Notes under the pieces: generated by a model | Told to the model about the DNA's origin: nothing | The model's input: only the letters and a program-made list of their open reading frames with translations | The model's database searches: none | Source: Bacilli bacterium | GTDB lineage: Bacteria; Bacillota_I; Bacilli_A; RFN20; CAG-826 | NCBI GenBank assembly: GCA_024408235.1 | Contig: JAKSVF010000001.1 | Span: forward strand, 29,417-93,416 | Direction of reading: 5' to 3' | DNA length: 64,000 bases | In this document: positions 1-64,000 of the stretch, piece by piece | Layout of the letters: each line of letters opens with the position of its first letter | How positions within the stretch are numbered: position 1 is the stretch's first letter | Program-made: the position numbers and the translations under genes

Positions 1-17
1 CCATAGCCGACTCTGGA

Positions 18-3000
18 ATGGATGCATTTAAGAACGCTAACAAGGATTACATCTACACAGCCAACAAAGATGAACTGAGATATGAAAATAGACAGCTCAT
101 CAGAATTCTTGAAGCTGCAGTCGATCCTGTCTATGGAGTCATCGCTAATGATGGTGCCGTTAAGGAAATCAAGATCTCAGACGTTGACGCTTACTACTTA
201 GTGAACCCTCTCCTCAAGTCATTGGCAGAATCTCACGTCTTTAACTCCTTGTCCGATAAGCAGATTGCGGAAGGTGTTAGTATGACCGCGTTGGAGAAAG
301 AATTCTCATCGCTTTTAGGTTCGGCTTCCCTCTTTGAAAGCAAGACGAATGCAGACAAAGCGGTTTTAAGCGTGACAAAAGGCGTTACATCGTTTGAACA
401 TCGTGCAAATCTTTGGGACGATGAGATTGATCAGGTCACCAATGTCCTTACATCAATCCAGGATTTAGACATCGATCTCAATAATTTCTCGTTCGACAGC
501 ATCTTCCCAGATGGCAAGGATGAAGCGAAGAGACAAAAGCTCGAGAATATGCTTTTGAGCATCAATAACTCTCAGATTCTCCACTCAGTTCTCCCATACC
601 AAATCAATAAATCTGTTGATACCTTGGCGGATAGCCTTGGTTCATCATTCACACTCACGAATGTTAACGCCTACTACACCGGATATGATTCTGATGGTTT
701 AGCAAATAGATATGATGATGCGGAAATCGTTAATTTCTCATATATCATCCAAGATGGCTTAACAATGGGCGAACTTGATATGTCTTCGATGCATGGCGAC
801 CAGATCGATACTGTCATGTCATTGTTGAAGAGAATCGCTTCGAGCAACGTTTTCAACACAATCAAGGAGCCTGCATCAACCTATGAGATGACCGCTTTCG
901 AAAGCTTGTATTATCAGGCTATCGAACAAGCTAATGTTTTCGATGACATCAATCAGTTAAAAGCGTCTATTTTCCACGTAACAAACGGAGCTAGAACTGA
1001 CTTATCCGTCCTTGGTTCGCGCGCAGCTTCTTGGGAAAATGAAATCGATACCCTTCACCAGGTCTTCCTCGACTTTGATGGCCTCGGATTCCAAATTGAT
1101 AATTTCGATTACAATTCTCTCGATGAGTCCAGGGATTCAGAGCTTGCTACATTACTTGATGATGTGGACAAATCAATCACAATGCATTCAATGCTTCCTT
1201 TGAAGATCGAGGCTGCAATTGATGAAGTCGATGATTCGCTAGGAGAAGGTGTTTCTCTTGGAGTTGCTAACACAAGATACAAAGGCACATCTATTTTATC
1301 TTATGGTGATGGTCTTACTGTTGAGGTTCCAAATGCTTATGACGATTACGATGAATGTGAACACATCGCCCGAATCGTAAATAGAGGCTTGCATATGGGC
1401 TCGGTGGATTTAAGCGCCGGATCAACGGATACCAAATTCATCGACTTACTTATTGAGATGGGTCACTCTAACGTATTCAACACCTTGCCTGATAATAATT
1501 ACGGAATTGACCTCACTTCATTAGAAACTGTTTTCTCAACATCGGTTAAAAAATCGGGTATCTATTCTGAGAAGGAAGCTCAGGCATCCGCTTTGCTCGT
1601 TACCAACAAATCCTCGGACCTCGCTTTGAGAGGTGATTTATGGGAAGAGGAACTCGCCTATGTCCGTGCAACAATCAATGCGTTATCGGAAATCGATTTA
1701 GATATCGAGCACTTTGATTTATCAGCTCTTTTCACAGGCGGTCCAGAAGATGAAACGACTAGACAGAAAATGGTCACCCTCCTTAATTCATTAAGCGATT
1801 CTAAGACACTTCATTCTGTTGCCCCTATTAAACTTAGAACAACAATTGACTCCTACAAGAGTTCTTTGGCCGCTGGTCAGGTTTCTTTTGACAACGCAAA
1901 CTACGATTACAACGGCAAAGTGATATATGAGTTCGATGATACCTCATTAGGAAATGTCACATTACCAAACGCCTACGGATACGACGAAAACGAGGCTTTG
2001 TCATACATCATCATGGAGTCTTCAAATCTTCCAGATCAGAATCTTGCTGATTTAACATCCATCGACAGAACTCCATATATATCCCTATTAAAGAGACTTT
2101 CAGCAAGCCACGTTTTCAATACGCTTGAAGAAGGACTTACGCATTCTCCAAATCTCCTAACAGCATTCGAAAACACATATGTAAGCATTCTTGATGAAGG
2201 CAACGTTTATGAGCATTATGCAGAGCAAGAGCTTGAAGTTGATAGAATTGCCACATTTGAAGCAACTAAGGGCGTCTCCAATTTCGACAATATAAAAGCG
2301 ATTTGGGATGATGAACTCGATTTAGTCGAACAGATCATCACCGATTATCAGACATGCGGATTTACAATGACATCCATCAACATTGCAAACCTCTTCCCGG
2401 CATCTGCAACAGAAGAAGAAGCGGAACTCAGCAGAATGAACTTACAGGAATTGATGGATGACGTAAACTCGTCACTCACCCTCCATTCAACCCTCCATCG
2501 CACGGTCAATGAAGCTATTGATAAAGTCAGTGACAAGATGGGTGGAGATTCGATGGACAACGCAAATGTCTACTTCACCGGTTACTCGGTACCTGATAAA
2601 AAGCTTGGTAACTACTACACCGACGAGGAAGTTGAGAAACTCTCCTATATTGTTAAAGGCTGCATGAGAATGCCTGATGTCGACAAGAGCGACATTGGCT
2701 CAATCGATGCATCTAAAGTTACGGATTTGCTTGCTCATTTAGCAACAAGCCAAGTATTCAACTCACTTAAGGATGGAGAGCCATTTACCGCATTTGATAA
2801 CGCCTATGCCACCCTCATGACAACGGATGGCTTAAACGATGTCTATTACCATGCTCCAAACCCGGTTGATAAAGACGCTATTTATTCAACTTCAGCCGAT
2901 AAGGCTAAGGTTGTTGCAAGGTCAACATGGACACCTCTTACTTTATCCATTGATATCGATACATATGATGTTTCAAATATCAACGGTAACACTGGTTCAT

Positions 3001-5114
3001 TGCAGTACGTCTTAGAGTACTTTGTTGATCCGTCTAACTCAGACGTCATGGATTCACTTAATGGCGAATTCTCGTCTTTAACTGGAGATAAGATCTATGA
3101 TTCACTTACTAGGTTGAACTCGTGCGAATTAACAAAGGACATGGTGCCTAACATCATCGATAAGACAATTAACGATCCATCTTTCTCCCTAGGCTCAATC
3201 AACATCAAGAGAGCAAATCCGTTCTATTGTTACAATGGATTATGGGGTAATAAGTATGATGACGATGAAATCGAATGCATCGCAAACATCATAACCGCTA
3301 ATAACAACATGAAGGATAGTGGTGGACATAGCATCTTCGCTAACCTCGGCTCGGCTACTATTACTCATTCAACGGTTGTCGAGTTAAAGAACTTGATGGA
3401 TGCAATGAACGAAAGCCAGGTATTCCATTTGTCAGGTGCTAGATCAGGCGCTGAATTCTTTGATTCAACAGTCGCTGCTTGGAAAGAGCCATTGACCGCA
3501 TTTGAACAGATCTTAGGAACTATCTATGAAGAGTCCAACCTCGCTTCTCTAGCATATAACTCAACTAGAGATGCATATGCTTCTTGGAGCGAGAAACTCT
3601 CTGCTCGAATGGGACACTTCCGCGATGGAAACCTCGAATCTCTCCACGGCGCAGTCGCCAATAGATATGAAATCGAAGTCGAAGCAATCTGCAACTTGAT
3701 TGATGTTGCTATCGACCTTGACCTATTGTCATCAGGTTTGAGCCTCGGTTCATTTGAACTCGGTTCATTCTCACCTGAACAAGTCAGATTCTTATCTAAC
3801 GCTCTCAACATCGTTGACATGGTTTCAGACGCTCTTCCAAATAAGATAGATTCATTCGTTAAGACAACAGGCGTTGATAAATACAATGCCGTTGATGTAA
3901 TGGGCGAAAAACTCGATATTGCCAATTACTTCCTCTCTCAAGAACAGATGAGGGATGGCGCTATCGATTCTATCTACACCTTCTCAAATTCAATTTACGA
4001 ACCGGCTGAATATGATACTTTAGGCAATAAGACCAAGGATGCTAAGTACACTACATTCACAGGTCCTGATGCAGTGAACATGTCTGAGTGGATTCTTGGC
4101 GAAGGAAAGTTCTCCTCAATATTGAAATTCATTGATGAGCCAAACGGTTTCTATGCGTCATCGCATTACACGGCTACCCCATTAGACGGTTCAAGCCTTG
4201 CCGCCATCAATGCTGCAACAGACACCTATGACTTCACAGCGAGAGATGCATTCTTCTATAACATCTCCTCATTCAGCGTTGCTGGAGAAGTTCTTAACCT
4301 CGGTTCATACCTCGGAGCGGGTGACTCGTTGCTACTTGATCTTAAGGGCTCTAGAGACGCGTTTGACCACGTCGAGAAAACTGACGCATCTTACTTAAGC
4401 GAAGAAATGTCCATCCACTCAACAATGATCGATCTTGGAACAATATACGTTGCCCTTAATGCATCGTCATCACTTGGAACTCTTCCAACTCACTTAGCTG
4501 AGTTTGAAATGTTAGCAAGCGACCTCGCATATTCAAGCGTTGAATCATTGTTCACATACTTCGGCACAAATAGCTCATCTCTATCCGGAAGATATGCTTC
4601 AGGACTTTTAGAAGAACCTGTTCATAAAGCTAACTCCTACATCAACGGCAACTCTTACTTCACCGCTCTGTTCGACGCTACAGGCCTCCCATACCCATCA
4701 AGCTATATGGATGGCGCCTCGGTTAGAACCCGTTCGTCCTACGATGAAGGATCTACATTAAGCACATACTCCATCTACTCAGATAACGGCTCGGATTTAA
4801 GAAGCGAAGATGTAAAGGATGCCTACATGAGCATGCTTAGAATCGTGAAGGAAATCGGCATTGGCGCATTAACGTCAAGCCACACAATTGATACCGTTTC
4901 CCTCAACTCTGCGTTCTCAACAATCGACTCCCTCGTATCAAATCCACGAGTCAGCGCATTAACAAAGTTATTCTATCTCTCATCCACATATGACTATCTC
5001 CTCAACAGAGGCGCATTCCACGGCGAAGTCCTCCCATTCCTGAGTGAGATTGATGTGCCAAATCCGTTCGATTCGGCCTTCACTTATAGTGGATTATCCT
5101 CATTCATCGCTTAA
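18..5114 (+). CDS. Very large repeat protein, 5'-truncated: the frame stays open to the window edge upstream of the listed ATG. Six diverged ~210-aa tandem modules are followed by a unique ~500-aa C-terminal region.
   Basis: One uninterrupted 1,698-aa ORF. The motif S[HNQ]VFN[ST]L recurs at about 200-215 aa spacing (aa ~75, 274, 483, 697, 910, 1130). Each copy is preceded by a W[DE][DE]E[IL]D block, an LHS.LP block and an LPNAY.YD block. There are no homopolymeric or low-complexity tracts. The N-terminus lies outside the window, so a signal peptide cannot be assessed. Confidence 0.6.
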   Translation: MDAFKNANKDYIYTANKDELRYENRQLIRILEAAVDPVYGVIANDGAVKEIKISDVDAYYLVNPLLKSLAESHVFNSLSDKQIAEGVSMTALEKEFSSLLGSASLFESKTNADKAVLSVTKGVTSFEHRANLWDDEIDQVTNVLTSIQDLDIDLNNFSFDSIFPDGKDEAKRQKLENMLLSINNSQILHSVLPYQINKSVDTLADSLGSSFTLTNVNAYYTGYDSDGLANRYDDAEIVNFSYIIQDGLTMGELDMSSMHGDQIDTVMSLLKRIASSNVFNTIKEPASTYEMTAFESLYYQAIEQANVFDDINQLKASIFHVTNGARTDLSVLGSRAASWENEIDTLHQVFLDFDGLGFQIDNFDYNSLDESRDSELATLLDDVDKSITMHSMLPLKIEAAIDEVDDSLGEGVSLGVANTRYKGTSILSYGDGLTVEVPNAYDDYDECEHIARIVNRGLHMGSVDLSAGSTDTKFIDLLIEMGHSNVFNTLPDNNYGIDLTSLETVFSTSVKKSGIYSEKEAQASALLVTNKSSDLALRGDLWEEELAYVRATINALSEIDLDIEHFDLSALFTGGPEDETTRQKMVTLLNSLSDSKTLHSVAPIKLRTTIDSYKSSLAAGQVSFDNANYDYNGKVIYEFDDTSLGNVTLPNAYGYDENEALSYIIMESSNLPDQNLADLTSIDRTPYISLLKRLSASHVFNTLEEGLTHSPNLLTAFENTYVSILDEGNVYEHYAEQELEVDRIATFEATKGVSNFDNIKAIWDDELDLVEQIITDYQTCGFTMTSINIANLFPASATEEEAELSRMNLQELMDDVNSSLTLHSTLHRTVNEAIDKVSDKMGGDSMDNANVYFTGYSVPDKKLGNYYTDEEVEKLSYIVKGCMRMPDVDKSDIGSIDASKVTDLLAHLATSQVFNSLKDGEPFTAFDNAYATLMTTDGLNDVYYHAPNPVDKDAIYSTSADKAKVVARSTWTPLTLSIDIDTYDVSNINGNTGSLQYVLEYFVDPSNSDVMDSLNGEFSSLTGDKIYDSLTRLNSCELTKDMVPNIIDKTINDPSFSLGSINIKRANPFYCYNGLWGNKYDDDEIECIANIITANNNMKDSGGHSIFANLGSATITHSTVVELKNLMDAMNESQVFHLSGARSGAEFFDSTVAAWKEPLTAFEQILGTIYEESNLASLAYNSTRDAYASWSEKLSARMGHFRDGNLESLHGAVANRYEIEVEAICNLIDVAIDLDLLSSGLSLGSFELGSFSPEQVRFLSNALNIVDMVSDALPNKIDSFVKTTGVDKYNAVDVMGEKLDIANYFLSQEQMRDGAIDSIYTFSNSIYEPAEYDTLGNKTKDAKYTTFTGPDAVNMSEWILGEGKFSSILKFIDEPNGFYASSHYTATPLDGSSLAAINAATDTYDFTARDAFFYNISSFSVAGEVLNLGSYLGAGDSLLLDLKGSRDAFDHVEKTDASYLSEEMSIHSTMIDLGTIYVALNASSSLGTLPTHLAEFEMLASDLAYSSVESLFTYFGTNSSSLSGRYASGLLEEPVHKANSYINGNSYFTALFDATGLPYPSSYMDGASVRTRSSYDEGSTLSTYSIYSDNGSDLRSEDVKDAYMSMLRIVKEIGIGALTSSHTIDTVSLNSAFSTIDSLVSNPRVSALTKLFYLSSTYDYLLNRGAFHGEVLPFLSEIDVPNPFDSAFTYSGLSSFIA

Positions 5115-5115
5115 T

Positions 5116-5727
5116 ATGACCCAATTACTACCATATCAGGAATACATAAGCGAAATTAAAATCCTAGGATCACGCTTTATCGCCGTATTGGAGCCGATTC
5201 TAGAGGAGAGTGAGATAGATGCTCATCTCGAACGTTTAAAGGCCTTATATCCAAAAGCAACGCATTATTGCTACGCTTCAAGATTCGGCCCAAGCGAAAG
5301 AATGAGCGATGATGGTGAACCATCACGAAGTGCCGGCATGCCACTTCTAACGATTCTCAGGCAACATGGCATCACTCAAGCCCTCATCCTCGTCATCAGA
5401 TATTTTGGTGGGACAAAGCTAGGATTGCCACGTCTCACTAGAACATATAGAGATGCGGCGGAGGATGTAATTGCAAACGCGAAGTTCGCAACCATCATCG
5501 AGGGTTCCACGCAAAACCTTACGATGAGCTATGCCAATTACGAGCATGTAAAGAAACTCGTGGCAAAAACTAACCTCGAGATGTACGGAGAAATATATTC
5601 CGAGGATGTGACCATTACCCTAAAAGGTGAGAATGAGTCGCTATTAAAATTCGTTTCTTCCCTTCCTTACGAGATCATCAGGGGAGAAATCCAGTCAGTC
5701 AAATTATTAAAGGAGGCAGAACAATGA
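5116..5727 (+). CDS. yigZ: IMPACT/YigZ family protein (UPF0029)
   Basis: It has the DDGEPSRSAGMPLL motif characteristic of the YigZ/IMPACT N-domain. An ATG at 5116 sits right after the upstream stop (5112-5114). The 5044 start on the ORF track overlaps the previous gene and was rejected. Confidence 0.7.
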   Translation: MTQLLPYQEYISEIKILGSRFIAVLEPILEESEIDAHLERLKALYPKATHYCYASRFGPSERMSDDGEPSRSAGMPLLTILRQHGITQALILVIRYFGGTKLGLPRLTRTYRDAAEDVIANAKFATIIEGSTQNLTMSYANYEHVKKLVAKTNLEMYGEIYSEDVTITLKGENESLLKFVSSLPYEIIRGEIQSVKLLKEAEQ

Positions 5728-7013
5728 TCCCTTCAAACGAATACGCAGCTAGAAGACAAAGAATTCTTTCCGTCATGGAAGAAGACAGCATCATGGTCCT
5801 TTTCTCAGGTGTTGAGAAGATGTCTAGCGCAGATGAAACATACCCATTTGAGGTTAACCGCAATTTCTATTACCTAACTGGTATCGACCAGCCAGACTCA
5901 AGTCTTATCTTGGTCAACACGGATGGCGAAATAAGAGAATTCTTATTCGTCTCGCCATTTGATCCTGTTAAGGAGAAATGGTATGGCAGGAGATTAACAC
6001 TCCAGGAAGCCGCAAAAATATCCGGAGTCTCAAATGCTCAGGTGAACACAATTGTCATGGATAAGGTTGCCGGTATTCTTGATCCAACTCTCGCTCAGTA
6101 TGGTGAAGTCAGCCATATTTATTTAGACCTCGAGCCTGAAATCAAGATTGCCGAAGAAACAACGACCAGAGATTATAGAGACACAATCAAACACACCTTC
6201 CCTAACGTTGAAGTGCTTGATGCATATCCATTGATAACCACTCTCAGATTAAGAAAATCCAACAAGGAAATCGAAGAATTGAGAAGCGCTATCCGCACAA
6301 CAAAACTCGGCGTTTATTCCGTCATGAACGCAATGAAGGAAGGCAAGAGAGAATTTGAGATGGCAGACTTGTTCCTCCACACAGTAAATGACGACAACTG
6401 CTATCAGGGCCTCGCTTTCCCAACCATCATGGCTGCAGGCAAAAACGCTACATGCTTACACTATAGAACCCTCCAGGGAGTTATGCATGATGGCGATCTT
6501 CTCCTTATGGATTTAGGAGCTAGAAACGGTTACTACTGTGCTGATGTTTCTCGTACAGTCCCAGTATCTGGCAAATTCACCAAAGAGCAGAAAGAGATTT
6601 ACAACATCGTCTTAGGCGCTAATAAAATGGTCGCTAAGATGCTTAAGCCTGGAGTGACAATCGAAGAGCTTCAACAGGCGACAATCATGTACTTGGCTGA
6701 TGAGTGCTTGGCAAAAGGCTACATCAAGAAGAAAGAGGACATCATGGAATACTATTACCACGGTGTTTCCCATTTGATCGGTCTTGATACGCATGACGCT
6801 TACTTCGCTCCTAATTCAAGGGAATCGAAGAAATTGAAACTAGAGCCTGGAATGATCATCTCCAATGAGCCTGGCTTATATATGGCCGATAGAGGAATTG
6901 GCATCCGCATCGAAGATGACTTACTCGTCACCGAAGAAGGCTGTGAAGTTTTAACTGCTGAAATCATCAAAGAAGCCGATGACATCGAAGCGTATTTAGC
7001 CACAAAAAGATAA
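5724..7013 (+). CDS. Xaa-Pro aminopeptidase/dipeptidase, M24B family
   Basis: It has a creatinase-like N-terminal domain and the M24 metal-ligand motifs (HGVSHLIGLDTHD, NEPG, IRIEDD). Its start overlaps the yigZ stop as ATGA. Confidence 0.85.
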   Translation: MIPSNEYAARRQRILSVMEEDSIMVLFSGVEKMSSADETYPFEVNRNFYYLTGIDQPDSSLILVNTDGEIREFLFVSPFDPVKEKWYGRRLTLQEAAKISGVSNAQVNTIVMDKVAGILDPTLAQYGEVSHIYLDLEPEIKIAEETTTRDYRDTIKHTFPNVEVLDAYPLITTLRLRKSNKEIEELRSAIRTTKLGVYSVMNAMKEGKREFEMADLFLHTVNDDNCYQGLAFPTIMAAGKNATCLHYRTLQGVMHDGDLLLMDLGARNGYYCADVSRTVPVSGKFTKEQKEIYNIVLGANKMVAKMLKPGVTIEELQQATIMYLADECLAKGYIKKKEDIMEYYYHGVSHLIGLDTHDAYFAPNSRESKKLKLEPGMIISNEPGLYMADRGIGIRIEDDLLVTEEGCEVLTAEIIKEADDIEAYLATKR

Positions 7014-7022
7014 TTAGAGACG

Positions 7023-7052
7023 AAGCTCACAATAATGTGGGCTTTTTCTTTT
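7023..7052 (+). terminator. Rho-independent terminator after the peptidase gene
   Basis: Stem aagcTcaca / tgtgGgctt (one G-U wobble) with loop ataa, followed by tttttcttttt. Confidence 0.6.
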
Positions 7053-7078
7053 TCTCATAGAGTTTATAATAAACTCAT

Positions 7079-8560
7079 ATGAAGAAATATATCTTGGCTG
7101 TAGACCAGGGCACCACATCGACACGTGCCATTTTAATTAACAAAAAGGGCGAGGAAGTATACAAAGCTCAGCGTCCTGTCGATTGCTATTTCCCAAAAGC
7201 GGGATGGGTTGAACAAAGCGCGGACAACATCTGGGTTTCGGTAGTTGATGTCATCAACGAGCTCATGATTGTGAGCAGCGCTAAATGGGAGGAGATTGCC
7301 GGCATTGGTATAACCAATCAGCGTGAGACTACCATCGTGTGGGACAAGTCAACCGGAAGAGCTATCCACAACGCCATCGTTTGGCAATCAAAGCAAACAC
7401 AGAAAATCTGTGACCGTTATGAGAAAAAGAAGACGTTTATAGCTGATAGGACAGGCCTTAGGTTAAACCCATATTTCTCCGCGTCTAAAATCAGATTCAT
7501 TCTTGAAGCCGTACCAGGCGCTGAGGAGAAAGCCAAGAAAGGCGAGCTGATGTTCGGAACAATCGAGACATGGCTTATCTACAAGATGACTAACGGGGCA
7601 GTTCATGCAACTGATGTATCTAATGCCTCGCGTACTGCGATATTTAATATATATGATATGAAATGGGATGAGGAACTTTGCAAGCTCTGGAAGGTCCCAA
7701 CCTCTATGTTGCCTGAAGTAAAAGATTCTTCCTGTGACTTTGGCGAAGCTTCATTCTTCCCTGGCCACGTCCATATCTATGGCGTTGCAGGAGACCAGCA
7801 GTCTGCCTTATTTGGCCAATGCTGTTTTAAAGAAGGCGAATCAAAAAACACATATGGAACCGGTTGCTTCATGCTCATGAATACCGGCGAGAATCCAATC
7901 AAAACCAAATCCGGCTTATTAACTACAGTCGCTTGGCGAATCAACGGCAAGACAACTTACGCCCTAGAAGGTTCAGTCTTCATTGGCGGTGCTGTAGTTC
8001 AGTGGGTCCGTGATCAGACTAGATGGATTGAAGACTCAAGAGATTCTGAGTACTATGCATCAAAAGTGAAAGACACGGCGGGAGTGTACTTTGTACCTGC
8101 TTTCGTTGGATTAGGAACCCCATATTGGGATGATGATGCTAGAGGCGCAATATTCGGTCTTACAAGAGGCGCTGATAGACATCACATCACTAGAGCGGCC
8201 ATCTATTCAATTGCTTATCAATCCAAAGATGTAATTGATACCATGAGGAAAGACGCCAACCTAGATCTCCCTGTTCTGAAAGTTGATGGCGGCGCATCTG
8301 CAAACGCAATGCTTATGCAGTTCCAATCAGATATTCTTCAGTGTGAGGTCCGAATCCCTAAGAACGTTGAAACAACGGCCTTAGGCGCCGGTTACTTAGC
8401 TGGTCTTGCCTGCGGATTCTGGAAAGACTTAGCAGAAATTGAGAAGAACGTGGGTATCCAAAGACGTTTCTTCCCGACAATGGATCCAACTGAGGCTGAT
8501 AAACTTTGTCGCGGATGGGCGAAAGCCGTTATTGCTACGCGTGCATTCAAGACCGAGTAA
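7079..8560 (+). CDS. glpK: Glycerol kinase
   Basis: The N-terminus MKKYILAVDQGTTSTRAIL is the classic FGGY glycerol-kinase start, and the protein is 493 aa. It also has the WNAIVWQ and GGAS motifs. Confidence 0.95.
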   Translation: MKKYILAVDQGTTSTRAILINKKGEEVYKAQRPVDCYFPKAGWVEQSADNIWVSVVDVINELMIVSSAKWEEIAGIGITNQRETTIVWDKSTGRAIHNAIVWQSKQTQKICDRYEKKKTFIADRTGLRLNPYFSASKIRFILEAVPGAEEKAKKGELMFGTIETWLIYKMTNGAVHATDVSNASRTAIFNIYDMKWDEELCKLWKVPTSMLPEVKDSSCDFGEASFFPGHVHIYGVAGDQQSALFGQCCFKEGESKNTYGTGCFMLMNTGENPIKTKSGLLTTVAWRINGKTTYALEGSVFIGGAVVQWVRDQTRWIEDSRDSEYYASKVKDTAGVYFVPAFVGLGTPYWDDDARGAIFGLTRGADRHHITRAAIYSIAYQSKDVIDTMRKDANLDLPVLKVDGGASANAMLMQFQSDILQCEVRIPKNVETTALGAGYLAGLACGFWKDLAEIEKNVGIQRRFFPTMDPTEADKLCRGWAKAVIATRAFKTE

Positions 8561-8588
8561 TATTAGAATCACCCTATAGTGTAGGTGT

Positions 8589-10982
8589 ATGGTAGATAAC
8601 AAATATTTAGAAAAACTAAAAAATGCAGTCGTGATTGCTCCTCGTGAACTTCACGACTCTTTCTTGCGCATCAAGAACGTGCATCCGGATTATGATTTCA
8701 AAGTTATGGACATCGAGGCCTTTGTCTCTATGTTCACATATCAATATGATGATAGGGCAGTTCAAGATCTCTTAGAAAGAGAGTATCCATATAGACGTGC
8801 GCTTGAGATGTTGAAGCTTATGTCATCCAAGACTTGTGGCACTCTTTTGGACGAAGAAGAAAAGCAAATCTGTCATCAGTTGAAGACCGATTACTATTTA
8901 TACCCCGTCGCATACCCTGAAAGAACTTTCTTGAACAAGACAGTTGTGATTGCTGGATATCATTATGACGAATTCATTAAGACATATCTTAAAGATATAA
9001 AAATTGAAGAAGTCATTAGAATCGATGAGGAACCTATCAGCAATCCTAGCCGCGATTATTATTCCTTTTCTGATATCTATGAAGAGGTTCATTATCTTTT
9101 CAATGCGATTGCTGAGGACATAGAAAAAGGCACTGATATAAATAATATTTATATTCTCGGTGCCGATGAGAACTATGACATGCTTTTCGACGAATTCGGA
9201 AGACATTATGGCTTTGAAGTGGAAGGCCCAAATCCTTGTGATCTATCTCACTCCAAAACTTTCTGCCGCTATATAGTCATGAAGACCGAAGGAGTTGGAG
9301 AAGACATTTTTGACAAACTCGTTGAAGAAGGTTATCCGATTGAAGATATCGAAGCTCTCGAAAAAATAGTTCTAAGATATACAGGCGTAATGGGAAGCCC
9401 TGATTACGATTTGAAGACGATTGTCGACATCTGCAAGACAAAATCCTCCCATAAGGTCCATAAGGATAATGTAGTTAGACGATTAACGTCGTTTGTGGCT
9501 CCTGAGGGCGCGCACGTCTATATCGTTAACTTCTCCATGGGTGCATTCCCTAAAGTGTCTGAAGAAGGCTCTTATCTAACAGACGAGAAATGCGAAGTTC
9601 TTGGATTCTTAACAAGCAAAGATAAAAATGAGGAATCGAAGAAAGAACTTTATGATTTACTCGTTTCCAATAAAGTTAAATACATCTCATTCAAGAAGAC
9701 GGCGTTCGGTTCGGAATTCTTTGAGTCATCATTTGTAGGAAACCTCGAGATGAAGGAGATTAAATCCCCTGTCTCTAAATATGAGTATTCAGACGATAGA
9801 GGCGCTTGGTTCCTCTCAATGATGAAGGATCAGTATCGCAATTATTTGATTGTGGATAAGAGATTAAGAGAATGGGAAAAGGCGGTAGAAGTGCCTGATT
9901 ACTGCTCTTATGATTACTCTTTTAAAGGGTTTGACATCGACTCCAAGTATCTAAAGAGAGATTATTCGCCAACTAGCGTAAAGAAATATAATTCTTGCCC
10001 ATTCTCGTATTACGTCAACAAGGTCTTGGGCATCAATAGCTTCCGCAGTAACTTTACCGCTCGAGCGGGTGAGATATATCACACATTCCTCTCTGATTAT
10101 TACAACGATAGATTCTTTGATGAAAACCTCTCTTGGGAGAAGGCGGTTTCTATCACGGAAGGAGATGAGCAGTTCTCTAATAAAGAATTGTTATTCTTAG
10201 ACATTATTCATGAATACGCGATTAAGGCTCTAGAATTCCACAAAACTCATGAAGCTGAGATTAAGAATCCGACAATCTCCACTGAATCATCATTTAGACA
10301 GAGACTTGAAAAGAATAGAGACGTACAAATAAACGGCCGCTATGACAAGATCATGGAATTTGGTGAAGACCAGCAATATTACTGTGTCATTGACATCAAA
10401 ACAGGCGGGGAGAGATTCGACCAATCCAAATTATATTTCGGTTTGTCCATTCAATTGCCATTCTACGCCTACTTTGCAAAGCATGACGACAGGTTGAAAG
10501 ACAAGAAGCTTGCCGGTCTATTCATATCACCGGTATTAAGTGTGGACTATAAGAGCGATGGTAAGAAAACATATCAGGAAATCATCGACTCATCATTCAA
10601 ACTCGATGGCGTATTCCTTTCCGAAAAGGATGCATTGCTATCACTTGATCCATATTATGGTGGCTCAACATATATCAAAGGCTGCAAAACTAACAAAGAC
10701 GGTAATTTCTCTGAAAAATCAAAGGGAGAATTTGGTCGCGTTAAAAATGCTGATCAGTTAAACGCATTAGCGGATAGAGCTGAAGAAGTTGTTCTAGACG
10801 TCGATAAGAACGTTATGGAAGGCAACTTCGACATTTCTCCAATTCAGATTGGAAATGAGGCCTCTGCATGTGAGAATTGCGACCTTAGAGCAATTTGTTT
10901 TAGAAATATTAAAGACATAAGACGTTTGGCAAAACCAAAAGGTCTAGAAGATGAGGAGGAAGAAAATGGCGTGGACAGATAA
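8589..10982 (+). CDS. addB: Helicase-nuclease AddB/RexB-like subunit (short form)
   Basis: It lies immediately upstream of addA. The C-terminal CENCDLRAICF cysteine cluster is typical of the AddB Fe-S nuclease domain. No N-terminal Walker A motif is obvious. At 797 aa it is shorter than Bacillus AddB. Confidence 0.65.
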   Translation: MVDNKYLEKLKNAVVIAPRELHDSFLRIKNVHPDYDFKVMDIEAFVSMFTYQYDDRAVQDLLEREYPYRRALEMLKLMSSKTCGTLLDEEEKQICHQLKTDYYLYPVAYPERTFLNKTVVIAGYHYDEFIKTYLKDIKIEEVIRIDEEPISNPSRDYYSFSDIYEEVHYLFNAIAEDIEKGTDINNIYILGADENYDMLFDEFGRHYGFEVEGPNPCDLSHSKTFCRYIVMKTEGVGEDIFDKLVEEGYPIEDIEALEKIVLRYTGVMGSPDYDLKTIVDICKTKSSHKVHKDNVVRRLTSFVAPEGAHVYIVNFSMGAFPKVSEEGSYLTDEKCEVLGFLTSKDKNEESKKELYDLLVSNKVKYISFKKTAFGSEFFESSFVGNLEMKEIKSPVSKYEYSDDRGAWFLSMMKDQYRNYLIVDKRLREWEKAVEVPDYCSYDYSFKGFDIDSKYLKRDYSPTSVKKYNSCPFSYYVNKVLGINSFRSNFTARAGEIYHTFLSDYYNDRFFDENLSWEKAVSITEGDEQFSNKELLFLDIIHEYAIKALEFHKTHEAEIKNPTISTESSFRQRLEKNRDVQINGRYDKIMEFGEDQQYYCVIDIKTGGERFDQSKLYFGLSIQLPFYAYFAKHDDRLKDKKLAGLFISPVLSVDYKSDGKKTYQEIIDSSFKLDGVFLSEKDALLSLDPYYGGSTYIKGCKTNKDGNFSEKSKGEFGRVKNADQLNALADRAEEVVLDVDKNVMEGNFDISPIQIGNEASACENCDLRAICFRNIKDIRRLAKPKGLEDEEEENGVDR

Positions 10983-13900
10983 TCAAAAACTAGCTATCGA
11001 TTCCCGTGAGGGCAACTTCCTCGTATCAGCTGGAGCGGGTTCCGGTAAGACTGCTGTTTTGACACAGAGAATTACGGATATCATCGCCAATAAACAGGCT
11101 GAGATTTCTGAGTTCTTAGTTTTAACCTTCTCAAACAAAGCCGCTCATGAAATGAAAACAAGAATCCGCAAATCATTGAAGAAAAACGGAATGATTGAGG
11201 CATCTGAACAAGTAGAACTGGCAGATATCACAACTTTTGACGCTTTTGCTCGAAAGGTTGTTATTAAATACGCAGATTTCCTTGGCGTTGATCCTAACTT
11301 CAATGTCATCGATGATACTTATCTAGAATCATTTAAGCGAGACCGCATTGAAGAACTTATTGAAATGTTTATTGCAAGCGATCCTAAGTTCAGAGAAATG
11401 ATGAAACATTTCTGCATAAAGGATGATAGACACGTAATCGAACTGATTTCCAAGATTCAGAAGTTTGCCGATAAGTTCTCCAATAGAGGGAAGGTCTATC
11501 AGATGCTCGCTAGAAATGTGGTAGACAAAGAATTTGTTGATGTGTGCATCGACGTTCTTTATGAGGACATCAATGCTCATGTGCATGAGGCAATTGATCT
11601 TACAGACCATTACCAGGATGAGAATCTCGCTGATATCGATAGAACGTTGATTGAATGCTTTGCCGATCTAGGCTCATATGATGCCTTCTTTGAAAAAGCC
11701 AAGCTTTCGAAGAGCAACAAAGAACTTCAATTCAAGAGGCTTTCCAAGACATTCACCACAGACGAGATGACGAAGAGCGTGCGCAAGAACACAAAGGATT
11801 TGCTCAATGGCTATATTGACCTTGTTCTTTCGTATGGTGACTCAACGAATCAAAGGGCGAGACTTGCAGAGACTCTTGAAGACATTGCTCCATTGATTAG
11901 ATTGTCTATAGAATTGGACACTATTCTTGAAGCGTATAAGATTGCTACATCATCATGGACGTTCTCTGATATTTTCTCTATGGCCTGTAGAGCCGTCGCT
12001 AACGAAAACATAAGACAAGAGATTCGTTCAAAATATAAATTCATCATGCTGGATGAATACCAAGACACAAACCAGCTTCAAGAAGATTTCATCGGTGCAA
12101 TTGCGAATAACAACACGTTTGCGGTGGGAGACATAAAGCAGTCCATCTATCGTTTCAGAAACGCAGAACCATCAATTTTCTCCGGTAAGTTCAATAGATA
12201 CGGAAGAAATGAAGGCGGAACTCTCATCAAACTTCAAGACAATTTCCGTTCTAGAAAAGAGGTTGTAGACGACATCAACAACATATTTGGAGCATGTATG
12301 TCAAACGAACTTGGTTCGGTAGATTATTCTGACGGACACTGTTTCAACTGGGGCAACAAAGCCCTATATAGCGCGACATGTAGTGATGAGCACAATCTCG
12401 ATTGGATTATCTATGAAGACACAAATAAAAATTCACGATTAACCGATCCGGAAAGAGAAGCGATGGTCATCGCTAATGACATCATTTCAAAAATCGAGAG
12501 CCATTACCAAGTGCTTGGTGGTGACGGGAAGATGAGGGATTGCACCCCATCAGATTTCGCGATTCTCATTTCTCGAAAGTCAAATTTCTCAGCATTCAAG
12601 CGAGTGTTTGCCGAAGCCAAGATTCCTTTAGCGGTTTCTGAGGATGCAGACCTTTCAAGCGACAACGTTTCCATGACTTTTGTCTCGCTGCTAAGACTCT
12701 TCAATTCTATCAACGGAACTGATAAGTATGACTCTGATATTGAGAAATTCTCATATGTTTCATTAATGAGAAGTTACCTATTCTCAAAGCCTGACAAGGA
12801 AATCTTCGAATCTATAAAATCCGGTGCATATAAAGTCTCGGAATTATTTGCAAAGGTCCTTGAAAACAGGGATCGTTTATACACGATGTCCGTTAAGGAT
12901 GCGACCATTGAAATTCTTCATATGTTCCCGTTTGTCGATAATCTTAAAAAGATTGGAGACGTTAAGGCGAATTATGAGAAGTTGAAATCAATAGTAAACG
13001 TTGCTGCAAGCATCGATTCGGTTGGAGCATCTTTCCCTGAGTTCGTTAAATACTTCGACGATCTTGAAGAATATGGCCTTCAGATGAAAGTGAAATCTTC
13101 TGGAGAAGCAGGCGGTGGAGTGCAGCTTATGTCCGTCCATGCCTCAAAAGGTCTTGAGTTCCCGATTATCTATTGTCCTGATTTGGCAAGAAAGGCCAAT
13201 AAAGATGACTCTAAGGGCATGTTCGCTTTAAGCGATCACTATGGACTTGCATTGCCAAAGGCCAAGTCTGATGAATACCCAAAGAACATGCTTCATTACC
13301 TCATCTCCGAGGAAGACGGAGCTGAAGCGAACAATGAATTCTTGAGACTTTTCTATGTCGACTTAACTCGTGCAAAAGAGAAGATTATCTTGGTATCCAA
13401 GAAACATAAAGATTTCATTTATGAAAGAATCAATAGCTGGCAGATCTTAAAGGTAACCACGAAAGTTAATGAAAAAGGGGAAACCGTTTATAATTCTTCG
13501 CTCCAAAATTGCGATTCTTTTGAGAAGTATCTAGCTTTAGCAGATCAACCTCTCAGAAAGATTGAAGTAGAAGTTAAACAGCCTCAAGAACTTAAAATTG
13601 GCGAGGTAGAAGTCAGAGATGTACCTGCCCCTGAATTCCGTTCAATAAAGGTTGAAGCGGTCGTTAAAGAACGCAAAAAAGCGTCAAAAACATCTGTTGA
13701 GCCTGTGGATGAAGGCGCACTTGCCTATGGCACCCGCCTTCACCGTCTATTAGAAGTGGTTGATTTCAAGACAAAAGACACATCATTCATCTTTAGCGAG
13801 AAGGAGAGAGCGACAATTGATAGAGTTCTTGCGCTTCCTGTATTTGACGATATTGCTAATGCTAAGGTATATCACGAATATGAGTTCTATGATGAAGATG

Positions 13901-14103
13901 AGAACATCCATGGATCAATTGACTTATTGCTAGTCTTTGATGATTATGCCTATATCATCGATTATAAGACGAAACATATCGATGACCCCGCTTACGAAAA
14001 ACAACTTTCCATATATCAGTCATTTGTAGAGAGAAAGTTCGGCTTACGCACACGCGCTGGATTACTTTCTATTATCGGAGCGGAGTTTAAAAGCGTATTA
14101 TAG
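10966..14103 (+). CDS. addA: ATP-dependent helicase/nuclease subunit A
   Basis: It has a UvrD-type Walker A (SAGAGSGKTAVLTQRI), helicase motifs (MLDEYQDTN, FAVGDIKQSIYRFR) and a C-terminal RecB-type PD-(D/E)XK nuclease (IDLLLVFDDYAYIIDYKT). A strong AGGAGG RBS sits 6 nt upstream of the ATG at 10966. The 10951 ATG lies inside that RBS. Confidence 0.9.
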   Translation: MAWTDNQKLAIDSREGNFLVSAGAGSGKTAVLTQRITDIIANKQAEISEFLVLTFSNKAAHEMKTRIRKSLKKNGMIEASEQVELADITTFDAFARKVVIKYADFLGVDPNFNVIDDTYLESFKRDRIEELIEMFIASDPKFREMMKHFCIKDDRHVIELISKIQKFADKFSNRGKVYQMLARNVVDKEFVDVCIDVLYEDINAHVHEAIDLTDHYQDENLADIDRTLIECFADLGSYDAFFEKAKLSKSNKELQFKRLSKTFTTDEMTKSVRKNTKDLLNGYIDLVLSYGDSTNQRARLAETLEDIAPLIRLSIELDTILEAYKIATSSWTFSDIFSMACRAVANENIRQEIRSKYKFIMLDEYQDTNQLQEDFIGAIANNNTFAVGDIKQSIYRFRNAEPSIFSGKFNRYGRNEGGTLIKLQDNFRSRKEVVDDINNIFGACMSNELGSVDYSDGHCFNWGNKALYSATCSDEHNLDWIIYEDTNKNSRLTDPEREAMVIANDIISKIESHYQVLGGDGKMRDCTPSDFAILISRKSNFSAFKRVFAEAKIPLAVSEDADLSSDNVSMTFVSLLRLFNSINGTDKYDSDIEKFSYVSLMRSYLFSKPDKEIFESIKSGAYKVSELFAKVLENRDRLYTMSVKDATIEILHMFPFVDNLKKIGDVKANYEKLKSIVNVAASIDSVGASFPEFVKYFDDLEEYGLQMKVKSSGEAGGGVQLMSVHASKGLEFPIIYCPDLARKANKDDSKGMFALSDHYGLALPKAKSDEYPKNMLHYLISEEDGAEANNEFLRLFYVDLTRAKEKIILVSKKHKDFIYERINSWQILKVTTKVNEKGETVYNSSLQNCDSFEKYLALADQPLRKIEVEVKQPQELKIGEVEVRDVPAPEFRSIKVEAVVKERKKASKTSVEPVDEGALAYGTRLHRLLEVVDFKTKDTSFIFSEKERATIDRVLALPVFDDIANAKVYHEYEFYDEDENIHGSIDLLLVFDDYAYIIDYKTKHIDDPAYEKQLSIYQSFVERKFGLRTRAGLLSIIGAEFKSVL

Positions 14104-14110
14104 ATAAACG

Positions 14111-15274
14111 ATGGAACAGATTAGCGAACAAGAAAGACAATTATTCTTCAAGACTTTGGATTACCTCAAAGTCAACCCTCGTGTTGATAGGGAAATTTTC
14201 CTTTCGCTTTATTTGAATGCAAAAGAAGCTGCTGATTCTTTGAAAGAAGAGAATGAAATATTCTCAAGAATGCAGATCAACCCTATTGAAATCATTCTTT
14301 ATTTGGTAAACGAATACACTTTTTATCTCGCATCCCATAACAAGGTTTCGCAGCAAGATATCGCAAGCAACGAAGATCTTCAGGATTATATCGTCGCTAT
14401 TGCAGTTGATAAGTATTACACGAATGAACACATGGCATTTAAATCAACCGTTCTTTCGAATAAATACTTGCCTGAGATATCTACAGTCACCTTATATTTG
14501 AACTTCGTCCTAGGTATCTTGTCGAGATACAAAATGAACGATCCAACTCAAACGTTGCTCGTAGATATTCTTCATAAGGGATTCTCTCAAGCTAAGTGTG
14601 TCGTTGAACTCGTTAATAACGGATATGAAACAGAAGCATTCTCCGCGTGGAGAACACTTCATGAAATTGAATGCATATTCGCTTTATTGATAAAACACGG
14701 CGAACCAGTAATCAAAGCCTATCTTGACCATATGCAATACGCTAGAGCGTTTAGACATATGATTCCTGATAAGGAAGCGACTGATGCGGTCTTCGTTAGA
14801 ATCAAAGAGGGAATGAGATCTCATGACCTTAAGAGCAAGGATATGAAGCGCTTTATTGAATATGGATGGTTATTCGCCATTCCAGACATCGATAAGGTGG
14901 TGGATTTCAAACTCAATTTCAGAGATGGAGTTGAGCGTTGTGCCGGGTTGCGCGATAAGGCTGAGATATATGAGATGTCATCAGAGATCGCTCATTCTTC
15001 ACCATTGCTAATCTACTCTGATAATAGAAAGTCATACTATTACCTCATCACTATAATGAATCTCTATGAGTCATTCTTCAGATTAGAAAAGTACTTCGCT
15101 TCATTCTATCTATCAAAACTTCCTGAAGAGGAAAAGAAGAAATATTTCGAGATGAGAAACAAATACCTTGGCCAGCTTCAAGTATGCTATGACCTTGAGA
15201 GATTTAGATTTGCTTCAATAACAGGACAGATAAAACAGCCTGAGGGCAATTCGATTGAAGGACAAAAAGAATGA
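14111..15274 (+). CDS. Hypothetical alpha-helical protein, translationally coupled to addA
   Basis: 387-aa ORF that starts 8 nt after the addA stop. No motif recognised. A terminator follows it. Confidence 0.5.
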   Translation: MEQISEQERQLFFKTLDYLKVNPRVDREIFLSLYLNAKEAADSLKEENEIFSRMQINPIEIILYLVNEYTFYLASHNKVSQQDIASNEDLQDYIVAIAVDKYYTNEHMAFKSTVLSNKYLPEISTVTLYLNFVLGILSRYKMNDPTQTLLVDILHKGFSQAKCVVELVNNGYETEAFSAWRTLHEIECIFALLIKHGEPVIKAYLDHMQYARAFRHMIPDKEATDAVFVRIKEGMRSHDLKSKDMKRFIEYGWLFAIPDIDKVVDFKLNFRDGVERCAGLRDKAEIYEMSSEIAHSSPLLIYSDNRKSYYYLITIMNLYESFFRLEKYFASFYLSKLPEEEKKKYFEMRNKYLGQLQVCYDLERFRFASITGQIKQPEGNSIEGQKE

Positions 15275-15276
15275 AA

Positions 15277-15301
15277 CCGACCAGCGAATGGTCGGTTTTT
15301 C
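15277..15301. terminator. Bidirectional rho-independent terminator between convergent genes
   Basis: ccgacca-gcgaa-tggtcgg followed by TTTTT. It is flanked by the + stop at 15272-74 and the - stop at 15302-04. Confidence 0.8.
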
Positions 15302-16948
15302 TTAGTCAGCGTAGCAGCTTCCACCGATGAATTCTCTCATGAGTGAGTTTGAAGGGACCCATGAATCATCCATGTCTCTAAAGAATTTGAGCATGTGGAG
15401 AAGTCTTTCGGCTATAAGGAAATATGGTGAATCTTTCTCTATTTTTTGTAGTAGAGGTACCGCATATTTTTTCAGTACAGGTAGCTCGTACGCCAAATAT
15501 GAGTTATAAACGTAGTCGCATCCTTCTTGTGTTGGGTAAATCCATTTGAATTCCCCAGCGCGGACATTTGGCCACATCGACATCGTCTCCTCGGCAGGTG
15601 AATTTCTGAATTGAAAATCTCTAACCATGCGTCTTATTAAACGTAAGTCTGTGAGTGAAACTGGGTTGTGGTCATCGAGATTGACTTGGGCTTGTGGAGA
15701 GATAAAGATTTTGAATTTTTGGCTCTTAGGGATGTCTCTAGTCATTCTTTCGTTTAAGGCGTGGATACCTTCAATAACGATTGGCTCATCGTGGCCTACT
15801 CTTAGTTTCCTTCCTTCAACCCTGTGCCCGACCTTAAAATCAAATCTTGGTAATGTGACTTCTTCTCCATTGATAAGGTCGATCATATTTTGGTTGAAAA
15901 GTTCGATATCCAACGCCTCAATCGATTCTAAATCAGGTGTTCCGTCTGGGTTCTTTGGACATTCAGAAGATGGAAGATAATAGTCGTCCAATGAAATGCG
16001 TATAGGTTTTATACCTCTACAAAGTAGTTCCACTCTCAGTCTATTCGAGAAAGTCGTCTTTCCGGATGAAGAAGGGCCGGCTATACAGATGAGTCTAATA
16101 TTATTAATGTCATCCTCGATTAACTGGCCTAGTTCGGAAAGCATTCTGTTATGCCTTGCTTCACATATGTTAATGAATTCAAATGATTCGGTTCTTTCGA
16201 TTTCACTATTTATATTGGATACGGTGTCGACCCCGACAATCTTCGCCCAGTCGTGTGATTCTTTTAGAGTTCTGCCATAGGTTGGCGCGTCGTTGAAGTC
16301 AGGTATCTTTCCTCCACATTCCGGGCGAGGGTACTGGACTAAGAAACCTGGTGAGTAAAGTCTGATTTTGTATTGCTTTATATAACCCGTTGACGGAACC
16401 ATATGAGCATACATGTAATTCATGTATCCGTCACATTCGTAGAAATGAACGGTTTTCTCAGGTCTATATTGGAGGATTTCGAGTTTATCGTCGTATCCTC
16501 TTTCTCTGTATATTCTCGCTGCTTCCTGATTCGAAACGATTACTCTTTTAAGTGGTAAATCCGCTTCAACGATTCTATCGATCTCATGTTTAACTTTTAA
16601 AAGCATAGCCATGTTAGCTTGATATGGGGTGTCCTTAAGGAATATTCCGATTGTTCTAGAAACATTGAATGTGAACTTAACCTTAAGTCCCGGATAACAT
16701 CTAGCGAAGGCCATCGCAATTACGTATCTCAATGATGGCTCATACGCACTTTTAGCCTCATCATCTGCAAGAGTTAAGAATTGGATTTTTGCATCATAGA
16801 AAACCTCATATGTGAGTTCTCTTACACGGTTGTTGACCTTGGCGCAGATGAAGTGCTTGTCTTTGTTCTCTTCGGCGATCAGATCCTGAAGCATTACCTT
16901 TTTATTAAAGGTTTTTGTGATTCCATTGTAGTCTAAAGTAAATTCCAT
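15302..16948 (-). CDS. Uridine-kinase-family nucleoside kinase with an N-terminal TGS-like domain
   Basis: It has the P-loop GPSSSGKTTFSNRL of the Udk/PRK family, placed in the C-terminal half of a 548-aa protein. The N-terminus resembles a ThrRS/TGS fold. Confidence 0.7.
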   Translation of the reverse strand: MEFTLDYNGITKTFNKKVMLQDLIAEENKDKHFICAKVNNRVRELTYEVFYDAKIQFLTLADDEAKSAYEPSLRYVIAMAFARCYPGLKVKFTFNVSRTIGIFLKDTPYQANMAMLLKVKHEIDRIVEADLPLKRVIVSNQEAARIYRERGYDDKLEILQYRPEKTVHFYECDGYMNYMYAHMVPSTGYIKQYKIRLYSPGFLVQYPRPECGGKIPDFNDAPTYGRTLKESHDWAKIVGVDTVSNINSEIERTESFEFINICEARHNRMLSELGQLIEDDINNIRLICIAGPSSSGKTTFSNRLRVELLCRGIKPIRISLDDYYLPSSECPKNPDGTPDLESIEALDIELFNQNMIDLINGEEVTLPRFDFKVGHRVEGRKLRVGHDEPIVIEGIHALNERMTRDIPKSQKFKIFISPQAQVNLDDHNPVSLTDLRLIRRMVRDFQFRNSPAEETMSMWPNVRAGEFKWIYPTQEGCDYVYNSYLAYELPVLKKYAVPLLQKIEKDSPYFLIAERLLHMLKFFRDMDDSWVPSNSLMREFIGGSCYAD

Positions 16949-17077
16949 AATGGTGCTCCTTTCGTGTTTAAAGCGTTATATAATAACAAAACTGCAAAAC
17001 TCTGCAAGCGCTTTCATCATATTCTCCTTTTAATTTATTTATATAGTTGTCTTATACAATCTTTTGAGGTGGTGTTT

Positions 17078-17596
17078 ATGAGAAAGTTATTAGTAGTTGT
17101 AGATTATCAGGTCGATTTCGTTAACGGTTCATTAGGCTTTCCTGGAGCGGAGAATTTGGATGAAAATATATGTTCATTAATCAGAGAATTCGAATCCGAG
17201 AAACAAGATATTGTCTACACCTTAGATACGCATTCGAGTGAGTATTTGGTCACTGAAGAAGGCAAGCATCTGCCAATCGCTCACTGTGTGCCTGGAACCA
17301 GTGGTTATGAGATATATGGACATACTAAAGAACTGCTAAAAGATAAAACTTGCTTTGCAAAACCTACATTCCCATCACTTGAGCTTGGTAACTGGATCAA
17401 TGGCAAAAACTATGATGAAATTACTGTCGTTGGACTGGATCTTTCCATCTGTGTATTATCTAATGCGGTCATTGCTAAAGCTGCATGTCCAAATGCCCAC
17501 ATTATCGTTGACACATCCTGTTCATCGGGAGGCGATAAAGAGGCCAATGAAATCGCTATTAAAGCACTTAAAAGGATACAGGTTGAAATACGATAA
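17078..17596 (+). CDS. pncA: Isochorismatase-family cysteine hydrolase, likely nicotinamidase
   Basis: Motifs LLVVVDYQVDF, ITVVGLDLSICV and a catalytic Cys context. An internal ATG at 17078 has a GAGGTGGTG RBS. The longer ORF start at 16964 has no RBS and has a hydrophobic junk N-terminus. Confidence 0.7.
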   Translation: MRKLLVVVDYQVDFVNGSLGFPGAENLDENICSLIREFESEKQDIVYTLDTHSSEYLVTEEGKHLPIAHCVPGTSGYEIYGHTKELLKDKTCFAKPTFPSLELGNWINGKNYDEITVVGLDLSICVLSNAVIAKAACPNAHIIVDTSCSSGGDKEANEIAIKALKRIQVEIR

Positions 17597-17622
17597 TCTA
17601 CTACCGATAGAGTTCTACTAAA

Positions 17623-17651
17623 TTGACTTATCTCGCGTACGCAGTAATATA
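17623..17651 (+). promoter_or_regulatory. Putative sigma-A promoter of the atp operon
   Basis: TTGACT, a 17-nt spacer, then AATATA. This overlaps the annotated ATG, so the atpI start is probably a downstream Met. Confidence 0.35.
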
Positions 17652-18139
17652 TGCATTGTACGATTATGATGCAGTGGTATAAGAAACTTACGTCAAATAA
17701 GAAATGCCTACTTCTGTTAGGCGTTTTTGATGCGTTTGTTTTCGTTTGCTTAATCCCATTCGCCTTTTTCTCAATGGATAGCGGATATTGGCTTGGAACC
17801 CTTATGCTCGGATGGCTTTTAGGTTCAGTTGCTCAGATCATCGCTTATGTCACAATCGTTTTTACTAGCAAGATGCTTACAACGCCTAATGGCACGACCA
17901 CAACCGGTACTCTTATGGGTGCTGGTGGTTTCTTCATTAGGTACTTTTTGTATGCGGCAGTTCTTACTTTATCGGCCATCTGTACGTTTAAACCGGAATG
18001 GCTTTTAGGCTTTGATAAATTTAATGTATTTACATGCGGCGCAGCGCTCGTTGTGCTCTCATTCTTTGTCATGATTTTTAAAGTCATTGAAATGAGGGGA
18101 GAAGCTGACCCGGTTAAGAAACAGGAGGAGTCGAACTAA
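17651..18139 (+). CDS. atpI: ATP synthase protein I-like small membrane protein (start uncertain)
   Basis: Hydrophobic 4-TM protein immediately upstream of atpB. Confidence 0.6.
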   Translation: MHCTIMMQWYKKLTSNKKCLLLLGVFDAFVFVCLIPFAFFSMDSGYWLGTLMLGWLLGSVAQIIAYVTIVFTSKMLTTPNGTTTTGTLMGAGGFFIRYFLYAAVLTLSAICTFKPEWLLGFDKFNVFTCGAALVVLSFFVMIFKVIEMRGEADPVKKQEESN

Positions 18140-18951
18140 TGTTGGCAGAAACAGTTGACTTTAACTATAGACTCGCCCATTTCTGGGATTGGGATTTAGA
18201 CGGATCTTTATTCTCGTCTTTATTCGTAATGCTTATTCTGATTGTTCTTGCGGTCATTATTTTCATCAAAGTGAAGATCGGTATGAAGAAGAAGTCGTAC
18301 TTAGAGAAGCCAAAAGGACTTTTGCACCTTGTTGAAATTTATTTCAATTACATTGATAACTTAACCAAAGACAATATGGGCGAACATAACGAAGGCTGGG
18401 GCGGATATCTCTTTGGCCTATTCGCATATTTGTTCCTTGCGTTTATGTGGGGAGCAACGGGATTCCCATCTGTCATCGATTGGTTAGCTGCTCCTTTATG
18501 TTTATCGGTCGTGATGTTTATCATCATTCAGGTGACTGCGCTCAAATATCAGAAGTTCTCGTACTTCCATAGATATATTGAACCTTTTGCGATCTTCCTT
18601 CCTATAAACCTTGTTACGATGTGGGCTCCAATCATCTCAACCACAATGCGTTTGTTCGGTAACTCAATTTCCGGCTTTGTTTTGATCGGTATCGTTCAAT
18701 GGGCGTTAGGCAATGCCGCAAACATGGTTTATGGCGTTTTATTCAGCCCATCAATAGAGTTAACAAGCTTCGTGCTCGCACCGGTGGTGTCGGGCGTGTT
18801 GCAGTTATATTTCACCTTATTCTCCGGCGCTATTCAGACATTGGTCTTCGGATCGCTGAATGCAGTCTGGATTTCGGCTGAAATACCTGAACCGGTATCT
18901 CCAGCTTTAAATGATCAGATGAGACCTGAGGTCGCAACTGATGTTGAATAA
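18139..18951 (+). CDS. atpB: F0F1 ATP synthase subunit a
   Basis: It has the conserved Arg region TTMRLFGNSISG and the LQLYFTLFSGAIQTLVF helix. Confidence 0.95.
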   Translation: MLAETVDFNYRLAHFWDWDLDGSLFSSLFVMLILIVLAVIIFIKVKIGMKKKSYLEKPKGLLHLVEIYFNYIDNLTKDNMGEHNEGWGGYLFGLFAYLFLAFMWGATGFPSVIDWLAAPLCLSVVMFIIIQVTALKYQKFSYFHRYIEPFAIFLPINLVTMWAPIISTTMRLFGNSISGFVLIGIVQWALGNAANMVYGVLFSPSIELTSFVLAPVVSGVLQLYFTLFSGAIQTLVFGSLNAVWISAEIPEPVSPALNDQMRPEVATDVE

Positions 18952-18978
18952 GAAAAACTAATCCCAGGAGGTAAAAAT

Positions 18979-19233
18979 ATGGCAAGTGTGGAATTAGGTT
19001 TAGTAGCCATCGGCGCAGGTATCGCCGTTGGTATGGGTGCCTTATCATCAATTGGTGAAGGCCTCATCTGTGCTAAGGCACTCGAGGGTATGGCAAGAAA
19101 CCCTGAAATGCAGAAGAAGCTTCAGTCAACAATGATCTTGGCTGTTGCATTAGACGAATCAACAGCTATTTATGCTCTTATCGTCGCTATCCTTCTCATC
19201 TTCGTCTTCCCAGGATTGGCTGCAGGACTTTAA
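18979..19233 (+). CDS. atpE: F0F1 ATP synthase subunit c
   Basis: Gly-rich helix GAGIAVGMGAL, the MARNPE loop, and a DES carboxylate in helix 2. Confidence 0.95.
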   Translation: MASVELGLVAIGAGIAVGMGALSSIGEGLICAKALEGMARNPEMQKKLQSTMILAVALDESTAIYALIVAILLIFVFPGLAAGL

Positions 19234-19239
19234 TCGACT

Positions 19240-19794
19240 ATGGAAGCTATCGTTAGATTAACAACAGTTCTAGCGGATGCTCCTTTCAGTTCTGAAGATT
19301 TCATTAAGAAGCTCGTCCCTAATGGCTGGAGCTTACTCATCAATCTTCTTGCGCTGTTGGTTACTTTTACTGTGCTTTATTTCTTGGCTTATAAGCCAAT
19401 AAAGAAGTACTTGAAGGCAAGACAGGACGCAATCAAAGCGAACATTGATGAAGCAGAGGAAGCCAAACGAGTTGCGCAATCAACAATCATCAATCGTGAC
19501 GCTATCATTCAAGAAGCTAATGAACAGGCTGTAGCCATCATTAGCAAAGCTAAAGATGATGGTGAAAAGAGACGTCAGGAGATTGTTAAGGCTGCTGAAG
19601 ATGAGGCAGCAAAGAAACTTGAACAGGCTAGAGAGTCTATCAAGCAGGAAGAGATTGCCTCACGTGAAGCCATCAAGAAGGAGATCGTTGATGTCGCCAT
19701 GGATATTTCCCAGGCTGTTTTGCCACGTGAAATTTCCGATGAGGACAACAAGCGCCTTTTGGATGAGCTTACAAATCAATTAGAAGAGAAATAA
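19240..19794 (+). CDS. atpF: F0F1 ATP synthase subunit b
   Basis: N-terminal TM segment followed by a long charged coiled coil. The position fits the operon. Confidence 0.9.
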   Translation: MEAIVRLTTVLADAPFSSEDFIKKLVPNGWSLLINLLALLVTFTVLYFLAYKPIKKYLKARQDAIKANIDEAEEAKRVAQSTIINRDAIIQEANEQAVAIISKAKDDGEKRRQEIVKAAEDEAAKKLEQARESIKQEEIASREAIKKEIVDVAMDISQAVLPREISDEDNKRLLDELTNQLEEK

Positions 19795-19797
19795 TTT

Positions 19798-20346
19798 ATG
19801 AATAAGGACCGCTACGCAAACTACGCACAAGCATTGTTATCCTTTGCAAAAGAGGAGAATGATGTTCAGGGCTATAAGAATGATGTCCTCTATGTTTCAA
19901 ATGTTCTCGACGAGAACAAGGAACTAGTGGAGTTTTTGTCATCCATGAGCGTATCGGAAACCGGCATAAACTCAGTTATTGATAGCGTCTTCGGAAATCT
20001 GAAGAGTAAGCATCTTTGCTCGTTCTTAAAACTCCTTTCCGCAAAGCATATATCTCGTCATTATGACAAGATATTCTCGGCATTCATCTCGCTAAGCAAT
20101 GCCGAACTAGGCGTTAAGGAAGGAATCATCTATTCAGTGGATGAGATGTCAAGCGATGACATCAAGAAAATTGAAGAATCGCTATCAAAGAGATTGGAAT
20201 CAAAAGTCTATCTCGAAAACCGTATCGATCACGATTTGATCGGCGGATACAAAATCAGCATCGATGGAAAGGTATATGACTCTTCCGTCGTTTCAAAACT
20301 CAACCGTTTAAAAGCGGTACTCTATAAAACAGAAGGAGGCAAATAA
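19798..20346 (+). CDS. atpH: F0F1 ATP synthase subunit delta
   Basis: OSCP-like protein of 182 aa that sits between atpF and atpA. Confidence 0.9.
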
Positions 20347-21875
20347 TGAGCAACAGAACCTCTGATATCTCAGCTCTCATCAAGGAGCAAATCAAAAAGT
20401 ATTCAGGCGAAGTAGTCGAGGAAAATGCGGTTGGTACCGTTATTTCCGTAGGTGACGGAATCGCAACTGTTTACGGTTTAAAGGGCGCTATGCTCTCTGA
20501 ATTACTCGAATTCCCTAATGACATTTATGGTATGGTCATGAATCTTAACGTCGATAACGTTGGCGTTGTTCTTCTTGGCTCAGACCGTTTAATTAAGGAA
20601 GGCGACTTGGTCAAAGAAACCGGTAAGGTTGTCGAAGTTCCTGTCGGTGATGGAATGCTCGGAAGAGTTATTTCACCTTTAGGCCAGCCTTTAGATAATT
20701 TAGGCCCAATCGAATACTCAAAAACTAGACCAATTGAAAGAATCGCTCCAGGTGTTATGACCCGTAAATCGGTCAATACTCCTATGGAAACAGGAATCAA
20801 GGCAATTGACTCCATGATCCCTATTGGACGTGGACAGCGTGAGCTCATCATCGGTGACCGTCAGACTGGAAAAACCTCCATTGCAATCGACACGATCATC
20901 AACCAGAAGGGCAAAAATGTTAAATGCGTCTATGTCGCAATCGGACAGAAGAATTCTTCAGTTGCTTCCTTGACTAATAAATTAAAAGAAAAAGGCTGTT
21001 TAGATTACTGCGTTATCGTTAACGCTTCGGCATCTGAACCAGCACCTCAGCAGTATATCGCTCCATTCGCAGGCATGGCTATTGCGGAAGAATGGATGGA
21101 GCAGGGACAGGATGTCTTAATCGTATTTGACGATTTATCAAAACACGCTGTCGCTTATCGTACTTTGTCGCTTCTTTTAAGAAGAGCGCCAGGACGTGAG
21201 GCTTATCCAGGTGACATCTTCTATCTCCATTCAAGACTCTTGGAGAGAGCTTGCAAACTTAATGCTAAATATGGTGGTGGTTCAATCACCGCTCTCCCTA
21301 TCATCGAGACTCAGGCGGGCGACATCTCTGCCTATATTCCAACTAACGTCATTTCCATCACTGATGGCCAAATATTCTTAGTTACAGACTTCTTTGCATC
21401 AGGTCAAAGACCAGCGGTCGATTCTGGTTTCTCCGTTTCGCGTGTTGGCTCTGCAGCCCAGTACAAATGCATGAAACAAGTATCCTCTTCCTTAAAGATT
21501 GAGCTTGCAAACTATAGAGAAAATCTCTCATTCAGCCAGTTTGGCAGCGATCTTGATGCGGAGACAAAGAGAATTCTTAATCACGGTGCTATTGTCACCG
21601 AATCACTCAAGCAGAAGAACAATTCTCCTCTTGCTTTCTATGAAGAGGTCATTGATTTATTTGCAGTTAAAAACAGATATTTAGACGACCTTGATCTTAA
21701 GGCAGTCAACCCATTCCTCACCGCTTTAAGAGAAGAAATCATGACTTCTCATAACGACATCGTTGAGGAATTAAAAGAGAAGAAGATTTTCTCTAAAGAA
21801 TTAGAAGCTAAACTCTCAAACGCCATTGCATCATTCAAGAATGATAAGTGGCCTTCGATCTCAACTACAAAATAA
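20346..21875 (+). CDS. atpA: F0F1 ATP synthase subunit alpha
   Basis: P-loop [18 protein letters not shown], plus the ITDGQIFL and PAVD motifs. Confidence 0.97.
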
Positions 21876-21887
21876 TAAGGATTTCTA

Positions 21888-24165
<2,278 letters not shown>

Positions 24166-24166
<1 letters not shown>

Positions 24167-24471
24167 TGAGTGAGAAGATAGTTCTTACAATATTATCTGC
24201 CAAGGGCCTCGTTTTCGAAGGCGAAGTGGATGAGTGTTATGTTCCTACTAACACTGGTCCCGTCGGCATATTAAGGGGTCACACTCCGTATATTGCATCG
24301 CTTAAAAACGTTGGCATTTTGAAATTCACATCTCGCAGTGTGAAATCTTTCTACGTTATCAAACAAGGCGCTGTCGAGATGAAAGGTGAAAGGCTTTTAA
24401 TAATCACCACCGAAGCAATTTGCGCTAAATCTTTAGCAGATGCTGAAAAAATTATTGAAGATTTTAAATAA
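24166..24471 (+). CDS. atpC: F0F1 ATP synthase subunit epsilon
   Basis: 101 aa; the start overlaps the atpD stop. Typical epsilon size and position. Confidence 0.9.
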
Positions 24472-24488
24472 TATAGGATTATTACGGC

Positions 24489-25712
24489 ATGAATTTCATT
24501 TATATCTCGCCTAATTTTCCAGAAAGATACTTCCAATTCGTGAAAGAACTCCGTGCTAGGGGCATGAATGTTCTTTGCATTGGTGACACACCATACACAG
24601 CTTTATTGCCTGAATTGAAGGAGTCAGCAACCGAATATTACTGGCTTCCTACCCTCAGTGACTATGAAGCTGTTTTAAATGCATGCCGTTTCTTCGAAAA
24701 GAAGTATGGCAAAATCGACTACCTCGAGTCCAATAACGAGTGGTGGCTAACGCAGGATGCTCGTTTGAGAAAAGATTTAGGAATCACAACCGGTCTTTTG
24801 CCAGAGGACATGAACGCCATTAAAGCTAAATCAGCCATGAAACAGGCATTCTCTCGCGCAGGCGTTAAAACAATGCGTTACGTGTTGGTGGATGGGCCAA
24901 AAGACCTTGAAAAGGCTAAAAAGTTCGTTGAAGAAGTGGGTTATCCTGTCTTCGTTAAGCCTGATGTCGGTGTTGGCGCTTCTGATTCATATTCCATAAA
25001 AACAGAAGAGAGGCTTCTTGAATTCCTTTCAAAGGAACTCCCTGAGACATATATCATGGAAGAATATATCGATGGTTCGATCGTGTCGTTTGATGGATGT
25101 TGCGATTCTAATTCTAATGTCGTTTTCTGCTGCACCGATCATTTCCCTGTCGCAGTCGCAATAACGGTTAATGAGAATCTTGATAACTTCTATTGGAACA
25201 CGCCATTTGAACTCCCGATGCAGGATGTTGATCCTGTCGCATTCGAAAAGGCTGGAAGAGCAGTTGTTAAATCATTTGGAATTAAGAAACGTTTGTTCCA
25301 CATCGAGTTCTTCGTTCTTAAATCTGATAGGCCTGGACTTGCGAAGAAAGGCGAGTTTATTGCTTTAGAATGCAATATGCGCTGCCCGGGAGGTAACACA
25401 CCTGACCTCATGAATTACGCTAATTCAGTTTCGTTGCACGCTATATATGCAGATGTTATTGCGTATGATGAAAATAGACAGGCGATGAACCTTGAGAAGT
25501 ACTACGCTTTTGCGGTCAGCAGAAAAGATTGCATGAAATACGCGCATTCGCATGAAGATATTTGCAACCTCTTCAAATCTCAATTGATGGTTTCTGGCAG
25601 ATATCCACACGGCATCTCTGAGGTCATGGGCGACCAATACTACTATGGCAAATTTAAAACGTACGAGGAAGGTTTGAAATTCCAGTCGTACGTTCAAGAA
25701 TATTTATCCTAA
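24489..25712 (+). CDS. ATP-grasp domain protein of unknown specificity
   Basis: It has the ATP-grasp B/C-domain signatures (YPVFVKPDVGVGASDSYSI, IMEEYIDGSIVSFDG, EFFVLK...ALECNMRCPGG). It starts 17 nt after atpC with no intervening terminator. Confidence 0.6.
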   Translation: MNFIYISPNFPERYFQFVKELRARGMNVLCIGDTPYTALLPELKESATEYYWLPTLSDYEAVLNACRFFEKKYGKIDYLESNNEWWLTQDARLRKDLGITTGLLPEDMNAIKAKSAMKQAFSRAGVKTMRYVLVDGPKDLEKAKKFVEEVGYPVFVKPDVGVGASDSYSIKTEERLLEFLSKELPETYIMEEYIDGSIVSFDGCCDSNSNVVFCCTDHFPVAVAITVNENLDNFYWNTPFELPMQDVDPVAFEKAGRAVVKSFGIKKRLFHIEFFVLKSDRPGLAKKGEFIALECNMRCPGGNTPDLMNYANSVSLHAIYADVIAYDENRQAMNLEKYYAFAVSRKDCMKYAHSHEDICNLFKSQLMVSGRYPHGISEVMGDQYYYGKFKTYEEGLKFQSYVQEYLS

Positions 25713-26537
25713 TTACTTGTAGCCCTTAATAAGCGATCTAGCAGCGTCTAGGTCGTTTTTTACATTAACAGTGCCGTCTTCACATATCAGTAGAGGTTCG
25801 TATTCATTTAAAGAATATGCATCGAGAACTGATTGTTTGTTCGAATCGTCTAGCAAATCGAAATCAATGATGTCGACCCTCTTTTTTGATTTTTTGATTT
25901 CTGGGTATAACTCATTTTTATAGAAGTCAACTGAATCGTTATTGGTCGAATCTAATAAGTACTTAAGTGTTTTCTCATCTGTTATTGAGAAGGTTCTTGT
26001 GTGATATATCTCTGTAAGGGTAACGAATCTTTTGACTTCAACAGAGAGCCTAGAATATGAAACCGCTCCACCGACTATTTCAAAGGCTTTTTCAGAGTTT
26101 AGTCCAAGAACAGAAGGAGTTGCTGCGGAGATTAGCTCTTCATCTCCCTCAGCATATCCATAATACTCGTTCAAAGCGTCAACTTGTTTATGATATTCCT
26201 GGTACGTCTCATATGTTTTACCAGTATTCTCTATTACTCCGTACGCGATTGAGTTGGCTTTGCAGAAACCAACAAAAGTGTCTTTGAATCTAATGCAATG
26301 ACCACATGTCGTTTGCGTTAAGACAACTAGCATCCCAATACCCAAATCAAGTTGAGGTTTAATCTCGTCCCAGTTTTTGTAGTAGGCGTGATTGGAATAC
26401 GCAAGAGTGTCGTCTTCAAACGAAAGATTTACTTCCTCGGTCCTATCGACAAAAAAAGTTTTGCTGCCAACCCCATCTCCGCACGAGGTAAGGAGCAATG
26501 GCAAAATAGAAATCTCTAAGACAACTCTTTTTTTCAT
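25713..26537 (-). CDS. Thioredoxin-fold lipoprotein with a CxxC motif
   Basis: Signal peptide plus lipobox (LLLTSC), and a TTCGHCIRF CxxC motif in a thioredoxin-like context. Its stop abuts the ATP-grasp stop. Confidence 0.65.
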   Translation of the reverse strand: MKKRVVLEISILPLLLTSCGDGVGSKTFFVDRTEEVNLSFEDDTLAYSNHAYYKNWDEIKPQLDLGIGMLVVLTQTTCGHCIRFKDTFVGFCKANSIAYGVIENTGKTYETYQEYHKQVDALNEYYGYAEGDEELISAATPSVLGLNSEKAFEIVGGAVSYSRLSVEVKRFVTLTEIYHTRTFSITDEKTLKYLLDSTNNDSVDFYKNELYPEIKKSKKRVDIIDFDLLDDSNKQSVLDAYSLNEYEPLLICEDGTVNVKNDLDAARSLIKGYK

Positions 26538-26613
26538 ACTATTAATATATCAGCATTTAACATTTCTAACTACATTCGTTAAAAAATGATAAAGTAATGG
26601 GGAGGTATTACAT

Positions 26614-27168
26614 ATGGCAAATATGCACGTTATATGGCACTCAGTGTCAAAAGACAGGATTAAACCTGAAAGATTTTTAGCATGTATTGAAATCAGTGCT
26701 GGATCAAAGAATAAATATGAACTTGATAAAGAGTCGGGTATGTTGATTCTCGACAGAATCCTTTACACATCGACCCATTATCCGCAGAACTACGGATTCA
26801 TTCCTCGCACCTTATCTGAAGACGGTGACCCATTAGACGTATTGGTTCTATGTTCTGAGCCTATCCTTCCAATGGCCACAACCATATGTTATCCAATTGG
26901 GCTTCTTGAAATGATAGATGGTGGAAAACTCGATGAGAAAGTTATCGCCGTATGCGCTCACGATCCACTGTATAGAGGATATAAAGATATAACAGAGCTT
27001 CCTATTCATATCACAGAAGAAATCCAACATTTCTTTAGAGTCTATAAGGACCTTGAACATGGTAAGTTCACCGATGTTGGAGAAATGAAGGGAAGACAGG
27101 CCGCCATCGATGCGATTATAAAAGATTGCAAAGCTTATGATGAGGCGTTTCCAAATAACACAAAATAA
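26614..27168 (+). CDS. ppa: Inorganic pyrophosphatase, family I
   Basis: [22 protein letters not shown] and the DHDPLY-like motifs. Its size is 184 aa. Confidence 0.95.
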
Positions 27169-27233
27169 TAAATAGGCTGAAACAGTGAACTAAATGGGGT
27201 TCAGTTCATAGATCAGCCATTTTTATTTTAAAA

Positions 27234-28649
27234 CTATTTTCCTATATCCATTCTGACAGCGGACTTTAGTAAATCTTTAGTATGTTTTGATATATTATCA
27301 ATCCTAATTGATTCAAATTGTTTTACTATAGCTTGTCCAGAAACATTTCCTTTGCGAACGTTGCGGCGGAAAGTGTACATGACTTCACCATCTTCTCGAT
27401 GTGAATTCAATAGCGCAATCTCGGCAGCTACACGTATCTCCTCTTCACTTGCATCATCCTTTTTAATGACGACATGCGAGCCAGAATCTCCCATGATGTG
27501 AAGCCACATATGATTCTTGCTTGTGCCAAATAAGAATGTTAGGCAGTCATTCTGCTTGGATGTTTTTCCAAATAGAATTCTTGTCCCCTTGTAATCGACT
27601 TGATATGGGAGTGTAGCTAACGAAAGCGAATCAAAAGTGTCTTTTCTCTTTTTATTTGTTTTCTTTCCAAGGCCTAAATCCTTTTCAAGAATTTCAAGTC
27701 CTTCTTCATCGGCGGCCAAAACTTGTTTGAGAGCAGAAGCGACGTTTTCTAACTCCTCCTCGGTCTTAAGAATGTTTTCTTCACCGTATGCGATTGTCTG
27801 TTTTGCCTTCTTCGCGTTTTTATAATACTTTTCTGCATTCTTAGGGAGAGATTTCAAAGGATCTAATTTAATGAGTTCACCTTCGTATACAAATGATTTG
27901 GCGCCATCCTTTATGTCGCTGTAGCAGATGTATATGGCGTCTCCAAATCGAGCGTCATCTAAATGCGTCTTAGCTTCCTCGATTTCTTTCTGAAGAACGA
28001 CGATCTTTTTGGCTAAAGATTTTTCTTTTGCCTTAAGAGTTGTAATAATGTGGCCAAAGCGATCTTTTTTTCTTCTTGCAGAAATCTCTATTTCCTTATC
28101 AAGACAGTGTTTCAAATATTCGTTTGGGTCAAATCCATTTTCCTCATGCTGGAAATTACCTTTTGGAGGGTAGGAGTATGTCATACCTCTGTATAAAGGT
28201 CTTGCATCGGTAAAGTCTCCTGGTCTATATGAAACGATGATTTTGTCATTTGCGTCCGTGACAATAAGGTTCGCATGATGAGGAATCATCTCGAAATACA
28301 TATTCCTGGATTCTTCTTTATAGACTGAGTTGATTATTGTGAGAGTGAACTTAACTATTTTATTTTTCTCGGCGCACTCCATATCGATGATATATGCATT
28401 TCCGACTTCTTTTTGAAATTGGTCAAGGAACCTAGAATCTTGCCCTCTTCCGTCTATTGAATGGGTTGCCGTGTAGAATCTTGGGTCCGCATCATCTAGA
28501 GAAATTACAAATCGATGATCGTCTTTTCCGGACAAGTGGAAGAATATGGAATTTGATGCATAGAAAAATGGATGAGAGATATGCTTATTGATAAGCTTTT
28601 CTTTCATAAATGTTACAAAGTTTTCCAAATTTTCAGCAGTAAATCTCAT
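27234..28649 (-). CDS. NFACT-family protein (FbpA/RqcH-like, short form)
   Basis: The C-terminal NFACT-R/DUF814 signature is present (KNHMWLHIMGDSGSHVVIK), and the central region is a coiled coil. Confidence 0.6.
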   Translation of the reverse strand: MRFTAENLENFVTFMKEKLINKHISHPFFYASNSIFFHLSGKDDHRFVISLDDADPRFYTATHSIDGRGQDSRFLDQFQKEVGNAYIIDMECAEKNKIVKFTLTIINSVYKEESRNMYFEMIPHHANLIVTDANDKIIVSYRPGDFTDARPLYRGMTYSYPPKGNFQHEENGFDPNEYLKHCLDKEIEISARRKKDRFGHIITTLKAKEKSLAKKIVVLQKEIEEAKTHLDDARFGDAIYICYSDIKDGAKSFVYEGELIKLDPLKSLPKNAEKYYKNAKKAKQTIAYGEENILKTEEELENVASALKQVLAADEEGLEILEKDLGLGKKTNKKRKDTFDSLSLATLPYQVDYKGTRILFGKTSKQNDCLTFLFGTSKNHMWLHIMGDSGSHVVIKKDDASEEEIRVAAEIALLNSHREDGEVMYTFRRNVRKGNVSGQAIVKQFESIRIDNISKHTKDLLKSAVRMDIGK

Positions 28650-28740
28650 AACATGAACAATAATACCATTAAATGCGTTAATTAACTATTTTAGTTACTA
28701 GTCATTGTAACAAAATGAAAATATAACTATACTTTTTACA

Positions 28741-29328
28741 ATGAAACGTGGATTGTTGATTATTATGTCAGGACCTAGCGGTGTCGGGAAAGGCACAGTT
28801 AGACAGAAAGTTATGGAGGATGAGACACTCAACCTCGCATATTCCATTTCCATGACTACACGCGGTCCACGCGCTGGTGAAGAAAACGGAAGAGAGTATT
28901 TTTTCGTCACTAAAGAAGAATTTGAGAAGAACATCAAAGAGGGCAACCTCCTTGAATATAACTTCTTTGTATCCAATTATTACGGTACACCAAAGAGTTA
29001 TGTCGATCAGTTAAGGAATGAAGGAAAGAACGTTCTTTTGGAAATCGATGTCAACGGCGCTAAAACTGTCATGGCTAAGTGCAAAGAGATTGGCGACGAC
29101 GTCGTTTCATTCTTCATCCTTCCTCCATCAATGCAGGCTTTAGAAAATCGTATCAGGGGCAGAAGAAGTGAGCCTGAAGACGTCATTCAAGAAAGACTTT
29201 CCAAGGCAGCAGCCGAAATTGACCAATCATCTAATTACAAATATCCGGTTGTTAATGACAACCTTGAAGAAACGGCTAAACTTATCCGCGATATCATTGT
29301 AAAAGAAAGTAACAAAAATTCTGATTAG
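28741..29328 (+). CDS. gmk: Guanylate kinase
   Basis: P-loop GPSGVGKGTV plus the signature TTRGPRAGEENGREYFFV. Confidence 0.95.
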   Translation: MKRGLLIIMSGPSGVGKGTVRQKVMEDETLNLAYSISMTTRGPRAGEENGREYFFVTKEEFEKNIKEGNLLEYNFFVSNYYGTPKSYVDQLRNEGKNVLLEIDVNGAKTVMAKCKEIGDDVVSFFILPPSMQALENRIRGRRSEPEDVIQERLSKAAAEIDQSSNYKYPVVNDNLEETAKLIRDIIVKESNKNSD

Positions 29329-29361
29329 TTAATATGCTCAACATAGTTGTATAATTGAATT

Positions 29362-31563
29362 ATGCAATTAGTGAGCGTCTTAACACAGTATGGAGCTCGT
29401 GCATTAGCGCGAACTTTTTCTTATGTGTACTTTGGCAAGAAAAAAGTTGCTGAGCGTTTTAGAGTAAGAATCAACTTTAACGGTAAAGAAATCATGGGCT
29501 TTGTAACAGAAGTTCAGGTTGTCGATAAAACCCAAAATGAGCTTGAACAGGAGTGCGGATACGCAATAAAAGAGATTTACGAGTCAGACATCATTGATGA
29601 GGAACCTCTTATTAATGATGAATTGATGGAACTCGCCAATCAGGTTGCCGATTATTACATGGCGCCTCTTATCTCTGTTCTTCAGGCAATGCTCCCAAAG
29701 ACATTATCGCCAAAGATGTCATCATTGAAGGGTCCTAAAATCGCATATGAGAAGTGGGCCAAGGTTATAGATCAAAATGAAGACGGCCTTACACCAAAAC
29801 AAATAGAAATGTTGAGGCTCATCGCATCGAATGGTGATGTTCTCAAGAAAGAGTGCGGATCACCTGCGATTCTTAAAGCGTTAGAAGATAAGAAGAAAGT
29901 GCTTATTTTTAATAAGGAGAAGATGAGATTCGTTCTTCCTCCTGAAGAAAGAGAAAATCCGCATGAGATGTCTCTTGAGCAAAGAAGCGCATATGACACA
30001 ATTCTTTCTGCGCAGAAAGATGTTGTACTACTTCAGGGTGTTACTGGTTCTGGTAAAACCGAGGTATATCTTAGAGTATCGGAGAAATATCTCGAGGATG
30101 GAAAGACTGTTTTAATGCTTGTTCCCGAGATTAATCTCACCCCTCAGATGGTCGAGTATTTTTCACGCAGATTCGGGCCAAAAGTCGCGATTCTTCATAG
30201 CGAGTTGACCCCAGGGGAAAGATATGACGAATATCGTAGAATCGCGCAAGGCAAGGCTCAGATTGTTGTGGGGGCTAGAAGTGCGGTTTTCGCTCCGTTA
30301 AACAACATCGGATTAATCATCTTAGACGAAGAACACGTCGAGTCATATAAACAGGATAATTCTCCATATTACCACGCGAGAGAAGTCGCCATTATGAGAG
30401 GCAAGATCTCTAATGCAAAGGTGTTGCTTGGTTCTGCTACGCCTACTCTTGAGACAAAAGCTCGCGCTATGAGAGGCGTCTATGGTTACGCTGAGATGAA
30501 AAATAGAGTCAATAAGCGTCCTCTTCCTAAGACTCAGATCATAGATTTATGCAATAGATTTAACTACGATAAAAAATCCGAAAAGATCACAAAGCCTGTT
30601 TTACAGGCTATCCAAGAAAGAATCGGAAGAAAAGAACAGTCATTACTTCTCATCAACAGACGTGGATACTGGACCGCCATAAATTGTCCTCAATGCGGAT
30701 ACATTTTCGCTTGCCCTCAATGCGGAGGCAATCTTACATACCATGTTCACGACCACATGCTCAAATGCCATCACTGCGGTGAAGTCCAGATTCATCCTGA
30801 CAAATGTCCTGGCTGTGGTTATACCAAATTAAGAAGAGTTGGATATGGGACGGAACGAATTGTTGAGGAACTTAAAGAGATTATTCCAGGTTGTAGAGTG
30901 GCAAGAATGGATTCTGATGTCAGCCAAGTTTCCAAAAAAATGGAAGAGACTTTGAAGGCATTTAGAAACGGTGAATACGATATCCTTGTCGGAACTCAAA
31001 TGATTGCAAAAGGACATGACTTCCCTAACGTCACGCTATCAAGTGTTGTTATGGCAGATATCGGATTATCTCTGCCTACATATCGCGCGGCGGAGAGAAC
31101 CTTCCAGCTGATCGCGCAGGCTGTTGGAAGAAGTGGTCGCTCATCAAAAGAAGGTGTCGCTTTCATACAGACTTATAACCCTAAACATTATGCCATAACT
31201 CTCGGTGCTACCCAGGATTTTGAAAGATTTTTCATTCGCGAAATGAATGAGAGAAAGCTTACCCAATACCCTCCATATGTCTATTTAATCCTACTTGAAT
31301 TCGCTTCTGCTAATGAAGAAAAATGCGTAAATGCAGCTTATGACATTAAGACAGCTCTAGAGGATAAAAACCTCGACACATTGACGGTTGTTGGACCGAT
31401 TACCCCGTTCTATTCGATGATAGCAGGAAAACATAAGAGAGTCGTTCTTCTAAAAATGAAGAAACGCGAACCTGTTGTCGAGGCCTTAAAAGACCTTTTA
31501 TCATCGCCTATTTCTTCAGGCTCCGTCGACATTTCAATCAACGTTGACCCATTAGATTATTAA
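29362..31563 (+). CDS. priA: Primosomal protein N' (replication restart helicase)
   Basis: N-terminal 3'-DNA-binding domain, Walker A GVTGSGKTEVYL, DEEH, and a Cys4 zinc insert (CPQCG...CPQCG...CHHCG...CPGCG). Confidence 0.95.
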   Translation: MQLVSVLTQYGARALARTFSYVYFGKKKVAERFRVRINFNGKEIMGFVTEVQVVDKTQNELEQECGYAIKEIYESDIIDEEPLINDELMELANQVADYYMAPLISVLQAMLPKTLSPKMSSLKGPKIAYEKWAKVIDQNEDGLTPKQIEMLRLIASNGDVLKKECGSPAILKALEDKKKVLIFNKEKMRFVLPPEERENPHEMSLEQRSAYDTILSAQKDVVLLQGVTGSGKTEVYLRVSEKYLEDGKTVLMLVPEINLTPQMVEYFSRRFGPKVAILHSELTPGERYDEYRRIAQGKAQIVVGARSAVFAPLNNIGLIILDEEHVESYKQDNSPYYHAREVAIMRGKISNAKVLLGSATPTLETKARAMRGVYGYAEMKNRVNKRPLPKTQIIDLCNRFNYDKKSEKITKPVLQAIQERIGRKEQSLLLINRRGYWTAINCPQCGYIFACPQCGGNLTYHVHDHMLKCHHCGEVQIHPDKCPGCGYTKLRRVGYGTERIVEELKEIIPGCRVARMDSDVSQVSKKMEETLKAFRNGEYDILVGTQMIAKGHDFPNVTLSSVVMADIGLSLPTYRAAERTFQLIAQAVGRSGRSSKEGVAFIQTYNPKHYAITLGATQDFERFFIREMNERKLTQYPPYVYLILLEFASANEEKCVNAAYDIKTALEDKNLDTLTVVGPITPFYSMIAGKHKRVVLLKMKKREPVVEALKDLLSSPISSGSVDISINVDPLDY

Positions 31564-31656
31564 TACCCATTTTTGATAATTTTATCAAATTTTACTATTC
31601 CTCTATTCGTGGCATTTTTTCATGTGATATAATCACATATGAATCGAGGATTCAAT

Positions 31657-32166
31657 ATGATCACCATTTCTTTATTAGGCTTAGACCAATACGTGGCTGG
31701 CCACTACAGCAAGACGCACACAGAAAATCTCGCTCAGCTTTTCGAAGTTGATGAAGACGCAGTATCTTTCTATGCGCCAAATTCCATCATTATTCACAAT
31801 GGAGTAGAACAGACTTCATGGAACACCGAAGTCAGAGTTCACCTTCCTACAAAGTTCGCACCACTTGAAGAGAAGGTTGCCGATTACCTTATCCAGACCC
31901 TTAAGGAAATCACAATTAACATGAACATAACATTCGAGTATTACGAAGAGGCTAGCCACTACGAATACCAGAATGATGAATACCCTAAGTTCATCAGAGC
32001 CGACAACATCGTCGACATGGATGACCCATACGCAGAAGAAAACGAAGAGGAATACGATGGACCAACTCCAGAGCCTTACCTCGGAAATATATTCGCCGGC
32101 AAAGAGGAAGAGTTAGACGCTAAATATAGCGCTGATGAAGAATACCTCACTGAAGAAGATAAATAA
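31657..32166 (+). CDS. Hypothetical highly acidic protein
   Basis: ORF whose C-terminus is rich in E, D and Y (EENEEEYDGPTPEPY...DEEYLTEEDK). No known motif. Confidence 0.45.
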   Translation: MITISLLGLDQYVAGHYSKTHTENLAQLFEVDEDAVSFYAPNSIIIHNGVEQTSWNTEVRVHLPTKFAPLEEKVADYLIQTLKEITINMNITFEYYEEASHYEYQNDEYPKFIRADNIVDMDDPYAEENEEEYDGPTPEPYLGNIFAGKEEELDAKYSADEEYLTEEDK

Positions 32167-32179
32167 TGGGGAGAATAGT

Positions 32180-33499
32180 ATGCAGACATTAGATATTTGT
32201 GAAGCAGTATTAACAGACGTTCTTGCCAATGACGTCTCATTCGCTGACGCTCTCAAAAAGGTCTTTAAATCAAGCGTTGACCTCCGCCCTCAGAGAAATA
32301 CAGTCGCATCTTTGGTTGGATGTGAACTTCGTCACCATCTTCTCTTCTCTTATCTCTTGAAGCCAATTGAAGTTTTGACTGATGAAGAAAAGAGACTTGT
32401 CTCTTTATGTCTTGCTGAGTATTACTTCTATCAGAGACTCAACAAAGATGAAGTCGATAGCCACCTCCTTGCAAAACTTGGAGAAGAAAAAATTGAACTC
32501 CTCAAACCGTTATTCGATAAATCGGGTAAGCCTGAGGAATACATCCCAGCTGAGATATCAAAATCAAGCAACAAGTACTTATCATTAAGATACAACACCC
32601 CAGAATGGGTTCTTAAGATCATTGAGCATTATGGTTTCGGAACAACGTACAAAGTATTAAGAAAAAATGCTCAGCAGAGAATCTCGACCGTCCGTGTTAG
32701 AGAAGGCTTTGATAAGAATACAATAGATCCTAACGCTTTCAAAGGCTCACCTGTGCCAGGTATTTATTACTATCAGGGCAAGGAATCCCTAAGAAAACTA
32801 GAAGCCGCCAAAGAAGGCAAGATCTTCAATGAAAGACTAGCGACTAAATTTATCTTAGATAAATACAGAGTCAGCGATCCTTCAGAACTTTTCATCTTTG
32901 ATGGAAATGGCGATGGTTCAATCTTCAAAGAAGCAATCGAAACCTACGGCACAAAGATCGGAATGAACTTTGGAGTCTATTCCGAAGACAAGTATGCAGA
33001 TGTCGCTAGAATGATTAGAACCGAAGGCTTAAAGAACATTAACTACTTTGCAGCTGATCCAACATTCCTTGATGCAGCTATCTCTCGCCCACAGGATTTG
33101 GTAATCGTATCGCCTAAATCCACAAACTTTGATTTGATTAGAGAACAGCCAGATTATCTTCTTCACTTCAAGAAGAGCGAAATGGATGAACTCTTTAGAA
33201 AAGAGAAAGAAGCGCTTGAAGGCGTTTCTAAGGTTGTCGCAGATGATGGACTCCTCATCTACATGGTTTACACAATCAGCAAGAAAGAAGGCCACCAGAC
33301 GATCTCCGAATTCTTGCTCAACCACACAGAATTCAAGTTCGTTAAAGAAGAACAGCTCTTCCCTCAGGATGAACTCGACACAGCAATGTACTACGCTGTT
33401 CTCAAAAAAGAAGAGAATGCTATCATTCTTGATAACCCAGCATCATTGGCTAACCCATTAGAGGGAACGGCCTTCGCTATGTCAGCAAAGGAAAGATAG
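32180..33499 (+). CDS. RsmB/Sun-family (NusB-like N-domain plus MTase fold) protein with degenerate SAM-binding and catalytic motifs
   Basis: It occupies the rsmB slot between priA and rlmN. It aligns to RsmB motifs but shows IFDGNGDGS instead of DxCAAPGGKT, VSPKSTNFD instead of DAPCSGTG, and YTISKKEG instead of TCS. A GGGGAG RBS precedes the ATG at 32180. Confidence 0.55.
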   Translation: MQTLDICEAVLTDVLANDVSFADALKKVFKSSVDLRPQRNTVASLVGCELRHHLLFSYLLKPIEVLTDEEKRLVSLCLAEYYFYQRLNKDEVDSHLLAKLGEEKIELLKPLFDKSGKPEEYIPAEISKSSNKYLSLRYNTPEWVLKIIEHYGFGTTYKVLRKNAQQRISTVRVREGFDKNTIDPNAFKGSPVPGIYYYQGKESLRKLEAAKEGKIFNERLATKFILDKYRVSDPSELFIFDGNGDGSIFKEAIETYGTKIGMNFGVYSEDKYADVARMIRTEGLKNINYFAADPTFLDAAISRPQDLVIVSPKSTNFDLIREQPDYLLHFKKSEMDELFRKEKEALEGVSKVVADDGLLIYMVYTISKKEGHQTISEFLLNHTEFKFVKEEQLFPQDELDTAMYYAVLKKEENAIILDNPASLANPLEGTAFAMSAKER

Positions 33500-33503
33500 A
33501 ATC

Positions 33504-34553
33504 ATGAAGAAGAATCTCTTTGGTTTTTCGCTTCCTGCTTTAGAAGAAGAAATGACAAGCCGTGGAGAAACTCGTTATAGAGCAAGACAGCTTTATGAGT
33601 GGATTTACGTTAAAAAAGTCTATGACTTCTCGTTAATGACAGATATATCCAAGAATTTCAGAAAAGTTCTTGAGGAAGAATATTGCTTGGACTTGCCAAC
33701 AATTTTCACACGCCAAAATGCCGCTGACGGAACCGTCAAGTTATTACTTGAGATGGAAGATCATTCAAAGGTTGAGACGGTCCTTATGAGATATGATTAC
33801 GGCAATGTCATCTGCGTATCGTCTCAAGTCGGATGCTCAATGGCTTGTGCTTTTTGCGCCTCCGGAATTCTAGCCAAGACAAGAAACCTTACTGCATCGG
33901 AAATGGTAGGGGAAGTCATTCTTATGAACCAGTTACTTGCTGAAGAGGGTGAGAATATCTCCCATATCGTTGTAATGGGAACCGGTGAGCCATTTGACAA
34001 TTACGATAACGTAATGTCATTTGTGAGAGTCATGAATGAGCAAAGGGGCCTTGCGATTGGTGCAAGACACATAACCGTCTCCACATGCGGCCTTGTCGAT
34101 GGCATCAGGAAATACGCTAACGAGGGAATTCAAATCAATCTTGCGATTTCTCTCCATGCCCCAAATGATGAAATCAGAAATCAGATAATGCCAATTTCAA
34201 GAAAATACAACATGGATGAGCTTCTCGATGCAGTTAAATACTATGTTGAAACAGCAGGGCGCAGAGTCACTTTTGAATATATCATGATCAAAGGTCTTAA
34301 CGACTCAATTGAGAATGCTGATGAACTTGCTAGAAGACTCAGGGGAATTTTCTGTTACGTTAACCTCATTCCGCTGAATCCAGTTAAAGAAAAACCGTTT
34401 GAAAGAAGCGAAAATGTCCACGCTTTCAATAGGCGTTTAAACGATAAAGGTGTCAACTGTACTGTAAGAAAAGAGTTCGGTACAGATATTGATGCCGCTT
34501 GTGGACAACTCAGAGTTAAATATGAGAGGAAGGGGAAGAACTATGGCAACTAA
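33504..34553 (+). CDS. rlmN: 23S rRNA m2A2503 / tRNA methyltransferase, radical SAM
   Basis: Radical-SAM Cys triad in GCSMACAFCASG, together with the conserved MGTGEP and CGQL C-terminal motifs. Confidence 0.93.
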   Translation: MKKNLFGFSLPALEEEMTSRGETRYRARQLYEWIYVKKVYDFSLMTDISKNFRKVLEEEYCLDLPTIFTRQNAADGTVKLLLEMEDHSKVETVLMRYDYGNVICVSSQVGCSMACAFCASGILAKTRNLTASEMVGEVILMNQLLAEEGENISHIVVMGTGEPFDNYDNVMSFVRVMNEQRGLAIGARHITVSTCGLVDGIRKYANEGIQINLAISLHAPNDEIRNQIMPISRKYNMDELLDAVKYYVETAGRRVTFEYIMIKGLNDSIENADELARRLRGIFCYVNLIPLNPVKEKPFERSENVHAFNRRLNDKGVNCTVRKEFGTDIDAACGQLRVKYERKGKNYGN

Positions 34554-35295
34554 ATACCGTGGAAGCTATGGATATAAAGTCCATCCAGGCAAAGTTCGCA
34601 CAAACAACGAAGACCAGGCGTCCGTTTTGATGAATCCAGATGGTGAAATCCTTCTTGTCGTTTGCGATGGAATGGGCGGATCACAGAAAGGTGATGTTGC
34701 CTCAAGAATGGCGATCGACATCATAACCAAATCATTCCCCTCAAAGAAAAAACATGTTTTTGCGAGCGCTGATAAGGCTTGGCTTACAAAAATTGCTAAG
34801 AAGGCAAATTCCGCTATCTACGAAACAGCCGATAAGAATCCTAGGTATAAAGGTATGGGAACTACGCTTGTTGCGGCCCTTATCTCTAATAAGAGGATGA
34901 TTGTTGTCTCCATTGGCGATAGCCGTTGCTATTGTTTAAAAGACGGTGAAATTAAACAACTGACAGAGGATCAGACCTATGTTCAGATGTTAATCAACAC
35001 CGGAAAGATCACTCCAGAAGAAGCCCTTACTCATCCAAAGAGACACGTTCTTTTGAACGCGATGGGCATCTATCCGTCATTATCAATCGACATCAAACAA
35101 TATAAATACCGTGGGGAAACAATTTTATTATGCACTGATGGTTTATATAACCAGGTTCCAGCGGATGAGATAAAGGCAATTCTCTCAAGCGATGAGAGAG
35201 TTGACCAGAAACCAATATCACTAATCATCGCCGCTAACGCACACGGCGGAAGCGACAACATTGGAGTTGCTGTTTGGGAGACTGAAGCACAATGA
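34543..35295 (+). CDS. PP2C-family Ser/Thr protein phosphatase
   Basis: Motifs RTNNEDQ, VCDGMGG, GDSR and GGSDNI. An ATG at 34543 with a GAGAGGAAGGGGAAG RBS overlaps the rlmN stop. The ORF-track start at 34489 is a TTG. Confidence 0.9.
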   Translation: MATKYRGSYGYKVHPGKVRTNNEDQASVLMNPDGEILLVVCDGMGGSQKGDVASRMAIDIITKSFPSKKKHVFASADKAWLTKIAKKANSAIYETADKNPRYKGMGTTLVAALISNKRMIVVSIGDSRCYCLKDGEIKQLTEDQTYVQMLINTGKITPEEALTHPKRHVLLNAMGIYPSLSIDIKQYKYRGETILLCTDGLYNQVPADEIKAILSSDERVDQKPISLIIAANAHGGSDNIGVAVWETEAQ

Positions 35296-36173
35296 TAGAG
35301 ATCGGAAGTAAAATAGACGGTCGCTATCGTGTAACCGGTCGTATCGCTCACGGCGGTATGGCAGATGTCTACGAGGGCTTTGATTCACTATCCCATCGCT
35401 ATGTCGCAATCAAGGTCATGCGAGTCGATTGCATGGCTGACCCAGAAAATATCAAGCGTTTTAGAAAAGAGTGCGAGGCATGCGCTTGTTTTAATTCGCC
35501 TCATATCGTCCGCATCTATGGTCAGGGCACTGTTGATGGTGGACGCCCTTACATGATTAACGAGTATGTTGAGGGCAGAACTTTAAGAGATAAATTGAAC
35601 ATGGTTGAAAACCATTGTTTAAGCGCTAGAGAAGCATGTGAATTCATGGTGCAGCTTTGCCTTGGAATGCAATACGTCCATGATCATGGAGTTGTTCATC
35701 GTGACATCAAGCCGGATAACATGTTCTACGCCGCAGACGGCTCTGTCAAAATCACCGACTTCGGAATTTCCAGTCATGTCGGCGAAAAAGCAAATAGAGA
35801 AGCCATTCCTGGAACGCTATTCTATACGGCTCCAGAAATCATCACAGGAGGAGACCCTCTCATCCAATCTGACATTTTTTCGATGGGTGTAGTTTTCTAT
35901 GAGATGCTAACGGGCAAACTCCCTTTCAGCGGGGAAGATAAGAAAGCTGTCGTAAGCGCAATCGTTAAAAAGAGCGCTCCAATTCCATCAGATGAGTATT
36001 CTTCGATTCCTAAAGCGGTTGATAGAATCGTCATTAAATGCCTTCGCAAGAGACATCAAGAGAGATATCAGAACTGCAATCAACTTAGAAGAGCGATCGA
36101 ATCTGTCCTTAAGGACAAGAATGCTTTTAAGGAAAAGAAATCACTCTTATCAAAGATATTTGGATTCAAATAA
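35292..36173 (+). CDS. Hanks-type Ser/Thr protein kinase, catalytic domain only
   Basis: Motifs HGGMADVYEG, AIK, HRDIKPDN, DFGIS and APE. It is 293 aa with no TM segment and no PASTA repeats. Its start overlaps the PP2C stop. Confidence 0.9.
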   Translation: MIEIGSKIDGRYRVTGRIAHGGMADVYEGFDSLSHRYVAIKVMRVDCMADPENIKRFRKECEACACFNSPHIVRIYGQGTVDGGRPYMINEYVEGRTLRDKLNMVENHCLSAREACEFMVQLCLGMQYVHDHGVVHRDIKPDNMFYAADGSVKITDFGISSHVGEKANREAIPGTLFYTAPEIITGGDPLIQSDIFSMGVVFYEMLTGKLPFSGEDKKAVVSAIVKKSAPIPSDEYSSIPKAVDRIVIKCLRKRHQERYQNCNQLRRAIESVLKDKNAFKEKKSLLSKIFGFK

Positions 36174-36176
36174 ACA

Positions 36177-36842
36177 ATGGGAAATTATAAGAACAAAACA
36201 ACATATATAGCCCCATCTATTCTCGCTGCAGATCCGAATAGAATCGAAGACGAAATAGCGTTGATAAAGACTTCGAAGGCTGCATTCGTCCATATAGACA
36301 TAATGGATGGAAAATTCGTTAGAGCGACGACTTTTAATGATGATTTCGTAAAAAGGGTAATCGACGTTTCTGATCGTCTAGTCAAGGATGTCCATATAAT
36401 GGTGGAAGAGCCGTGGATTATCGGTCCTAAGTTTGCAAAGATGGGTGCATCTATTGTCACGTTCCACTATGAGGCGTGCGGAGATGACCAGGTCGTTTTT
36501 AAGACTATCAAAGCCATAAGAGACGCCGGCTCTAAAGTCGGAATATCAATCAAGCCTAATACGCCAGTAGAAGTATTGAATCCTTTTCTTGACCAAATCG
36601 ACCTTGTTCTTATTATGACGGTAGAACCTGGCGCTGGTGGCCAATCGTTCATGGCAGATATGATGGTGAAAGTTAAGAAACTCTCATCAATTGATGGCCG
36701 TAAGTTTTTGATTGAGTGCGATGGTGGAATAAAAGACACCACCGTCTCAATCGTTAAAGAAGCTGGAGCCGACGTTTTGGTCGCTGGTTCATATTTATTC
36801 GGTCATAAAGATTTTAAAGAAAGAGTGGAGACCCTTTTATAA
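36177..36842 (+). CDS. rpe: Ribulose-phosphate 3-epimerase
   Basis: Motifs IAPSILAAD, HIDIMDG, and GG...D at the C-terminus. Confidence 0.93.
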   Translation: MGNYKNKTTYIAPSILAADPNRIEDEIALIKTSKAAFVHIDIMDGKFVRATTFNDDFVKRVIDVSDRLVKDVHIMVEEPWIIGPKFAKMGASIVTFHYEACGDDQVVFKTIKAIRDAGSKVGISIKPNTPVEVLNPFLDQIDLVLIMTVEPGAGGQSFMADMMVKVKKLSSIDGRKFLIECDGGIKDTTVSIVKEAGADVLVAGSYLFGHKDFKERVETLL

Positions 36843-37516
36843 TGCCTATTTCATATTTCATCTTATTTACTGCCGTGCCTGCTATCATGTTAGCGGCCTT
36901 CCTAATCACCGTTTTCTTCGGTTACAAAAAAGAAGGAGAGGAATACTCCCTCAAAGCTTATTTGACTTATGAGGCCTTCGAGAGAATGAATCCGGCTACA
37001 AGGGTTATAGCGCGCATACTATATTTTATATATTTAGCCTCGCTACTTCCTTTCTATGCCTATGTCATTAAATATAGTGGTGGATATAACGATCAACTCG
37101 TATTATTCTCCGTCTTCAACTTATTGGCAGGAGTTGTAGCAGTTGGTATAAGCGTTGCCCTTACGTATGTAAAAGCAACATTGCCTCAGCCTCATCTATT
37201 CCTTGCGATAGGTCATGGGCTGGTGGTTGTCGTAAATGCGTTCACAATGTCTAGCGTATTGAATCTCATCAGAACGGCTAACATGGTAAGTTCAAGATAT
37301 GACATATTCATATTGATCGTCATCGTTCTCCTTATACTCATAGCGACATTTGTCATCCTCTTATTCGTGAAGAGGGATGTCTATTCTTGGGAATATGTAG
37401 AGAAAGAAGGTAAGAGAAGTTTCTTTGCCTTAGCGTTCACGGAATGGTTAGTAGTATTCTTCAATCTTGCCGTCTACTTAATAAGCGTCATCTCATTATT
37501 TGTTATCAATTGCTAA
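36842..37516 (+). CDS. Hypothetical polytopic membrane protein
   Basis: About 6 hydrophobic helices. No recognisable motif. Confidence 0.5.
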   Translation: MPISYFILFTAVPAIMLAAFLITVFFGYKKEGEEYSLKAYLTYEAFERMNPATRVIARILYFIYLASLLPFYAYVIKYSGGYNDQLVLFSVFNLLAGVVAVGISVALTYVKATLPQPHLFLAIGHGLVVVVNAFTMSSVLNLIRTANMVSSRYDIFILIVIVLLILIATFVILLFVKRDVYSWEYVEKEGKRSFFALAFTEWLVVFFNLAVYLISVISLFVINC

Positions 37517-37527
37517 AAGCGATAAAA

Positions 37528-37560
37528 AAGAAGCGGGGTTCCCGCTTCTATTTTTCTTTG
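37528..37560. terminator. Bidirectional rho-independent terminator
   Basis: agaagcggg-gtt-cccgcttct followed by atttttcttt. It lies between the membrane-protein gene (+) and rpmB (-). Confidence 0.75.
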
Positions 37561-37574
37561 GTAAGAAGAACTAA

Positions 37575-37772
37575 TTACTCAGCTTCTTTAGCGCTCTTGT
37601 TGAGTGAGCGATAAGCACGAGCACTCATCTTAACAGTAACAACTTTACCGTTGACGTTGAGTTTGTACTTGTGAAGGTTGACGTTCCAAACACGTCTTGT
37701 TGCTCTAACAGAGTGGGAACGATTGTTTCCGCTCATTGGTCCTTTACCTGTGATCTGGCATACTCTTGACAT
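37575..37772 (-). CDS. rpmB: 50S ribosomal protein L28
   Basis: MSRVCQITGKGPMSGNNRSHS...VKMSARAYRS is canonical L28. The Met at 37772 is the real start. The longer ORF reaching 37814 has no support. Confidence 0.92.
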   Translation of the reverse strand: MSRVCQITGKGPMSGNNRSHSVRATRRVWNVNLHKYKLNVNGKVVTVKMSARAYRSLNKSAKEAE

Positions 37773-37937
37773 AATTAATTCACTCCTTTTCGGGTTACGA
37801 CTCGAAAATCGCATTTAGGAATATACCACTATGGAAGCAATTGGGCAACCAAATATTAAAATATTTTAGATAAAACACCGAATATGAAGAAAATATAGCA
37901 GGATACGCAAAGGAAAAGGTTCATTTCATAGATATTG

Positions 37938-37946
37938 TGATACAAT
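37938..37946 (+). promoter_or_regulatory. Extended -10 element (TGaTACAAT) upstream of glgC
   Basis: TGATACAAT lies 28 nt upstream of a GGAGGG RBS and the ATG at 37974. Confidence 0.4.
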
Positions 37947-37973
37947 ATAGGCACAATTTTTGGAGGGAAAATT

Positions 37974-39104
37974 ATGAGCACCAAATTGGCAGCTATGATT
38001 CTCGCAGGCGGAAAGGGCACAAGATTGTTGGCTTTAACGAAGAAAGTCGCGAAGCCAGCTGTTTCTTATGGAGGAAAGTATCGCATTATCGACTTCCCAC
38101 TTTCAAACTGCGCAAACACAGGAATCACCTGTGTATCTGTTTTGACCCAATATGAGTCAAGCGAACTTAACACCTATGTCGGAAACGGTGAGAAGTGGGG
38201 ATTGAATGGAGTTAGATCAATCACCTCTGTTTTAACACCTAAACAGACAGACGAAGGCAGCAACTGGTATAGAGGCACCGCAGACGCTATCTATCAGAAC
38301 ATCGACTGGCTTGATGGAGTCAACCCTGAGTATGTTTTAATCCTTTCGGGTGACCACATCTATTCATGCACATATAACGGCATGCTTAAGAAACACATTG
38401 AGAATAAGGCGGACTGCACGATTGCAGTTTATGAGGTTCCATGGGCAGAAGCTCCACGTTTCGGAATCCTTGTAACAGACGACAAAGATAATATCGTCGA
38501 CTTCCAAGAGAAGCCAAAAAACCCAGTAAGCAACCTTGCTTCTATGGGTATCTATATCTTCACATACAAGACATTAAGAGCAGCTCTTTTAGCTGATGCA
38601 GCAGACCCAAATTCAGAACACGACTTCGGCAAGAACATCATCCCAACAATGATGGCACAGAAGAAAAAGATGGTTGCTTACACTTATTCAGGATACTGGA
38701 AAGATGTCGGTACAGTCTCTTCGTTGCATGAGGCAAATATGGACTTACTTTTATCCGGAGACCCAAACATCAACCTTTATAAGGTCCAGGGTGATAACAA
38801 GATTTATTCCGAAGACAATCACTCGCTTCCACAGTACATTGGACCTGATGCGATCGTTAAGGATTCGCTCGTTAACCAAGGCGCATCAATCTTAGGCAAC
38901 ATCGATCACTGTGTTGTTTCAAGCGATGCAACAGTTGAAGCGGGTGCGAGCTGCAAGAACTGCGTCATTATGAATGGCGCCGTCATTAAATCAGGCGTCA
39001 ACGCAGCGAATGCGATCATCGGCCAGAACACCCTTGTCGATGAAGATGTAAACGGCGAGCCAGGAAACATCGAACTTGTCGTTAATGGAAAGGCAGGTAA
39101 ATAA
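37974..39104 (+). CDS. glgC: Glucose-1-phosphate adenylyltransferase
   Basis: AMILAGGKGTRL...PAVSYGGKYRIIDFPLSNCANTGI and a C-terminal left-handed beta-helix. Confidence 0.93.
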   Translation: MSTKLAAMILAGGKGTRLLALTKKVAKPAVSYGGKYRIIDFPLSNCANTGITCVSVLTQYESSELNTYVGNGEKWGLNGVRSITSVLTPKQTDEGSNWYRGTADAIYQNIDWLDGVNPEYVLILSGDHIYSCTYNGMLKKHIENKADCTIAVYEVPWAEAPRFGILVTDDKDNIVDFQEKPKNPVSNLASMGIYIFTYKTLRAALLADAADPNSEHDFGKNIIPTMMAQKKKMVAYTYSGYWKDVGTVSSLHEANMDLLLSGDPNINLYKVQGDNKIYSEDNHSLPQYIGPDAIVKDSLVNQGASILGNIDHCVVSSDATVEAGASCKNCVIMNGAVIKSGVNAANAIIGQNTLVDEDVNGEPGNIELVVNGKAGK

Positions 39105-39105
39105 C

Positions 39106-40224
39106 ATGAAAGGCGTATTAGGTATTCTCGATTGCCATAACTCATGCTCACTTGGCGAATTGACTATGGATCGTCCATTGGCATCCGTAAGCTTCCTCGG
39201 AAGATACGCGATTTGCGATTTTCCTCTTTCCAATTTCTGCAATTCAGGAATTGATAACGTCGGAATCTTAGTTAAAGAGCACCAGAGATCCATCTTGAAA
39301 CACCTTGGCAACTCCATGTCATGGGTCAATAACACAAAGATGGGCCACATCAACGTTTTCTACAATGAAAAAGGACAGGTTAACCCTTCATACAACACTG
39401 ACTTAGCTAACTTGAAGGAAAACGATTGGGTCATTATTACTTCAGGCTGTAAATACATCGTTATTCAGTCCGCAGACGTAATCACAAACACCGACCTCAC
39501 ACCATTCATCGAAGAACATATTGAAAGAGGTGAGAAGATCACCACTCTCTATCATGAAATCGATGATGCAGACAAACAGTGGTTTGGCGGTAACACATAC
39601 GAGATTGATAGCGATGGTTGCCTTATCTCAACAAAGCCAAACGATGGCTCTGAGAAAAAGGCAAAAGTCGCGCTCGGCACTTGGATCATTAATAGAGATG
39701 CGTTACAGACAATCTTTGATGAATCCGCAAAAGTATCAGCTTCATGGGGATTAAAGGAAATGATGGGATACCTTGCTGAGAATGGCATCTTCAACATCCA
39801 CTGCGTTAAGCACGAAGGATATGTTAGAAGAATGGATTCCCTCCAGCATTATGTCGACTACTCATTCGAACTTCTAAATAGAGATGTCGCAAAACAGCTC
39901 TTCGTTCCTGAAAGACCAATTTACACAACTACACACGATACGGCTCCAGCCCTCTATGGAGTTGATTCTAAAGTTGCTAACTCATTCGTTGCAAACGGAT
40001 GCGTTGTTGAAGGAGAAGTTGAGAATTCAATCATCTGCCGTGATGTTAAAGTCGGCAAAGGAGCAAAGGTCAGCAACTCCATCCTCTTATCCAACGTTTG
40101 GGTCTTAGACGGCGCTAACGTTGATAATGTCATCATCGATAAATATTCAACAGTCCTTGAGAAACACACCATCGCAGGAGACAAGGCTAACCTTATCTAC
40201 ATCAGACAAGGAGCCAAGATCTAA
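39106..40224 (+). CDS. glgD: Glycogen biosynthesis protein GlgD (non-catalytic ADP-Glc pyrophosphorylase subunit)
   Basis: Paralogue of GlgC (GILDCH...FLGRYAICDFPLSNFCNSGI) that lacks the GGxGxRL motif. The ATG at 39106 immediately follows the glgC stop. Confidence 0.85.
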   Translation: MKGVLGILDCHNSCSLGELTMDRPLASVSFLGRYAICDFPLSNFCNSGIDNVGILVKEHQRSILKHLGNSMSWVNNTKMGHINVFYNEKGQVNPSYNTDLANLKENDWVIITSGCKYIVIQSADVITNTDLTPFIEEHIERGEKITTLYHEIDDADKQWFGGNTYEIDSDGCLISTKPNDGSEKKAKVALGTWIINRDALQTIFDESAKVSASWGLKEMMGYLAENGIFNIHCVKHEGYVRRMDSLQHYVDYSFELLNRDVAKQLFVPERPIYTTTHDTAPALYGVDSKVANSFVANGCVVEGEVENSIICRDVKVGKGAKVSNSILLSNVWVLDGANVDNVIIDKYSTVLEKHTIAGDKANLIYIRQGAKI

Positions 40225-41663
40225 TGAAGATAGCTATGTTCTCATCCGAGGCCAACCCGCTCGCAAAGTCAGGTGGTCTCGCAGACGTTGCTTACTCTCT
40301 TTCAAAAGAACTTGTGAAAATGGGTCACGACGTAATCCTCGTGATGCCACTTTACAAGGCGATGTGGAAGAAAGAAAAGCAGTACAAGTACAAGAAAGTA
40401 GATGAATTTGAAGTTTCTCTCTCATGGAGAAAAAACACCGCAACAATCTACACAACAACAATTGACGGCATCAAATATTACCTCGTATCGAATGGTCCAT
40501 ATTTCGAGAGAGATAACCTTTATAGCTATCCAGATGACACTGAAAGATTTGCTTTCTATCAAATCGCTTCAGTCATGCTTTTGAATAGGCTTAAATACCA
40601 GGCAGACATCATTCATGTCCACGATCACCAGGCAAGCTTCATTCCTGTCCTCATCAAGGAAAAGGAAGGAGATAACCCGTTGTTCTCAAAGACAAAATTT
40701 GTCTTAACCATTCATAACCCAGCCTTCAGAGGTGAGTTTGACAAGTTCTATCTCGGCGACTTCTATGGTCTCCCAGATTCAATCTATGACAGCGGCGCTG
40801 TTAGATTCAACAACATGGTCTCAACCCTCAAGGCCGCTATGATTTATTGCGACAAGATCACAACCGTTTCTCCAACTCATAGAAACGAGCTTCTCGATCC
40901 AAATTCAGAATTCCATCTTAACGGTGTTCTTGACTGGAGATACGATGATTTTGTCGGAATCGTCAATGGCATCGATATTAAGGAATGGGATTCTAGAAAA
41001 GATCCTAAGATTGAATTCAATTACGGAATCACAAACCTTGAAGAAGGCAAACACGCAAACCAGGCTGCGCTTCTCAAATCCATGAATCTAAAATTCTACG
41101 GCGGACCAGTCTATGGACTTGTTTCGCGTTTATCATGGCAGAAGGGCATCGGCCTCGTCGTTGAGTCAATGAGAAAGGCTCTTAGACAAGGCGCTAACCT
41201 CGTTGTTCTAGGCTCTGGCGAATACGAGCTTGAACAGCAAATGGAGGAATTGAGGAGAGAATTCCCTGACACATGTGGCATTTACATCGGCTATTCAGAC
41301 GATCTTGCTCACAAGATTTATGCTGGCTGCGATTTCTTCCTCATGCCATCTCTCTTTGAACCTTGTGGAATCTCTCAGATGGTATCTCAGAGATATGGTA
41401 CATTACCTATCGTAAGATACACCGGAGGACTTGCCGACACCGTTGAAGGATATGTTGGGGACAACATAAATTCATCTAATGGAATCGGTTTCAATAACTA
41501 TGATGCAATGGGAATGGATTATGCTATTGGCATGAGTAGAGCACTTTATGCTGACCAGAAATCATTCTACAAGGTCGCAAGAAACGCTATGAGACTTGAC
41601 CGTTCATGGGCACAGTCTGCAAAGAACTACGAAGACTTATACATCGCAGCTCTTACAAAATAA
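40224..41663 (+). CDS. glgA: Glycogen synthase (ADP-glucose type)
   Basis: N-terminus [22 protein letters not shown] (KSGGL motif) and a GT-B fold ([14 protein letters not shown]). Confidence 0.93.
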
Positions 41664-41694
41664 CCAACTCATCATTTATAAAAAGGAGTCTAAC

Positions 41695-44100
41695 ATGGCT
41701 TACGATCATCAGAAAATCGAGGCTAAGTGGAGAAAGTATTGGGAAGAAAACAATACCTTCTTCTGCGATACCCACGATTTTAGCAAACCAAAATATTATT
41801 CACTCGACATGTTCCCTTATCCATCAGGACAGGGATTGCATGTCGGACACCCTGAAGGCTATACCGCAAGCGATATTGTTTGCCGTATGAAGAGAATGCA
41901 GGGCTTCAACGTTCTTCACCCAATGGGATGGGACGCTTTCGGCTTACCTGCTGAACAGTTCGCTGTTGCAAACAACGAGCACCCAGAAGGGTTCACAAGA
42001 AAAAACATCGCACACTTCAAGGATCAGATTCAGTCACTCGGTATGTCAATCGACTGGACAAAGGAATTTGCCACGATCGATCAGGATTATTACAAGTGGA
42101 CCCAGTGGATCTTCGTTAAGTTATTCGAGCACGACTTAGCCTATGTTGCTAACGTACCGGTCAACTACTGTCCAGAACTCGGCACAGTCCTTGCTAACGA
42201 AGAAGTCATCGATGGCAAGTCAGAACGTGGTGGCTATCCAGTCATCCGTATGCCAATGAGACAGTGGATTCTTAAGATTACAGCATATGCTGATAAGCTT
42301 GAGAAAGACCTTGACTTACTTAACTGGCCAAAATCCACACTCGAGATGCAGAAGAACTGGATCGGAAGATCAACCGGTGTCGAAATCAAATTCGGCGTAG
42401 CTGGAACTGATAAGAGTTTCAGAGTATTCACAACACGTGTCGACACGCTCTTTGGATGCACGTACTGCGTCCTTGCCCCAGAACACCCACTCGTTAAGGA
42501 AATAGTCTCAGATGCTCAGAAAGAAGCAGTTGAGAACTATGTTGCTGAGGCTGCAAAGAAGTCAGATCTTGCTAGAACATCATTAGAGAAAGATAAGTCT
42601 GGTGTCTATTTAGGCGCAGACGCCGTTAACCCAATCAACGGTAAACGTATCCCTATCTATATCTCTGACTATGTTCTTGGCTCATATGGTACAGGCGCAG
42701 TCATGGCTGTTCCTACCCACGATGAACGCGACTTCGCATTCGCATCAAAATATGGACTCGAACTAATCCCTGTATTAGAAGGCTATACCGGAACCGAGGC
42801 ATTCGTTGAAGACGGACCTCACATCAATTCAGCATATGCCGATGGGTTAAACATCAAGGAAGCCAAGAAGGTTATCACAGAACACCTCGAGGCAATGGGC
42901 GCTGGAAAAGAAGTTGTTAACTATAAGTTAAGAGACTGGATTTTCTCACGTCAGAGATATTGGGGCGAGCCAATTCCTGTCGTCACAATGGAAGACGGCA
43001 AGGAAGTTGCCTTAAAAGAAAATGAATTACCTCTCGTTTTACCTGAACTCGATGAGTACAAGCCATCTAGAGATGGCAAGCCACCATTAACCAACGCTTC
43101 ACCAGATTGGTTGAACGTCACAATCGATGGCAAAAAGGGTACTAGAGAGACCAATACAATGCCACAGTGGGCAGGCTCTTGCTGGTATTACATGAGACAC
43201 CTCGATCCACATAACACTGAGGCTATCGCAGATCCAGCCCTCATCAAACACTGGTTGCCAGTCGACTTATATATCGGCGGTCAGGAACATGCTGTCTTAC
43301 ACTTGCTCTATGCAAGATTCTGGCACAAGTTCTTGTATGACATCGGCGTTGTTGATTGCAAGGAACCATTCACAAGACTATATCACCAGGGCATGATTCT
43401 TGGCGCAAACCACGAGAAGATGTCCAAGTCACGTGGAAATGTTGTTAACCCAGACGACATCGTTAGAGAGGTTGGCGCAGACTCATTGCGTATGTTCGAA
43501 ATGTTTGCCGGCCCATTATGTGATGCAAAACCATGGAACACCGATTCATTACAGGGTTCTAGACGTTTCATCGAAAGATGCTTCCGTTTGGTTAGCGAAG
43601 ATGAATTCAAGGCTAGAATCGTTGATACAAATTCAGGCGAACTCGACTACTCATATAACTTCTTGGTTAAGAAAGTTACAGGAGACTTTGAAGATTTATC
43701 GTTCAACACCGCAATCTCTCAGATGATGGTGTTCATCAACGATTGCTATAAGGCAAAAACACTCTATCGCCCTTACATTGAAGGCTTCGTCAAGATGTTC
43801 TCTTGCGTTGCCCCATTCGCAGGTGAGGAGATGTGGGAGAACTTAGGACACGAAAAGACCCTCGCTTATGAGCCATGGCCAACATTCGATGAATCTAAGC
43901 TCACACTCAACACGGTTAATGTTGCAGTATCCGTCAACGGAAAGGTCAGAGATGTCTTGTCCCTCTCTCCAGATGCAACTCAGGAAGAAGCAGAGAAAGC
44001 TGCATTCGCTTCAGAGAAACTAAAAGTCTGGTTAGATGGCAAAACAATCAAGAAAGTCATCTACGTTAAAGGAAGAATATTCAACATTGTCGTTGCTTAA
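41695..44100 (+). CDS. leuS: Leucyl-tRNA synthetase
   Basis: HVGH (HIGH) signature, the KMSKS motif (KMSKSRGN), and the start [18 protein letters not shown] preceded by an AAAGGAG RBS at 41695. The 41596 start is an upstream extension without support. Confidence 0.95.
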
Positions 44101-44108
44101 AAAACATG

Positions 44109-44137
44109 AAGGCGCTTACATGAGCGCCTTTTTCTTT
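44109..44137 (+). terminator. Rho-independent terminator after leuS
   Basis: aaggcgct-tacatg-agcgcctt followed by tttctttc. Confidence 0.8.
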
Positions 44138-44231
44138 CATTCAAAAAAAAGAAGTAAATTTTGCTAAAAAATAGTGTCATTTAAAATCCTTATATATATA
44201 ATGCGACGTGTTAAAAAAGGAGAAATTTTCT

Positions 44232-45587
44232 ATGAACAATGCTTACGTCAACAAAGTGTTTGAAGAATTCAAATCCAAGAACCCTGGAGAAAAGGAATAC
44301 ACACAGGCCTGCCAGGAAATTCTTGAGTCTCTCGAACTTATGGTCGAGAAGAATCCTGCCATTGAGAAAAACCAGTTATTAGAAAGATTCCTTGAACCTG
44401 AACGCTTAGTTCAGTTCAGAGTTGCTTGGCTCGATGACAACAATGTGGTCCGTGTTAACAGAGGTTGGAGAATCCAGTATAACTCCGCTCTCGGCCCTTA
44501 TAAAGGCGGCATCAGACTTCACCCATCAGTCAACGTTTCAATCCTTAAATTCTTAGCTCTTGAACAGTGCTTGAAGAACTCGCTCACCACACTCCCAATG
44601 GGCGGTGCTAAAGGTGGCTCTGACTTCGATCCAAAAGGCAAGTCAGATATGGAAATCATGAGATTCTGCCAGGCATTCATGACAGAGCTTTATAGACACA
44701 TCGGACCAGACACCGACGTCCCAGCGGGCGATATCGGAACAGGTGGTAGAGAAATCGGCTACATGTTTGGCCAGTACAAGAGACTTCAGAACGAATTCAC
44801 AGGCGTATTAACAGGTAAGGGCCTCACATTCGGTGGATCTCTTGCAAGAACTGAAGCTACAGGTTACGGCTTATGCTATTTCACAGCTAAGGCTATGGAA
44901 ACAGTCTTCGGTGACTCTTTCAAGGGAAAGACAGTTGCAGTTTCAGGCTCAGGTAACGTTGCAATCTATGCTACAGAGAAGGCTCAGGCACTCGGTGCTA
45001 AAGTCGTCACATTATCAGACTCAAACGGCTGGATCTATGCACCAGACGGAATTGATGTCGCTGTCCTCAAGCAGATTAAGGAAGTCGAAAGAGGAAGAAT
45101 CAAGGATTACGCTGCACGCGTTCCAGGCGTCACATATGTCGAGAAGGTCGCAGGCGCTCCAACTCTTTGGACAACAAAGGTTGACATCGCTCTTCCATGC
45201 GCAACTCAGAATGAACTTAACATCGATGATGCTAAGGCATTAGTCGCAAACGGCTGTAAGGTTGTCTGCGAAGGCGCTAACATGCCATGTACATTAGAGG
45301 CTGCTCACTTCTTAATCGATAATGGCGTTCTCTATGGACCAGGCAAGGCTGCAAATGCAGGCGGTGTCGCTACCTCAGGCTTAGAGATGTCACAGAACTC
45401 AATGAGACTCAGCTGGACATTCGAAGAAGTCGATGCAAGACTCAAAGGCATCATGGAAGCTATCTACGAAAACATCAATGCCACACAGAAGAAATATGGC
45501 ATTGCTGCTAACGACTGCTTAACAGGTGCAAACATCGCTGGATTCGATAAGATTGCAACAGCAATGATCGCTCAGGGTGTCTTATAA
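44232..45587 (+). CDS. gdhA: NADP-specific glutamate dehydrogenase
   Basis: The GGAKGGSDFDPKGKSD catalytic-Lys motif and a Rossmann motif GSGNVA. An ATG at 44232 has an AAAGGAGAA RBS. A TATAAT box lies at 44197-44202. Confidence 0.93.
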   Translation: MNNAYVNKVFEEFKSKNPGEKEYTQACQEILESLELMVEKNPAIEKNQLLERFLEPERLVQFRVAWLDDNNVVRVNRGWRIQYNSALGPYKGGIRLHPSVNVSILKFLALEQCLKNSLTTLPMGGAKGGSDFDPKGKSDMEIMRFCQAFMTELYRHIGPDTDVPAGDIGTGGREIGYMFGQYKRLQNEFTGVLTGKGLTFGGSLARTEATGYGLCYFTAKAMETVFGDSFKGKTVAVSGSGNVAIYATEKAQALGAKVVTLSDSNGWIYAPDGIDVAVLKQIKEVERGRIKDYAARVPGVTYVEKVAGAPTLWTTKVDIALPCATQNELNIDDAKALVANGCKVVCEGANMPCTLEAAHFLIDNGVLYGPGKAANAGGVATSGLEMSQNSMRLSWTFEEVDARLKGIMEAIYENINATQKKYGIAANDCLTGANIAGFDKIATAMIAQGVL

Positions 45588-45604
45588 TCCTCAATTTAAG
45601 ATTT

Positions 45605-45634
45605 AAAGGTGTCGAAAGACGCCTTTTTCTTTTG
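45605..45634 (+). terminator. Rho-independent terminator after gdhA
   Basis: aaaggtgtc-gaaa-gacgccttt (one G-U wobble) followed by ttcttttg. Confidence 0.7.
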
Positions 45635-45710
45635 TCATCATAATCAAAATGATTATACTTTACTTGCCCGATACTCAACAAAGGTTGAGATTGGAGCGGA
45701 GGTAGACCAT

Positions 45711-46472
45711 ATGCTATTAGCCATTGATATTGGCAACACCATGACAAATTTTGGTGTGTTTGAGGGCGAAACGTTGATCGCTACTCATAAGTTTGAGACA
45801 TCATCTGTAACCTCTGCAGACGATGCTTCAGTAAAAGGAGCGGGCTTCAAGCTTCTCCATAAAGAGGTAGGGAACATTGATGGAGTCATAATCTCCTCGG
45901 TCGTTCCAAGCAAGACTGCATTTTATATGCAGATGAGCAAAGACCTATGGGGTGTTAGGGCACTAACCGTCGGACCTGGCCTTAAAACCGGGCTAAAACT
46001 CAAGTGTGATTACCCAAACGAAGTCGGTGCTGATTTGATTGCCGACTGTGTAGGTGCATCTTCGAAATATGGGAACTCATGTCTCATCGTAGATTTGGGA
46101 ACCGCTAATAAATATATCTTCCTTGATAAAGACGGATCCTTTGCCGGTGTTTCAATCGCGCCTGGTGTCCGTATCTCGATTAATGCTCTGGTGAGTGGGG
46201 CAGCTGCTCTTCCTGAGATCAATCTCAAAGCTCCAAAGCGTGTCATAGGAACTAATACATTAGATTCAATGAATTCAGGCATTATCTATGGTACATGCTA
46301 TGAGATTGAGGGTTTTGCCAAGGCTTTTGAAAAAGAGGCTGGCTACCCGTTAAAGAGAATAATCACAGGTGGAAATTCAAGATACTTAACAGGATTGCTT
46401 GAAGGCTTCATTTTCGATGAAAATCTCACTCTCGAGGGTCTTGCTTCAATGTATTACAGAAGAGGCAAATAA
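45711..46472 (+). CDS. coaX: Type III pantothenate kinase
   Basis: MLLAIDIGNT start on an ASKHA fold, with the motifs GTANKY-like DLGTANKY and GGNS. An ATG at 45711 has a GGAGCGGAGG RBS. Confidence 0.88.
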   Translation: MLLAIDIGNTMTNFGVFEGETLIATHKFETSSVTSADDASVKGAGFKLLHKEVGNIDGVIISSVVPSKTAFYMQMSKDLWGVRALTVGPGLKTGLKLKCDYPNEVGADLIADCVGASSKYGNSCLIVDLGTANKYIFLDKDGSFAGVSIAPGVRISINALVSGAAALPEINLKAPKRVIGTNTLDSMNSGIIYGTCYEIEGFAKAFEKEAGYPLKRIITGGNSRYLTGLLEGFIFDENLTLEGLASMYYRRGK

Positions 46473-46555
46473 AAGAACAACACATCATTTAGAAAAGCAT
46501 ATCAACGTACTACTTCATTTTTTAAACATTGAGCATTAGCTCATTTGGAGAAAAC

Positions 46556-47131
46556 ATGAAAACTAAAATAACTACAAGACAGATTGCTGGAGTCGCTATC
46601 ATGACCGCTCTAGTAGCTGCATTATGGGCAATAAGCACATTCGTGCCTTTAAAGCCTTTCTCAATTAACCTCGCATTGCTTCCTATCGTAATTGGAGCGT
46701 GCTTATACGGACCTTGGTGGGGTTTATTCCTCGGCGCAGTTGATGGATTCCTAATCATTCTAGATCCAGCAACAGGCGGATTCTTAGGCGCAAATGCGGT
46801 TGCAACTGTGTTCCTTTGCTTATTAAAGACCGGATTAGGCGGACTCGCATCAGGATTCTTATTCCAACTCATCCACAAGAAGAATGACCTCGTTGCCGCA
46901 ATCGTTGCTTCTTTAATTCTTCCAATTGTTAACACAGGATTGTTCATGCTTGGCTCATTCATTTTCTTCCAGGATTTCCTTACTAGCCTTGGATTAACTG
47001 TTGTTGGAATCTCATTAACAGTCAACTTTGCAGTTGAATTCGCTGTCGCCGCCGTTATGTCACCGGTTGTTTATAAGCTAATTAAATTTGCAGTTAAAAA
47101 CCGTGATATAGGCTCTGTGTACCACGAATAA
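46556..47131 (+). CDS. ECF-transporter substrate-specific (S) component; by context possibly pantothenate (PanT-like)
   Basis: Small protein with 5-6 TM helices, Gly-rich helices and no ATPase or T component nearby. It sits adjacent to coaX. Confidence 0.5.
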   Translation: MKTKITTRQIAGVAIMTALVAALWAISTFVPLKPFSINLALLPIVIGACLYGPWWGLFLGAVDGFLIILDPATGGFLGANAVATVFLCLLKTGLGGLASGFLFQLIHKKNDLVAAIVASLILPIVNTGLFMLGSFIFFQDFLTSLGLTVVGISLTVNFAVEFAVAAVMSPVVYKLIKFAVKNRDIGSVYHE

Positions 47132-47138
47132 TGATTCA

Positions 47139-47172
47139 AAACCGGCATATTGAGTTATGCTGGTTTTTTCTT
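47139..47172 (+). terminator. Rho-independent terminator after the ECF S-component gene
   Basis: aaccggcata-ttgagt-tatgctggtt followed by ttttctttg. Confidence 0.7.
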
Positions 47173-47347
47173 TGTACTTTAATCTTCTTAAAGAGAATAT
47201 TAAACTATCACTTAGTGTCGTGACTTTATGTCAATTGACATAACCGATAATCATCTTCAAAAGCGGTATTAATAAACGGTTATGGAAGACACTAAAGCTT
47301 CATCGGTAGGTGTTATTTGGAAGATGAAATGAAGCGTAGGAGACTAT

Positions 47348-48721
47348 ATGGCAAATTTTAAGAAACTCGCGAAAGGCTATGAGAATAAAGCCGTCGCAAC
47401 ACTCAAACAGTTCATCAAAATCAATTCAGTTTATGATGCAACAACTTCAAAAGAAGGACAGCCTTACGGATGGGGAGTCAAGAAGGCTCTTGATTTCGTT
47501 GGCAAAATCGGAAAAGACTTCGGCTGGAAAGTCAACACGGTCAATGGCTATTGCACTGAGTTAACAATCGGAGAAGAAGGACCGCTCATCGGAATCTATG
47601 GCCACTCTGATGTTGTTCCAGCAACAGGTTCATGGACAACAGGCCCATTCAACCCTGATGAAAGAGATGGCGTCATCTATGGTAGAGGCGCCGCAGATGA
47701 TAAAGGCCCACTCGTTGCCGCAATCTATGCTACAAAATTACTTCAGGATGCTGGATTACTCAAAGGCTTTAGAGTCAAAATCGTTTCAGGTGGAGATGAG
47801 GAAAGAGGATCGTCCTGCCTCGATTATTATTTCAAGAAATTCAAAGGCGAGCATGCTAAATACGCATTCACACCAGATGCAGATTACCCATTAATCTACG
47901 CTGAAAAAGGAATGAGATCATATGTACTCACAAAGACATTAGATCTCGGTCCTATCACCGCTATGGACGGCGGAGTTGTTACCAATGCAGTCTGCGACTC
48001 CCTCTTAGTCACTTTGAAGACAAACAAGAAATTCGAAGAATACTTAAAGACTAATAACGTCCCATGCGACATCTCATCCAACGAGTTTATCACAGTTGTT
48101 AGATTCAAAGGAAAGTCAGCTCACGGCTCAACTCCAGAGAAAGGCATCAACGCTGCCGGCATCGCATTTAAGGCGATCGGCGAATTCTTCAAGATCAAAG
48201 ATTTACTCGACCTCGTTCCAGTCATCAATTCCGGAGACGGATCCTACTGGGGCGGAAACGTCACGTCAAAAGAACTTGGAGCGTGCTCATATAACTACGG
48301 CATCTTCAAGTACGAGAAGAGAACAAAACTCCTATCAATGACTCTTGACTTCAGATTTGGCGAAGACGCTAAGAGAGATGACCTTGTTGCTGCGTTAGTC
48401 GCAAAGACAGGACTCAAAGCAACTCCTTTAGGAGAAGGCCACGCTCACCTCTTATTCGATAAGAAATCACCGTTGGTCTCTACGCTTATGAAGGCTTATA
48501 AGAAAGAGACATTTGACTTATTTGCTAAGCCACTCGCAATCGGCGGTGGAACATATGCTAAGGAAGCTCCAAATTGCGTTGCATTCGGCGCTGTCTTCCC
48601 AGCAAATAGAGAAGCTCAAGGCAACATGCATGGCGTTGACGAATTCATCAGCCGCAAGGATTTCATGAAGGACATCGCAATCTACGCTCGTGCTATTTAC
48701 ATGTTAGGTAATTTAAAGTAA
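47348..48721 (+). CDS. M20-family dipeptidase (PepV/Sapep-like)
   Basis: Motifs GHSDVVPA, GRGAADDKGP and EE (catalytic Glu pair) with a dimerisation-lid insert. The size is 457 aa. Confidence 0.8.
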   Translation: MANFKKLAKGYENKAVATLKQFIKINSVYDATTSKEGQPYGWGVKKALDFVGKIGKDFGWKVNTVNGYCTELTIGEEGPLIGIYGHSDVVPATGSWTTGPFNPDERDGVIYGRGAADDKGPLVAAIYATKLLQDAGLLKGFRVKIVSGGDEERGSSCLDYYFKKFKGEHAKYAFTPDADYPLIYAEKGMRSYVLTKTLDLGPITAMDGGVVTNAVCDSLLVTLKTNKKFEEYLKTNNVPCDISSNEFITVVRFKGKSAHGSTPEKGINAAGIAFKAIGEFFKIKDLLDLVPVINSGDGSYWGGNVTSKELGACSYNYGIFKYEKRTKLLSMTLDFRFGEDAKRDDLVAALVAKTGLKATPLGEGHAHLLFDKKSPLVSTLMKAYKKETFDLFAKPLAIGGGTYAKEAPNCVAFGAVFPANREAQGNMHGVDEFISRKDFMKDIAIYARAIYMLGNLK

Positions 48722-49338
48722 TGAGAGGCCGCTTCAAGAAATGGGCGGCTCCATACTTAGATGAGCATGATGGAGTCGTTCTTAAAGAAATAAAAACCGA
48801 AGATCCATATTTCCAGGCTGAAAAGATCTATTTAGAGGTCGGATCAGGCAAAGGCGATTTCGTATTGGGGCTTTCGACTAAAAGAGAAGGGAACTTTCTC
48901 GCTTTAGAAAGAGATGTCTCAATCTCTGGAATACTCGCTAAGAAGGTAGTGGAATCCGAAATCAAGAACATCAGAGTCATGAACGAAGACTTTGACAATG
49001 TCTACGAGGCGATTAATGGAAAACTCAAGTTTGACATCATCTTCTTAAACTTTTCTGACCCATGGCCAAAGAAGAAACACTGGAAGAGAAGATTAACAAC
49101 TAGAGTTCGCCTCCAGAATATGATGAATATCCTCAAAGACGGCGGAGAGATAAGAATCAAAACCGACAATGACGATTTATACGCTTTCACTAAAGAAGAG
49201 GCTGAGACCCTTCCTTTGGTAAAAATATTCGATACCGATAATTACGAATTCGATGACAGTGATGATGCGATGAGCGAATACGAGAGAAACTTCCGTTCAA
49301 TCGGCAAAAACATCAATCGCCTCATCTATAGAAAGTAG
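48721..49338 (+). CDS. trmB: tRNA (guanine46-N7)-methyltransferase
   Basis: LEVGSGKGDF SAM motif and the FSDPWPKKKHWKRR signature. Confidence 0.9.
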   Translation: MRGRFKKWAAPYLDEHDGVVLKEIKTEDPYFQAEKIYLEVGSGKGDFVLGLSTKREGNFLALERDVSISGILAKKVVESEIKNIRVMNEDFDNVYEAINGKLKFDIIFLNFSDPWPKKKHWKRRLTTRVRLQNMMNILKDGGEIRIKTDNDDLYAFTKEEAETLPLVKIFDTDNYEFDDSDDAMSEYERNFRSIGKNINRLIYRK

Positions 49339-49346
49339 GACTAGTT

Positions 49347-49925
49347 ATGTACCGCATGTTCTACAATCATGAAGTAACAGGGGATACCTTGTTCATCATA
49401 ATGAATTCATCCAAAATCTTTGACCATGGAGTAACAATCGATGACGTCTATGCGATGTATAGCGGCGATGAGCTCATCGGGGTCAACATCAACAATCTTT
49501 CTAGAATCTTGAAGATCAAGGCTCACGGAATGATCGTTACACCTGGAGAAGAATTGGTAAACGTCGTTAACTCAATCCTCAAAAGAGCAAAGATTGCTCC
49601 GCTTCCATATTGCACATATTCCGGTTATAGAGTAGGGCAGATCGAAGCGATTGAAGGAAACAAAATAGCAGTAGAGATGGCAGGTGAACACCTAAAAGCA
49701 ATCTCTAATTACTCAAACCTTAAAATTGGAGACTATGTCGTCTTGGCATTAGATGGCACAATCCAATATAACGGTGCCACATTCAGAAACTACATTGAAG
49801 ATGGCACAACAATCAATTGCCTTATCTGCAACGCAAAAGAACTCCGTCTAAATATTGAAGGCGAAGGGGCGTTCGTTGTTGAAGGATATAAAACAGGAGA
49901 AGACTTCTATTTGGCAGGAGAGTAA
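49347..49925 (+). CDS. Putative tRNA-binding protein, YtpR-like, with an EMAP/Trbp111-type OB domain
   Basis: The C-terminal half (GQIEAIEG...LKIGDYVVLALDGT) resembles a tRNA-binding OB domain. It is co-operonic with trmB, as ytpR is in Bacillus. The match is weak. Confidence 0.4.
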   Translation: MYRMFYNHEVTGDTLFIIMNSSKIFDHGVTIDDVYAMYSGDELIGVNINNLSRILKIKAHGMIVTPGEELVNVVNSILKRAKIAPLPYCTYSGYRVGQIEAIEGNKIAVEMAGEHLKAISNYSNLKIGDYVVLALDGTIQYNGATFRNYIEDGTTINCLICNAKELRLNIEGEGAFVVEGYKTGEDFYLAGE

Positions 49926-49927
49926 AA

Positions 49928-51031
49928 ATGGAAGAACTAGAAATTAAACTTAAAGAACAAGGAAAGATTGCACGTCTTACAAACAAGACGTTCAAATTCG
50001 ACGAGAGAATCAAGGATGGCTATTATTCAGCAAACTATTTCTTAAAGTCTCGTAAAATCGTTTCAGAGCGTTGCCCTGGACACATCGTTGAAATGCAATT
50101 CTTCCAAAGAAGAGATAACGTGATGGTATGCGGAGTTGATGAAGCTATCGCAATCCTTCACACATTCGCAATCGAGCCTGAGACATTAGACATTCGCGCT
50201 CTTAACGACGGAGATATGGTTATGTCAGGTGAGCCAGTCCTCAAGATCACAGGTAAGTATGAGAACTTTGGTTTCCTTGAATCAATCATTGATGGAATCT
50301 TAACGAGAAGAACCGCAGTCGCCACAAACGTTAAAGAGGTGGTGGATGCATTAAAAGGTGCAGACACTTTCTCTATGGCGGATAGACAGGATGACCCATA
50401 CACTCAGACTGGCGACGGCTATGCAACTTATGTTGCTGGCATTAAGAAATTCTCAACAGACGCTCAAGGAGCGTGGGTTGGAGTAAAAGGCATGGGCACA
50501 ATGCCTCATGCGCTTATCCAGATCTGTGATGGTGATATCGTTAAAGCCTGTAACATCTATCATGAGACATTCCCAAACGAACTCGTCACCGCCTTAATCG
50601 ACTACAACAACAACGTTGTCGAGGACACAGTCAAAGTGGCTAAAGCTCTTGGCCGTTCGTTAAGAGGCGTTAGAGTTGATACGTCAAAAGCGCTCATCGA
50701 TCACTATTTCGATGATAAGGACACATCTGGATTTGATCCTCATGGCGTTTGCAAAGAGCTTATCTACGGCTTAAAAGAGAGACTCGTCAAAGAAGGACTC
50801 GAATGGGTCAAGATTACCGTCTCAAGCGGCTTTACTGCCAAGAAAATCAAAGAATGGACCGATGAAGGCGTGCCAGTTGATATGTACGGAGTTGGTACCT
50901 CCCTTATCAAAAACGACACCGTTGGTTATACCGGCGACTTAGTCATGCTTGATGGAAAACATCAGGCAAAAGAAGGTAGAGGCGACATCCCTTCAGCGAG
51001 ATTAAGCAAAGTACCATACCCAATCTATTAA
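49928..51031 (+). CDS. Phosphoribosyltransferase of the nicotinate-PRTase (type II PRT) superfamily, short form
   Basis: 367 aa. It has a Gly-rich region (GVGTSLI) in a TIM-barrel-like C-terminal half. This is a family-level guess only. Confidence 0.4.
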   Translation: MEELEIKLKEQGKIARLTNKTFKFDERIKDGYYSANYFLKSRKIVSERCPGHIVEMQFFQRRDNVMVCGVDEAIAILHTFAIEPETLDIRALNDGDMVMSGEPVLKITGKYENFGFLESIIDGILTRRTAVATNVKEVVDALKGADTFSMADRQDDPYTQTGDGYATYVAGIKKFSTDAQGAWVGVKGMGTMPHALIQICDGDIVKACNIYHETFPNELVTALIDYNNNVVEDTVKVAKALGRSLRGVRVDTSKALIDHYFDDKDTSGFDPHGVCKELIYGLKERLVKEGLEWVKITVSSGFTAKKIKEWTDEGVPVDMYGVGTSLIKNDTVGYTGDLVMLDGKHQAKEGRGDIPSARLSKVPYPIY

Positions 51032-51032
51032 T

Positions 51033-51764
51033 ATGTTGAATTTTGCTTCCCCAATTGACGCTATTATTTTTGCAGTCGAGGTCTTCGGATGTGTTTCTTT
51101 CGCAGTATCTGGAGCAATCACTGCTCTTAGAAAGAAGGCCGATTTACTCGGTGTTTGGGTTTTAACATTCATAGCAGTCTTCGGAGGAGGACTTCTTAGA
51201 GACTTAATCCTCCAACATGGCGCTCCTCATATTTTCTGGGACCCAGAATATCTTTGGTTAGCTGCCATCTCGTTAGCAATCTCTACCGTTTGTTTCGTTC
51301 TTGCGTGCATTCCTAAAACGGCAAAGACGCTTGAACTTCATAGACATGACTTCTGGCTTTACCTTTTTGATGCAATCGGCATTGCCGTCTTCTGCATCGG
51401 TGGAGTTAGAGTGTCTTACAATGCACTTCCTGACAGCATTGGCCCTGTAGCTACTTACATATTCTGCATAATCTTAGGAGTTGTCAGCGGTGTCGGCGGC
51501 GGTATGTTCCGCGATGTGTTCGTCGGGGAAATTCCGATGATGTTCAGAAAGAAGTTCTATACGATGCCATGTATCATTGGCACAACCGTATACACAATCT
51601 TCCACATCAATAGCATCGGCGACCCGTATGGCATCCTTGCTATTGTCCTATCGGTTTCTGTTATTGTTGGTCTTAGAATTCTAGCCACCATATTCAAATG
51701 GAATATGCCTACCGCGAAGGCCTTCAGTGCAGTGCTTGATGAAGAAACGAAAAACAAAAATTGA
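51033..51764 (+). CDS. UPF0126/TRIC-family membrane protein (YicG/YadS-like)
   Basis: Two internal repeats, each with a Gly-rich helix (VFGGGLLRDL and GVGGGMFRDV), which is the hallmark of the UPF0126 duplication. Confidence 0.75.
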   Translation: MLNFASPIDAIIFAVEVFGCVSFAVSGAITALRKKADLLGVWVLTFIAVFGGGLLRDLILQHGAPHIFWDPEYLWLAAISLAISTVCFVLACIPKTAKTLELHRHDFWLYLFDAIGIAVFCIGGVRVSYNALPDSIGPVATYIFCIILGVVSGVGGGMFRDVFVGEIPMMFRKKFYTMPCIIGTTVYTIFHINSIGDPYGILAIVLSVSVIVGLRILATIFKWNMPTAKAFSAVLDEETKNKN

Positions 51765-51815
51765 GAGATTTGATTAATTGATTTATCTTATTAAATAAGG
51801 AAAAGAGGAAACGGC

Positions 51816-52337
51816 ATGAAAAATTTAGTAAATTTCACCGTTGGAAACGAAGGCGATAAGCTCGTTACCGACTACACTTTTGAGAGAACTGATACAAGAC
51901 TCGTTATTACTGAGGCGGAAGTCGCCCCTAAGAGAGGCGATTCAAAGACGACAACCATCACAAAGATCGTCGATTGGGACAAGACCTCAATTGAAGTCAG
52001 CGTTGGAAAGCTTAGAAAAGCGGCTAAGGTTGTCTTAGCAATTCTAGTTATTCTTGTCGGTGCCGCCATCATCGGCGCTTCATTCCTTAAAGACATGGTG
52101 TGTGTCGGAGTTCTCGCCGCTGTAGCAGAAGCATATCCATGGGTTTGTTATTTCGTAGGTGGCTTCGTTGTAATCGCTGGCATCTGCTGGCTGATCACCG
52201 GTATCTTAAGAAGAAAGAAAGCCGCTTTCACAGAGATACTCGTAAAGAGCAATGGCGAGGTTGTTGAATCGTTGAAATTCAATGACACCCCAGAAGGTGA
52301 GATCGCCTCAAACCTCATTGAATTCTTCAGAGGATAA
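51816..52337 (+). CDS. Hypothetical protein with an N-terminal soluble domain and two C-terminal TM helices
   Basis: ORF with an AAAGAGGAAA RBS. No known motif. Confidence 0.45.
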   Translation: MKNLVNFTVGNEGDKLVTDYTFERTDTRLVITEAEVAPKRGDSKTTTITKIVDWDKTSIEVSVGKLRKAAKVVLAILVILVGAAIIGASFLKDMVCVGVLAAVAEAYPWVCYFVGGFVVIAGICWLITGILRRKKAAFTEILVKSNGEVVESLKFNDTPEGEIASNLIEFFRG

Positions 52338-52343
52338 ACAATT

Positions 52344-52368
52344 AAGGGGTTCGCCCCTTTTTCTTTTG
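52344..52368 (+). terminator. Rho-independent terminator
   Basis: aagggg-ttcg-cccctt followed by tttcttttg. Confidence 0.8.
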
Positions 52369-52482
52369 CATTTTATGTCAAATTAATGACCATTTATGAA
52401 AAATGTGTAAAAGAATGAAAATTTTTCATTGCACTCATGAAAATAACAAGTAAGATTGAACTGCTGAAAGGGTTTACATTAT

Positions 52483-53484
52483 ATGGAGAATTTAAAAGAA
52501 CGTGTAACGATTTACCAGGTTGCTCAAGCTGCAGGAGTATCTTTAGCAACAGTATCTCGCGTTATTAACAAGCAGGGCAACGTAACTGAAGCTACGAGAA
52601 CGAAGGTTGAGGAGACAATCAAGCGTTTAGGATATAAGCCTTCAGGCTTAGCTCAGGCTCTTGCTACAAACAGAACAACAAACATCGGTATCGTCATTCC
52701 TAGCGCTAACTATGTTTATATCTCAAGCATGTTGAGCGGTGTCTCTGAGGTCGCTAAGGAAAAAGGGTTTGTTCTTACATTATTTACAACAGGTCATTCA
52801 AGAGAAGATGCAATTGCGATGATTGAAAAGGTCATCGTCTCACACGTAGACGGAGCAATTATCTTTGATGATGAACTTGATGAGGCAGATATCGAGAAGA
52901 TTAACTCCTATTCCGTCCCAACAATCGTTATCAATAAGAAAGTTGTTGGCGAAAGAACAGGATGCGTTAACTTCTCATATACGAACGCGCTCGCGAAGCT
53001 TGTTCAGTCATACTACGAAAACGGTGGCGACACTGAGATGACTTTCATCCATCTTCATAACTGTGGTAGATTGTTGAGCCACTGCGAAAGAAGATTCATT
53101 GCAGCTCACCAGGAAATCGGAAAGCCATATCACATCATGAATGTCGATGACTCTTACACAAGAACGTACCGTGATTTCACCAATTATTTCCAGAATCATA
53201 AAAAAGGCTATTACATCGCTTACCGCGACTCAATTGCAGCAGCCGTTGCAAATGCAGCAACCGATAGTGGACTAAGAATTCCAGAAGACATTCAGGTCGT
53301 TTCACTTGTCGGAACAAAATATGCGCATATCTTGAGACCTACATTAACATCAATCGATTTGGATTGGCAGGAAGTTGGCAAGAGATCGATGTACATGTTA
53401 ATTGATTTGATCAACAGAAACCTTGAAGAAAAGTCTTACAAGTTTGATGCAAATCTCGTCATCAGAAACTCAACAAAACACTAA
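52483..53484 (+). CDS. LacI-family transcriptional regulator
   Basis: The N-terminal HTH VTIYQVAQAAGVSLATVSRVIN is canonical LacI/GalR. It is followed by a periplasmic-binding-protein-like effector domain. Confidence 0.88.
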   Translation: MENLKERVTIYQVAQAAGVSLATVSRVINKQGNVTEATRTKVEETIKRLGYKPSGLAQALATNRTTNIGIVIPSANYVYISSMLSGVSEVAKEKGFVLTLFTTGHSREDAIAMIEKVIVSHVDGAIIFDDELDEADIEKINSYSVPTIVINKKVVGERTGCVNFSYTNALAKLVQSYYENGGDTEMTFIHLHNCGRLLSHCERRFIAAHQEIGKPYHIMNVDDSYTRTYRDFTNYFQNHKKGYYIAYRDSIAAAVANAATDSGLRIPEDIQVVSLVGTKYAHILRPTLTSIDLDWQEVGKRSMYMLIDLINRNLEEKSYKFDANLVIRNSTKH

Positions 53485-53492
53485 CACGAATT

Positions 53493-53520
53493 GACGCGCC
53501 TAACCGACGCGTTTTTCTTT
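53493..53520 (+). terminator. Probable rho-independent terminator after the LacI gene
   Basis: Short stem acgcg/cgcgt with a 9-nt loop, followed by tttttctttt. Confidence 0.5.
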
Positions 53521-53533
53521 TATTTATAAACCT

Positions 53534-53562
53534 TTGATATTTATATCGCGTAAGTCTAGAAT
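53534..53562 (+). promoter_or_regulatory. Sigma-A-type promoter for the transporter/GH31 operon
   Basis: TTGATA, a 17-nt spacer, then TAGAAT. The AGGAGG RBS and the ATG at 53613 lie downstream. Confidence 0.5.
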
Positions 53563-53612
53563 AATAATTAATTAAGCAACTTAACCAATAAATCTAATTA
53601 GGAGGATTTTTT

Positions 53613-55133
53613 ATGGCTGAGCAAACAAAAACAGCGAAGACATCCGGAATCGGGATGAAAGACAAGCTTGGATACGCTTTCGGAGATGTTGGCTCCTTGA
53701 TGGTATTCGGACTTGTTAACACCTTCCTTCAAGTCTTCTACACCGAAACACTCGGTATAACACCAATCTTGGTCATGATTATCATGATCATCGCTCGTGT
53801 ATGGGACGCGATCAACGACCCTCTATGGGGAAGAATCGTCGACAAGGCGCCATGCAAGAGACCTGGAACAAGATATAAGAGATGGCTTGTTTATTTAGCC
53901 CTCCCTCTTGCTTTATCTTCCATCATCATGTTCTTGAATGTGAGAGGCATCTTTGGAGATAACCCTGCACTCACAGTAACATACGCAACCATTTCTTACA
54001 TTCTCTTCGGCATGCTATATACCGGAACAAATATTCCTTATGGCTCAATGGCTTCAGTCATTACAACAGATGATAAGGAAAGAAACGCATTATCAGTCTT
54101 CCGTTCGGTCGGTTCAACTCTCGGCGGATTTGGCCCTATGGCTTTAAGCTTTGTCTCATATGATAAGGTCCAGAAAGTCGTCGAAGGAGTGGCACAGTTC
54201 GATACTGATGGAAATCCAGTCATGGTATCTCAGTTAAATCCAACAAAACTCATCATTGGCGTTGCAATCTTAGCAGTGCTCTGCGTCGTATTCTCAATTC
54301 TCTGCGCAAAGTTCTCAACGGAGCGTGTTGTTACAGAACCATCTAGAGGAGAAACCAAGAAGAAAGGTGAAACCGCTAGAGTTCTCAAGAATCTTCTCAA
54401 GACCCGCTCATTTGTTGTCATCTCAATTGTCGGCATGCTTTTCTTAGCCGCTCAGATGTTCCAGACAACATACAACTCATACGTATTCATGAAATTCTTC
54501 GGCAGTGGTGGTCTTGCTGCTGTTACTCAGGTATGCCAGTACCTTCCAGTAGCAGTCGTCATGTTCCTTGCCGGGAAACTCGTCAAGAAATTTGGCCGTA
54601 AAGAAATCTGCGCTATCGGACTCTTATTTGTCGCTATCTCATTTGGTGTCTTAGCGATCATCCCAACTACAGTCGTTTCAAGAACAATCTTGATGTATCT
54701 CTTCTTCGTGTTCTCACTCTTAGGAGGTATTGGTAACTCCTTTATCTTCTTAATGATATGGGCTCTTGCTAATGACGCGATTGATGATTATTTCATCAAG
54801 TACAGAAGCCATGATGAAGGTACAGCATATTCAATCTTCTCTTTCATGAGAAAACTTGGCCAGACAATCGCAGCTATCATTGTCAACATCTCTCTTATCG
54901 CAATCGGATACGGAGCTGATGGAACAACCAACTTTGCTCCATCTGAAGCTCAGGCTACATCGATGTACTATCAGTCAATCATCATCCCTGCGGTTTTATC
55001 CCTTGCAATGTTCCTCTTACTCATGTTCCTATACCCTCTTGGAAAACAGGCTGTCTTAGACATGCAGGAGAAGAAGAACGCTATTTATGCGGAAGAAGCT
55101 TCAAATGTCGAAAATGAAGCCGTTAGCGAATAA
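53613..55133 (+). CDS. GPH-family (glycoside-pentoside-hexuronide:cation symporter, MelB-like) transporter
   Basis: 12-TM MFS-like protein with the GPH signature RVWDAINDPLWGRIVDK in loop 2-3. Confidence 0.85.
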   Translation: MAEQTKTAKTSGIGMKDKLGYAFGDVGSLMVFGLVNTFLQVFYTETLGITPILVMIIMIIARVWDAINDPLWGRIVDKAPCKRPGTRYKRWLVYLALPLALSSIIMFLNVRGIFGDNPALTVTYATISYILFGMLYTGTNIPYGSMASVITTDDKERNALSVFRSVGSTLGGFGPMALSFVSYDKVQKVVEGVAQFDTDGNPVMVSQLNPTKLIIGVAILAVLCVVFSILCAKFSTERVVTEPSRGETKKKGETARVLKNLLKTRSFVVISIVGMLFLAAQMFQTTYNSYVFMKFFGSGGLAAVTQVCQYLPVAVVMFLAGKLVKKFGRKEICAIGLLFVAISFGVLAIIPTTVVSRTILMYLFFVFSLLGGIGNSFIFLMIWALANDAIDDYFIKYRSHDEGTAYSIFSFMRKLGQTIAAIIVNISLIAIGYGADGTTNFAPSEAQATSMYYQSIIIPAVLSLAMFLLLMFLYPLGKQAVLDMQEKKNAIYAEEASNVENEAVSE

Positions 55134-55135
55134 AA

Positions 55136-57097
55136 ATGAATAAGCAGCAGCTTGACTCACTTTTCATTTCCTCAATCGAAGATGGGGGAATGCGCATTTC
55201 TCTAGCCCAGGGTAAAGCTAAATACAAAATGAGTCGTGGTTCATTCACGACAAAAGACCATATATTTGATAAGCACAACCTCAAGTTCGTTAATAAAGAG
55301 GGGGACAACTTCCTCTTTAGCGACGGCAAGGTTAACTGTGTCATGTCCTTAGAAAAAGGAGAGAACATTAAACTCCGTTTTAAGGCTGACCCAAAATACA
55401 ATCGCTTCATTTTGAAGATCCCTGCATTTGAGAATGAACACATATATGGATGCGGTGAGCAGTATACACACCTTGATCTCAAGGGGAATAAAGTTAAAAT
55501 CTGGGTTTCAGAACACCAACAAGTAATGAAGATCGCCAAGAAGTTCTTAAGAGAGAAACTCTTTGGTGTAAATCCTGATTACAAAGCCCCATACAAGGCT
55601 CACCAAACCTATTATTCTTCACCAGGCTTTATGTCCAGTGAAAACTATTTTGTCTACTGCCATGAAGACGCTTATGGACAAATCGATTTTGAAAAGAACG
55701 AGACTCTAATTAAATTCCGTCAAGTTCCTCAATCGATATCCATACTTACAGGGGATAATCCAATCGATCTTGTTAAGAAAATTACAAAGCTCGTTAATAT
55801 CCAGCCTAAGCTTCCTGACTTTGTGGGTGAAGGCGCAATAATTGCCACCCAAGGCGGAAGCGATGTTATGCTTGAGAAATACGAGGCCTTAAAAGCTAAA
55901 GGCGGAAAAGTATCTGCAATCTGGTGTCAGGACTGGTCTGGACAGATAGTTACAGAATTTGGCTCTCAGGTCTATTGGAACTGGGAAGTTGATAACAATC
56001 TCTATCATGATTTGAAGGAGATCATTGTCCGCTTAAATAATGAGGGAGTTAAATTCCTTGGGTACATCAATACATTCCTAAAAGAAGACACCCCTTTATA
56101 TAAATATGCGGTAGAGCACGATTATATCGTCAAGAAAAAAGACGGTACACCTTACCTCATTCAGTCTACAACATTTAACGCTGGAATAGTTGATCTCACT
56201 TTCCCTGAAGCATATGAATGGTATAAGGGAATCATCAAAACAAACATGATAGGACTTGGCTTATCTGGATGGATGGCTGACTTTGGTGAGTATCTTCCAA
56301 CAGACTCAGTTGTCCATGGGGGCGATCCTGAAAAGCTTCATAACAAATGGCCAACGCTTTGGGCTAAATGCAACTATGACGCCATTAAAGAGTGCGACAT
56401 GGAGGGCAAGATATTTATCTTCTCTCGCGCTGCATATGGTCATACAGTTCAGTATACGAACTCAATGTGGAATGGTGATCAGCACGTTGATTACTCCGAT
56501 GAATATGGGCTTGGTTCAGTCATCCCTGCGACATTATCAATGGCATGCAGCGGAGTTGGCGTGAACCACAGTGATATCGGCGGATACACGACGGTACTTC
56601 ACATGAAGAGAGACGCAGAATTATTTAGAAGATGGTCTGAGATGAATATCTTTACGCCAGTCTTCCGTTGTCACGAAGGAAATAGGCCAAAGGTCAACGT
56701 TCAGTTCGACAGCGAAGAAGTGGTTGATGAATTTATAAAGAACAGCGATATATTTGCCGCCTTAAAACCATATAGAGATGACGTTCTTAAGGAATATTAT
56801 GAGGATGGCATCCCTTGCAATAGACCTCTCTTCTTCCATTTTGATGAAGATGAGTGTTATACGAATCAAAGAGAATTCATGTTTGGAAGCGAACTGGTCG
56901 TCGCTCCTGTCATGCGTAAAAACGTCACCAAGTTGAAAGTCTATTTGCCTAAAGGCGAGTGGATTGGTCTATTTGATGGCAAGACCTACGAAAGTGGTCA
57001 CATTGAAGTCGAGGCTCCTTTAGGAACGATTCCTGCCTTCTATTTAAAGGGAAGTGTTCACGAGAATCTCTTTAGAGATCTTATAAAGGAAAAATAA
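55136..57097 (+). CDS. GH31 glycoside hydrolase of the YihQ (sulfoquinovosidase)-like clade
   Basis: Nucleophile motif SGWMADFGEY (DFGE-type) and acid/base motif MWNGDQH. The region WCQDWSGQ...SQVYWNW resembles the YihQ substrate pocket, but a Gln sits where the sulfonate-binding Arg would be expected. Confidence 0.7.
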   Translation: MNKQQLDSLFISSIEDGGMRISLAQGKAKYKMSRGSFTTKDHIFDKHNLKFVNKEGDNFLFSDGKVNCVMSLEKGENIKLRFKADPKYNRFILKIPAFENEHIYGCGEQYTHLDLKGNKVKIWVSEHQQVMKIAKKFLREKLFGVNPDYKAPYKAHQTYYSSPGFMSSENYFVYCHEDAYGQIDFEKNETLIKFRQVPQSISILTGDNPIDLVKKITKLVNIQPKLPDFVGEGAIIATQGGSDVMLEKYEALKAKGGKVSAIWCQDWSGQIVTEFGSQVYWNWEVDNNLYHDLKEIIVRLNNEGVKFLGYINTFLKEDTPLYKYAVEHDYIVKKKDGTPYLIQSTTFNAGIVDLTFPEAYEWYKGIIKTNMIGLGLSGWMADFGEYLPTDSVVHGGDPEKLHNKWPTLWAKCNYDAIKECDMEGKIFIFSRAAYGHTVQYTNSMWNGDQHVDYSDEYGLGSVIPATLSMACSGVGVNHSDIGGYTTVLHMKRDAELFRRWSEMNIFTPVFRCHEGNRPKVNVQFDSEEVVDEFIKNSDIFAALKPYRDDVLKEYYEDGIPCNRPLFFHFDEDECYTNQREFMFGSELVVAPVMRKNVTKLKVYLPKGEWIGLFDGKTYESGHIEVEAPLGTIPAFYLKGSVHENLFRDLIKEK

Positions 57098-57098
57098 A

Positions 57099-57779
57099 AT
57101 GAAATACTATTTAGATTCAGCAAAGATCGATGAGATCGATTATGCATACAAATATTTGAAGATTGATGGAGTTACCACCAACCCTAAACACATCCAGAAC
57201 AGCGGAAAGCCATTTTTAACCGCGATTAAAGACATTGCGAATTGGCTTGAAGAGAACCATCTCCAAGGCAAGGATGTCTTCCCTGTCTCGGTCGAGATTA
57301 ATCCTCATTTGGACAACCATCTTGAGATGATTGAAGAAGCAAAAAAGATAGCGGCTATATCGGAGAACTTTGTCATAAAGATTCCATGCAACGTTGAAGG
57401 TTGTAAAGCTGCAAAGCTTTTGGAAGACCAAGGCATCAGAACAAACGTAACATTGGTCTTCTCTCCATCTCAAGCTATTCAGGCTGGAAGAATCGGTGCT
57501 ATGTTCGTTTCTCCATTCATCGGATGGAAAGAGTCTTCTGGTGACGATGGACTTAACTACTTACATCAGATTTCAAACATCTATAAGGAGAAGAACTATA
57601 AGACAGAAATCATCTGTGCTGCAGTTCGTTCCGGCAAGCAGATTGCTGAATGTACGGAGATGGGCGCTGATATCATCACAGCAGGACTCTCTGTTTATGA
57701 AGATTCGATCACAGATCCATGGACCGATTTAGGCCTTAAGAGATTCTGTGACGCTTGGGATAACACCGAAGGTAACTAA
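57099..57779 (+). CDS. Short (TalC/FSA-subfamily) transaldolase; candidate 6-deoxy-6-sulfofructose transaldolase
   Basis: GVTTNP motif and Schiff-base Lys in VIKIP. MFVSPFIGW has Phe (transaldolase-type) where FSA aldolases carry the catalytic Tyr. The Arg of the usual SPFVGR is replaced by Trp. Confidence 0.7.
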   Translation: MKYYLDSAKIDEIDYAYKYLKIDGVTTNPKHIQNSGKPFLTAIKDIANWLEENHLQGKDVFPVSVEINPHLDNHLEMIEEAKKIAAISENFVIKIPCNVEGCKAAKLLEDQGIRTNVTLVFSPSQAIQAGRIGAMFVSPFIGWKESSGDDGLNYLHQISNIYKEKNYKTEIICAAVRSGKQIAECTEMGADIITAGLSVYEDSITDPWTDLGLKRFCDAWDNTEGN

Positions 57780-57780
57780 G

Positions 57781-58617
57781 ATGAAAGTTGGTTTTATTGG
57801 ACTTGGCATAATGGGAATGCCAATGGCCACTAATGTTTCTAGAAAATACGATTTAATTGGATATGATGTCATAGCAAAGGAAGCGCCTTTTGCTATTGCT
57901 AGTTCCATAAAGGAAGTTGTAGAGAATTGCGATGTAATCATCTCAATGGTCCCAAAAAATGAACATGTGCAGTCCGTGTATAGCGAGGCGATGCCATTTA
58001 TCAGAAAAGGACAGACTTTCATAGAAATGTCTACGATTTCGCCATCAGTATCTTCCAAGATTGCTCAAGAAGTTGAGAGCAAAGGAGCGGATATGCTCGA
58101 TTGCCCAGTCGTAAAGAGTCAACCAGCCGCAATTAGCGGTACACTTGGCATTTATGTTGGTGGAAAGAAGGATGTCTTTGAATCTGTAAAAGATGTGTTG
58201 TCCTGTATGGGATGCAACATCATATACATGGGCGGACACGGTGCCGGATTAACAATGAAGATTCTTCATAATGCGTTGGTCGGCCAGATTCAAAATGGTG
58301 TCAACGAGGTGATGTCTATCGCTTCAAAATTAGGAATCGATTTGAATGATTTTGTAAAAGCCATTTCCTATGGCGGGGGACAAAACTTCTACATGGATGG
58401 CAAGGCTAAGAACATCATCTCTCAGGACTACCCAACAGCGTTCTCTATCGCGAACATGCATAAGGATGCTCATTTAGCAAAAGACTTACTAAAAGAAAAC
58501 GATCTCTCATATCCGGGAATCGAAAACACCGCTCGAATCTATGACGAAGCGATGGAAATGGGTTTAGGACGTGAAGATTTCTCGGCAACGTACAAGGTTG
58601 TCAACGGAGGTAAATAA
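57781..58617 (+). CDS. NAD(P)-dependent beta-hydroxyacid dehydrogenase (3-hydroxyisobutyrate / tartronate-semialdehyde reductase family; YihU-like candidate sulfolactaldehyde reductase)
   Basis: Rossmann N-terminus MKVGFIGLGIMGMPMA and a catalytic Lys region typical of the HIBADH family. The ATG at 57781 follows the upstream stop directly. Confidence 0.75.
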   Translation: MKVGFIGLGIMGMPMATNVSRKYDLIGYDVIAKEAPFAIASSIKEVVENCDVIISMVPKNEHVQSVYSEAMPFIRKGQTFIEMSTISPSVSSKIAQEVESKGADMLDCPVVKSQPAAISGTLGIYVGGKKDVFESVKDVLSCMGCNIIYMGGHGAGLTMKILHNALVGQIQNGVNEVMSIASKLGIDLNDFVKAISYGGGQNFYMDGKAKNIISQDYPTAFSIANMHKDAHLAKDLLKENDLSYPGIENTARIYDEAMEMGLGREDFSATYKVVNGGK

Positions 58618-58619
58618 AT

Positions 58620-59936
58620 ATGAGAAAAGCTAGAATCGGAGTTTGCTGTTTAACAAGAAAAACATATGACTATCAAACGGCATACGCACTATATCAGGAA
58701 AGAACCGCTGAATTAGTAAAGGACACATCTGTTGACTATTGTGTTTATGGCGAAAACGTTATTGAACCGGAAGATGCTGAAAAGGTTATCCACTATTTTG
58801 AACAGCAGGAAATAGACGCTGTCGTCATCGTCTCGGCCACATTCCATCTTGGACATCTCGCTCTCATGATCAACGACGCCTTGAAGAAACCTATCCTCCT
58901 TTGGGGCTTTGATGAACTCCCATATAACGGTGGAAAGATCAGATTGAATGCAGTGTGCGGCGTTAACTTAAATGCTTCTAACCTTTATAAGGCAGGGGTT
59001 GATAATTACTGTGTCACAATCGGCGATACAATCGATGAGAACTGGGTAAAAGCAATCAAAGCTATGGTCGCTATCCACACAACAAAAATTGGAATTGTCG
59101 GTTATCGCGCACAGGGATTCTTCAATGTCGGAGTTGACGAACTTAACCTCTATAAGAACACAGGTTTGCTCGTCAATCATTATGAGATTAGTGACTTATT
59201 CAAAAAACAGGCTGACGATGAAACCGTTGCTCGTGAAATTGAATGCGTAAAGAGAGAGTGGAATGTAGAAGGCATTAATGATAAGCAAGTTGAATTAGTG
59301 GCTAGACTTGTCGCTTCAACTGAGCTTTTCTTAAAAGAAAAAGGAGTCGATGCTCTTGCAATTCGCTGCTGGCCTGAATTCGCTGCAACCTACGGAATCT
59401 CTCCTTGCGCAATGATGTCTATTCTTCAATCCAGAGGAATTCTTTTGGCATGCGAAGGAGATGTTGAAGCCCTTGTTTCGATGATTGCCGTTAAGGCTTT
59501 AGGCGAACCAACACCATTTATGGCGGATTTATCTCAAGTTAACTTTAAAGATAATTACGCTCTTCTCTGGCATTGTGGCGTTGCGCCATGCAATCTTTGG
59601 GACAAGAAGTGCGTAAGATCTCTTGATACATACTTTGCAGGCGGAAAAGGGGTTACCGCAGGATTCGTCCTCAAAGATGGCGACTTCTCAATTTTCCGTA
59701 TCGACACAGCTAGAGGCAAAACAAGAATATTCTATGAAGAAGGCACAGCTGTTCCGATGGAAAAACTCCTCACAGGTACTTTCGCAAAAGTCCATTTCAA
59801 ACACGATGTCAAAGATGTTCTTGATGTTGTAGTTAATACGGGCGTTGCTCATCACGTCGTTATGGGCTATGTCCAATACGAACCGGTCATTAAGATTCTT
59901 GCTAAGTTGACTGGTTGGGAAATCATCAAGTGCTAA
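58620..59936 (+). CDS. Sugar aldose-ketose isomerase of the L-fucose/L-arabinose isomerase superfamily; candidate sulfoquinovose isomerase
   Basis: 438 aa. Putative metal/catalytic residues sit in ACEGDVEA, LWHCG and AHHVV contexts, with a FucI/AraA-like domain order. This is a family-level call. Confidence 0.55.
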   Translation: MRKARIGVCCLTRKTYDYQTAYALYQERTAELVKDTSVDYCVYGENVIEPEDAEKVIHYFEQQEIDAVVIVSATFHLGHLALMINDALKKPILLWGFDELPYNGGKIRLNAVCGVNLNASNLYKAGVDNYCVTIGDTIDENWVKAIKAMVAIHTTKIGIVGYRAQGFFNVGVDELNLYKNTGLLVNHYEISDLFKKQADDETVAREIECVKREWNVEGINDKQVELVARLVASTELFLKEKGVDALAIRCWPEFAATYGISPCAMMSILQSRGILLACEGDVEALVSMIAVKALGEPTPFMADLSQVNFKDNYALLWHCGVAPCNLWDKKCVRSLDTYFAGGKGVTAGFVLKDGDFSIFRIDTARGKTRIFYEEGTAVPMEKLLTGTFAKVHFKHDVKDVLDVVVNTGVAHHVVMGYVQYEPVIKILAKLTGWEIIKC

Positions 59937-59954
59937 TTTCATAGGAGAGAGAAC

Positions 59955-60671
59955 GTGCCGGTGTGGTTGAGTAAGGCCCTATTTGTTGTAGTCGTCTTTT
60001 TAACAAACATTATCCAAGCGATAACTGGCTTTGCTGGCACTGTTCTTGCCATGCCTTTTTCCATTCAACTTGTTGGTAAGCCATATGCAAAACCGGTGTT
60101 GAATGCCATAGCATTGCTGGTCTGCATTATTGTTGTAGTACGCAACTTTAAGAAGATTGACTGGAAATGCTTATTAGAGATTATCGTTTTCATGGGTATC
60201 GGTATGGTTGCCGGTTTCTTCCTTGAAAAGTATCTCTACTCGAAATGGTTCCTAAAAATATATGGAATCATTATCGTGTTCATCGCTATTTATTACTTCT
60301 TTGTGGATAATCCAATTAAACTTCCTAAACCCATTGGATGGGTGATCATGTTCCTTGCGGGAATTATCCACATGATATTTGTCTCAGGCGGCCCGCTTCT
60401 AATCATTGCTGCCAAGAATAAAATCAAGGATAAAGAAACCTTCAGAGCGACTTTGTCAATGGTATGGGTGATACTCAACTCATCAATACTCGTCACTGAT
60501 GCGGTAGGCGGGAACTTCTCATTGGATCAACTTTGGATTCTCCTCATTATGATTCCAACAGTCGTTATTTCGATTCTTATCGGGAAGTTTGCCCTTAAGA
60601 AAATGTCTAACAACCTTTTCATGAAATTAACTTGTGTTCTCTTATTTATTTCTGGATTCCTAGTCATATGA
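59955..60671 (+). CDS. TauE/SafE (TSUP)-family anion exporter
   Basis: 7-8 TM helices, about 240 aa, and a Gly-rich VSGGPLLIIA motif typical of DUF81/TauE. Confidence 0.7.
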   Translation: MPVWLSKALFVVVVFLTNIIQAITGFAGTVLAMPFSIQLVGKPYAKPVLNAIALLVCIIVVVRNFKKIDWKCLLEIIVFMGIGMVAGFFLEKYLYSKWFLKIYGIIIVFIAIYYFFVDNPIKLPKPIGWVIMFLAGIIHMIFVSGGPLLIIAAKNKIKDKETFRATLSMVWVILNSSILVTDAVGGNFSLDQLWILLIMIPTVVISILIGKFALKKMSNNLFMKLTCVLLFISGFLVI

Positions 60672-60676
60672 TCATA

Positions 60677-61654
60677 ATGAATAACCTCCAAAAATCTATA
60701 ATCAGAATCCTTCAGCAAAAGAAGGAATGCTCAAGAAAAGAGCTCTCTTCTTTGCTGTCGGTTACGCCAGCTGCAATCACCCTTGCAACAGGACCTCTTT
60801 TAGATGGCGGATTCATCGAACAATTGCATGAAGTATCTAGAGAAAAAGCAGGCCGAAAAGAGGTTATGTTATCGGTCAATGCAGATTCATTTTTCGCCAT
60901 TGGAATCGACGTAAATGATGATGGCATTTCACTTGTTAAACTTAATGGTCGTCTTGAAGTTACTCAATTAATTGAGTTATCTACTATTAAAGAACTAATC
61001 GTTGCTTTAGATAGGTTCGATTTATCTCTATGCATCGGCATCTCTATTTCACTTAAATCGTTCTATAGCGTTGAGCATATAAATAACGATGTTCAGACTC
61101 TCCTTAACCATTTAAAAACCATCAACGAAAATGTTACGCTGATCAACAATATTGCTGCCCTTGCTTACGCTTACAAAATGCGTAATCCTCAGGATGAGAG
61201 TTTCGTCGTTATTAAATATGGACCAGGCGTTGGCTCTGCATGTTTTATCAAGAACCATTTGCTCCAGTCTCCTTCAAACCCAACATATGAACTCGGAAAG
61301 GTTTTCCTTAATGATCGCCTGGTTACTATTGAAGAGGCTATCGGATATAAGTCGATCAGCGATTCTAAGCCTGAGGCTCTTGCTCTTTTGAGAACGGATG
61401 AAAACGTTAGAGCGCGAGTGCTGAAAGTTCTCGGCTTTACCATCCATAACGTGAACACTCTTTTGCAATTGGATAAGGTCCTTGTTTCTGGAGACATCTT
61501 CAAAGACGATAGAATCTTCAATGAGCTGTTGGAGAAAATACCAATGACTGATGAGGAGAAGGCAAAAGTAACAAGAATGAGTGACTATGCTGAATTGAAT
61601 AAAGCCAAATCCGCACTGACCGCTCAGTACTTATTCTTTAACGGTGATAAGTAA
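60677..61654 (+). CDS. ROK-like transcriptional regulator (N-terminal winged HTH plus ASKHA sugar-kinase fold; no Cys/His zinc motif evident)
   Basis: wHTH RILQQKKECSRKELSSLLSVTPAAITLATGPL, followed by the AIGIDVND start of an actin-like fold. Confidence 0.5.
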   Translation: MNNLQKSIIRILQQKKECSRKELSSLLSVTPAAITLATGPLLDGGFIEQLHEVSREKAGRKEVMLSVNADSFFAIGIDVNDDGISLVKLNGRLEVTQLIELSTIKELIVALDRFDLSLCIGISISLKSFYSVEHINNDVQTLLNHLKTINENVTLINNIAALAYAYKMRNPQDESFVVIKYGPGVGSACFIKNHLLQSPSNPTYELGKVFLNDRLVTIEEAIGYKSISDSKPEALALLRTDENVRARVLKVLGFTIHNVNTLLQLDKVLVSGDIFKDDRIFNELLEKIPMTDEEKAKVTRMSDYAELNKAKSALTAQYLFFNGDK

Positions 61655-61684
61655 TCATAAATGATTGAGGTATAATATAGAAAA

Positions 61685-63349
61685 ATGGAACACACTAATT
61701 GGTACAAGGATGCTGTTATCTACCAGATTTATCCACGTTCATTTTGCGACAGGAATGGAGATGGAGTAGGTGATATACCTGGCATTATTTCAAAACTAGA
61801 TTACTTAAAGGACCTCGGAGTGAACTGCGTATGGCTTTCTCCTGTTTACGATTCGCCACAAGAGGACAACGGTTACGATATCGCTAATTACCGTGATATC
61901 TATAAGCCTTTCGGAACTCTTAAGGACTTTACTATGATGCTCGATGAAATGCATAAAAGGGGCATCCGTTTAGTCATGGATTTGGTCGTTAATCACACAT
62001 CCAGCGAACATGAGTGGTTCAAGAGCGCTATTTCGGACAAGAATTCGCCATACCGTGACTATTACATAATCAGAAAAGGTAAAGGCAAAAATGGAAAGAA
62101 GCCACCTAATAACTGGTCCGGATTCTTTGCTGAATCAACTTGGGAAAGGATTGGCGAGAGTGATGAATGGTATTTACATCTCTTCGCAAAAGGCCAGCCT
62201 GACCTCAACTGGGAAAACCCAAAGGTAAGAGAGGAAGTCAAAGATATCTTGAGATATTGGTTAGATATGGGTGTTGATGGCTTTAGATGCGATGTCATAA
62301 CCCTCATTTCCAAGAAACAGGATTTCAAGTCTAGATTCCCGACCCTCGCTTTATGCGGTAAAGACGCTTTTGTAATGGGTCCAAGACTTCATGAATACCT
62401 ACATGACTTATATAAAGACGTCTATGCGAACTATGATTGCATGACAGTCGGAGAAACGGTTCTTTCAAGTCTCGACGATGCCATTAGTCTTGTATCGCCG
62501 GAAAGAGAAGAACTTGATATGGTGTTCAACTTTGACCATACGGATGTCGATAACCATATGGGCGTTAAGTGGCTTTATAGAAAATTCAAACTCACGAACC
62601 TCAAAAAGGCGGTCCGCAAATGGCAAATCGGTTTAAAAGGCAAGGGCTGGAACTCTCTATTCATCGAAAATCATGACCAAAGAAGGTCAGTAGGGCGTTT
62701 CGGAACTGACGACAAGGAATTCCGCGTCATCTCAAGCAAAATGCTCTCAGCGACCTATTTCTTGCTTCAGGGAACGCCATTCATTTACCAGGGTCAAGAA
62801 CTTGGAATGACAAATGGAGATTTCGAATCAATCGATGATGTTGTAGATGTGGAGGCCCATAACGTTTACAAGCTAGGGCAGTCACTCCCAATACTTAAAC
62901 CGTTCCTTAAAAAGACATTAATGTCTTGCAACAGAGATAATGCAAGAACGCCTGTTCAGTGGGATGACTCACGCTATGCAGGATTCTCAGAAGCCAAGCC
63001 TTGGCTAAAGGTGAATAAGAATAAGAGTTTCATCAATGCAGAGGCAGCGATAAAAGATCCTGACTCAACTTACAATTTCTTCAAGAAGATAATTGAATTC
63101 AGAAAAGGAAATGATGTTATTAAAAACGGTGATTACATCGACCTGCTCCCTAGAAACAATTCCGTCTATGCCTATGTTAGAAAACTGGCTGATAAAGAAG
63201 TGGTTGTTATATCTAATTTCACGAATAAGAGACTCTCTTGCAAAATCCTTAAGGATTATAAGAAATACAATATTGTTTTGACAAATTATGTCGAAAAAGA
63301 AGATGATTATCTCAAACCATATGAGACAAGAGTCTTAATTAATTATTAA
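61685..63349 (+). CDS. GH13 alpha-glucosidase (oligo-1,6-glucosidase / GH13_31-like)
   Basis: N-terminus WYKDAVIYQIYPRSFCDRNGDGVGD, plus DLVVNHTS, GFRCDV (nucleophile Asp), GETV/E acid-base and NHD motifs. Confidence 0.9.
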   Translation: MEHTNWYKDAVIYQIYPRSFCDRNGDGVGDIPGIISKLDYLKDLGVNCVWLSPVYDSPQEDNGYDIANYRDIYKPFGTLKDFTMMLDEMHKRGIRLVMDLVVNHTSSEHEWFKSAISDKNSPYRDYYIIRKGKGKNGKKPPNNWSGFFAESTWERIGESDEWYLHLFAKGQPDLNWENPKVREEVKDILRYWLDMGVDGFRCDVITLISKKQDFKSRFPTLALCGKDAFVMGPRLHEYLHDLYKDVYANYDCMTVGETVLSSLDDAISLVSPEREELDMVFNFDHTDVDNHMGVKWLYRKFKLTNLKKAVRKWQIGLKGKGWNSLFIENHDQRRSVGRFGTDDKEFRVISSKMLSATYFLLQGTPFIYQGQELGMTNGDFESIDDVVDVEAHNVYKLGQSLPILKPFLKKTLMSCNRDNARTPVQWDDSRYAGFSEAKPWLKVNKNKSFINAEAAIKDPDSTYNFFKKIIEFRKGNDVIKNGDYIDLLPRNNSVYAYVRKLADKEVVVISNFTNKRLSCKILKDYKKYNIVLTNYVEKEDDYLKPYETRVLINY

Positions 63350-63372
63350 TGTAGCCAATAGGAGGTACTTTT

Positions 63373-64000
63373 ATGGCATTACATGATACATATGATGGAA
63401 GCTTGGTTCCTAAAAGAACAAAAGGCTTCTACTGCGGTATTGCTCCGTTTAGAGACGCATGCTACACGCTGGTCTCGATGTTCCTTATCGCATTCATCCA
63501 GTACTCTGGCGTTCTTACTAGAGGACTTGGCGCGGGGGCAACTCAGGCCGAGAAGACAGCGATGTTCGTCGCTGCGTATGGCGTTATTTCCGCATTAGTA
63601 ATCGGATATCGAATCTTCGACGCTTTAAATGATCCATTCATGGGCGTCATCATCGAGAAGATTCACTTCAAATCCGGCAAATATAAACCATGGATTCTCC
63701 TTGGCGGCTTAACTAACACAATCGTTGTTCTCGCTCTATTCTGCGGACCAACAATCTTCCCATGGCTTTCAGGCTGGGCATATGTAGCCTGGTTCGCTGT
63801 TTTCTATCTCCTTTGGGGACTGACATTCACAATGAACGACATCGCTTATTGGGGTATGCTTCCATCCCTAACTTCAGAAGAAAAGCAGAGAACACAGATC
63901 ACAACTCTCATGTCCATCTGCTGTTCGCTTGGACAATTCCTTGTAGCAGGACTTGCTCCAATCCTTGCTTCAAGCATGGGCTATGGAATCTATGTTCCGA
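63373..64000 (+). CDS. Second GPH-family glycoside symporter, 3'-partial (runs off the window)
   Basis: Frame translated manually: MALHDTYDGSLVPKRTKGFY...GYRIFDALNDPFMGVIIEK...NDIAYWGMLPSLT, which are the GPH signatures. An AGGAGG RBS precedes it. It is absent from the ORF track because there is no stop in the window. Confidence 0.8.
   Translation, partial: MALHDTYDGSLVPKRTKGFYCGIAPFRDACYTLVSMFLIAFIQYSGVLTRGLGAGATQAEKTAMFVAAYGVISALVIGYRIFDALNDPFMGVIIEKIHFKSGKYKPWILLGGLTNTIVVLALFCGPTIFPWLSGWAYVAWFAVFYLLWGLTFTMNDIAYWGMLPSLTSEEKQRTQITTLMSICCSLGQFLVAGLAPILASSMGYGIYVP

Follow-up and report, generated by a model that had tools for sequence, protein, structure and literature searches.

The gene in the rsmB slot of this operon is the direct descendant, or positional ortholog, of rsmB, whose product normally methylates a single cytosine, C967, in 16S rRNA. 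On balance, we favour the view that it encodes an RsmB ortholog turned pseudoenzyme, which is unable to methylate and persists because of a non-catalytic role that probably lies in 30S biogenesis. Our analysis bears out the core of a previous sequence-only reading of the window (the whole 64-kb stretch of DNA under study), according to which a positional rsmB ortholog retains the fold and has lost the SAM loop and the catalytic cysteines. Almost all organisms have rRNA methyltransferases, but most of the modifications can be dispensed with in the laboratory, and it has long been asked whether the methyl group or the protein is the target of selection. The lineage described here would represent a natural separation of function, in which the chemistry of RsmB was dropped and the protein has long been under strong constraint; it may provide a handle on a methylation-independent role of RsmB. 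To our knowledge, a dead RsmB has not been described in any free-living bacterial lineage, and a full-text literature search for a described inactive RsmB found none.

Operon position and homology to RsmB

The rsmB-like open reading frame is genuine and starts at ATG 32180. An alternative in-frame ATG, at 32135, falls within the 3' end of the upstream gene, and every homolog starts with MQ(E/T)LD. A GGGGAG motif precedes the start codon, where the sequence-only reading had noted a good ribosome-binding site (Table 1). The gene is flanked by priA and one small ORF upstream and by rlmN-prpC-prkC-rpe downstream. In order to compare this arrangement with that of related genomes, we fetched loci of about 21 kb each (±10 kb around the gene). 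All 80 loci, each from a different species and a different assembly, with a single locus returned per assembly, show the order gmk-priA-orf-rsmB*-rlmN-prpC-prkC-rpe, as do all three distant family members inspected. In Bacillus subtilis the order is priA-def-fmt-rsmB-rlmN-prpC-prkC-cpgA-rpe. The synteny matches this order, and the dead gene occupies the ancestral rsmB slot, as the sequence-only reading had stated. The adjoining rlmN is intact (Pfam RlmN_N 61 bits, Radical_SAM 64 bits), which argues that the organism still uses SAM-dependent rRNA modification. In a promoter scan, sites were no more numerous than in shuffled sequence; only the terminator at 37529-37549 stands out.

Table 1 Features of the rsmB-like gene and its neighbours (positions in the window).
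Feature	Position	Strand	Description and basis
priA	29362..31563	+	upstream anchor of the conserved operon; Pfam PriA domains, synteny
DUF1904/tautomerase-fold gene	31657..32166	+	169 aa, acidic disordered tail; former def-fmt position
Shine-Dalgarno-like GGGGAG	32168..32173	+	6 nt 5' of ATG 32180; sequence inspection
rsmB-like pseudo-methyltransferase gene	32180..33499	+	439 aa plus stop; ORF and translation
N-terminal all-helical domain, residues 1-125	32180..32554	+	six helices in the AF2 model; predicted equivalent of the NusB-like domain of RsmB
Central (N1/ferredoxin-like) domain, residues 126-232	32555..32875	+	invariant SLRYNTPEW block
Methyltransferase-like Rossmann domain, residues 233-412	32876..33415	+	no functional motifs; beta-alpha-beta order kept in the model
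Motif I remnant (SAM loop) IFDGNGDGS	32894..32920	+	replaces D-L-C-A-A-P-G-G-K; hhalign and MAFFT
Motif II remnant GMNFGVYSED	32960..32989	+	Val266 aligns with the ribose-binding Asp (E. coli D277)
Motif IV remnant S311-P-K-S314-T	33110..33124	+	replaces D-A-P-C-S (Cys325 in E. coli)
Motif VI remnant V363-Y364-T365	33266..33274	+	replaces T-C-S; Cys375 (E. coli) replaced by Tyr
rlmN, radical-SAM rRNA/tRNA methyltransferase, intact	33504..34553	+	4 nt downstream, same operon

By profile comparison, the homology to RsmB is significant but weak. The query stays below the equivalog cutoffs of NCBIfam PRK14902 RsmB (66.7 bits versus 319) and TIGR00563 (27.7 bits versus 269), and ten distant family members reach 55-170 bits against the RsmB equivalog models, all below cutoff. 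Pfam Methyltr_RsmB-F (PF01189) yields 23.3 bits against a gathering threshold of 27 and covers profile positions 47-165 of 199 only. However, this profile is matched by 103 of the 111 family members at E ≤ 0.01, which argues that the relationship is real although the query itself is sub-threshold. When the family was aligned to E. coli RsmB with hhalign, the probability was 94.6% (E 6.8e-8, 348 columns).

The AF2 model (pLDDT 90.7, pTM 0.85) predicts that the full three-domain RsmB/Fmu fold, comprising the NusB-like N domain, N1, and the Rossmann methyltransferase domain, is kept. The best PDB matches of the predicted structure in Foldseek are the RsmB/Fmu structures 2yxl and 1sqf/1sqg; the alignment with 1sqf (E. 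coli RsmB) has a TM score of 0.76 over 437 columns (E 1.1e-19, 15% identity). A NusB-like N-domain is suggested only by this predicted fold, in which the region aligns with the RsmB N domain. The domain named in the sequence-only reading is therefore seen in the fold alignment, but not in the profile search, in which Pfam NusB (PF01029) gave no match at E ≤ 1. The N-terminal domain contains the conserved segment RPxRxxVAGLVGCELRHHLLF. In the central domain, P141 and W143, which align with H-P-x-W of RsmB, are shared by 98% and 86% of wide-family members, respectively, and PF22458 RsmF-B_ferredox matches 29 of the 111 family members. The Rossmann domain is the most conserved of the three (mean column identity 0.71).

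Loss of the SAM-binding and catalytic motifs

Judged from the alignments, all elements for m5C chemistry are lost: the glycine-rich SAM loop, the motif II Asp, the Asp-Pro-Cys of motif IV, and the motif VI Cys. We compared a phmmer alignment against 2yxl, hhalign, MAFFT, and a 256-sequence MAFFT alignment bridged by the less-degenerate, intermediate subfamily P0260 (TPPST / SVQT) and the canonical RsmB P0314 (DVPCS). A word-based homolog search from P0260, the least-degenerate member, returned only 14 proteins including P0314. The nucleophile Cys of motif VI falls on Tyr364 in all alignments compared, and the TCS motif corresponds to V363-Y364-T365; its earlier assignment to TIS has to be corrected. 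The motif IV Cys falls on Ser314 in the ungapped MAFFT alignments and on Lys313 in phmmer and hhalign; most likely, D-A-P-C-S corresponds to S-P-K-S-T. The replacement of DAPCSG had been read as VSPKST, in which the Cys was rightly seen to be lost and the register was one residue off. The SAM loop does read IFDGNGDGS, as reported before, and RsmB motif I is not matched. At motif II, the strand in the AF2 model ends at residue 266.

The query protein contains three cysteines only (residues 7, 48, and 77) and none in residues 78-439. Both catalytic cysteines are therefore absent, as previously claimed, whichever register is used, and cysteines shifted by a few positions are ruled out. We also found no intact motif set of another methyltransferase family. 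The same picture emerges from the family: column 364 holds Tyr, Pro, Asn, or Asp and Cys in 0 of 254 members, and at column 314, 209 of these members have Ser, 30 have Asn, and 8 have Cys; Thr365 is present in 250 of the 254. A Cys within ±2 columns of either site occurs in scattered members only, and P0194 is the only member with a Cys near both sites.

That the protein is still an RNA methyltransferase, with unconventional residues for SAM binding and catalysis, appears very improbable. Such an enzyme could be accommodated by the loop xGNxDSS, which is conserved in the close clade at the motif I position (DGNGDG in the query), and by the conservative change from Cys to Ser in motif IV. However, RNA m5C formation requires the motif VI Cys nucleophile, and none of the 254 members has a Cys in that column. 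In addition, conservation of motifs I to III does not extend to the wide family, motifs I and II are unrecognisable, the motif II Asp is replaced by Val, and all curated RsmB/RsmF models score far below cutoff. In the pseudoenzyme reading, the protein would neither bind SAM productively nor form the covalent Cys-C6 intermediate, and because both would be lost, no m5C967 would be made.

Spread of the family and selection on the gene

Relatives of the gene occur in at least 135 species-representative GTDB genomes, all of them MAGs of uncultured Bacilli; one of the related MAGs carries the name Candidatus Enteromonas, which is a genus in the GTDB order RFN20. A profile search recovered 187 clusters (50% identity) at E ≤ 1e-30, and across hundreds of clusters the family stays conserved even where identity falls below 30%. 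All 80 loci have an uninterrupted reading frame. Compared to the nearest relative, dN is 0.044 and dS about 1.7, which is saturated, giving a dN/dS of about 0.03, similar to priA and prpC. These values indicate that purifying selection on the rsmB-like gene is strong. In the family alignment, mean column identity is 59%; 27 columns are invariant and 83 nearly so. Conservation is highest in the remnants of motifs IV and VI (0.83 and 0.86), whose conserved residues include P312, S314, S/T315, N316, F317, D318, T365, K369, and E370. The features kept in common with RsmB lie outside its SAM pocket: H-P-x-W (NTPEW in the query), R-x-x-P-D, G-G-x-L-V-Y, the Thr/Ser that follows the missing Cys, the E of E-E-N, and Q..P / Y.A at the C terminus.

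This pattern bears on whether the gene is a functionless, decaying relic, in other words a pseudogene in the making. All catalytic motifs are lost, E. coli can do without rsmB, and many Mollicutes no longer have it (PMC3439901, PMC4014445), as a relic would allow. However, the intact frames, the low dN/dS, the conserved columns, and the confidently predicted fold already contradict this reading, which we regard as scarcely credible. Homology, the loss of catalytic and cofactor residues, and purifying selection, by which a pseudoenzyme is recognised, are all found here at the level of sequence, and the protein probably serves a purpose for which methylation is not needed.

The dead copy might also be a non-catalytic paralog that works beside an intact RsmB encoded elsewhere, for example as a regulatory or targeting subunit like DNMT3L or METTL14. 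The sequence searched comprises the 64-kb window plus roughly 21 kb from each related genome, which leaves room for such a second copy. Nevertheless, we consider it quite improbable. The ancestral slot is taken by the dead copy in every locus, the 80 loci each stem from a different assembly, and a motif scan of 1.42 Mb of related sequence detected no canonical motif I or IV. Furthermore, the order has small genomes: one related locus is on a 1.06-Mb record whose title calls it a chromosome (OX437086.1), and a described Ca. Enteromonas genome has 1.2 Mb (PMC8035907). Related Mollicutes also lose rsmB without replacement (PMC4014445).

Possible role of the protein and remodelling of the operon

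If the RsmB ortholog is a pseudoenzyme, the protein itself would be needed and hence retained, most likely as an RNA-binding factor on the 16S rRNA head in the helix 31 region. It may dock during late 30S maturation via its NusB-like N-domain and the remodelled, highly conserved former catalytic cleft, and could serve as a chaperone, placeholder, or checkpoint, roles that have been shown for other rRNA methyltransferases independently of catalysis. Such a retained RNA-binding or assembly role would fit the conservation pattern and has precedents in the superfamily. An Rfam scan of the 64-kb window gave no match, and no 16S rRNA gene lies there or in the fetched loci; a search for a helix 31 pattern in 86 sequences (85 loci and the window) found nothing.

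Compared to RsmB (Fmu/Sun; 1SQF/1SQG; P. horikoshii PH0851, 2YXL), the query shares the predicted three-domain architecture, the slot upstream of rlmN, and the non-catalytic signatures listed above, whereas the SAM loop, the motif II Asp, D-A-P-C, and the T-C nucleophile are missing. Functional parallels are found among eukaryotic proteins. Yeast Nop2 and mitochondrial NSUN4-MTERF4 have non-catalytic functions in ribosome biogenesis. The yeast mitochondrial transcription factor Mtf1/mtTFB is derived from KsgA/Dim1, and trypanosome mitoribosomes contain inactive methyltransferase-fold assembly factors. In these latter cases an rRNA methyltransferase fold was likewise retained after the loss of catalysis for a structural or assembly role, although in another methyltransferase family and in an organellar setting. 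Human NOP2/NSUN1, a member of the same NOL1/NOP2/Sun superfamily, supports ribosome biogenesis via non-catalytic complex formation, so that the presence of the protein and not methyl transfer is needed (PMC9561284). NOP2/NSUN-type proteins from pre-60S and mitoribosome assembly intermediates are also among our Foldseek matches. In contrast to our case, however, their own catalytic motifs are intact and methylating, whereas here evolution has removed the apparatus and the substrate would be the bacterial 30S subunit.

Several observations count against a 30S role. The protein is acidic, with a pI of 5.55 versus 7.17 in E. coli RsmB. The Asp of D-A-P-C contacts the target cytosine in the RsmB family, and as this Asp is lost (Ser311), the old base pocket would not simply be preserved. 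Additionally, a non-catalytic role cannot be universal, given that many Mollicutes deleted rsmB outright and also lost FMT/DEF (Grosjean et al. 2014, PMC4014445). These related, reduced-genome Bacilli resemble our lineage in that m5C967 and formylation are dispensable there and def-fmt is likewise missing from the operon here, but differ in that here the protein is kept under purifying selection without its chemistry.

A new ligand or activity would account equally well for how strongly the remodelled cleft is conserved. The protein may thus have been neofunctionalised, its cleft binding a new ligand or supporting a new reaction, possibly together with the DUF1904-like protein, and have a role outside 30S assembly; we consider this unlikely, though worth weighing. 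That the motif IV and VI remnants are the most conserved parts of the protein agrees with this idea, as does its acidity. The DUF1904-like gene, moreover, is the immediate upstream neighbour in all 76 loci with upstream sequence, and also lies upstream in 3 of 3 distant loci, one of which (L082) has one gene between. However, the whole operon is syntenic, so adjacency by itself says little. The DUF1904-like protein, like its homologs, starts with M-I-T-I-S and lacks the Pro after Met1 that is the catalytic residue of active tautomerases, we recognised nothing new in the rsmB-like protein that looks like a known catalytic site, and the residues common to canonical RsmB are kept.

The fold of the DUF1904-like protein was predicted with a pLDDT of 84.3 (AF2), and Foldseek matched it to 4m1a (DUF1904; TMt 0.83, rmsd 2.0), while Pfam DUF1904 scored 15.5 bits versus a gathering score of 24.1. 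We rejected this ORF (orf175) as a degenerate peptide deformylase, suggested by the same slot and a similar length, because its predicted fold is DUF1904/MIF-tautomerase and not Def. The genes def and fmt are missing from the operon in every locus, and neither was found in the 64-kb window by tblastn and a motif scan with an E. coli positive control; their absence between priA and rsmB had been noted before, and all loci agree. The KO tables in the supplement of PMC10868615 list no rsmB, fmt, or def occurrences for RFN20. In the close clade, rsgA is gone from the operon as well. Under the pseudoenzyme reading, the inactivation of RsmB would accompany this wider remodelling, in which def and fmt were replaced by the DUF1904-like gene.

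The replacement of def-fmt possibly points to formylation-free initiation outside endosymbionts. This would be rare, since a deformylase is missing in only 31 of 5,042 reference genomes (PMC12690207). A more far-reaching, and rather doubtful, proposal is that RFN20 and its relatives, an order-level gut and rumen group, have rebuilt initiation and 30S maturation, with the dead RsmB as a 30S biogenesis or P-site factor and a lineage-specific DUF1904-fold partner, and with def and fmt in the same step, and RsgA later, having left the operon and possibly the genome. If this were true, the gene would be a natural separation-of-function allele, in which the RsmB protein and not m5C967 is maintained by selection.

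In the databases, IMG labels these proteins as active 16S rRNA C967/C1407 methylases and PGAP as 'hypothetical'. Due to the IMG labelling, metabolic and 'modificome' reconstructions would wrongly predict m5C967 for these bacteria, which are common in the gut and rumen.

A positional orthologue of rsmB that has lost its chemistry

The rsmB-like gene encodes 439 residues. Its real start is taken to be ATG 32180, since the in-frame upstream ATG at 32135 (32135-32179, 15 additional residues) overlaps the stop of the preceding gene, the N-termini of all homologues read MQ(E/T)LD, and the Shine-Dalgarno sequence lies six bases 5' of ATG 32180. Longest-ORF gene callers may mis-start the gene at 32135. 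The operon genes from gmk to the membrane ORF share one strand and are closely spaced. In B. subtilis the operon order, priA-def-fmt-rsmB-rlmN-prpC-prkC-cpgA-rpe, has rsmB in exactly the place of the present gene. Directly 3' of the last gene of the operon is a perfect 9-bp GC-rich hairpin, AGAAGCGGG-GTT-CCCGCTTCT, flanked by T-runs on both strands and likely a strong bidirectional intrinsic terminator.

Features of the operon in the window and in the distant loci L082, L083 and L084, in order along each sequence
Sequence	Feature	Coordinates	Strand	Remark
Window	gmk	28741-29328	+	
Window	priA	29362-31563	+	
Window	small gene	31657-32166	+	true start 31657; between priA and rsmB-like gene
Window	GGGGAG	32168-32173	+	Shine-Dalgarno
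Window	rsmB-like gene	32180-33499	+	ATG to stop
Window	rlmN	33504-34553	+	
Window	prpC		+	
Window	prkC	35292-36173	+	kinase domain
Window	rpe		+	
Window	membrane ORF		+	last gene
Window	hairpin terminator	37529-37549		
L082	rsgA	7442-8332		
L083	small gene	5136-5690		Cys/His-rich tail
L083	rsgA	9679-10536		
L084	small gene	7312-7902		Cys/His-rich tail
L084	rsmB-like gene	8001-9275		motif IV P-D-C-S
L084	rsgA	11951-12805		

At the sequence level, profiles recognise RsmB in the product, though far under membership level (NCBIfam PRK14902, 66.7 bits against a cutoff of 319; TIGR00563, 27.7 against 269; Pfam Methyltr_RsmB-F, 23.3 against a gathering score of 27). The family alignment matched E. 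coli RsmB over 348 columns in hhalign (probability 94.6%, E 6.8e-8). An AlphaFold2 model built from 111 family sequences was confident (pLDDT 90.7, pTM 0.85), and its best PDB matches were the RsmB/Fmu structures 2yxl, 1sqf and 1sqg (TM 0.76 over 437 of 439 residues, 15% identity), followed by Nop2, RsmF, NSUN4 and NSUN6. The whole three-domain RsmB architecture is thus predicted to be kept, including the helical N-terminal domain, which is NusB-like in RsmB; a Pfam profile search gave no NusB match in the product.

Motif positions were compared in four alignments: phmmer against 2yxl, hhalign, and MAFFT with 133 representatives or with 256 sequences. The last was bridged by the less-degenerate P0260 subfamily (...TPPSTYLGQIRRRPG..., ...YSVQTINLKEG) and by the canonical RsmB P0314 (DLCAAPGGKS, DVPCSGLGVIRRKPE, YSTCTLSRAEN). 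The canonical CAAPGGK of motif I is IFDGNG-DG in the product, the Asp of motif II is Val266, D-A-P-C-S of motif IV is S311-P312-K313-S314-T315, and T-C-S of motif VI is V363-Y364-T365. The sequence-only reading had paired VSPKST with DAPCSG and TIS with TCS; the loss of the motifs stands, and the register proved to be one residue off. For the motif IV Cys, phmmer and hhalign point to Lys313, as in that reading, and ungapped MAFFT to Ser314, a choice immaterial to the conclusion because the only three cysteines of the product are at residues 7, 48 and 77. In RNA m5C methyltransferases, the motif VI Cys attacks C6 and the motif IV Cys resolves the adduct. Since both cysteines and the SAM pocket are missing, m5C formation is not expected.

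This loss extends across the family. None of the 254 aligned members has Cys in the motif VI Cys column, which is occupied by Tyr, Pro, Asn, Asp or Phe; the motif IV column has Ser in 209 members, Asn in 30 and Cys in 8. Neither the SAM loop nor the nucleophile Cys is present in any near-full-length protein among the top 150 of the profile search. Motifs I to III are not conserved even between family members in the MAFFT alignments, so that no constraint acts on the SAM pocket. A wide-family subgroup (P0147, P0151, P0163, P0194 and the L084 gene) keeps the motif IV Cys as P-D-C-S; in P0194, motif VI reads N-T-C-S, with the Cys one residue past the nucleophile column, and the SAM loop is degenerate. 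These proteins may be left over from the time when the active enzyme was becoming a pseudoenzyme.

Selection and distribution of the family

Compared with its nearest relative, in L002 (93% amino acid identity), the gene has a dN of 0.044 and a dS of about 1.7, which gives a dN/dS of about 0.03, approximate because synonymous sites are saturated, and comparable to priA (0.021) and prpC (0.034) of the same operon. In the close family, 27 columns are invariant and 83 nearly so. Conservation is highest in the Rossmann-like domain (0.71), which contains the top-conserved stretches, namely the motif IV remnant QDLVIAAPxSSNFDLIRExPDY (0.83) and the motif VI remnant GTLIYMIYTISKKEGH (0.86). The residues persisting in the wide family are largely ones that lie outside the SAM site and are common to canonical RsmB: P141 and W143 (H-P-x-W), P324-D325 (R-x-x-P-D), G357, Y361, T365 (Ser/Thr following the lost Cys), E370 (Glu of E-E-N), F378, Q392, P395 and A406. 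This is the pattern of a pseudoenzyme in which the scaffold and at least some of the macromolecular interface are preserved. The signature does not fit a decaying gene.

The order gmk-priA-orf-rsmB-like gene-rlmN-prpC-prkC-rpe is kept in 80 of 80 close loci, and the three most divergent members examined occupy the same slot. A word-indexed search returned 224 relatives, the best 120 of which (45-93% identity) are all from uncultured "Bacilli bacterium" MAGs; a one-genome-per-GTDB-species scan returned 135 loci, one named Candidatus Enteromonas, a genus that has been assigned to order RFN20, family CAG-826 (PMC8035907). When 1.84 billion cluster representatives were searched exhaustively with a profile, 187 clusters passed E<=1e-30, and 946 passed E<=1e-10. 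Synteny, model and alignments establish the gene as a positional orthologue of rsmB with kept fold and lost motifs, which is under purifying selection and occurs throughout the lineage. The pseudo-methyltransferase proposed from the sequence alone is thereby supported and extended to a large, previously undescribed branch of the RsmB lineage.

Relatives are named hypothetical protein by PGAP and RsmB/RsmF methylase by IMG. For P0007-P0041 and P0276, the full IMG name, "16S rRNA C967 or C1407 C5-methylase (RsmB/RsmF family)", implies an activity that their sequences cannot support. "Cleanbin" public assemblies carrying the Bacilli-type operon (L016, L020, L031-L038, L041, L063, L073, L081) are titled as unrelated organisms, namely Escherichia coli, Bacteroides uniformis, Roseburia hominis, Faecalibacterium prausnitzii, Alistipes shahii or Prevotella and are probably mislabelled bins. 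PrkC has only 293 aa, without transmembrane or PASTA region; in the distant loci it has 292-295 aa and likewise lacks these regions, as would suit the lack of peptidoglycan predicted for RFN20 family CAG-826 (PMC10868615).

The def-fmt place and possible roles of the product

The sequence-only reading had also noted the absence of def and fmt from the operon. Indeed, when the window and 1.42 Mb of related loci were searched by tblastn and a motif scan, with an E. coli locus as positive control, neither these genes nor a canonical rsmB was found. Nor does the window or any of the fetched loci contain a 16S rRNA gene. A single small gene always takes their place, directly 5' of the rsmB-like gene in 76 of 76 close loci having upstream sequence and upstream in 3 of 3 distant loci (HMM E-values 1e-44 to 1e-62), with one divergent HTH gene intervening in L082. 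The small gene product has no Pfam family above threshold; its model (pLDDT 84) predicts a DUF1904/MIF-tautomerase fold of about 100 aa (4m1a, TMt 0.83), which rules out a degenerate deformylase, and after it a tail that is acidic and disordered. The N-terminal Pro of active tautomerases is missing. Some homologues have Cys/His-rich runs such as CNCGHHHHHHHHH at the end of the tail, suggesting metal binding.

The rsmB-like product would no longer methylate C967 and may plausibly be retained for a non-catalytic role. Such a role would most likely be at helix 31 or in the late maturation of 30S: conservation falls on the RsmB-type residues outside the SAM site, the gene is co-transcribed with rlmN in a translation-related operon that includes rsgA (cpgA, a late 30S-assembly GTPase) in distant loci, and NOP2/NSUN1 of the same superfamily has a methylation-independent role in ribosome biogenesis (PMC9561284). 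Against it count the acidic pI of 5.55 and the loss of the Asp of D-A-P-C. The remodelled cleft of the product is very highly conserved, which would also be compatible with the binding of a new ligand, with a new activity, or with the DUF1904 protein as a partner. As an rRNA methyltransferase turned pseudoenzyme, the product is a case in which nature has uncoupled the presence of the protein from methylation.

Inactivation of RsmB may, speculatively, be linked with the loss of def and fmt from the operon, as m2G966 and m5C967 tune the binding of initiator-tRNA (PMC3439901, PMC3643588), and related Mollicutes have lost FMT and DEF together and often RsmB (PMC4014445). In the distant loci, rsgA lies between prkC and rpe; it was found neither in the 64-kb window nor in any of the 80 close loci, and in the close clade prkC abuts rpe directly (36173-36177 in the window).

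Follow-up and report, generated by a model that had tools for sequence, protein, structure and literature searches.

A probable reductive, DHPS-forming sulfoglycolytic transaldolase operon with a Gln-type GH31 glycosidase in an uncultured Bacilli bacterium

Introduction

The locus described here raises the question of whether a gene cluster that pairs a 6-deoxy-6-sulfofructose (SF) transaldolase with a GH31 glycosidase missing the sulfonate-binding Arg is an operon for the breakdown of sulfoquinovose (SQ). It lies in a MAG of an uncultured gut or rumen Bacilli bacterium and was analysed within a window of 64 kb, the whole stretch of DNA under study. A preliminary description had read the genes from lacI to the TauE gene as a sulfo-TAL operon. 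Our analysis supports that interpretation, and we give a probability of roughly 0.8 to a reductive sulfoglycolytic transaldolase (sulfo-TAL/sulfo-SFT) operon that forms 2,3-dihydroxypropanesulfonate (DHPS). The labels "YihQ-like" and "YihU-like" and the extent of the operon need qualifying. The pathway is known; in this case it includes an uncharacterised glycosidase variant, with Gln at the position of the Arg.

Results

Organization of the locus

Seven co-directional open reading frames occupy 52483-60671 on the + strand, as originally proposed, and domain matches confirmed their families in profile searches as LacI, MFS_2/GPH, GH31, TAL_FSA, NAD_binding_2 with NAD_binding_11, Fucose_iso_C (weak) and TauE. 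The features of the locus are as follows.

52344..52360, +, intrinsic terminator belonging to the housekeeping gene upstream, marking the 5' limit of the locus (AAGGGGTTCGCCCCTT then a T-run)
52483..53484, +, LacI-family regulator (PF00356 and Peripla_BP domains)
53494..53521, +, hairpin and T-run after lacI, probable terminator (ACGCG...CGCGT then TTTTTCTTTT)
53534..53562, +, promoter-like site TTGATA-17-TAGAAT (10/12, the highest match of the region)
53572..53584, +, candidate operator, palindrome TTAAGcaaCTTAA, within a stretch identical to locus L006
53613..55133, +, GPH/MFS_2 glycoside:cation symporter, presumed importer of SQ or SQ-glycerol (SftA role; TIGR00792, PF13347)
55136..57097, +, YihQ-like GH31 glycosidase, "Q-type" (NF007746)
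57099..57779, +, SF transaldolase (TAL_FSA; key residues D6, E66, K94, N116, S138, F140, W143, R177)
57781..58617, +, NAD(P)-dependent beta-hydroxyacid dehydrogenase, presumed sulfolactaldehyde reductase (SftR family; PF03446 and PF14833)
58620..59936, +, SftI/SqvD-like aldose-ketose isomerase of the fucose-isomerase superfamily, presumed SQ isomerase (NF048012)
59955..60671, +, TauE/SafE-family anion exporter, presumed DHPS exporter (SftE role; PF01925)
60677..61654, +, divergent ROK-family regulator with an N-terminal winged helix (Mlc/NagC-like), eighth cluster gene (weak ROK, MarR and HTH_24 matches)

The block is as tight as had been claimed, with spacers of 1-2 nt at the symporter/GH31, GH31/transaldolase, transaldolase/reductase and reductase/isomerase junctions and 18 nt upstream of the TauE gene. 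The reductase probably starts at ATG 57781, 1 nt past the transaldolase stop, and would then be 278 aa long, in agreement with NCBI's annotation; GTG 57748 is the other possible start. The symporter gene is preceded by the ribosome-binding site AGGAGG at 53600-53605, and the TauE gene starts with GTG behind GGAGAG. The block had been described as bracketed by terminators. This holds at the 5' side, where the terminator at 52344-52360 is strong, but a + strand terminator scan downstream of the TauE gene found none. Nor can the end at 60671 be kept: the ATG of the ROK/MarR-like gene, at 60677, lies 5 nt past the TauE stop and the block therefore continues. The ROK-like regulator gene, whose product weakly matches Mlc, belongs to the cluster, which makes the operon one gene longer than first stated; homologues lie 3-26 nt downstream of the TauE gene in 34 of 58 loci.

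The symporter matches TIGR00792 with 235 bits (cut-off 231) and PF13347 with E = 6e-68, and TauE matches PF01925 with 83 bits (cut-off 32.6). Judged by family, the locus thus has the importer and the exporter of a sulfo-TAL cluster, the substrates of both being presumed.

The transaldolase

The best solved relative of the transaldolase is the Bacillus megaterium SF transaldolase (BmSF-TAL, 8BC3), with 61% identity and 284 bits, against 158 bits for an ordinary TalC. This agrees with the earlier reading of the enzyme as an SF transaldolase. It is known that SF transaldolases use an Asp-Lys-Glu triad and orient the sulfonate with Trp138 and Arg172 (BmSF-TAL numbering), and that an Arg takes the place of this Trp in the TalC/FSA enzymes acting on phosphate sugars (PMC11659671). 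The triad D6/K94/E66, N116, S138, W143 and the A-x-R177 element are all conserved in the enzyme of the locus. With both sulfonate-orienting residues present, W143 and R177, the locus carries the signature enzyme of a sulfo-TAL cluster. The Phe noticed previously at the catalytic position is F140 within SPFIGW, and SPF.GW occurs in all 83 transaldolases of related loci.

The GH31 glycosidase

The GH31 protein passes the NCBIfam YihQ model NF007746 (698 bits, cut-off 553), and its best solved relatives are four sulfoquinovosidases at 445-515 bits, compared with about 130 bits for alpha-glucosidases and xylosidases. The catalytic residues are kept, with the nucleophile D382 in WMADFGE and the acid/base D448 in NGDQH (E. 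coli D405 and D472). To this extent the name "YihQ-like" stands, but the sulfonate-binding Arg is missing. The sulfonate-recognition motif Q/E-RWY consists of Q288, R301, W304 and Y508 (PMC8006165, PMC12780224). Q265, W281 and Y484 are retained here, while the Arg301 position (E. coli numbering) is occupied by Q278 in an alignment that is ungapped between QDW and WNW. R294 and K300 are absent as well, and a Glu is found at the S297 position. A neighbor-joining tree places the protein in a clade that contains none of the characterised sulfoquinovosidases, and Q-type enzymes in general form clades apart from these. One lineage of them occurs in Bacilli/Erysipelotrichaceae of the rumen and gut, and a second one is found in Butyrivibrio, Roseburia and Oscillospiraceae.

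What, then, does a Q-type enzyme hydrolyze? We see about an even chance that these proteins are a large uncharacterised YihQ-like lineage of genuine sulfoquinovosidases which bind the sulfonate without the canonical Arg, through a co-evolved residue set. The set would comprise Gln278, His450, Thr346 and Phe314, together with Lys316 in the Bacilli clade or a retained Arg294 in the other clade; relocated polar and basic residues (H450, K316) could hold the sulfonate in place of the Arg. The rival that survives best, which we nevertheless consider unlikely, accepts a genuine sulfo-TAL pathway on free SQ and holds that the Q-type GH31 is no classical sulfoquinovosidase, acting instead on another glycoside, for example of acylated or otherwise modified SQ or of a related sulfosugar, or having a much weaker sulfonate preference. 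In its favor is the replacement itself, which is found in all 120 of the closest homologues and co-varies with E369T, N/S474H and Y337F, pointing to a remodelled pocket. Gln is also common farther out among GH31 relatives, where 75 of 150 representatives have it, and carboxylesterases or lipases adjoin GH31 in some related operons. Against this, when 68 GH31 genes that neighbor SF-transaldolase genes were typed, 61 proved to encode Gln, and in these 61 loci the Q-type gene lies directly upstream of the transaldolase gene, replacing the R-type in otherwise equivalent clusters. The retention of Q265, W281, Y484 and both catalytic Asp residues speaks for sulfoquinovosidase function, and AmSqgH, a GH31 sulfoquinovosidase without Q/E-RWY, is a precedent for alternative sulfonate recognition (PMC12780224).

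The reductase and the isomerase

The description of the reductase as YihU-like is right at the family level only. A YihU orthologue was rejected: identity is 29%, the score with NF012005 is 137 bits (cut-off 348), and the residues that make up the sulfonate pocket of YihU, Asn174, Ser178 and Arg123 (through its backbone), align with His, Val and Lys. The His/Val motif is found in all 72 reductases compared. Where the GH31 is of the canonical R-type, the clusters encode reductases that show 49-54% identity to this enzyme and have the motif MKI.HN.LV.QIQNGVNE in common with it. By its sequence, it belongs to the Firmicutes sulfo-TAL reductase family, which provides the cluster-encoded reductase expected of a sulfo-TAL locus.

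The isomerase, formerly called FucI-like and taken for an SQ isomerase, has SftI (NF048012) as its sole NCBIfam match, over its full length and with E = 6e-59, but at 200 bits it stays below the cut-off of 700; the score of the PF02952 superfamily is 21.8 (cut-off 29.3). Orthologues with 55-96% identity are encoded in SF-TAL clusters, and more than 50 loci combine this isomerase clade with an adjacent SF transaldolase; one of them, from Caloramator proteoclasticus, has a GH31 of the R-type. The best solved relatives of the GH31 and the transaldolase are sulfoquinovosidases and an SF transaldolase, respectively, and not neutral-sugar enzymes, and the isomerase matches no NCBIfam model but SftI, below its cut-off, which leaves the sulfo-TAL reading unrefuted.

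In a second rival, the cluster breaks down a non-sulfonated 6-modified or 6-deoxy hexoside (e.g. of quinovose type) through isomerase, transaldolase and aldehyde reductase, and TauE exports another anion. The charged or polar residues with which YihQ and YihU bind the sulfonate are indeed missing from the GH31 and the reductase, and the isomerase score below the SftI cut-off would fit as well. We consider this very improbable in view of Trp143 and R177 in a transaldolase so close to a sulfofructose-binding enzyme, the occurrence of the reductase motif in canonical R-type sulfoquinovosidase clusters, and the co-occurrence of DUF4867 and TauE as in proven SQ clusters.

Conservation of the cluster

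Most of the loci L002-L054 repeat the order GH31-transaldolase-reductase-isomerase-(DUF4867)-TauE. About 60 genomes have it next to an SF transaldolase, and DUF4867, which is associated with sulfoglycolysis, is usually included. While the transaldolase, reductase and TauE families stay the same, the GH31 may be of the R-type or the Q-type and the isomerase of either of two clades, in free combination, which argues that these alternatives are isofunctional. DUF4867 (SftX) gave no tblastn match across the window; it is also missing in L005, L006 and L041 and present in most other relatives. It is common in sulfo-SFT clusters and not known to be essential (PMC11968277). Although its loss relative to most relatives might suggest chance adjacency or decaying remnants, this rival is effectively refuted by synteny, the order being conserved over 55-96% protein identity in many genomes, and the open reading frames are all intact, with ribosome-binding sites, 1-18 nt spacing and a GC content uniform with the flanks.

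Regulatory elements

Among 80 loci a LacI orthologue was found in L006 only (92%), limiting this regulator to the closest relatives. The hairpin after lacI has a counterpart in L006 with different bases (CGCATG/CATGCG), its stem kept by compensatory changes. With its own conserved hairpin and T-run, lacI is probably a separate transcription unit. The promoter proposed at 53534-53562 is the best-scoring site in the region, but the number of such sites (19 observed, 22.3 expected from shuffling) is not above expectation. In L006 its -10 is conserved and its -35 partly conserved; 53556-53591 is identical between the two loci, while the -35/-10 spacer diverges.

Discussion

In the sulfo-TAL mechanism, whose substrates, products and regulation we infer, the symporter would import SQ or sulfoquinovosyl glycerol and the GH31 would free SQ from its glycoside. 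The SftI-like isomerase would convert SQ to SF, from which the transaldolase would move the C1-C3 unit to glyceraldehyde-3-phosphate, yielding fructose-6-phosphate for glycolysis and 3-sulfolactaldehyde. The latter would be reduced to DHPS with regeneration of NAD(P)+, and TauE would export DHPS. Transcription of seven translationally coupled genes, the last encoding the ROK-like regulator, would start from a promoter that lies between the genes for LacI and the symporter, and LacI and/or the ROK-like protein may repress the operon when substrate is missing. We counted against the sulfo-TAL reading the GH31 without Arg301, the isomerase and reductase scores below every curated equivalog cut-off, the reductase without the YihU Asn174/Ser178, the lack of DUF4867, and the breadth of the TauE anion-exporter family. 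In at least one published survey, GH31 proteins were selected by a motif derived from published signature residues, and Q-type enzymes may therefore have been missed. If that motif required the Arg, the range of taxa that degrade SQ in the rumen and the human gut has been systematically underestimated.

Comparison with known systems

The locus resembles the reductive sulfo-SFT (sft) clusters of Eubacterium rectale and Clostridium symbiosum (Frommeyer 2020, PMC7491151; Hanson 2021, PMC8397734; Sharma 2025, PMC11968277), which share the GH31, SF transaldolase, PF02952-type isomerase, DHPS-forming beta-HAD reductase, TauE and sugar symporter, as well as the setting in anaerobic gut Firmicutes. 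The published sulfo-SFT Pfam set (PF00923, PF02952, PF03446 and PF14833; PMC11968277) is matched here, the PF02952-type isomerase only below the Pfam cut-off. The locus differs in gene order, in its regulators (LacI and ROK-like), in lacking SftX/DUF4867, and in the GH31, where FGSQVYW takes the place of FGKRLQW, with the canonical Arg, in E. rectale SftG (6PNR). Its isomerase represents a second clade, 23-27% identical to those of the sampled R-type Lachnospiraceae loci, which score 420 bits with the SftI model compared with 200 here. The reductases of the R-type Lachnospiraceae clusters L069 and L084 are 49-51% identical to that of the locus and share its motif.

The oxidative sulfo-TAL clusters of Bacillus aryabhattai (sftATXGIFDE) and B. 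megaterium (sqv) share the importer, GH31, isomerase and TauE exporter roles, and BmSF-TAL has identical catalytic and sulfonate-orienting residues. They encode a GntR regulator and DUF4867, and the aldehyde dehydrogenase SftD, which converts sulfolactaldehyde to sulfolactate, in place of a reductase. With the E. coli sulfo-EMP cluster yihOPQRSTUV the locus has in common a YihQ-family GH31 (38% identity by tblastn, same NCBIfam model passed), a GPH transporter (25% to YihO) and a DHPS-forming beta-HAD reductase, whereas E. coli uses a kinase (YihV), an aldolase (YihT) and a YihS-type isomerase where the locus has a transaldolase. In the locus, YihU Asn174/Ser178 and YihQ Arg301 are replaced by His/Val and Gln, respectively. 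Finally, the Alteromonas AmSqgH (PMC12780224), from a separate GH31 clade, hydrolyzes SQ glycosides without Q/E-RWY. It lies outside GH31_13, with R302/T377/K412/F513 predicted, whereas the GH31 of the locus is YihQ-like over its full length and keeps the Q, W and Y of the motif.

Locus, gene calls and boundaries

The seven operon proteins have the accessions MCQ2796904-10, and their contig, of 114 kb, belongs to a metagenome-assembled 'Bacilli bacterium'. Among genome records, the nearest are Bacillales UBA1744 and Erysipelotrichaceae-like MAGs from rumen or gut. The preliminary description had proposed a seven-gene operon at 52483-60671. All seven ORFs were found at exactly the coordinates it gave, and the families it had assigned to them were borne out by domain and profile matches. 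The intergenic gaps are 1-2 nt from the symporter through the isomerase and 18 nt ahead of TauE, with ribosome-binding sites ahead of the symporter, reductase and TauE starts. Three details required correction. The reductase most likely begins at ATG 57781 rather than at GTG 57748. The block had been described as bracketed by terminators, which fails on the 3' side, where the terminator scan detected no plus-strand terminator after TauE. Nor does the block end at 60671, as the next gene starts 5 nt past the TauE stop. The genes 5' of the locus are housekeeping genes with a strong terminator at their end (52344-52360). Two ORFs 5' of the operon, at 49347-49925 (192 aa) and 51816-52337 (173 aa), gave no Pfam match, and the 173-aa ORF contains hydrophobic stretches. 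Rfam and tRNA scans of the entire window returned no matches. The status of a horizontal-transfer island was considered for the operon and set aside; its GC content is the same as that of the flanks.

Transaldolase and conserved gene order

The transaldolase is the strongest evidence for the sulfo-TAL reading. It scored 284 bits with 61% identity against BmSF-TAL (8BC3), the solved sulfofructose (SF) transaldolase of Bacillus megaterium, 158 bits against Thermotoga TalC and about 72 bits against FSA. The functional residues are kept throughout:

Schiff-base triad: BmSF-TAL D6, K89 and E61; window D6, K94 and E66; all kept
Sugar-orienting residues: BmSF-TAL N111 and S133; window N116 and S138; kept
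Sulfonate-orienting residues: BmSF-TAL Trp138 and Arg172; window W143 and R177; kept

A W138R change is the mark of the ordinary F6P-type enzyme (PMC11659671). The Phe reported earlier at the FSA Tyr position is indeed present as Phe140, and the SPF.GW motif occurs in 83/83 transaldolases of related loci. The window and the Bacillales UBA1744 locus (L005) have the same transaldolase protein, at 100% identity. Over 55136-60671 the GH31, reductase and TauE of these two loci are 85-88% identical and the isomerase 96%, a mosaic pattern that reflects either recombination or very uneven constraint.

A synteny scan with the transaldolase alignment against one genome per species returned 80 loci. The order GH31-TAL-reductase-isomerase-(DUF4867)-TauE was found in the large majority of them and also in two metagenomic contigs with precomputed Pfam calls. 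DUF4867 (SftX) is associated with sulfoglycolysis clusters (PMC11968277). Most relatives have it; the window, the two loci nearest to it (L005 and L006) and L041 do not. The lack of DUF4867 in the window, L005 and L006 suggests that it is dispensable in this lineage.

Many related clusters carry, beside the sulfo-TAL genes, an oppositely oriented module of a distant second GH31 (22-25% identical to YihQ), a carboxylesterase and a GPH transporter, and others hold a COesterase and a Hydrolase_4 lipase within the operon. These esterase- and lipase-bearing modules may have sulfolipid-deacylating functions. Neither the opposite-strand module nor the COesterase and Hydrolase_4 genes were found in the window. 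The related loci with an extra module or esterase/lipase genes are:

L010, L015, L017, L018, L026, L040, L046 and L048 (about 14-20 kb)
L002, 8796-10004 and 16151-17068
L023

Dozens of records titled 'cleanbin' (L013-L052) hold nearly the same Bacilli-type cluster, with transaldolases 69-75% identical, under labels such as Bacteroides uniformis, Alistipes, Parasutterella, Slackia and Prevotella. These taxonomic labels look doubtful; taken at face value, they would mean a remarkably mobile cluster.

A glutamine-type GH31 in the sulfoquinovosidase slot

The window GH31, MCQ2796906.1, passes the NCBI YihQ model (698 bits, cut-off 553), and the solved structures closest to it are those of four sulfoquinovosidases. 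Both catalytic Asp residues are kept, as are three residues of the published Q/E-RWY sulfonate motif, Q, W and Y. The fourth, the arginine (R301 in E. coli YihQ), is Gln278 in the window; no gap interrupts the alignment between QDW and WNW, which reads FGKRVMW in E. coli and FGSQVYW in the window. The replacement of R301 by Gln is not sporadic. Gln is found here in each of the 120 database homologues nearest to the window GH31 (49-88% identity). In the fetched loci, a sample skewed to relatives of the window, 61 of the GH31 genes that were typed next to an SF transaldolase are Gln-type and 7 are Arg-type. A paper on rumen yihQ does not mention the signature residues.

In a neighbour-joining tree, all characterised sulfoquinovosidases fall in the Arg clade, and the two Gln lineages form separate branches within the same 650-700-residue group. 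Residue covariation was compared between 180 Gln-type and 18 Arg-type sequences. R301Q, G368T/E369T, N/S474H and Y337F are common to both Gln lineages. The Bacilli lineage has additionally lost R294 and K300, gained a conserved Lys at the E. coli A339 position (K316 in the window) and acquired a basic, remodelled loop at window residues 131-154. The second lineage, from Lachnospiraceae/Oscillospiraceae, retains R294. Cultured Butyrivibrio strains belong to it, and so does a Roseburia lenta-type protein widespread in metagenomes. In the human-gut Roseburia-type contig L085 (9001-16706), a Gln-type GH31 keeping R294 lies in the order GH31-TAL-reductase-DUF4867-TauE-isomerase-ROK; with entries in 292 index blocks of the assembly collection, this protein is common in metagenomes.

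Arg-type and Gln-type GH31 take the same place in operons that otherwise match. This is explained most economically if the Gln-type enzymes too are sulfoquinovosidases, isofunctional with the Arg-type ones, in which a relocated set of residues binds the sulfonate. Candidate sulfonate ligands, judged from the general topology of the GH31 barrel, are His450, two residues past the acid/base, and Lys316, which is expected on the neighbouring barrel loop. It is also possible that these enzymes act on a glycoside other than the standard sulfoquinovose (SQ) glycosides, a reading favoured by the frequent occurrence of Gln at the R301 position among more distant GH31 relatives of unknown specificity. 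In favour of the isofunctional reading, there are known cases of sulfonate being recognised without this arginine: an Alteromonas GH31 sulfoquinovosidase is without the Q/E-RWY motif (PMC12780224) and the sulfonate pocket of YihU, the E. coli sulfolactaldehyde reductase, is arginine-free (PMC8006165).

Reductase, isomerase and transporters

The window reductase falls under every NCBIfam equivalog cut-off and is 29% identical to E. coli YihU, whose sulfonate ligands Asn174 and Ser178, in the pocket as defined (PMC8006165), align with His and Val. The reductase is 49-54% identical to reductases from clusters with canonical Arg-type sulfoquinovosidases, and the motif MKI.HN.LV.QIQNGVNE occurs in 72/72 reductases examined, those of Arg-type clusters and the window included. 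The mismatch to YihU was therefore rejected as an argument against a sulfonate (sulfolactaldehyde) substrate. The shared identity and motif place the enzyme in the reductase family of Firmicutes sulfo-TAL clusters, not as a YihU equivalog. The sole match of the isomerase was the SftI model, over its full length and far under the cut-off (E = 6e-59), and a sequence search of the PDB found no solved relative. SF-transaldolase clusters contain two isomerase clades, with 23-27% mutual identity, each of which pairs with either GH31 type. TauE and the GPH symporter score above their family cut-offs; their substrates are inferred.

Candidate promoter and operator, and regulators

On its 3' side, lacI has its own hairpin and T-run, the stem of which is kept in a relative with different bases. 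The TTGATA-17-TAGAAT promoter proposed earlier is the best promoter-like match, but sites of this kind are no more frequent than in shuffled sequence. A stretch of 36 nt running from the -10 hexamer is identical between the window and L006, whereas the -35/-10 spacer has diverged. A search for an even-spaced LacI-type palindromic operator found none, only an odd-centred 13-nt palindrome in the conserved stretch. The regulatory features are:

53572-53584, candidate operator, palindrome TTAAGcaaCTTAA, within the window/L006-identical stretch 53556-53591
60677-61654, divergent ROK-family regulator with an N-terminal winged helix, immediately after TauE

Homologues of the ROK-like regulator lie 3-26 nt 3' of TauE in 34/58 related loci, a position equivalent to that in the window, which makes this gene, omitted from the preliminary description, a conserved eighth member of the cluster. 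A ROK gene also lies 3' of the Roseburia-type cluster. LacI, unlike the ROK-like regulator, is limited to the immediate relatives of the window. The ROK-like gene is followed, after 30 nt, by a GH13 gene (61685-63349) similar to trehalose-6-phosphate hydrolase or oligo-1,6-glucosidase. Among the related loci, L005 and L006, the two closest, are the only ones with this GH13 gene in place (86% identity); it is therefore probably outside the sulfo-TAL system and was set aside.

Comparison with known sulfo-TAL systems

Fermentation of sulfoquinovose to DHPS feeds sulfite-respiring, H2S-producing bacteria. With this locus, an uncultured Bacilli lineage associated with herbivores and the gut joins the likely primary sulfoquinovose degraders. 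In the window and many related genomes, the glycosidases beside SF transaldolases are without the arginine regarded as diagnostic of GH31 sulfoquinovosidases. Two readings follow: the accepted rule for recognition is incomplete, so that many degraders escape motif-based surveys, or the Gln-type clusters start from a substrate other than standard SQ glycosides. One major survey states that its GH31 proteins were screened for a motif derived from published signature residues (PMC8397734), so clusters like that of the window may have been filtered out. Both the sulfo-TAL pathway and its reductive variant are already well known from E. rectale, C. symbiosum and Bacillus (PMC7491151, PMC8397734); no link between Erysipelotrichaceae-like bacteria and sulfoquinovose was found in the literature searched. 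The operon would extend a known pathway to this lineage, and its Gln-type glycosidase is the part worth following up.

Follow-up and report, generated by a model that had tools for sequence, protein, structure and literature searches.

Identification of a probable SF transaldolase gene

The gene at positions 57099–57779 on the forward strand of the window (the whole 64,000-nt stretch of DNA analyzed here) encodes, with about 90% probability, an ortholog of the 6-deoxy-6-sulfofructose (SF) transaldolase (SftT/SqvA, BmSF-TAL). This enzyme is the hallmark of sulfoquinovose (SQ) catabolism by the sulfo-SFT (sulfo-TAL) pathway. We based this assignment on the sequence, the fold, the conserved motifs and the neighboring genes, and carried the chemistry and the substrate over from characterized homologs; the activity itself, SF + glyceraldehyde-3-P (GAP) or erythrose-4-P (E4P) giving 3-sulfolactaldehyde (SLA) + fructose-6-P (F6P) or sedoheptulose-7-P (S7P), was shown just for Bacillus enzymes (Frommeyer 2020, PMC7491151). 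The Arg-to-Trp change that the original prediction had singled out in this protein is the published sulfonate-pocket signature of the SF transaldolase family and is already known, and the protein is an ordinary, unremarkable member of that characterized family.

The open reading frame (ORF) has the extent originally given, from an ATG start to a TAA stop (226 aa); it begins 2 nt past the stop codon of the preceding GH31 gene and has an AAGGA ribosome-binding site on its 5' side. Pfam placed the protein, hereafter window SftT, in the TAL_FSA family (PF00923, E = 9e-43), and all of the motifs quoted for it were found, namely VIKIP (K94), MFVSPF (S138 and F140) and FIGWKESSGDDG (W143). The family match, K94 and F140 bear out the earlier description of a transaldolase-type protein with a Schiff-base Lys in VIKIP and a Phe in MFVSPF. 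By alignment, the catalytic triad is formed by Asp6 (57114–57116), Glu66 (57294–57296) and the Schiff-base lysine Lys94 (57378–57380), which correspond to D6, E61 and K89 of BmSF-TAL, where K89 carries the Schiff base with SF (PMC12890257, PMC11659671). N116 and S138 match the sugar-orienting N111 and S133, and Phe140 (57516–57518) is the transferase-type residue, Tyr being the aldolase-type one. Trp143 (codon TGG, 57525–57527) equals W138 of BmSF-TAL, whose role is described in PMC11659671, and stands at the phosphate-binding Arg of the classical SPFVGR motif. Ala175-Val176-Arg177 (57621–57629) supply the 'A' and the 'R' of the W-A-R motif, which we placed at A170 and R172 of BmSF-TAL, where classical enzymes have Ser-x-Arg. 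Thus window SftT has W143/A175/R177 and not the Arg-Ser-Arg phosphate pocket of classical transaldolase (EC 2.2.1.2). Lys30 (57186–57188) is aligned with R30 of BmSF-TAL and with Ser or Thr of classical enzymes; this position is clade-specific yet variable (R/K/N). A search for a second Tal paralog within the window found none. The public record of the protein (from a Bacilli MAG) says just 'transaldolase', and it could be annotated as SF transaldolase (SftT).

Closest structural relatives

The best PDB sequence match of window SftT was BmSF-TAL of Bacillus/Priestia megaterium (8bc3/8bc4/8bc2; E = 8.8e-84), with 134 identical residues and a global identity of ~60%. The HMMER alignment pairs FVSPFVGWKENSGDD with FVSPFIGWKESSGDDG, so that the two proteins have the same Trp; the characterized SF transaldolase, in which a retained Arg would have spoken against the original prediction, has Trp (W138). 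An AlphaFold2 monomer model of window SftT, computed from a 60-sequence alignment, had a mean pLDDT of 97.2 and the TIM-barrel fold of the TAL_FSA family. When the model was compared with the PDB by Foldseek, the eight top matches were all BmSF-TAL entries (8c4i and 8bc3 among them; TM 0.94–0.98, rmsd 1.1–1.3 Å), including the SF Schiff-base complex, and the classical transaldolases followed behind them with TM 0.83–0.90 among the matches listed.

BmSF-TAL, whose oligomer is a decamer built as a dimer of pentamers (PMC11659671), shares with window SftT the catalytic and sugar-orienting residues, the sulfonate residues W138/A170/R172 and the same kind of gene cluster, and differs from it as follows: First, residue 30 is Arg in BmSF-TAL and Lys in window SftT. 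Second, five residues are inserted behind residue 48 in window SftT, which is 226 aa long, compared with 218–221 aa for BmSF-TAL. Third, the aerobic Bacillus clusters use an SLA dehydrogenase, whereas the window cluster uses a reductase (SftR, yielding dihydroxypropanesulfonate, DHPS). At last, a DUF4867 gene is missing from the window cluster.

A second relative is transaldolase F1 (IMG 2956859250) of Faecalicatena sp. DSM22707, an anaerobic gut Firmicute, which is the SF transaldolase proposed by Borusak et al. 2024 (PMC11659671). Its D6, K94, E66 and S138 are numbered as in window SftT, implying the same 226-aa length class, and it also has W-A-R. The Faecalicatena pathway is, however, a bifurcated transketolase/transaldolase pathway, and no transketolase genes adjoin SftT in the window. 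The classical small (subfamily 5) transaldolases, i.e. Thermotoga maritima TM0295 (1vpx), Thermoplasma acidophilum TacTal (3s0c) and B. subtilis Tal (3r8r), share with window SftT the TIM barrel (TM 0.84–0.90), the Asp-Glu-Lys triad, the Asn/Ser/Phe residues and the second Arg. They differ in being only 35–41% identical, in using F6P/S7P and not SF as donor, and in having Arg, Ser, Ser/Thr and Asp at the positions of Trp143, Ala175, residue 30 and Ala219, respectively. E. coli FSA (1l6w) belongs to the same family and has a similar length, yet matched with an E value of only ~1e-19; FSA-type sequences have Gln and Tyr at the Glu66 and Phe140 positions and keep Arg at the Trp143 position.

Conservation of the W-A-R motif

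In the HMMER alignments W143 falls on the SPFVGR Arg of Thermotoga 1vpx and T. acidophilum 6ys0/3s0c, in agreement with the substitution originally described. The phosphate pocket of TacTal consists of R135/S167/R169. The 120 nearest homologs in a 5.8-billion-protein collection all read SPF[V/I/L/W]GW (41 of them exactly SPFIGW), and W143-A175-R177 is invariant both in these 120 and in 80 of 80 genomic relatives. In addition, we searched 1.84 billion cluster representatives with window SftT, using HMMER with its filters switched off. Full-length W-type representatives scored 361 and 284 bits; a single outlier came next at 178 bits, and classical ones scored at most 137 bits with no more than 41% identity. 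Position 143 is W in 126 of 126 clade members versus R in 51 of 51 full-length classical-type representatives, and the latter have S at position 175 (49/51) and mostly R at position 177. In the joint alignment the W-type group reads [K/R]30-W143-A175-R177 and the classical enzymes [S/T]-R-S-R. The same comparison of 126 W-type with 51 R-type sequences yielded ~30 further clade-specific positions, including H31, N68-P69-H70, Q128, K144, A175, K180 and A219. The D-E-K-S-F residues are kept in all 80 related loci, and neither the residue at position 30 nor the type of GH31 makes any difference there to W-A-R or to the catalytic and sugar-orienting residues, all of which are invariant.

Six independent contigs, one of them from the NCBI MAG GCA_024500545.1 ('Bacilli bacterium'), encode the identical SftT protein, a finding that rules out a sequencing error (TGG versus CGG) at Trp143; with the clade-wide Trp, the residue is neither chance nor error. 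The suggestion that Trp could serve as a marker separating SF transaldolases from housekeeping Tal therefore holds (126/126 versus 51/51), and it had already been published (PMC11659671). What our survey adds is the invariance of W-A-R across ~200 relatives, and the clade-specific H31, N68-P69-H70, K144, K180 and A219 could sharpen a family model.

A distant TAL_FSA protein encoded outside the window (P0126; L086:546-1235; 229 aa, 39% identity) has Trp at the 143 position, in ATFISW, but has Ala at the Asn116 and Ser138 positions and Ser and Lys instead of Ala175 and Arg177; its gene adjoins a TPP-enzyme-like fragment and one further fragment. Since P0126 has the Trp without W-A-R, Trp alone is insufficient as a marker, and the full W-A-R in its SPF context is needed.

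Two more positions deserve mention. Residue 30 is R in 35, K in 27 and N in 18 of the 80 relatives, and residue 219 (57753–57755) is Ala in the SF clade versus Asp in 44 of 51 classical-type representatives. By the numbering in PDB titles, positions 30 and 219 seem to be the counterparts of T30/D211, the pair that carries mutations in the T. acidophilum entries 6yre, 6yrt, 6ys0 and 6yrm; if so, the SF clade rebuilt that contact too.

Published account of the tryptophan

Borusak et al. 2024, who refer to Snow et al. 2023, name a 'postulated sulfonate-orienting WAR motif' that includes W138, and list for BmSF-TAL the triad D6/K89/E61 and the sugar-orienting N111/S133 (PMC11659671). Counting along BmSF-TAL, W138 is the Trp of SPFVGW and thus the same residue that had been flagged in window SftT. 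The same authors used W138R to argue that a paralog is no SF transaldolase (PMC11659671); with both the motif and this usage in print, the Trp-for-Arg distinction is already published. The Schiff base of SF on K89 seen by cryo-EM is confirmed in a 2026 review (PMC12890257). The Trp of the SF transaldolase is not discussed in PMC11968277, PMC12890257, PMC10599462, PMC12133307 or PMC13219744, and our literature search found no account of an Arg-Trp-Arg/Trp138/Arg172 sulfonate triad for the transaldolase. The abstract of Snow et al. 2023 reportedly names an 'Arg-Trp-Arg sulfonate recognition triad'. We considered position 30 as the second Arg of this triad and make no claim, since the position varies among R, K and N in the 80 relatives.

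The original prediction went further and proposed that the phosphate-binding Arg is lost and that this fits SF as the donor. The donor part is favored by the same Trp in BmSF-TAL and by the SQ cluster context, but only one of the two Arg residues is lost, R177 being kept. With R177 retained and Ser replaced by Ala175, the pocket would not lose its charge but be adjusted to a mono-anionic sulfonate. Furthermore, both the acceptors (GAP/E4P) and the products (F6P/S7P) carry phosphate groups that should bind in this pocket, so that a degree of F6P/S7P activity would be compatible with an SF transaldolase (Frommeyer 2020, PMC7491151).

Gene cluster and genomic context

SftT is encoded together with an SQ isomerase, an SLA reductase, a sulfonate exporter and a sulfoquinovosidase in a cluster of co-directional, tightly packed genes, all on the forward strand. 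Upstream of the cluster lies a LacI-family regulator (52483–53484; Pfam LacI and Peripla_BP), followed by an sftA-like GPH/MFS_2 sugar:cation symporter (53613–55133; Pfam MFS_2, TIGR00792 gph) and an sftG/yihQ-like GH31 sulfoquinovosidase (55136–57097; PRK10426, 698 bits versus a cutoff of 553). SftT is followed by an sftR-like sulfolactaldehyde reductase of the beta-hydroxyacid dehydrogenase family (57781–58617; Pfam NAD_binding_2/11, NCBIfam matches including sulfolactaldehyde 3-reductase), a divergent sftI-type SQ isomerase of 438 aa (58620–59936), an sftE-like TauE/SafE sulfonate exporter (59955–60671; Pfam TauE, E = 2.6e-23) and a putative ROK/MarR-like regulator (60668–61654; 328-aa gene call, weak Pfam ROK/HTH matches) that was found in 27 of the 80 related loci. 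This is the sft composition published by Frommeyer 2020 (PMC7491151) in a reductive, DHPS-forming form, without the DUF4867 gene sftX. Within 8 kb of SftT, the 80 related loci (GTDB species genomes) encode SftR in 65, GH31 in 62, SftI in 55 and TauE in 41 cases. As a whole, the cluster can be labeled a reductive sulfo-SFT pathway, and one more uncultured gut/rumen-type Bacilli lineage would thereby join the known SQ degraders.

By SftT, Faecalibacillus sp. is the closest relative that has a name (88%); Erysipelotrichaceae and Bacilli MAGs come next, and many of these are from rumen or gut. An SftT 69–75% identical, with a Bacilli-like gene set, also occurs on five contigs (L009, L010, L012, L015 and L022) of 'cleanbin' assemblies labeled Bacteroidales, Bacteroides uniformis, Hallerella, Sodaliphilus and Prevotellaceae; these labels look like the result of mis-binning or of recent horizontal transfer.

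The GH31 protein matched the YihQ-type sulfoquinovosidases 5aed, 6pnr and 5ohy and the GH31 entry 8r56 in the PDB (E from 1e-132 to 1e-153). The sulfonate pocket of YihQ is Arg301-Trp304-Tyr508 (PMC8006165). The window protein keeps the equivalents of Trp304 and Tyr508 (W281 and Y484) and of Q262 and Q288 (Q239 and Q265), and has Gln278 (55967–55969) at the position of Arg301, which binds the sulfonate in E. coli YihQ. The Arg-to-Gln change noted earlier in this GH31 is thus real, and most related clusters share it: among 64 aligned SftT-linked GH31 proteins, 48 have Gln and 12 have Arg at this position, so that Gln is a lineage trait and not an exception. Arg is present in the three solved entries inspected (8r56 and YihQ 5aed/5aee). 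Judged from these alignments, Gln278 would be a widespread, apparently uncharacterized sulfonate-pocket variant and not an oddity of one genome.

Alternative readings

Several features stand against the SftT reading. The SftI homolog matches its NCBIfam model NF048012 over the full length (E = 6e-59) but scores 200 bits, far below the cutoff of 700; the GH31 has Gln at the Arg301 position; and there are Lys30, the 5-residue insertion, a reductase nearest to 3-hydroxyisobutyrate dehydrogenases and a cluster without DUF4867 (SftX). Lys30 of SftT and Gln278 of GH31 might together mark a gut/rumen Bacilli/Clostridia sub-lineage that uses a substrate other than sulfoquinovosyl glycerol/SQ, for instance another sulfosugar or aglycone, or recognizes the sulfonate without the Arg on which all solved sulfoquinovosidases rely. 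We regard this as very unlikely; the sulfonate motif of SftT is fully canonical.

A transaldolase of the SftT clade could also act on another 6-substituted ketose, either another sulfosugar or a non-sulfonated deoxy-ketose, and the variation at position 30, the partner GH31 without the YihQ R301 equivalent, and the divergence of SftI and SftR from the reference models would all fit such an enzyme. Yet the W-A-R, catalytic and sugar-orienting residues do not change with position 30 or GH31 type, the cluster also encodes a TauE sulfonate exporter, and most sft-type clusters have a Gln-type GH31, which leaves another ketose highly improbable as the substrate.

The names of the top NCBIfam matches, fructose-6-phosphate aldolase, and the close relation between the small decameric Tal and the FSA families would suggest an FSA-like aldolase that splits SF into dihydroxyacetone and SLA with no acceptor. 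However, every NCBIfam transaldolase or FSA model scores window SftT below its cutoff, and the hallmark Gln and Tyr of FSA/TalC/MipB, present in the FSA-type representative P0148 of the joint alignment and introduced in the T. acidophilum E60Q/F132Y variant (4xz9), are Glu66 and Phe140 here, which argues that transfer is favored over hydrolytic aldol cleavage. Together with D-E-K-S-F in every one of the 80 relatives and the requirement of characterized homologs for a GAP or E4P acceptor (Frommeyer 2020, PMC7491151), this makes an acceptor-free aldolase scarcely credible. Equally hard to credit is a housekeeping pentose-phosphate transaldolase with a neutral Arg-to-Trp substitution: window SftT shares its Pfam family and its catalytic residues with classical small transaldolases, but the TIGR00875 (fsa_talC_mipB) score of 183.5 bits is under the cutoff of 245.95, the Trp never changes within a tight clade and varies together with 30 or more other clade-specific positions (among them K144, A175, H31 and N68-P69-H70), translational coupling ties the gene into an SQ cluster, and the nearest characterized enzyme is an SF transaldolase.

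Proposed pathway

As an SF transaldolase, window SftT would act at the center of the following route, modeled on the characterized homologs. SQ glycosides would enter via the GPH symporter and be hydrolyzed by the GH31 sulfoquinovosidase, and SftI would convert SQ to SF. Lys94 of SftT would bind C2 of SF as a Schiff base, Asp6 and Glu66 would serve as the acid/base residues, and cleavage between C3 and C4 would release SLA. The enzyme-bound dihydroxyacetone unit would pass to GAP or E4P, giving F6P or S7P, and Phe140 instead of Tyr may disfavor its hydrolytic release. Trp143, Ala175 and Arg177 would form the C6 sulfonate pocket in place of the classical Arg-Ser-Arg phosphate pocket. SftR would then convert SLA to DHPS, and the TauE protein would export the product.

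Neighboring genes

The best solved relatives of the reductase are 3-hydroxyisobutyrate dehydrogenases and not YihU. Its mechanically called ORF runs from GTG 57748, so that 32 nt are shared with sftT; the start is most likely ATG 57781, which has GAAGG 8 nt upstream and lies 2 nt past the SftT stop. In public gene calls this reductase is either 289 or 278 aa long.

For the SftI-like protein (58620–59936), a sequence search of the PDB gave no meaningful match, and the protein's only Pfam match was a weak one to the L-fucose isomerase C-terminal domain. The SftI homologs in the related loci fall into two classes, with 55–91% and ~25% identity, suggesting that sft clusters contain two isomerase lineages that diverged deeply.

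Downstream of the sft cluster, positions 61685–64000 (continuing in L001:14587-19823) hold a GH13 alpha-glucosidase-type gene, a second MFS_2 symporter and a GH36 melibiase. This block probably serves a separate alpha-glucoside/galactoside utilization that is unrelated to sulfoquinovose.
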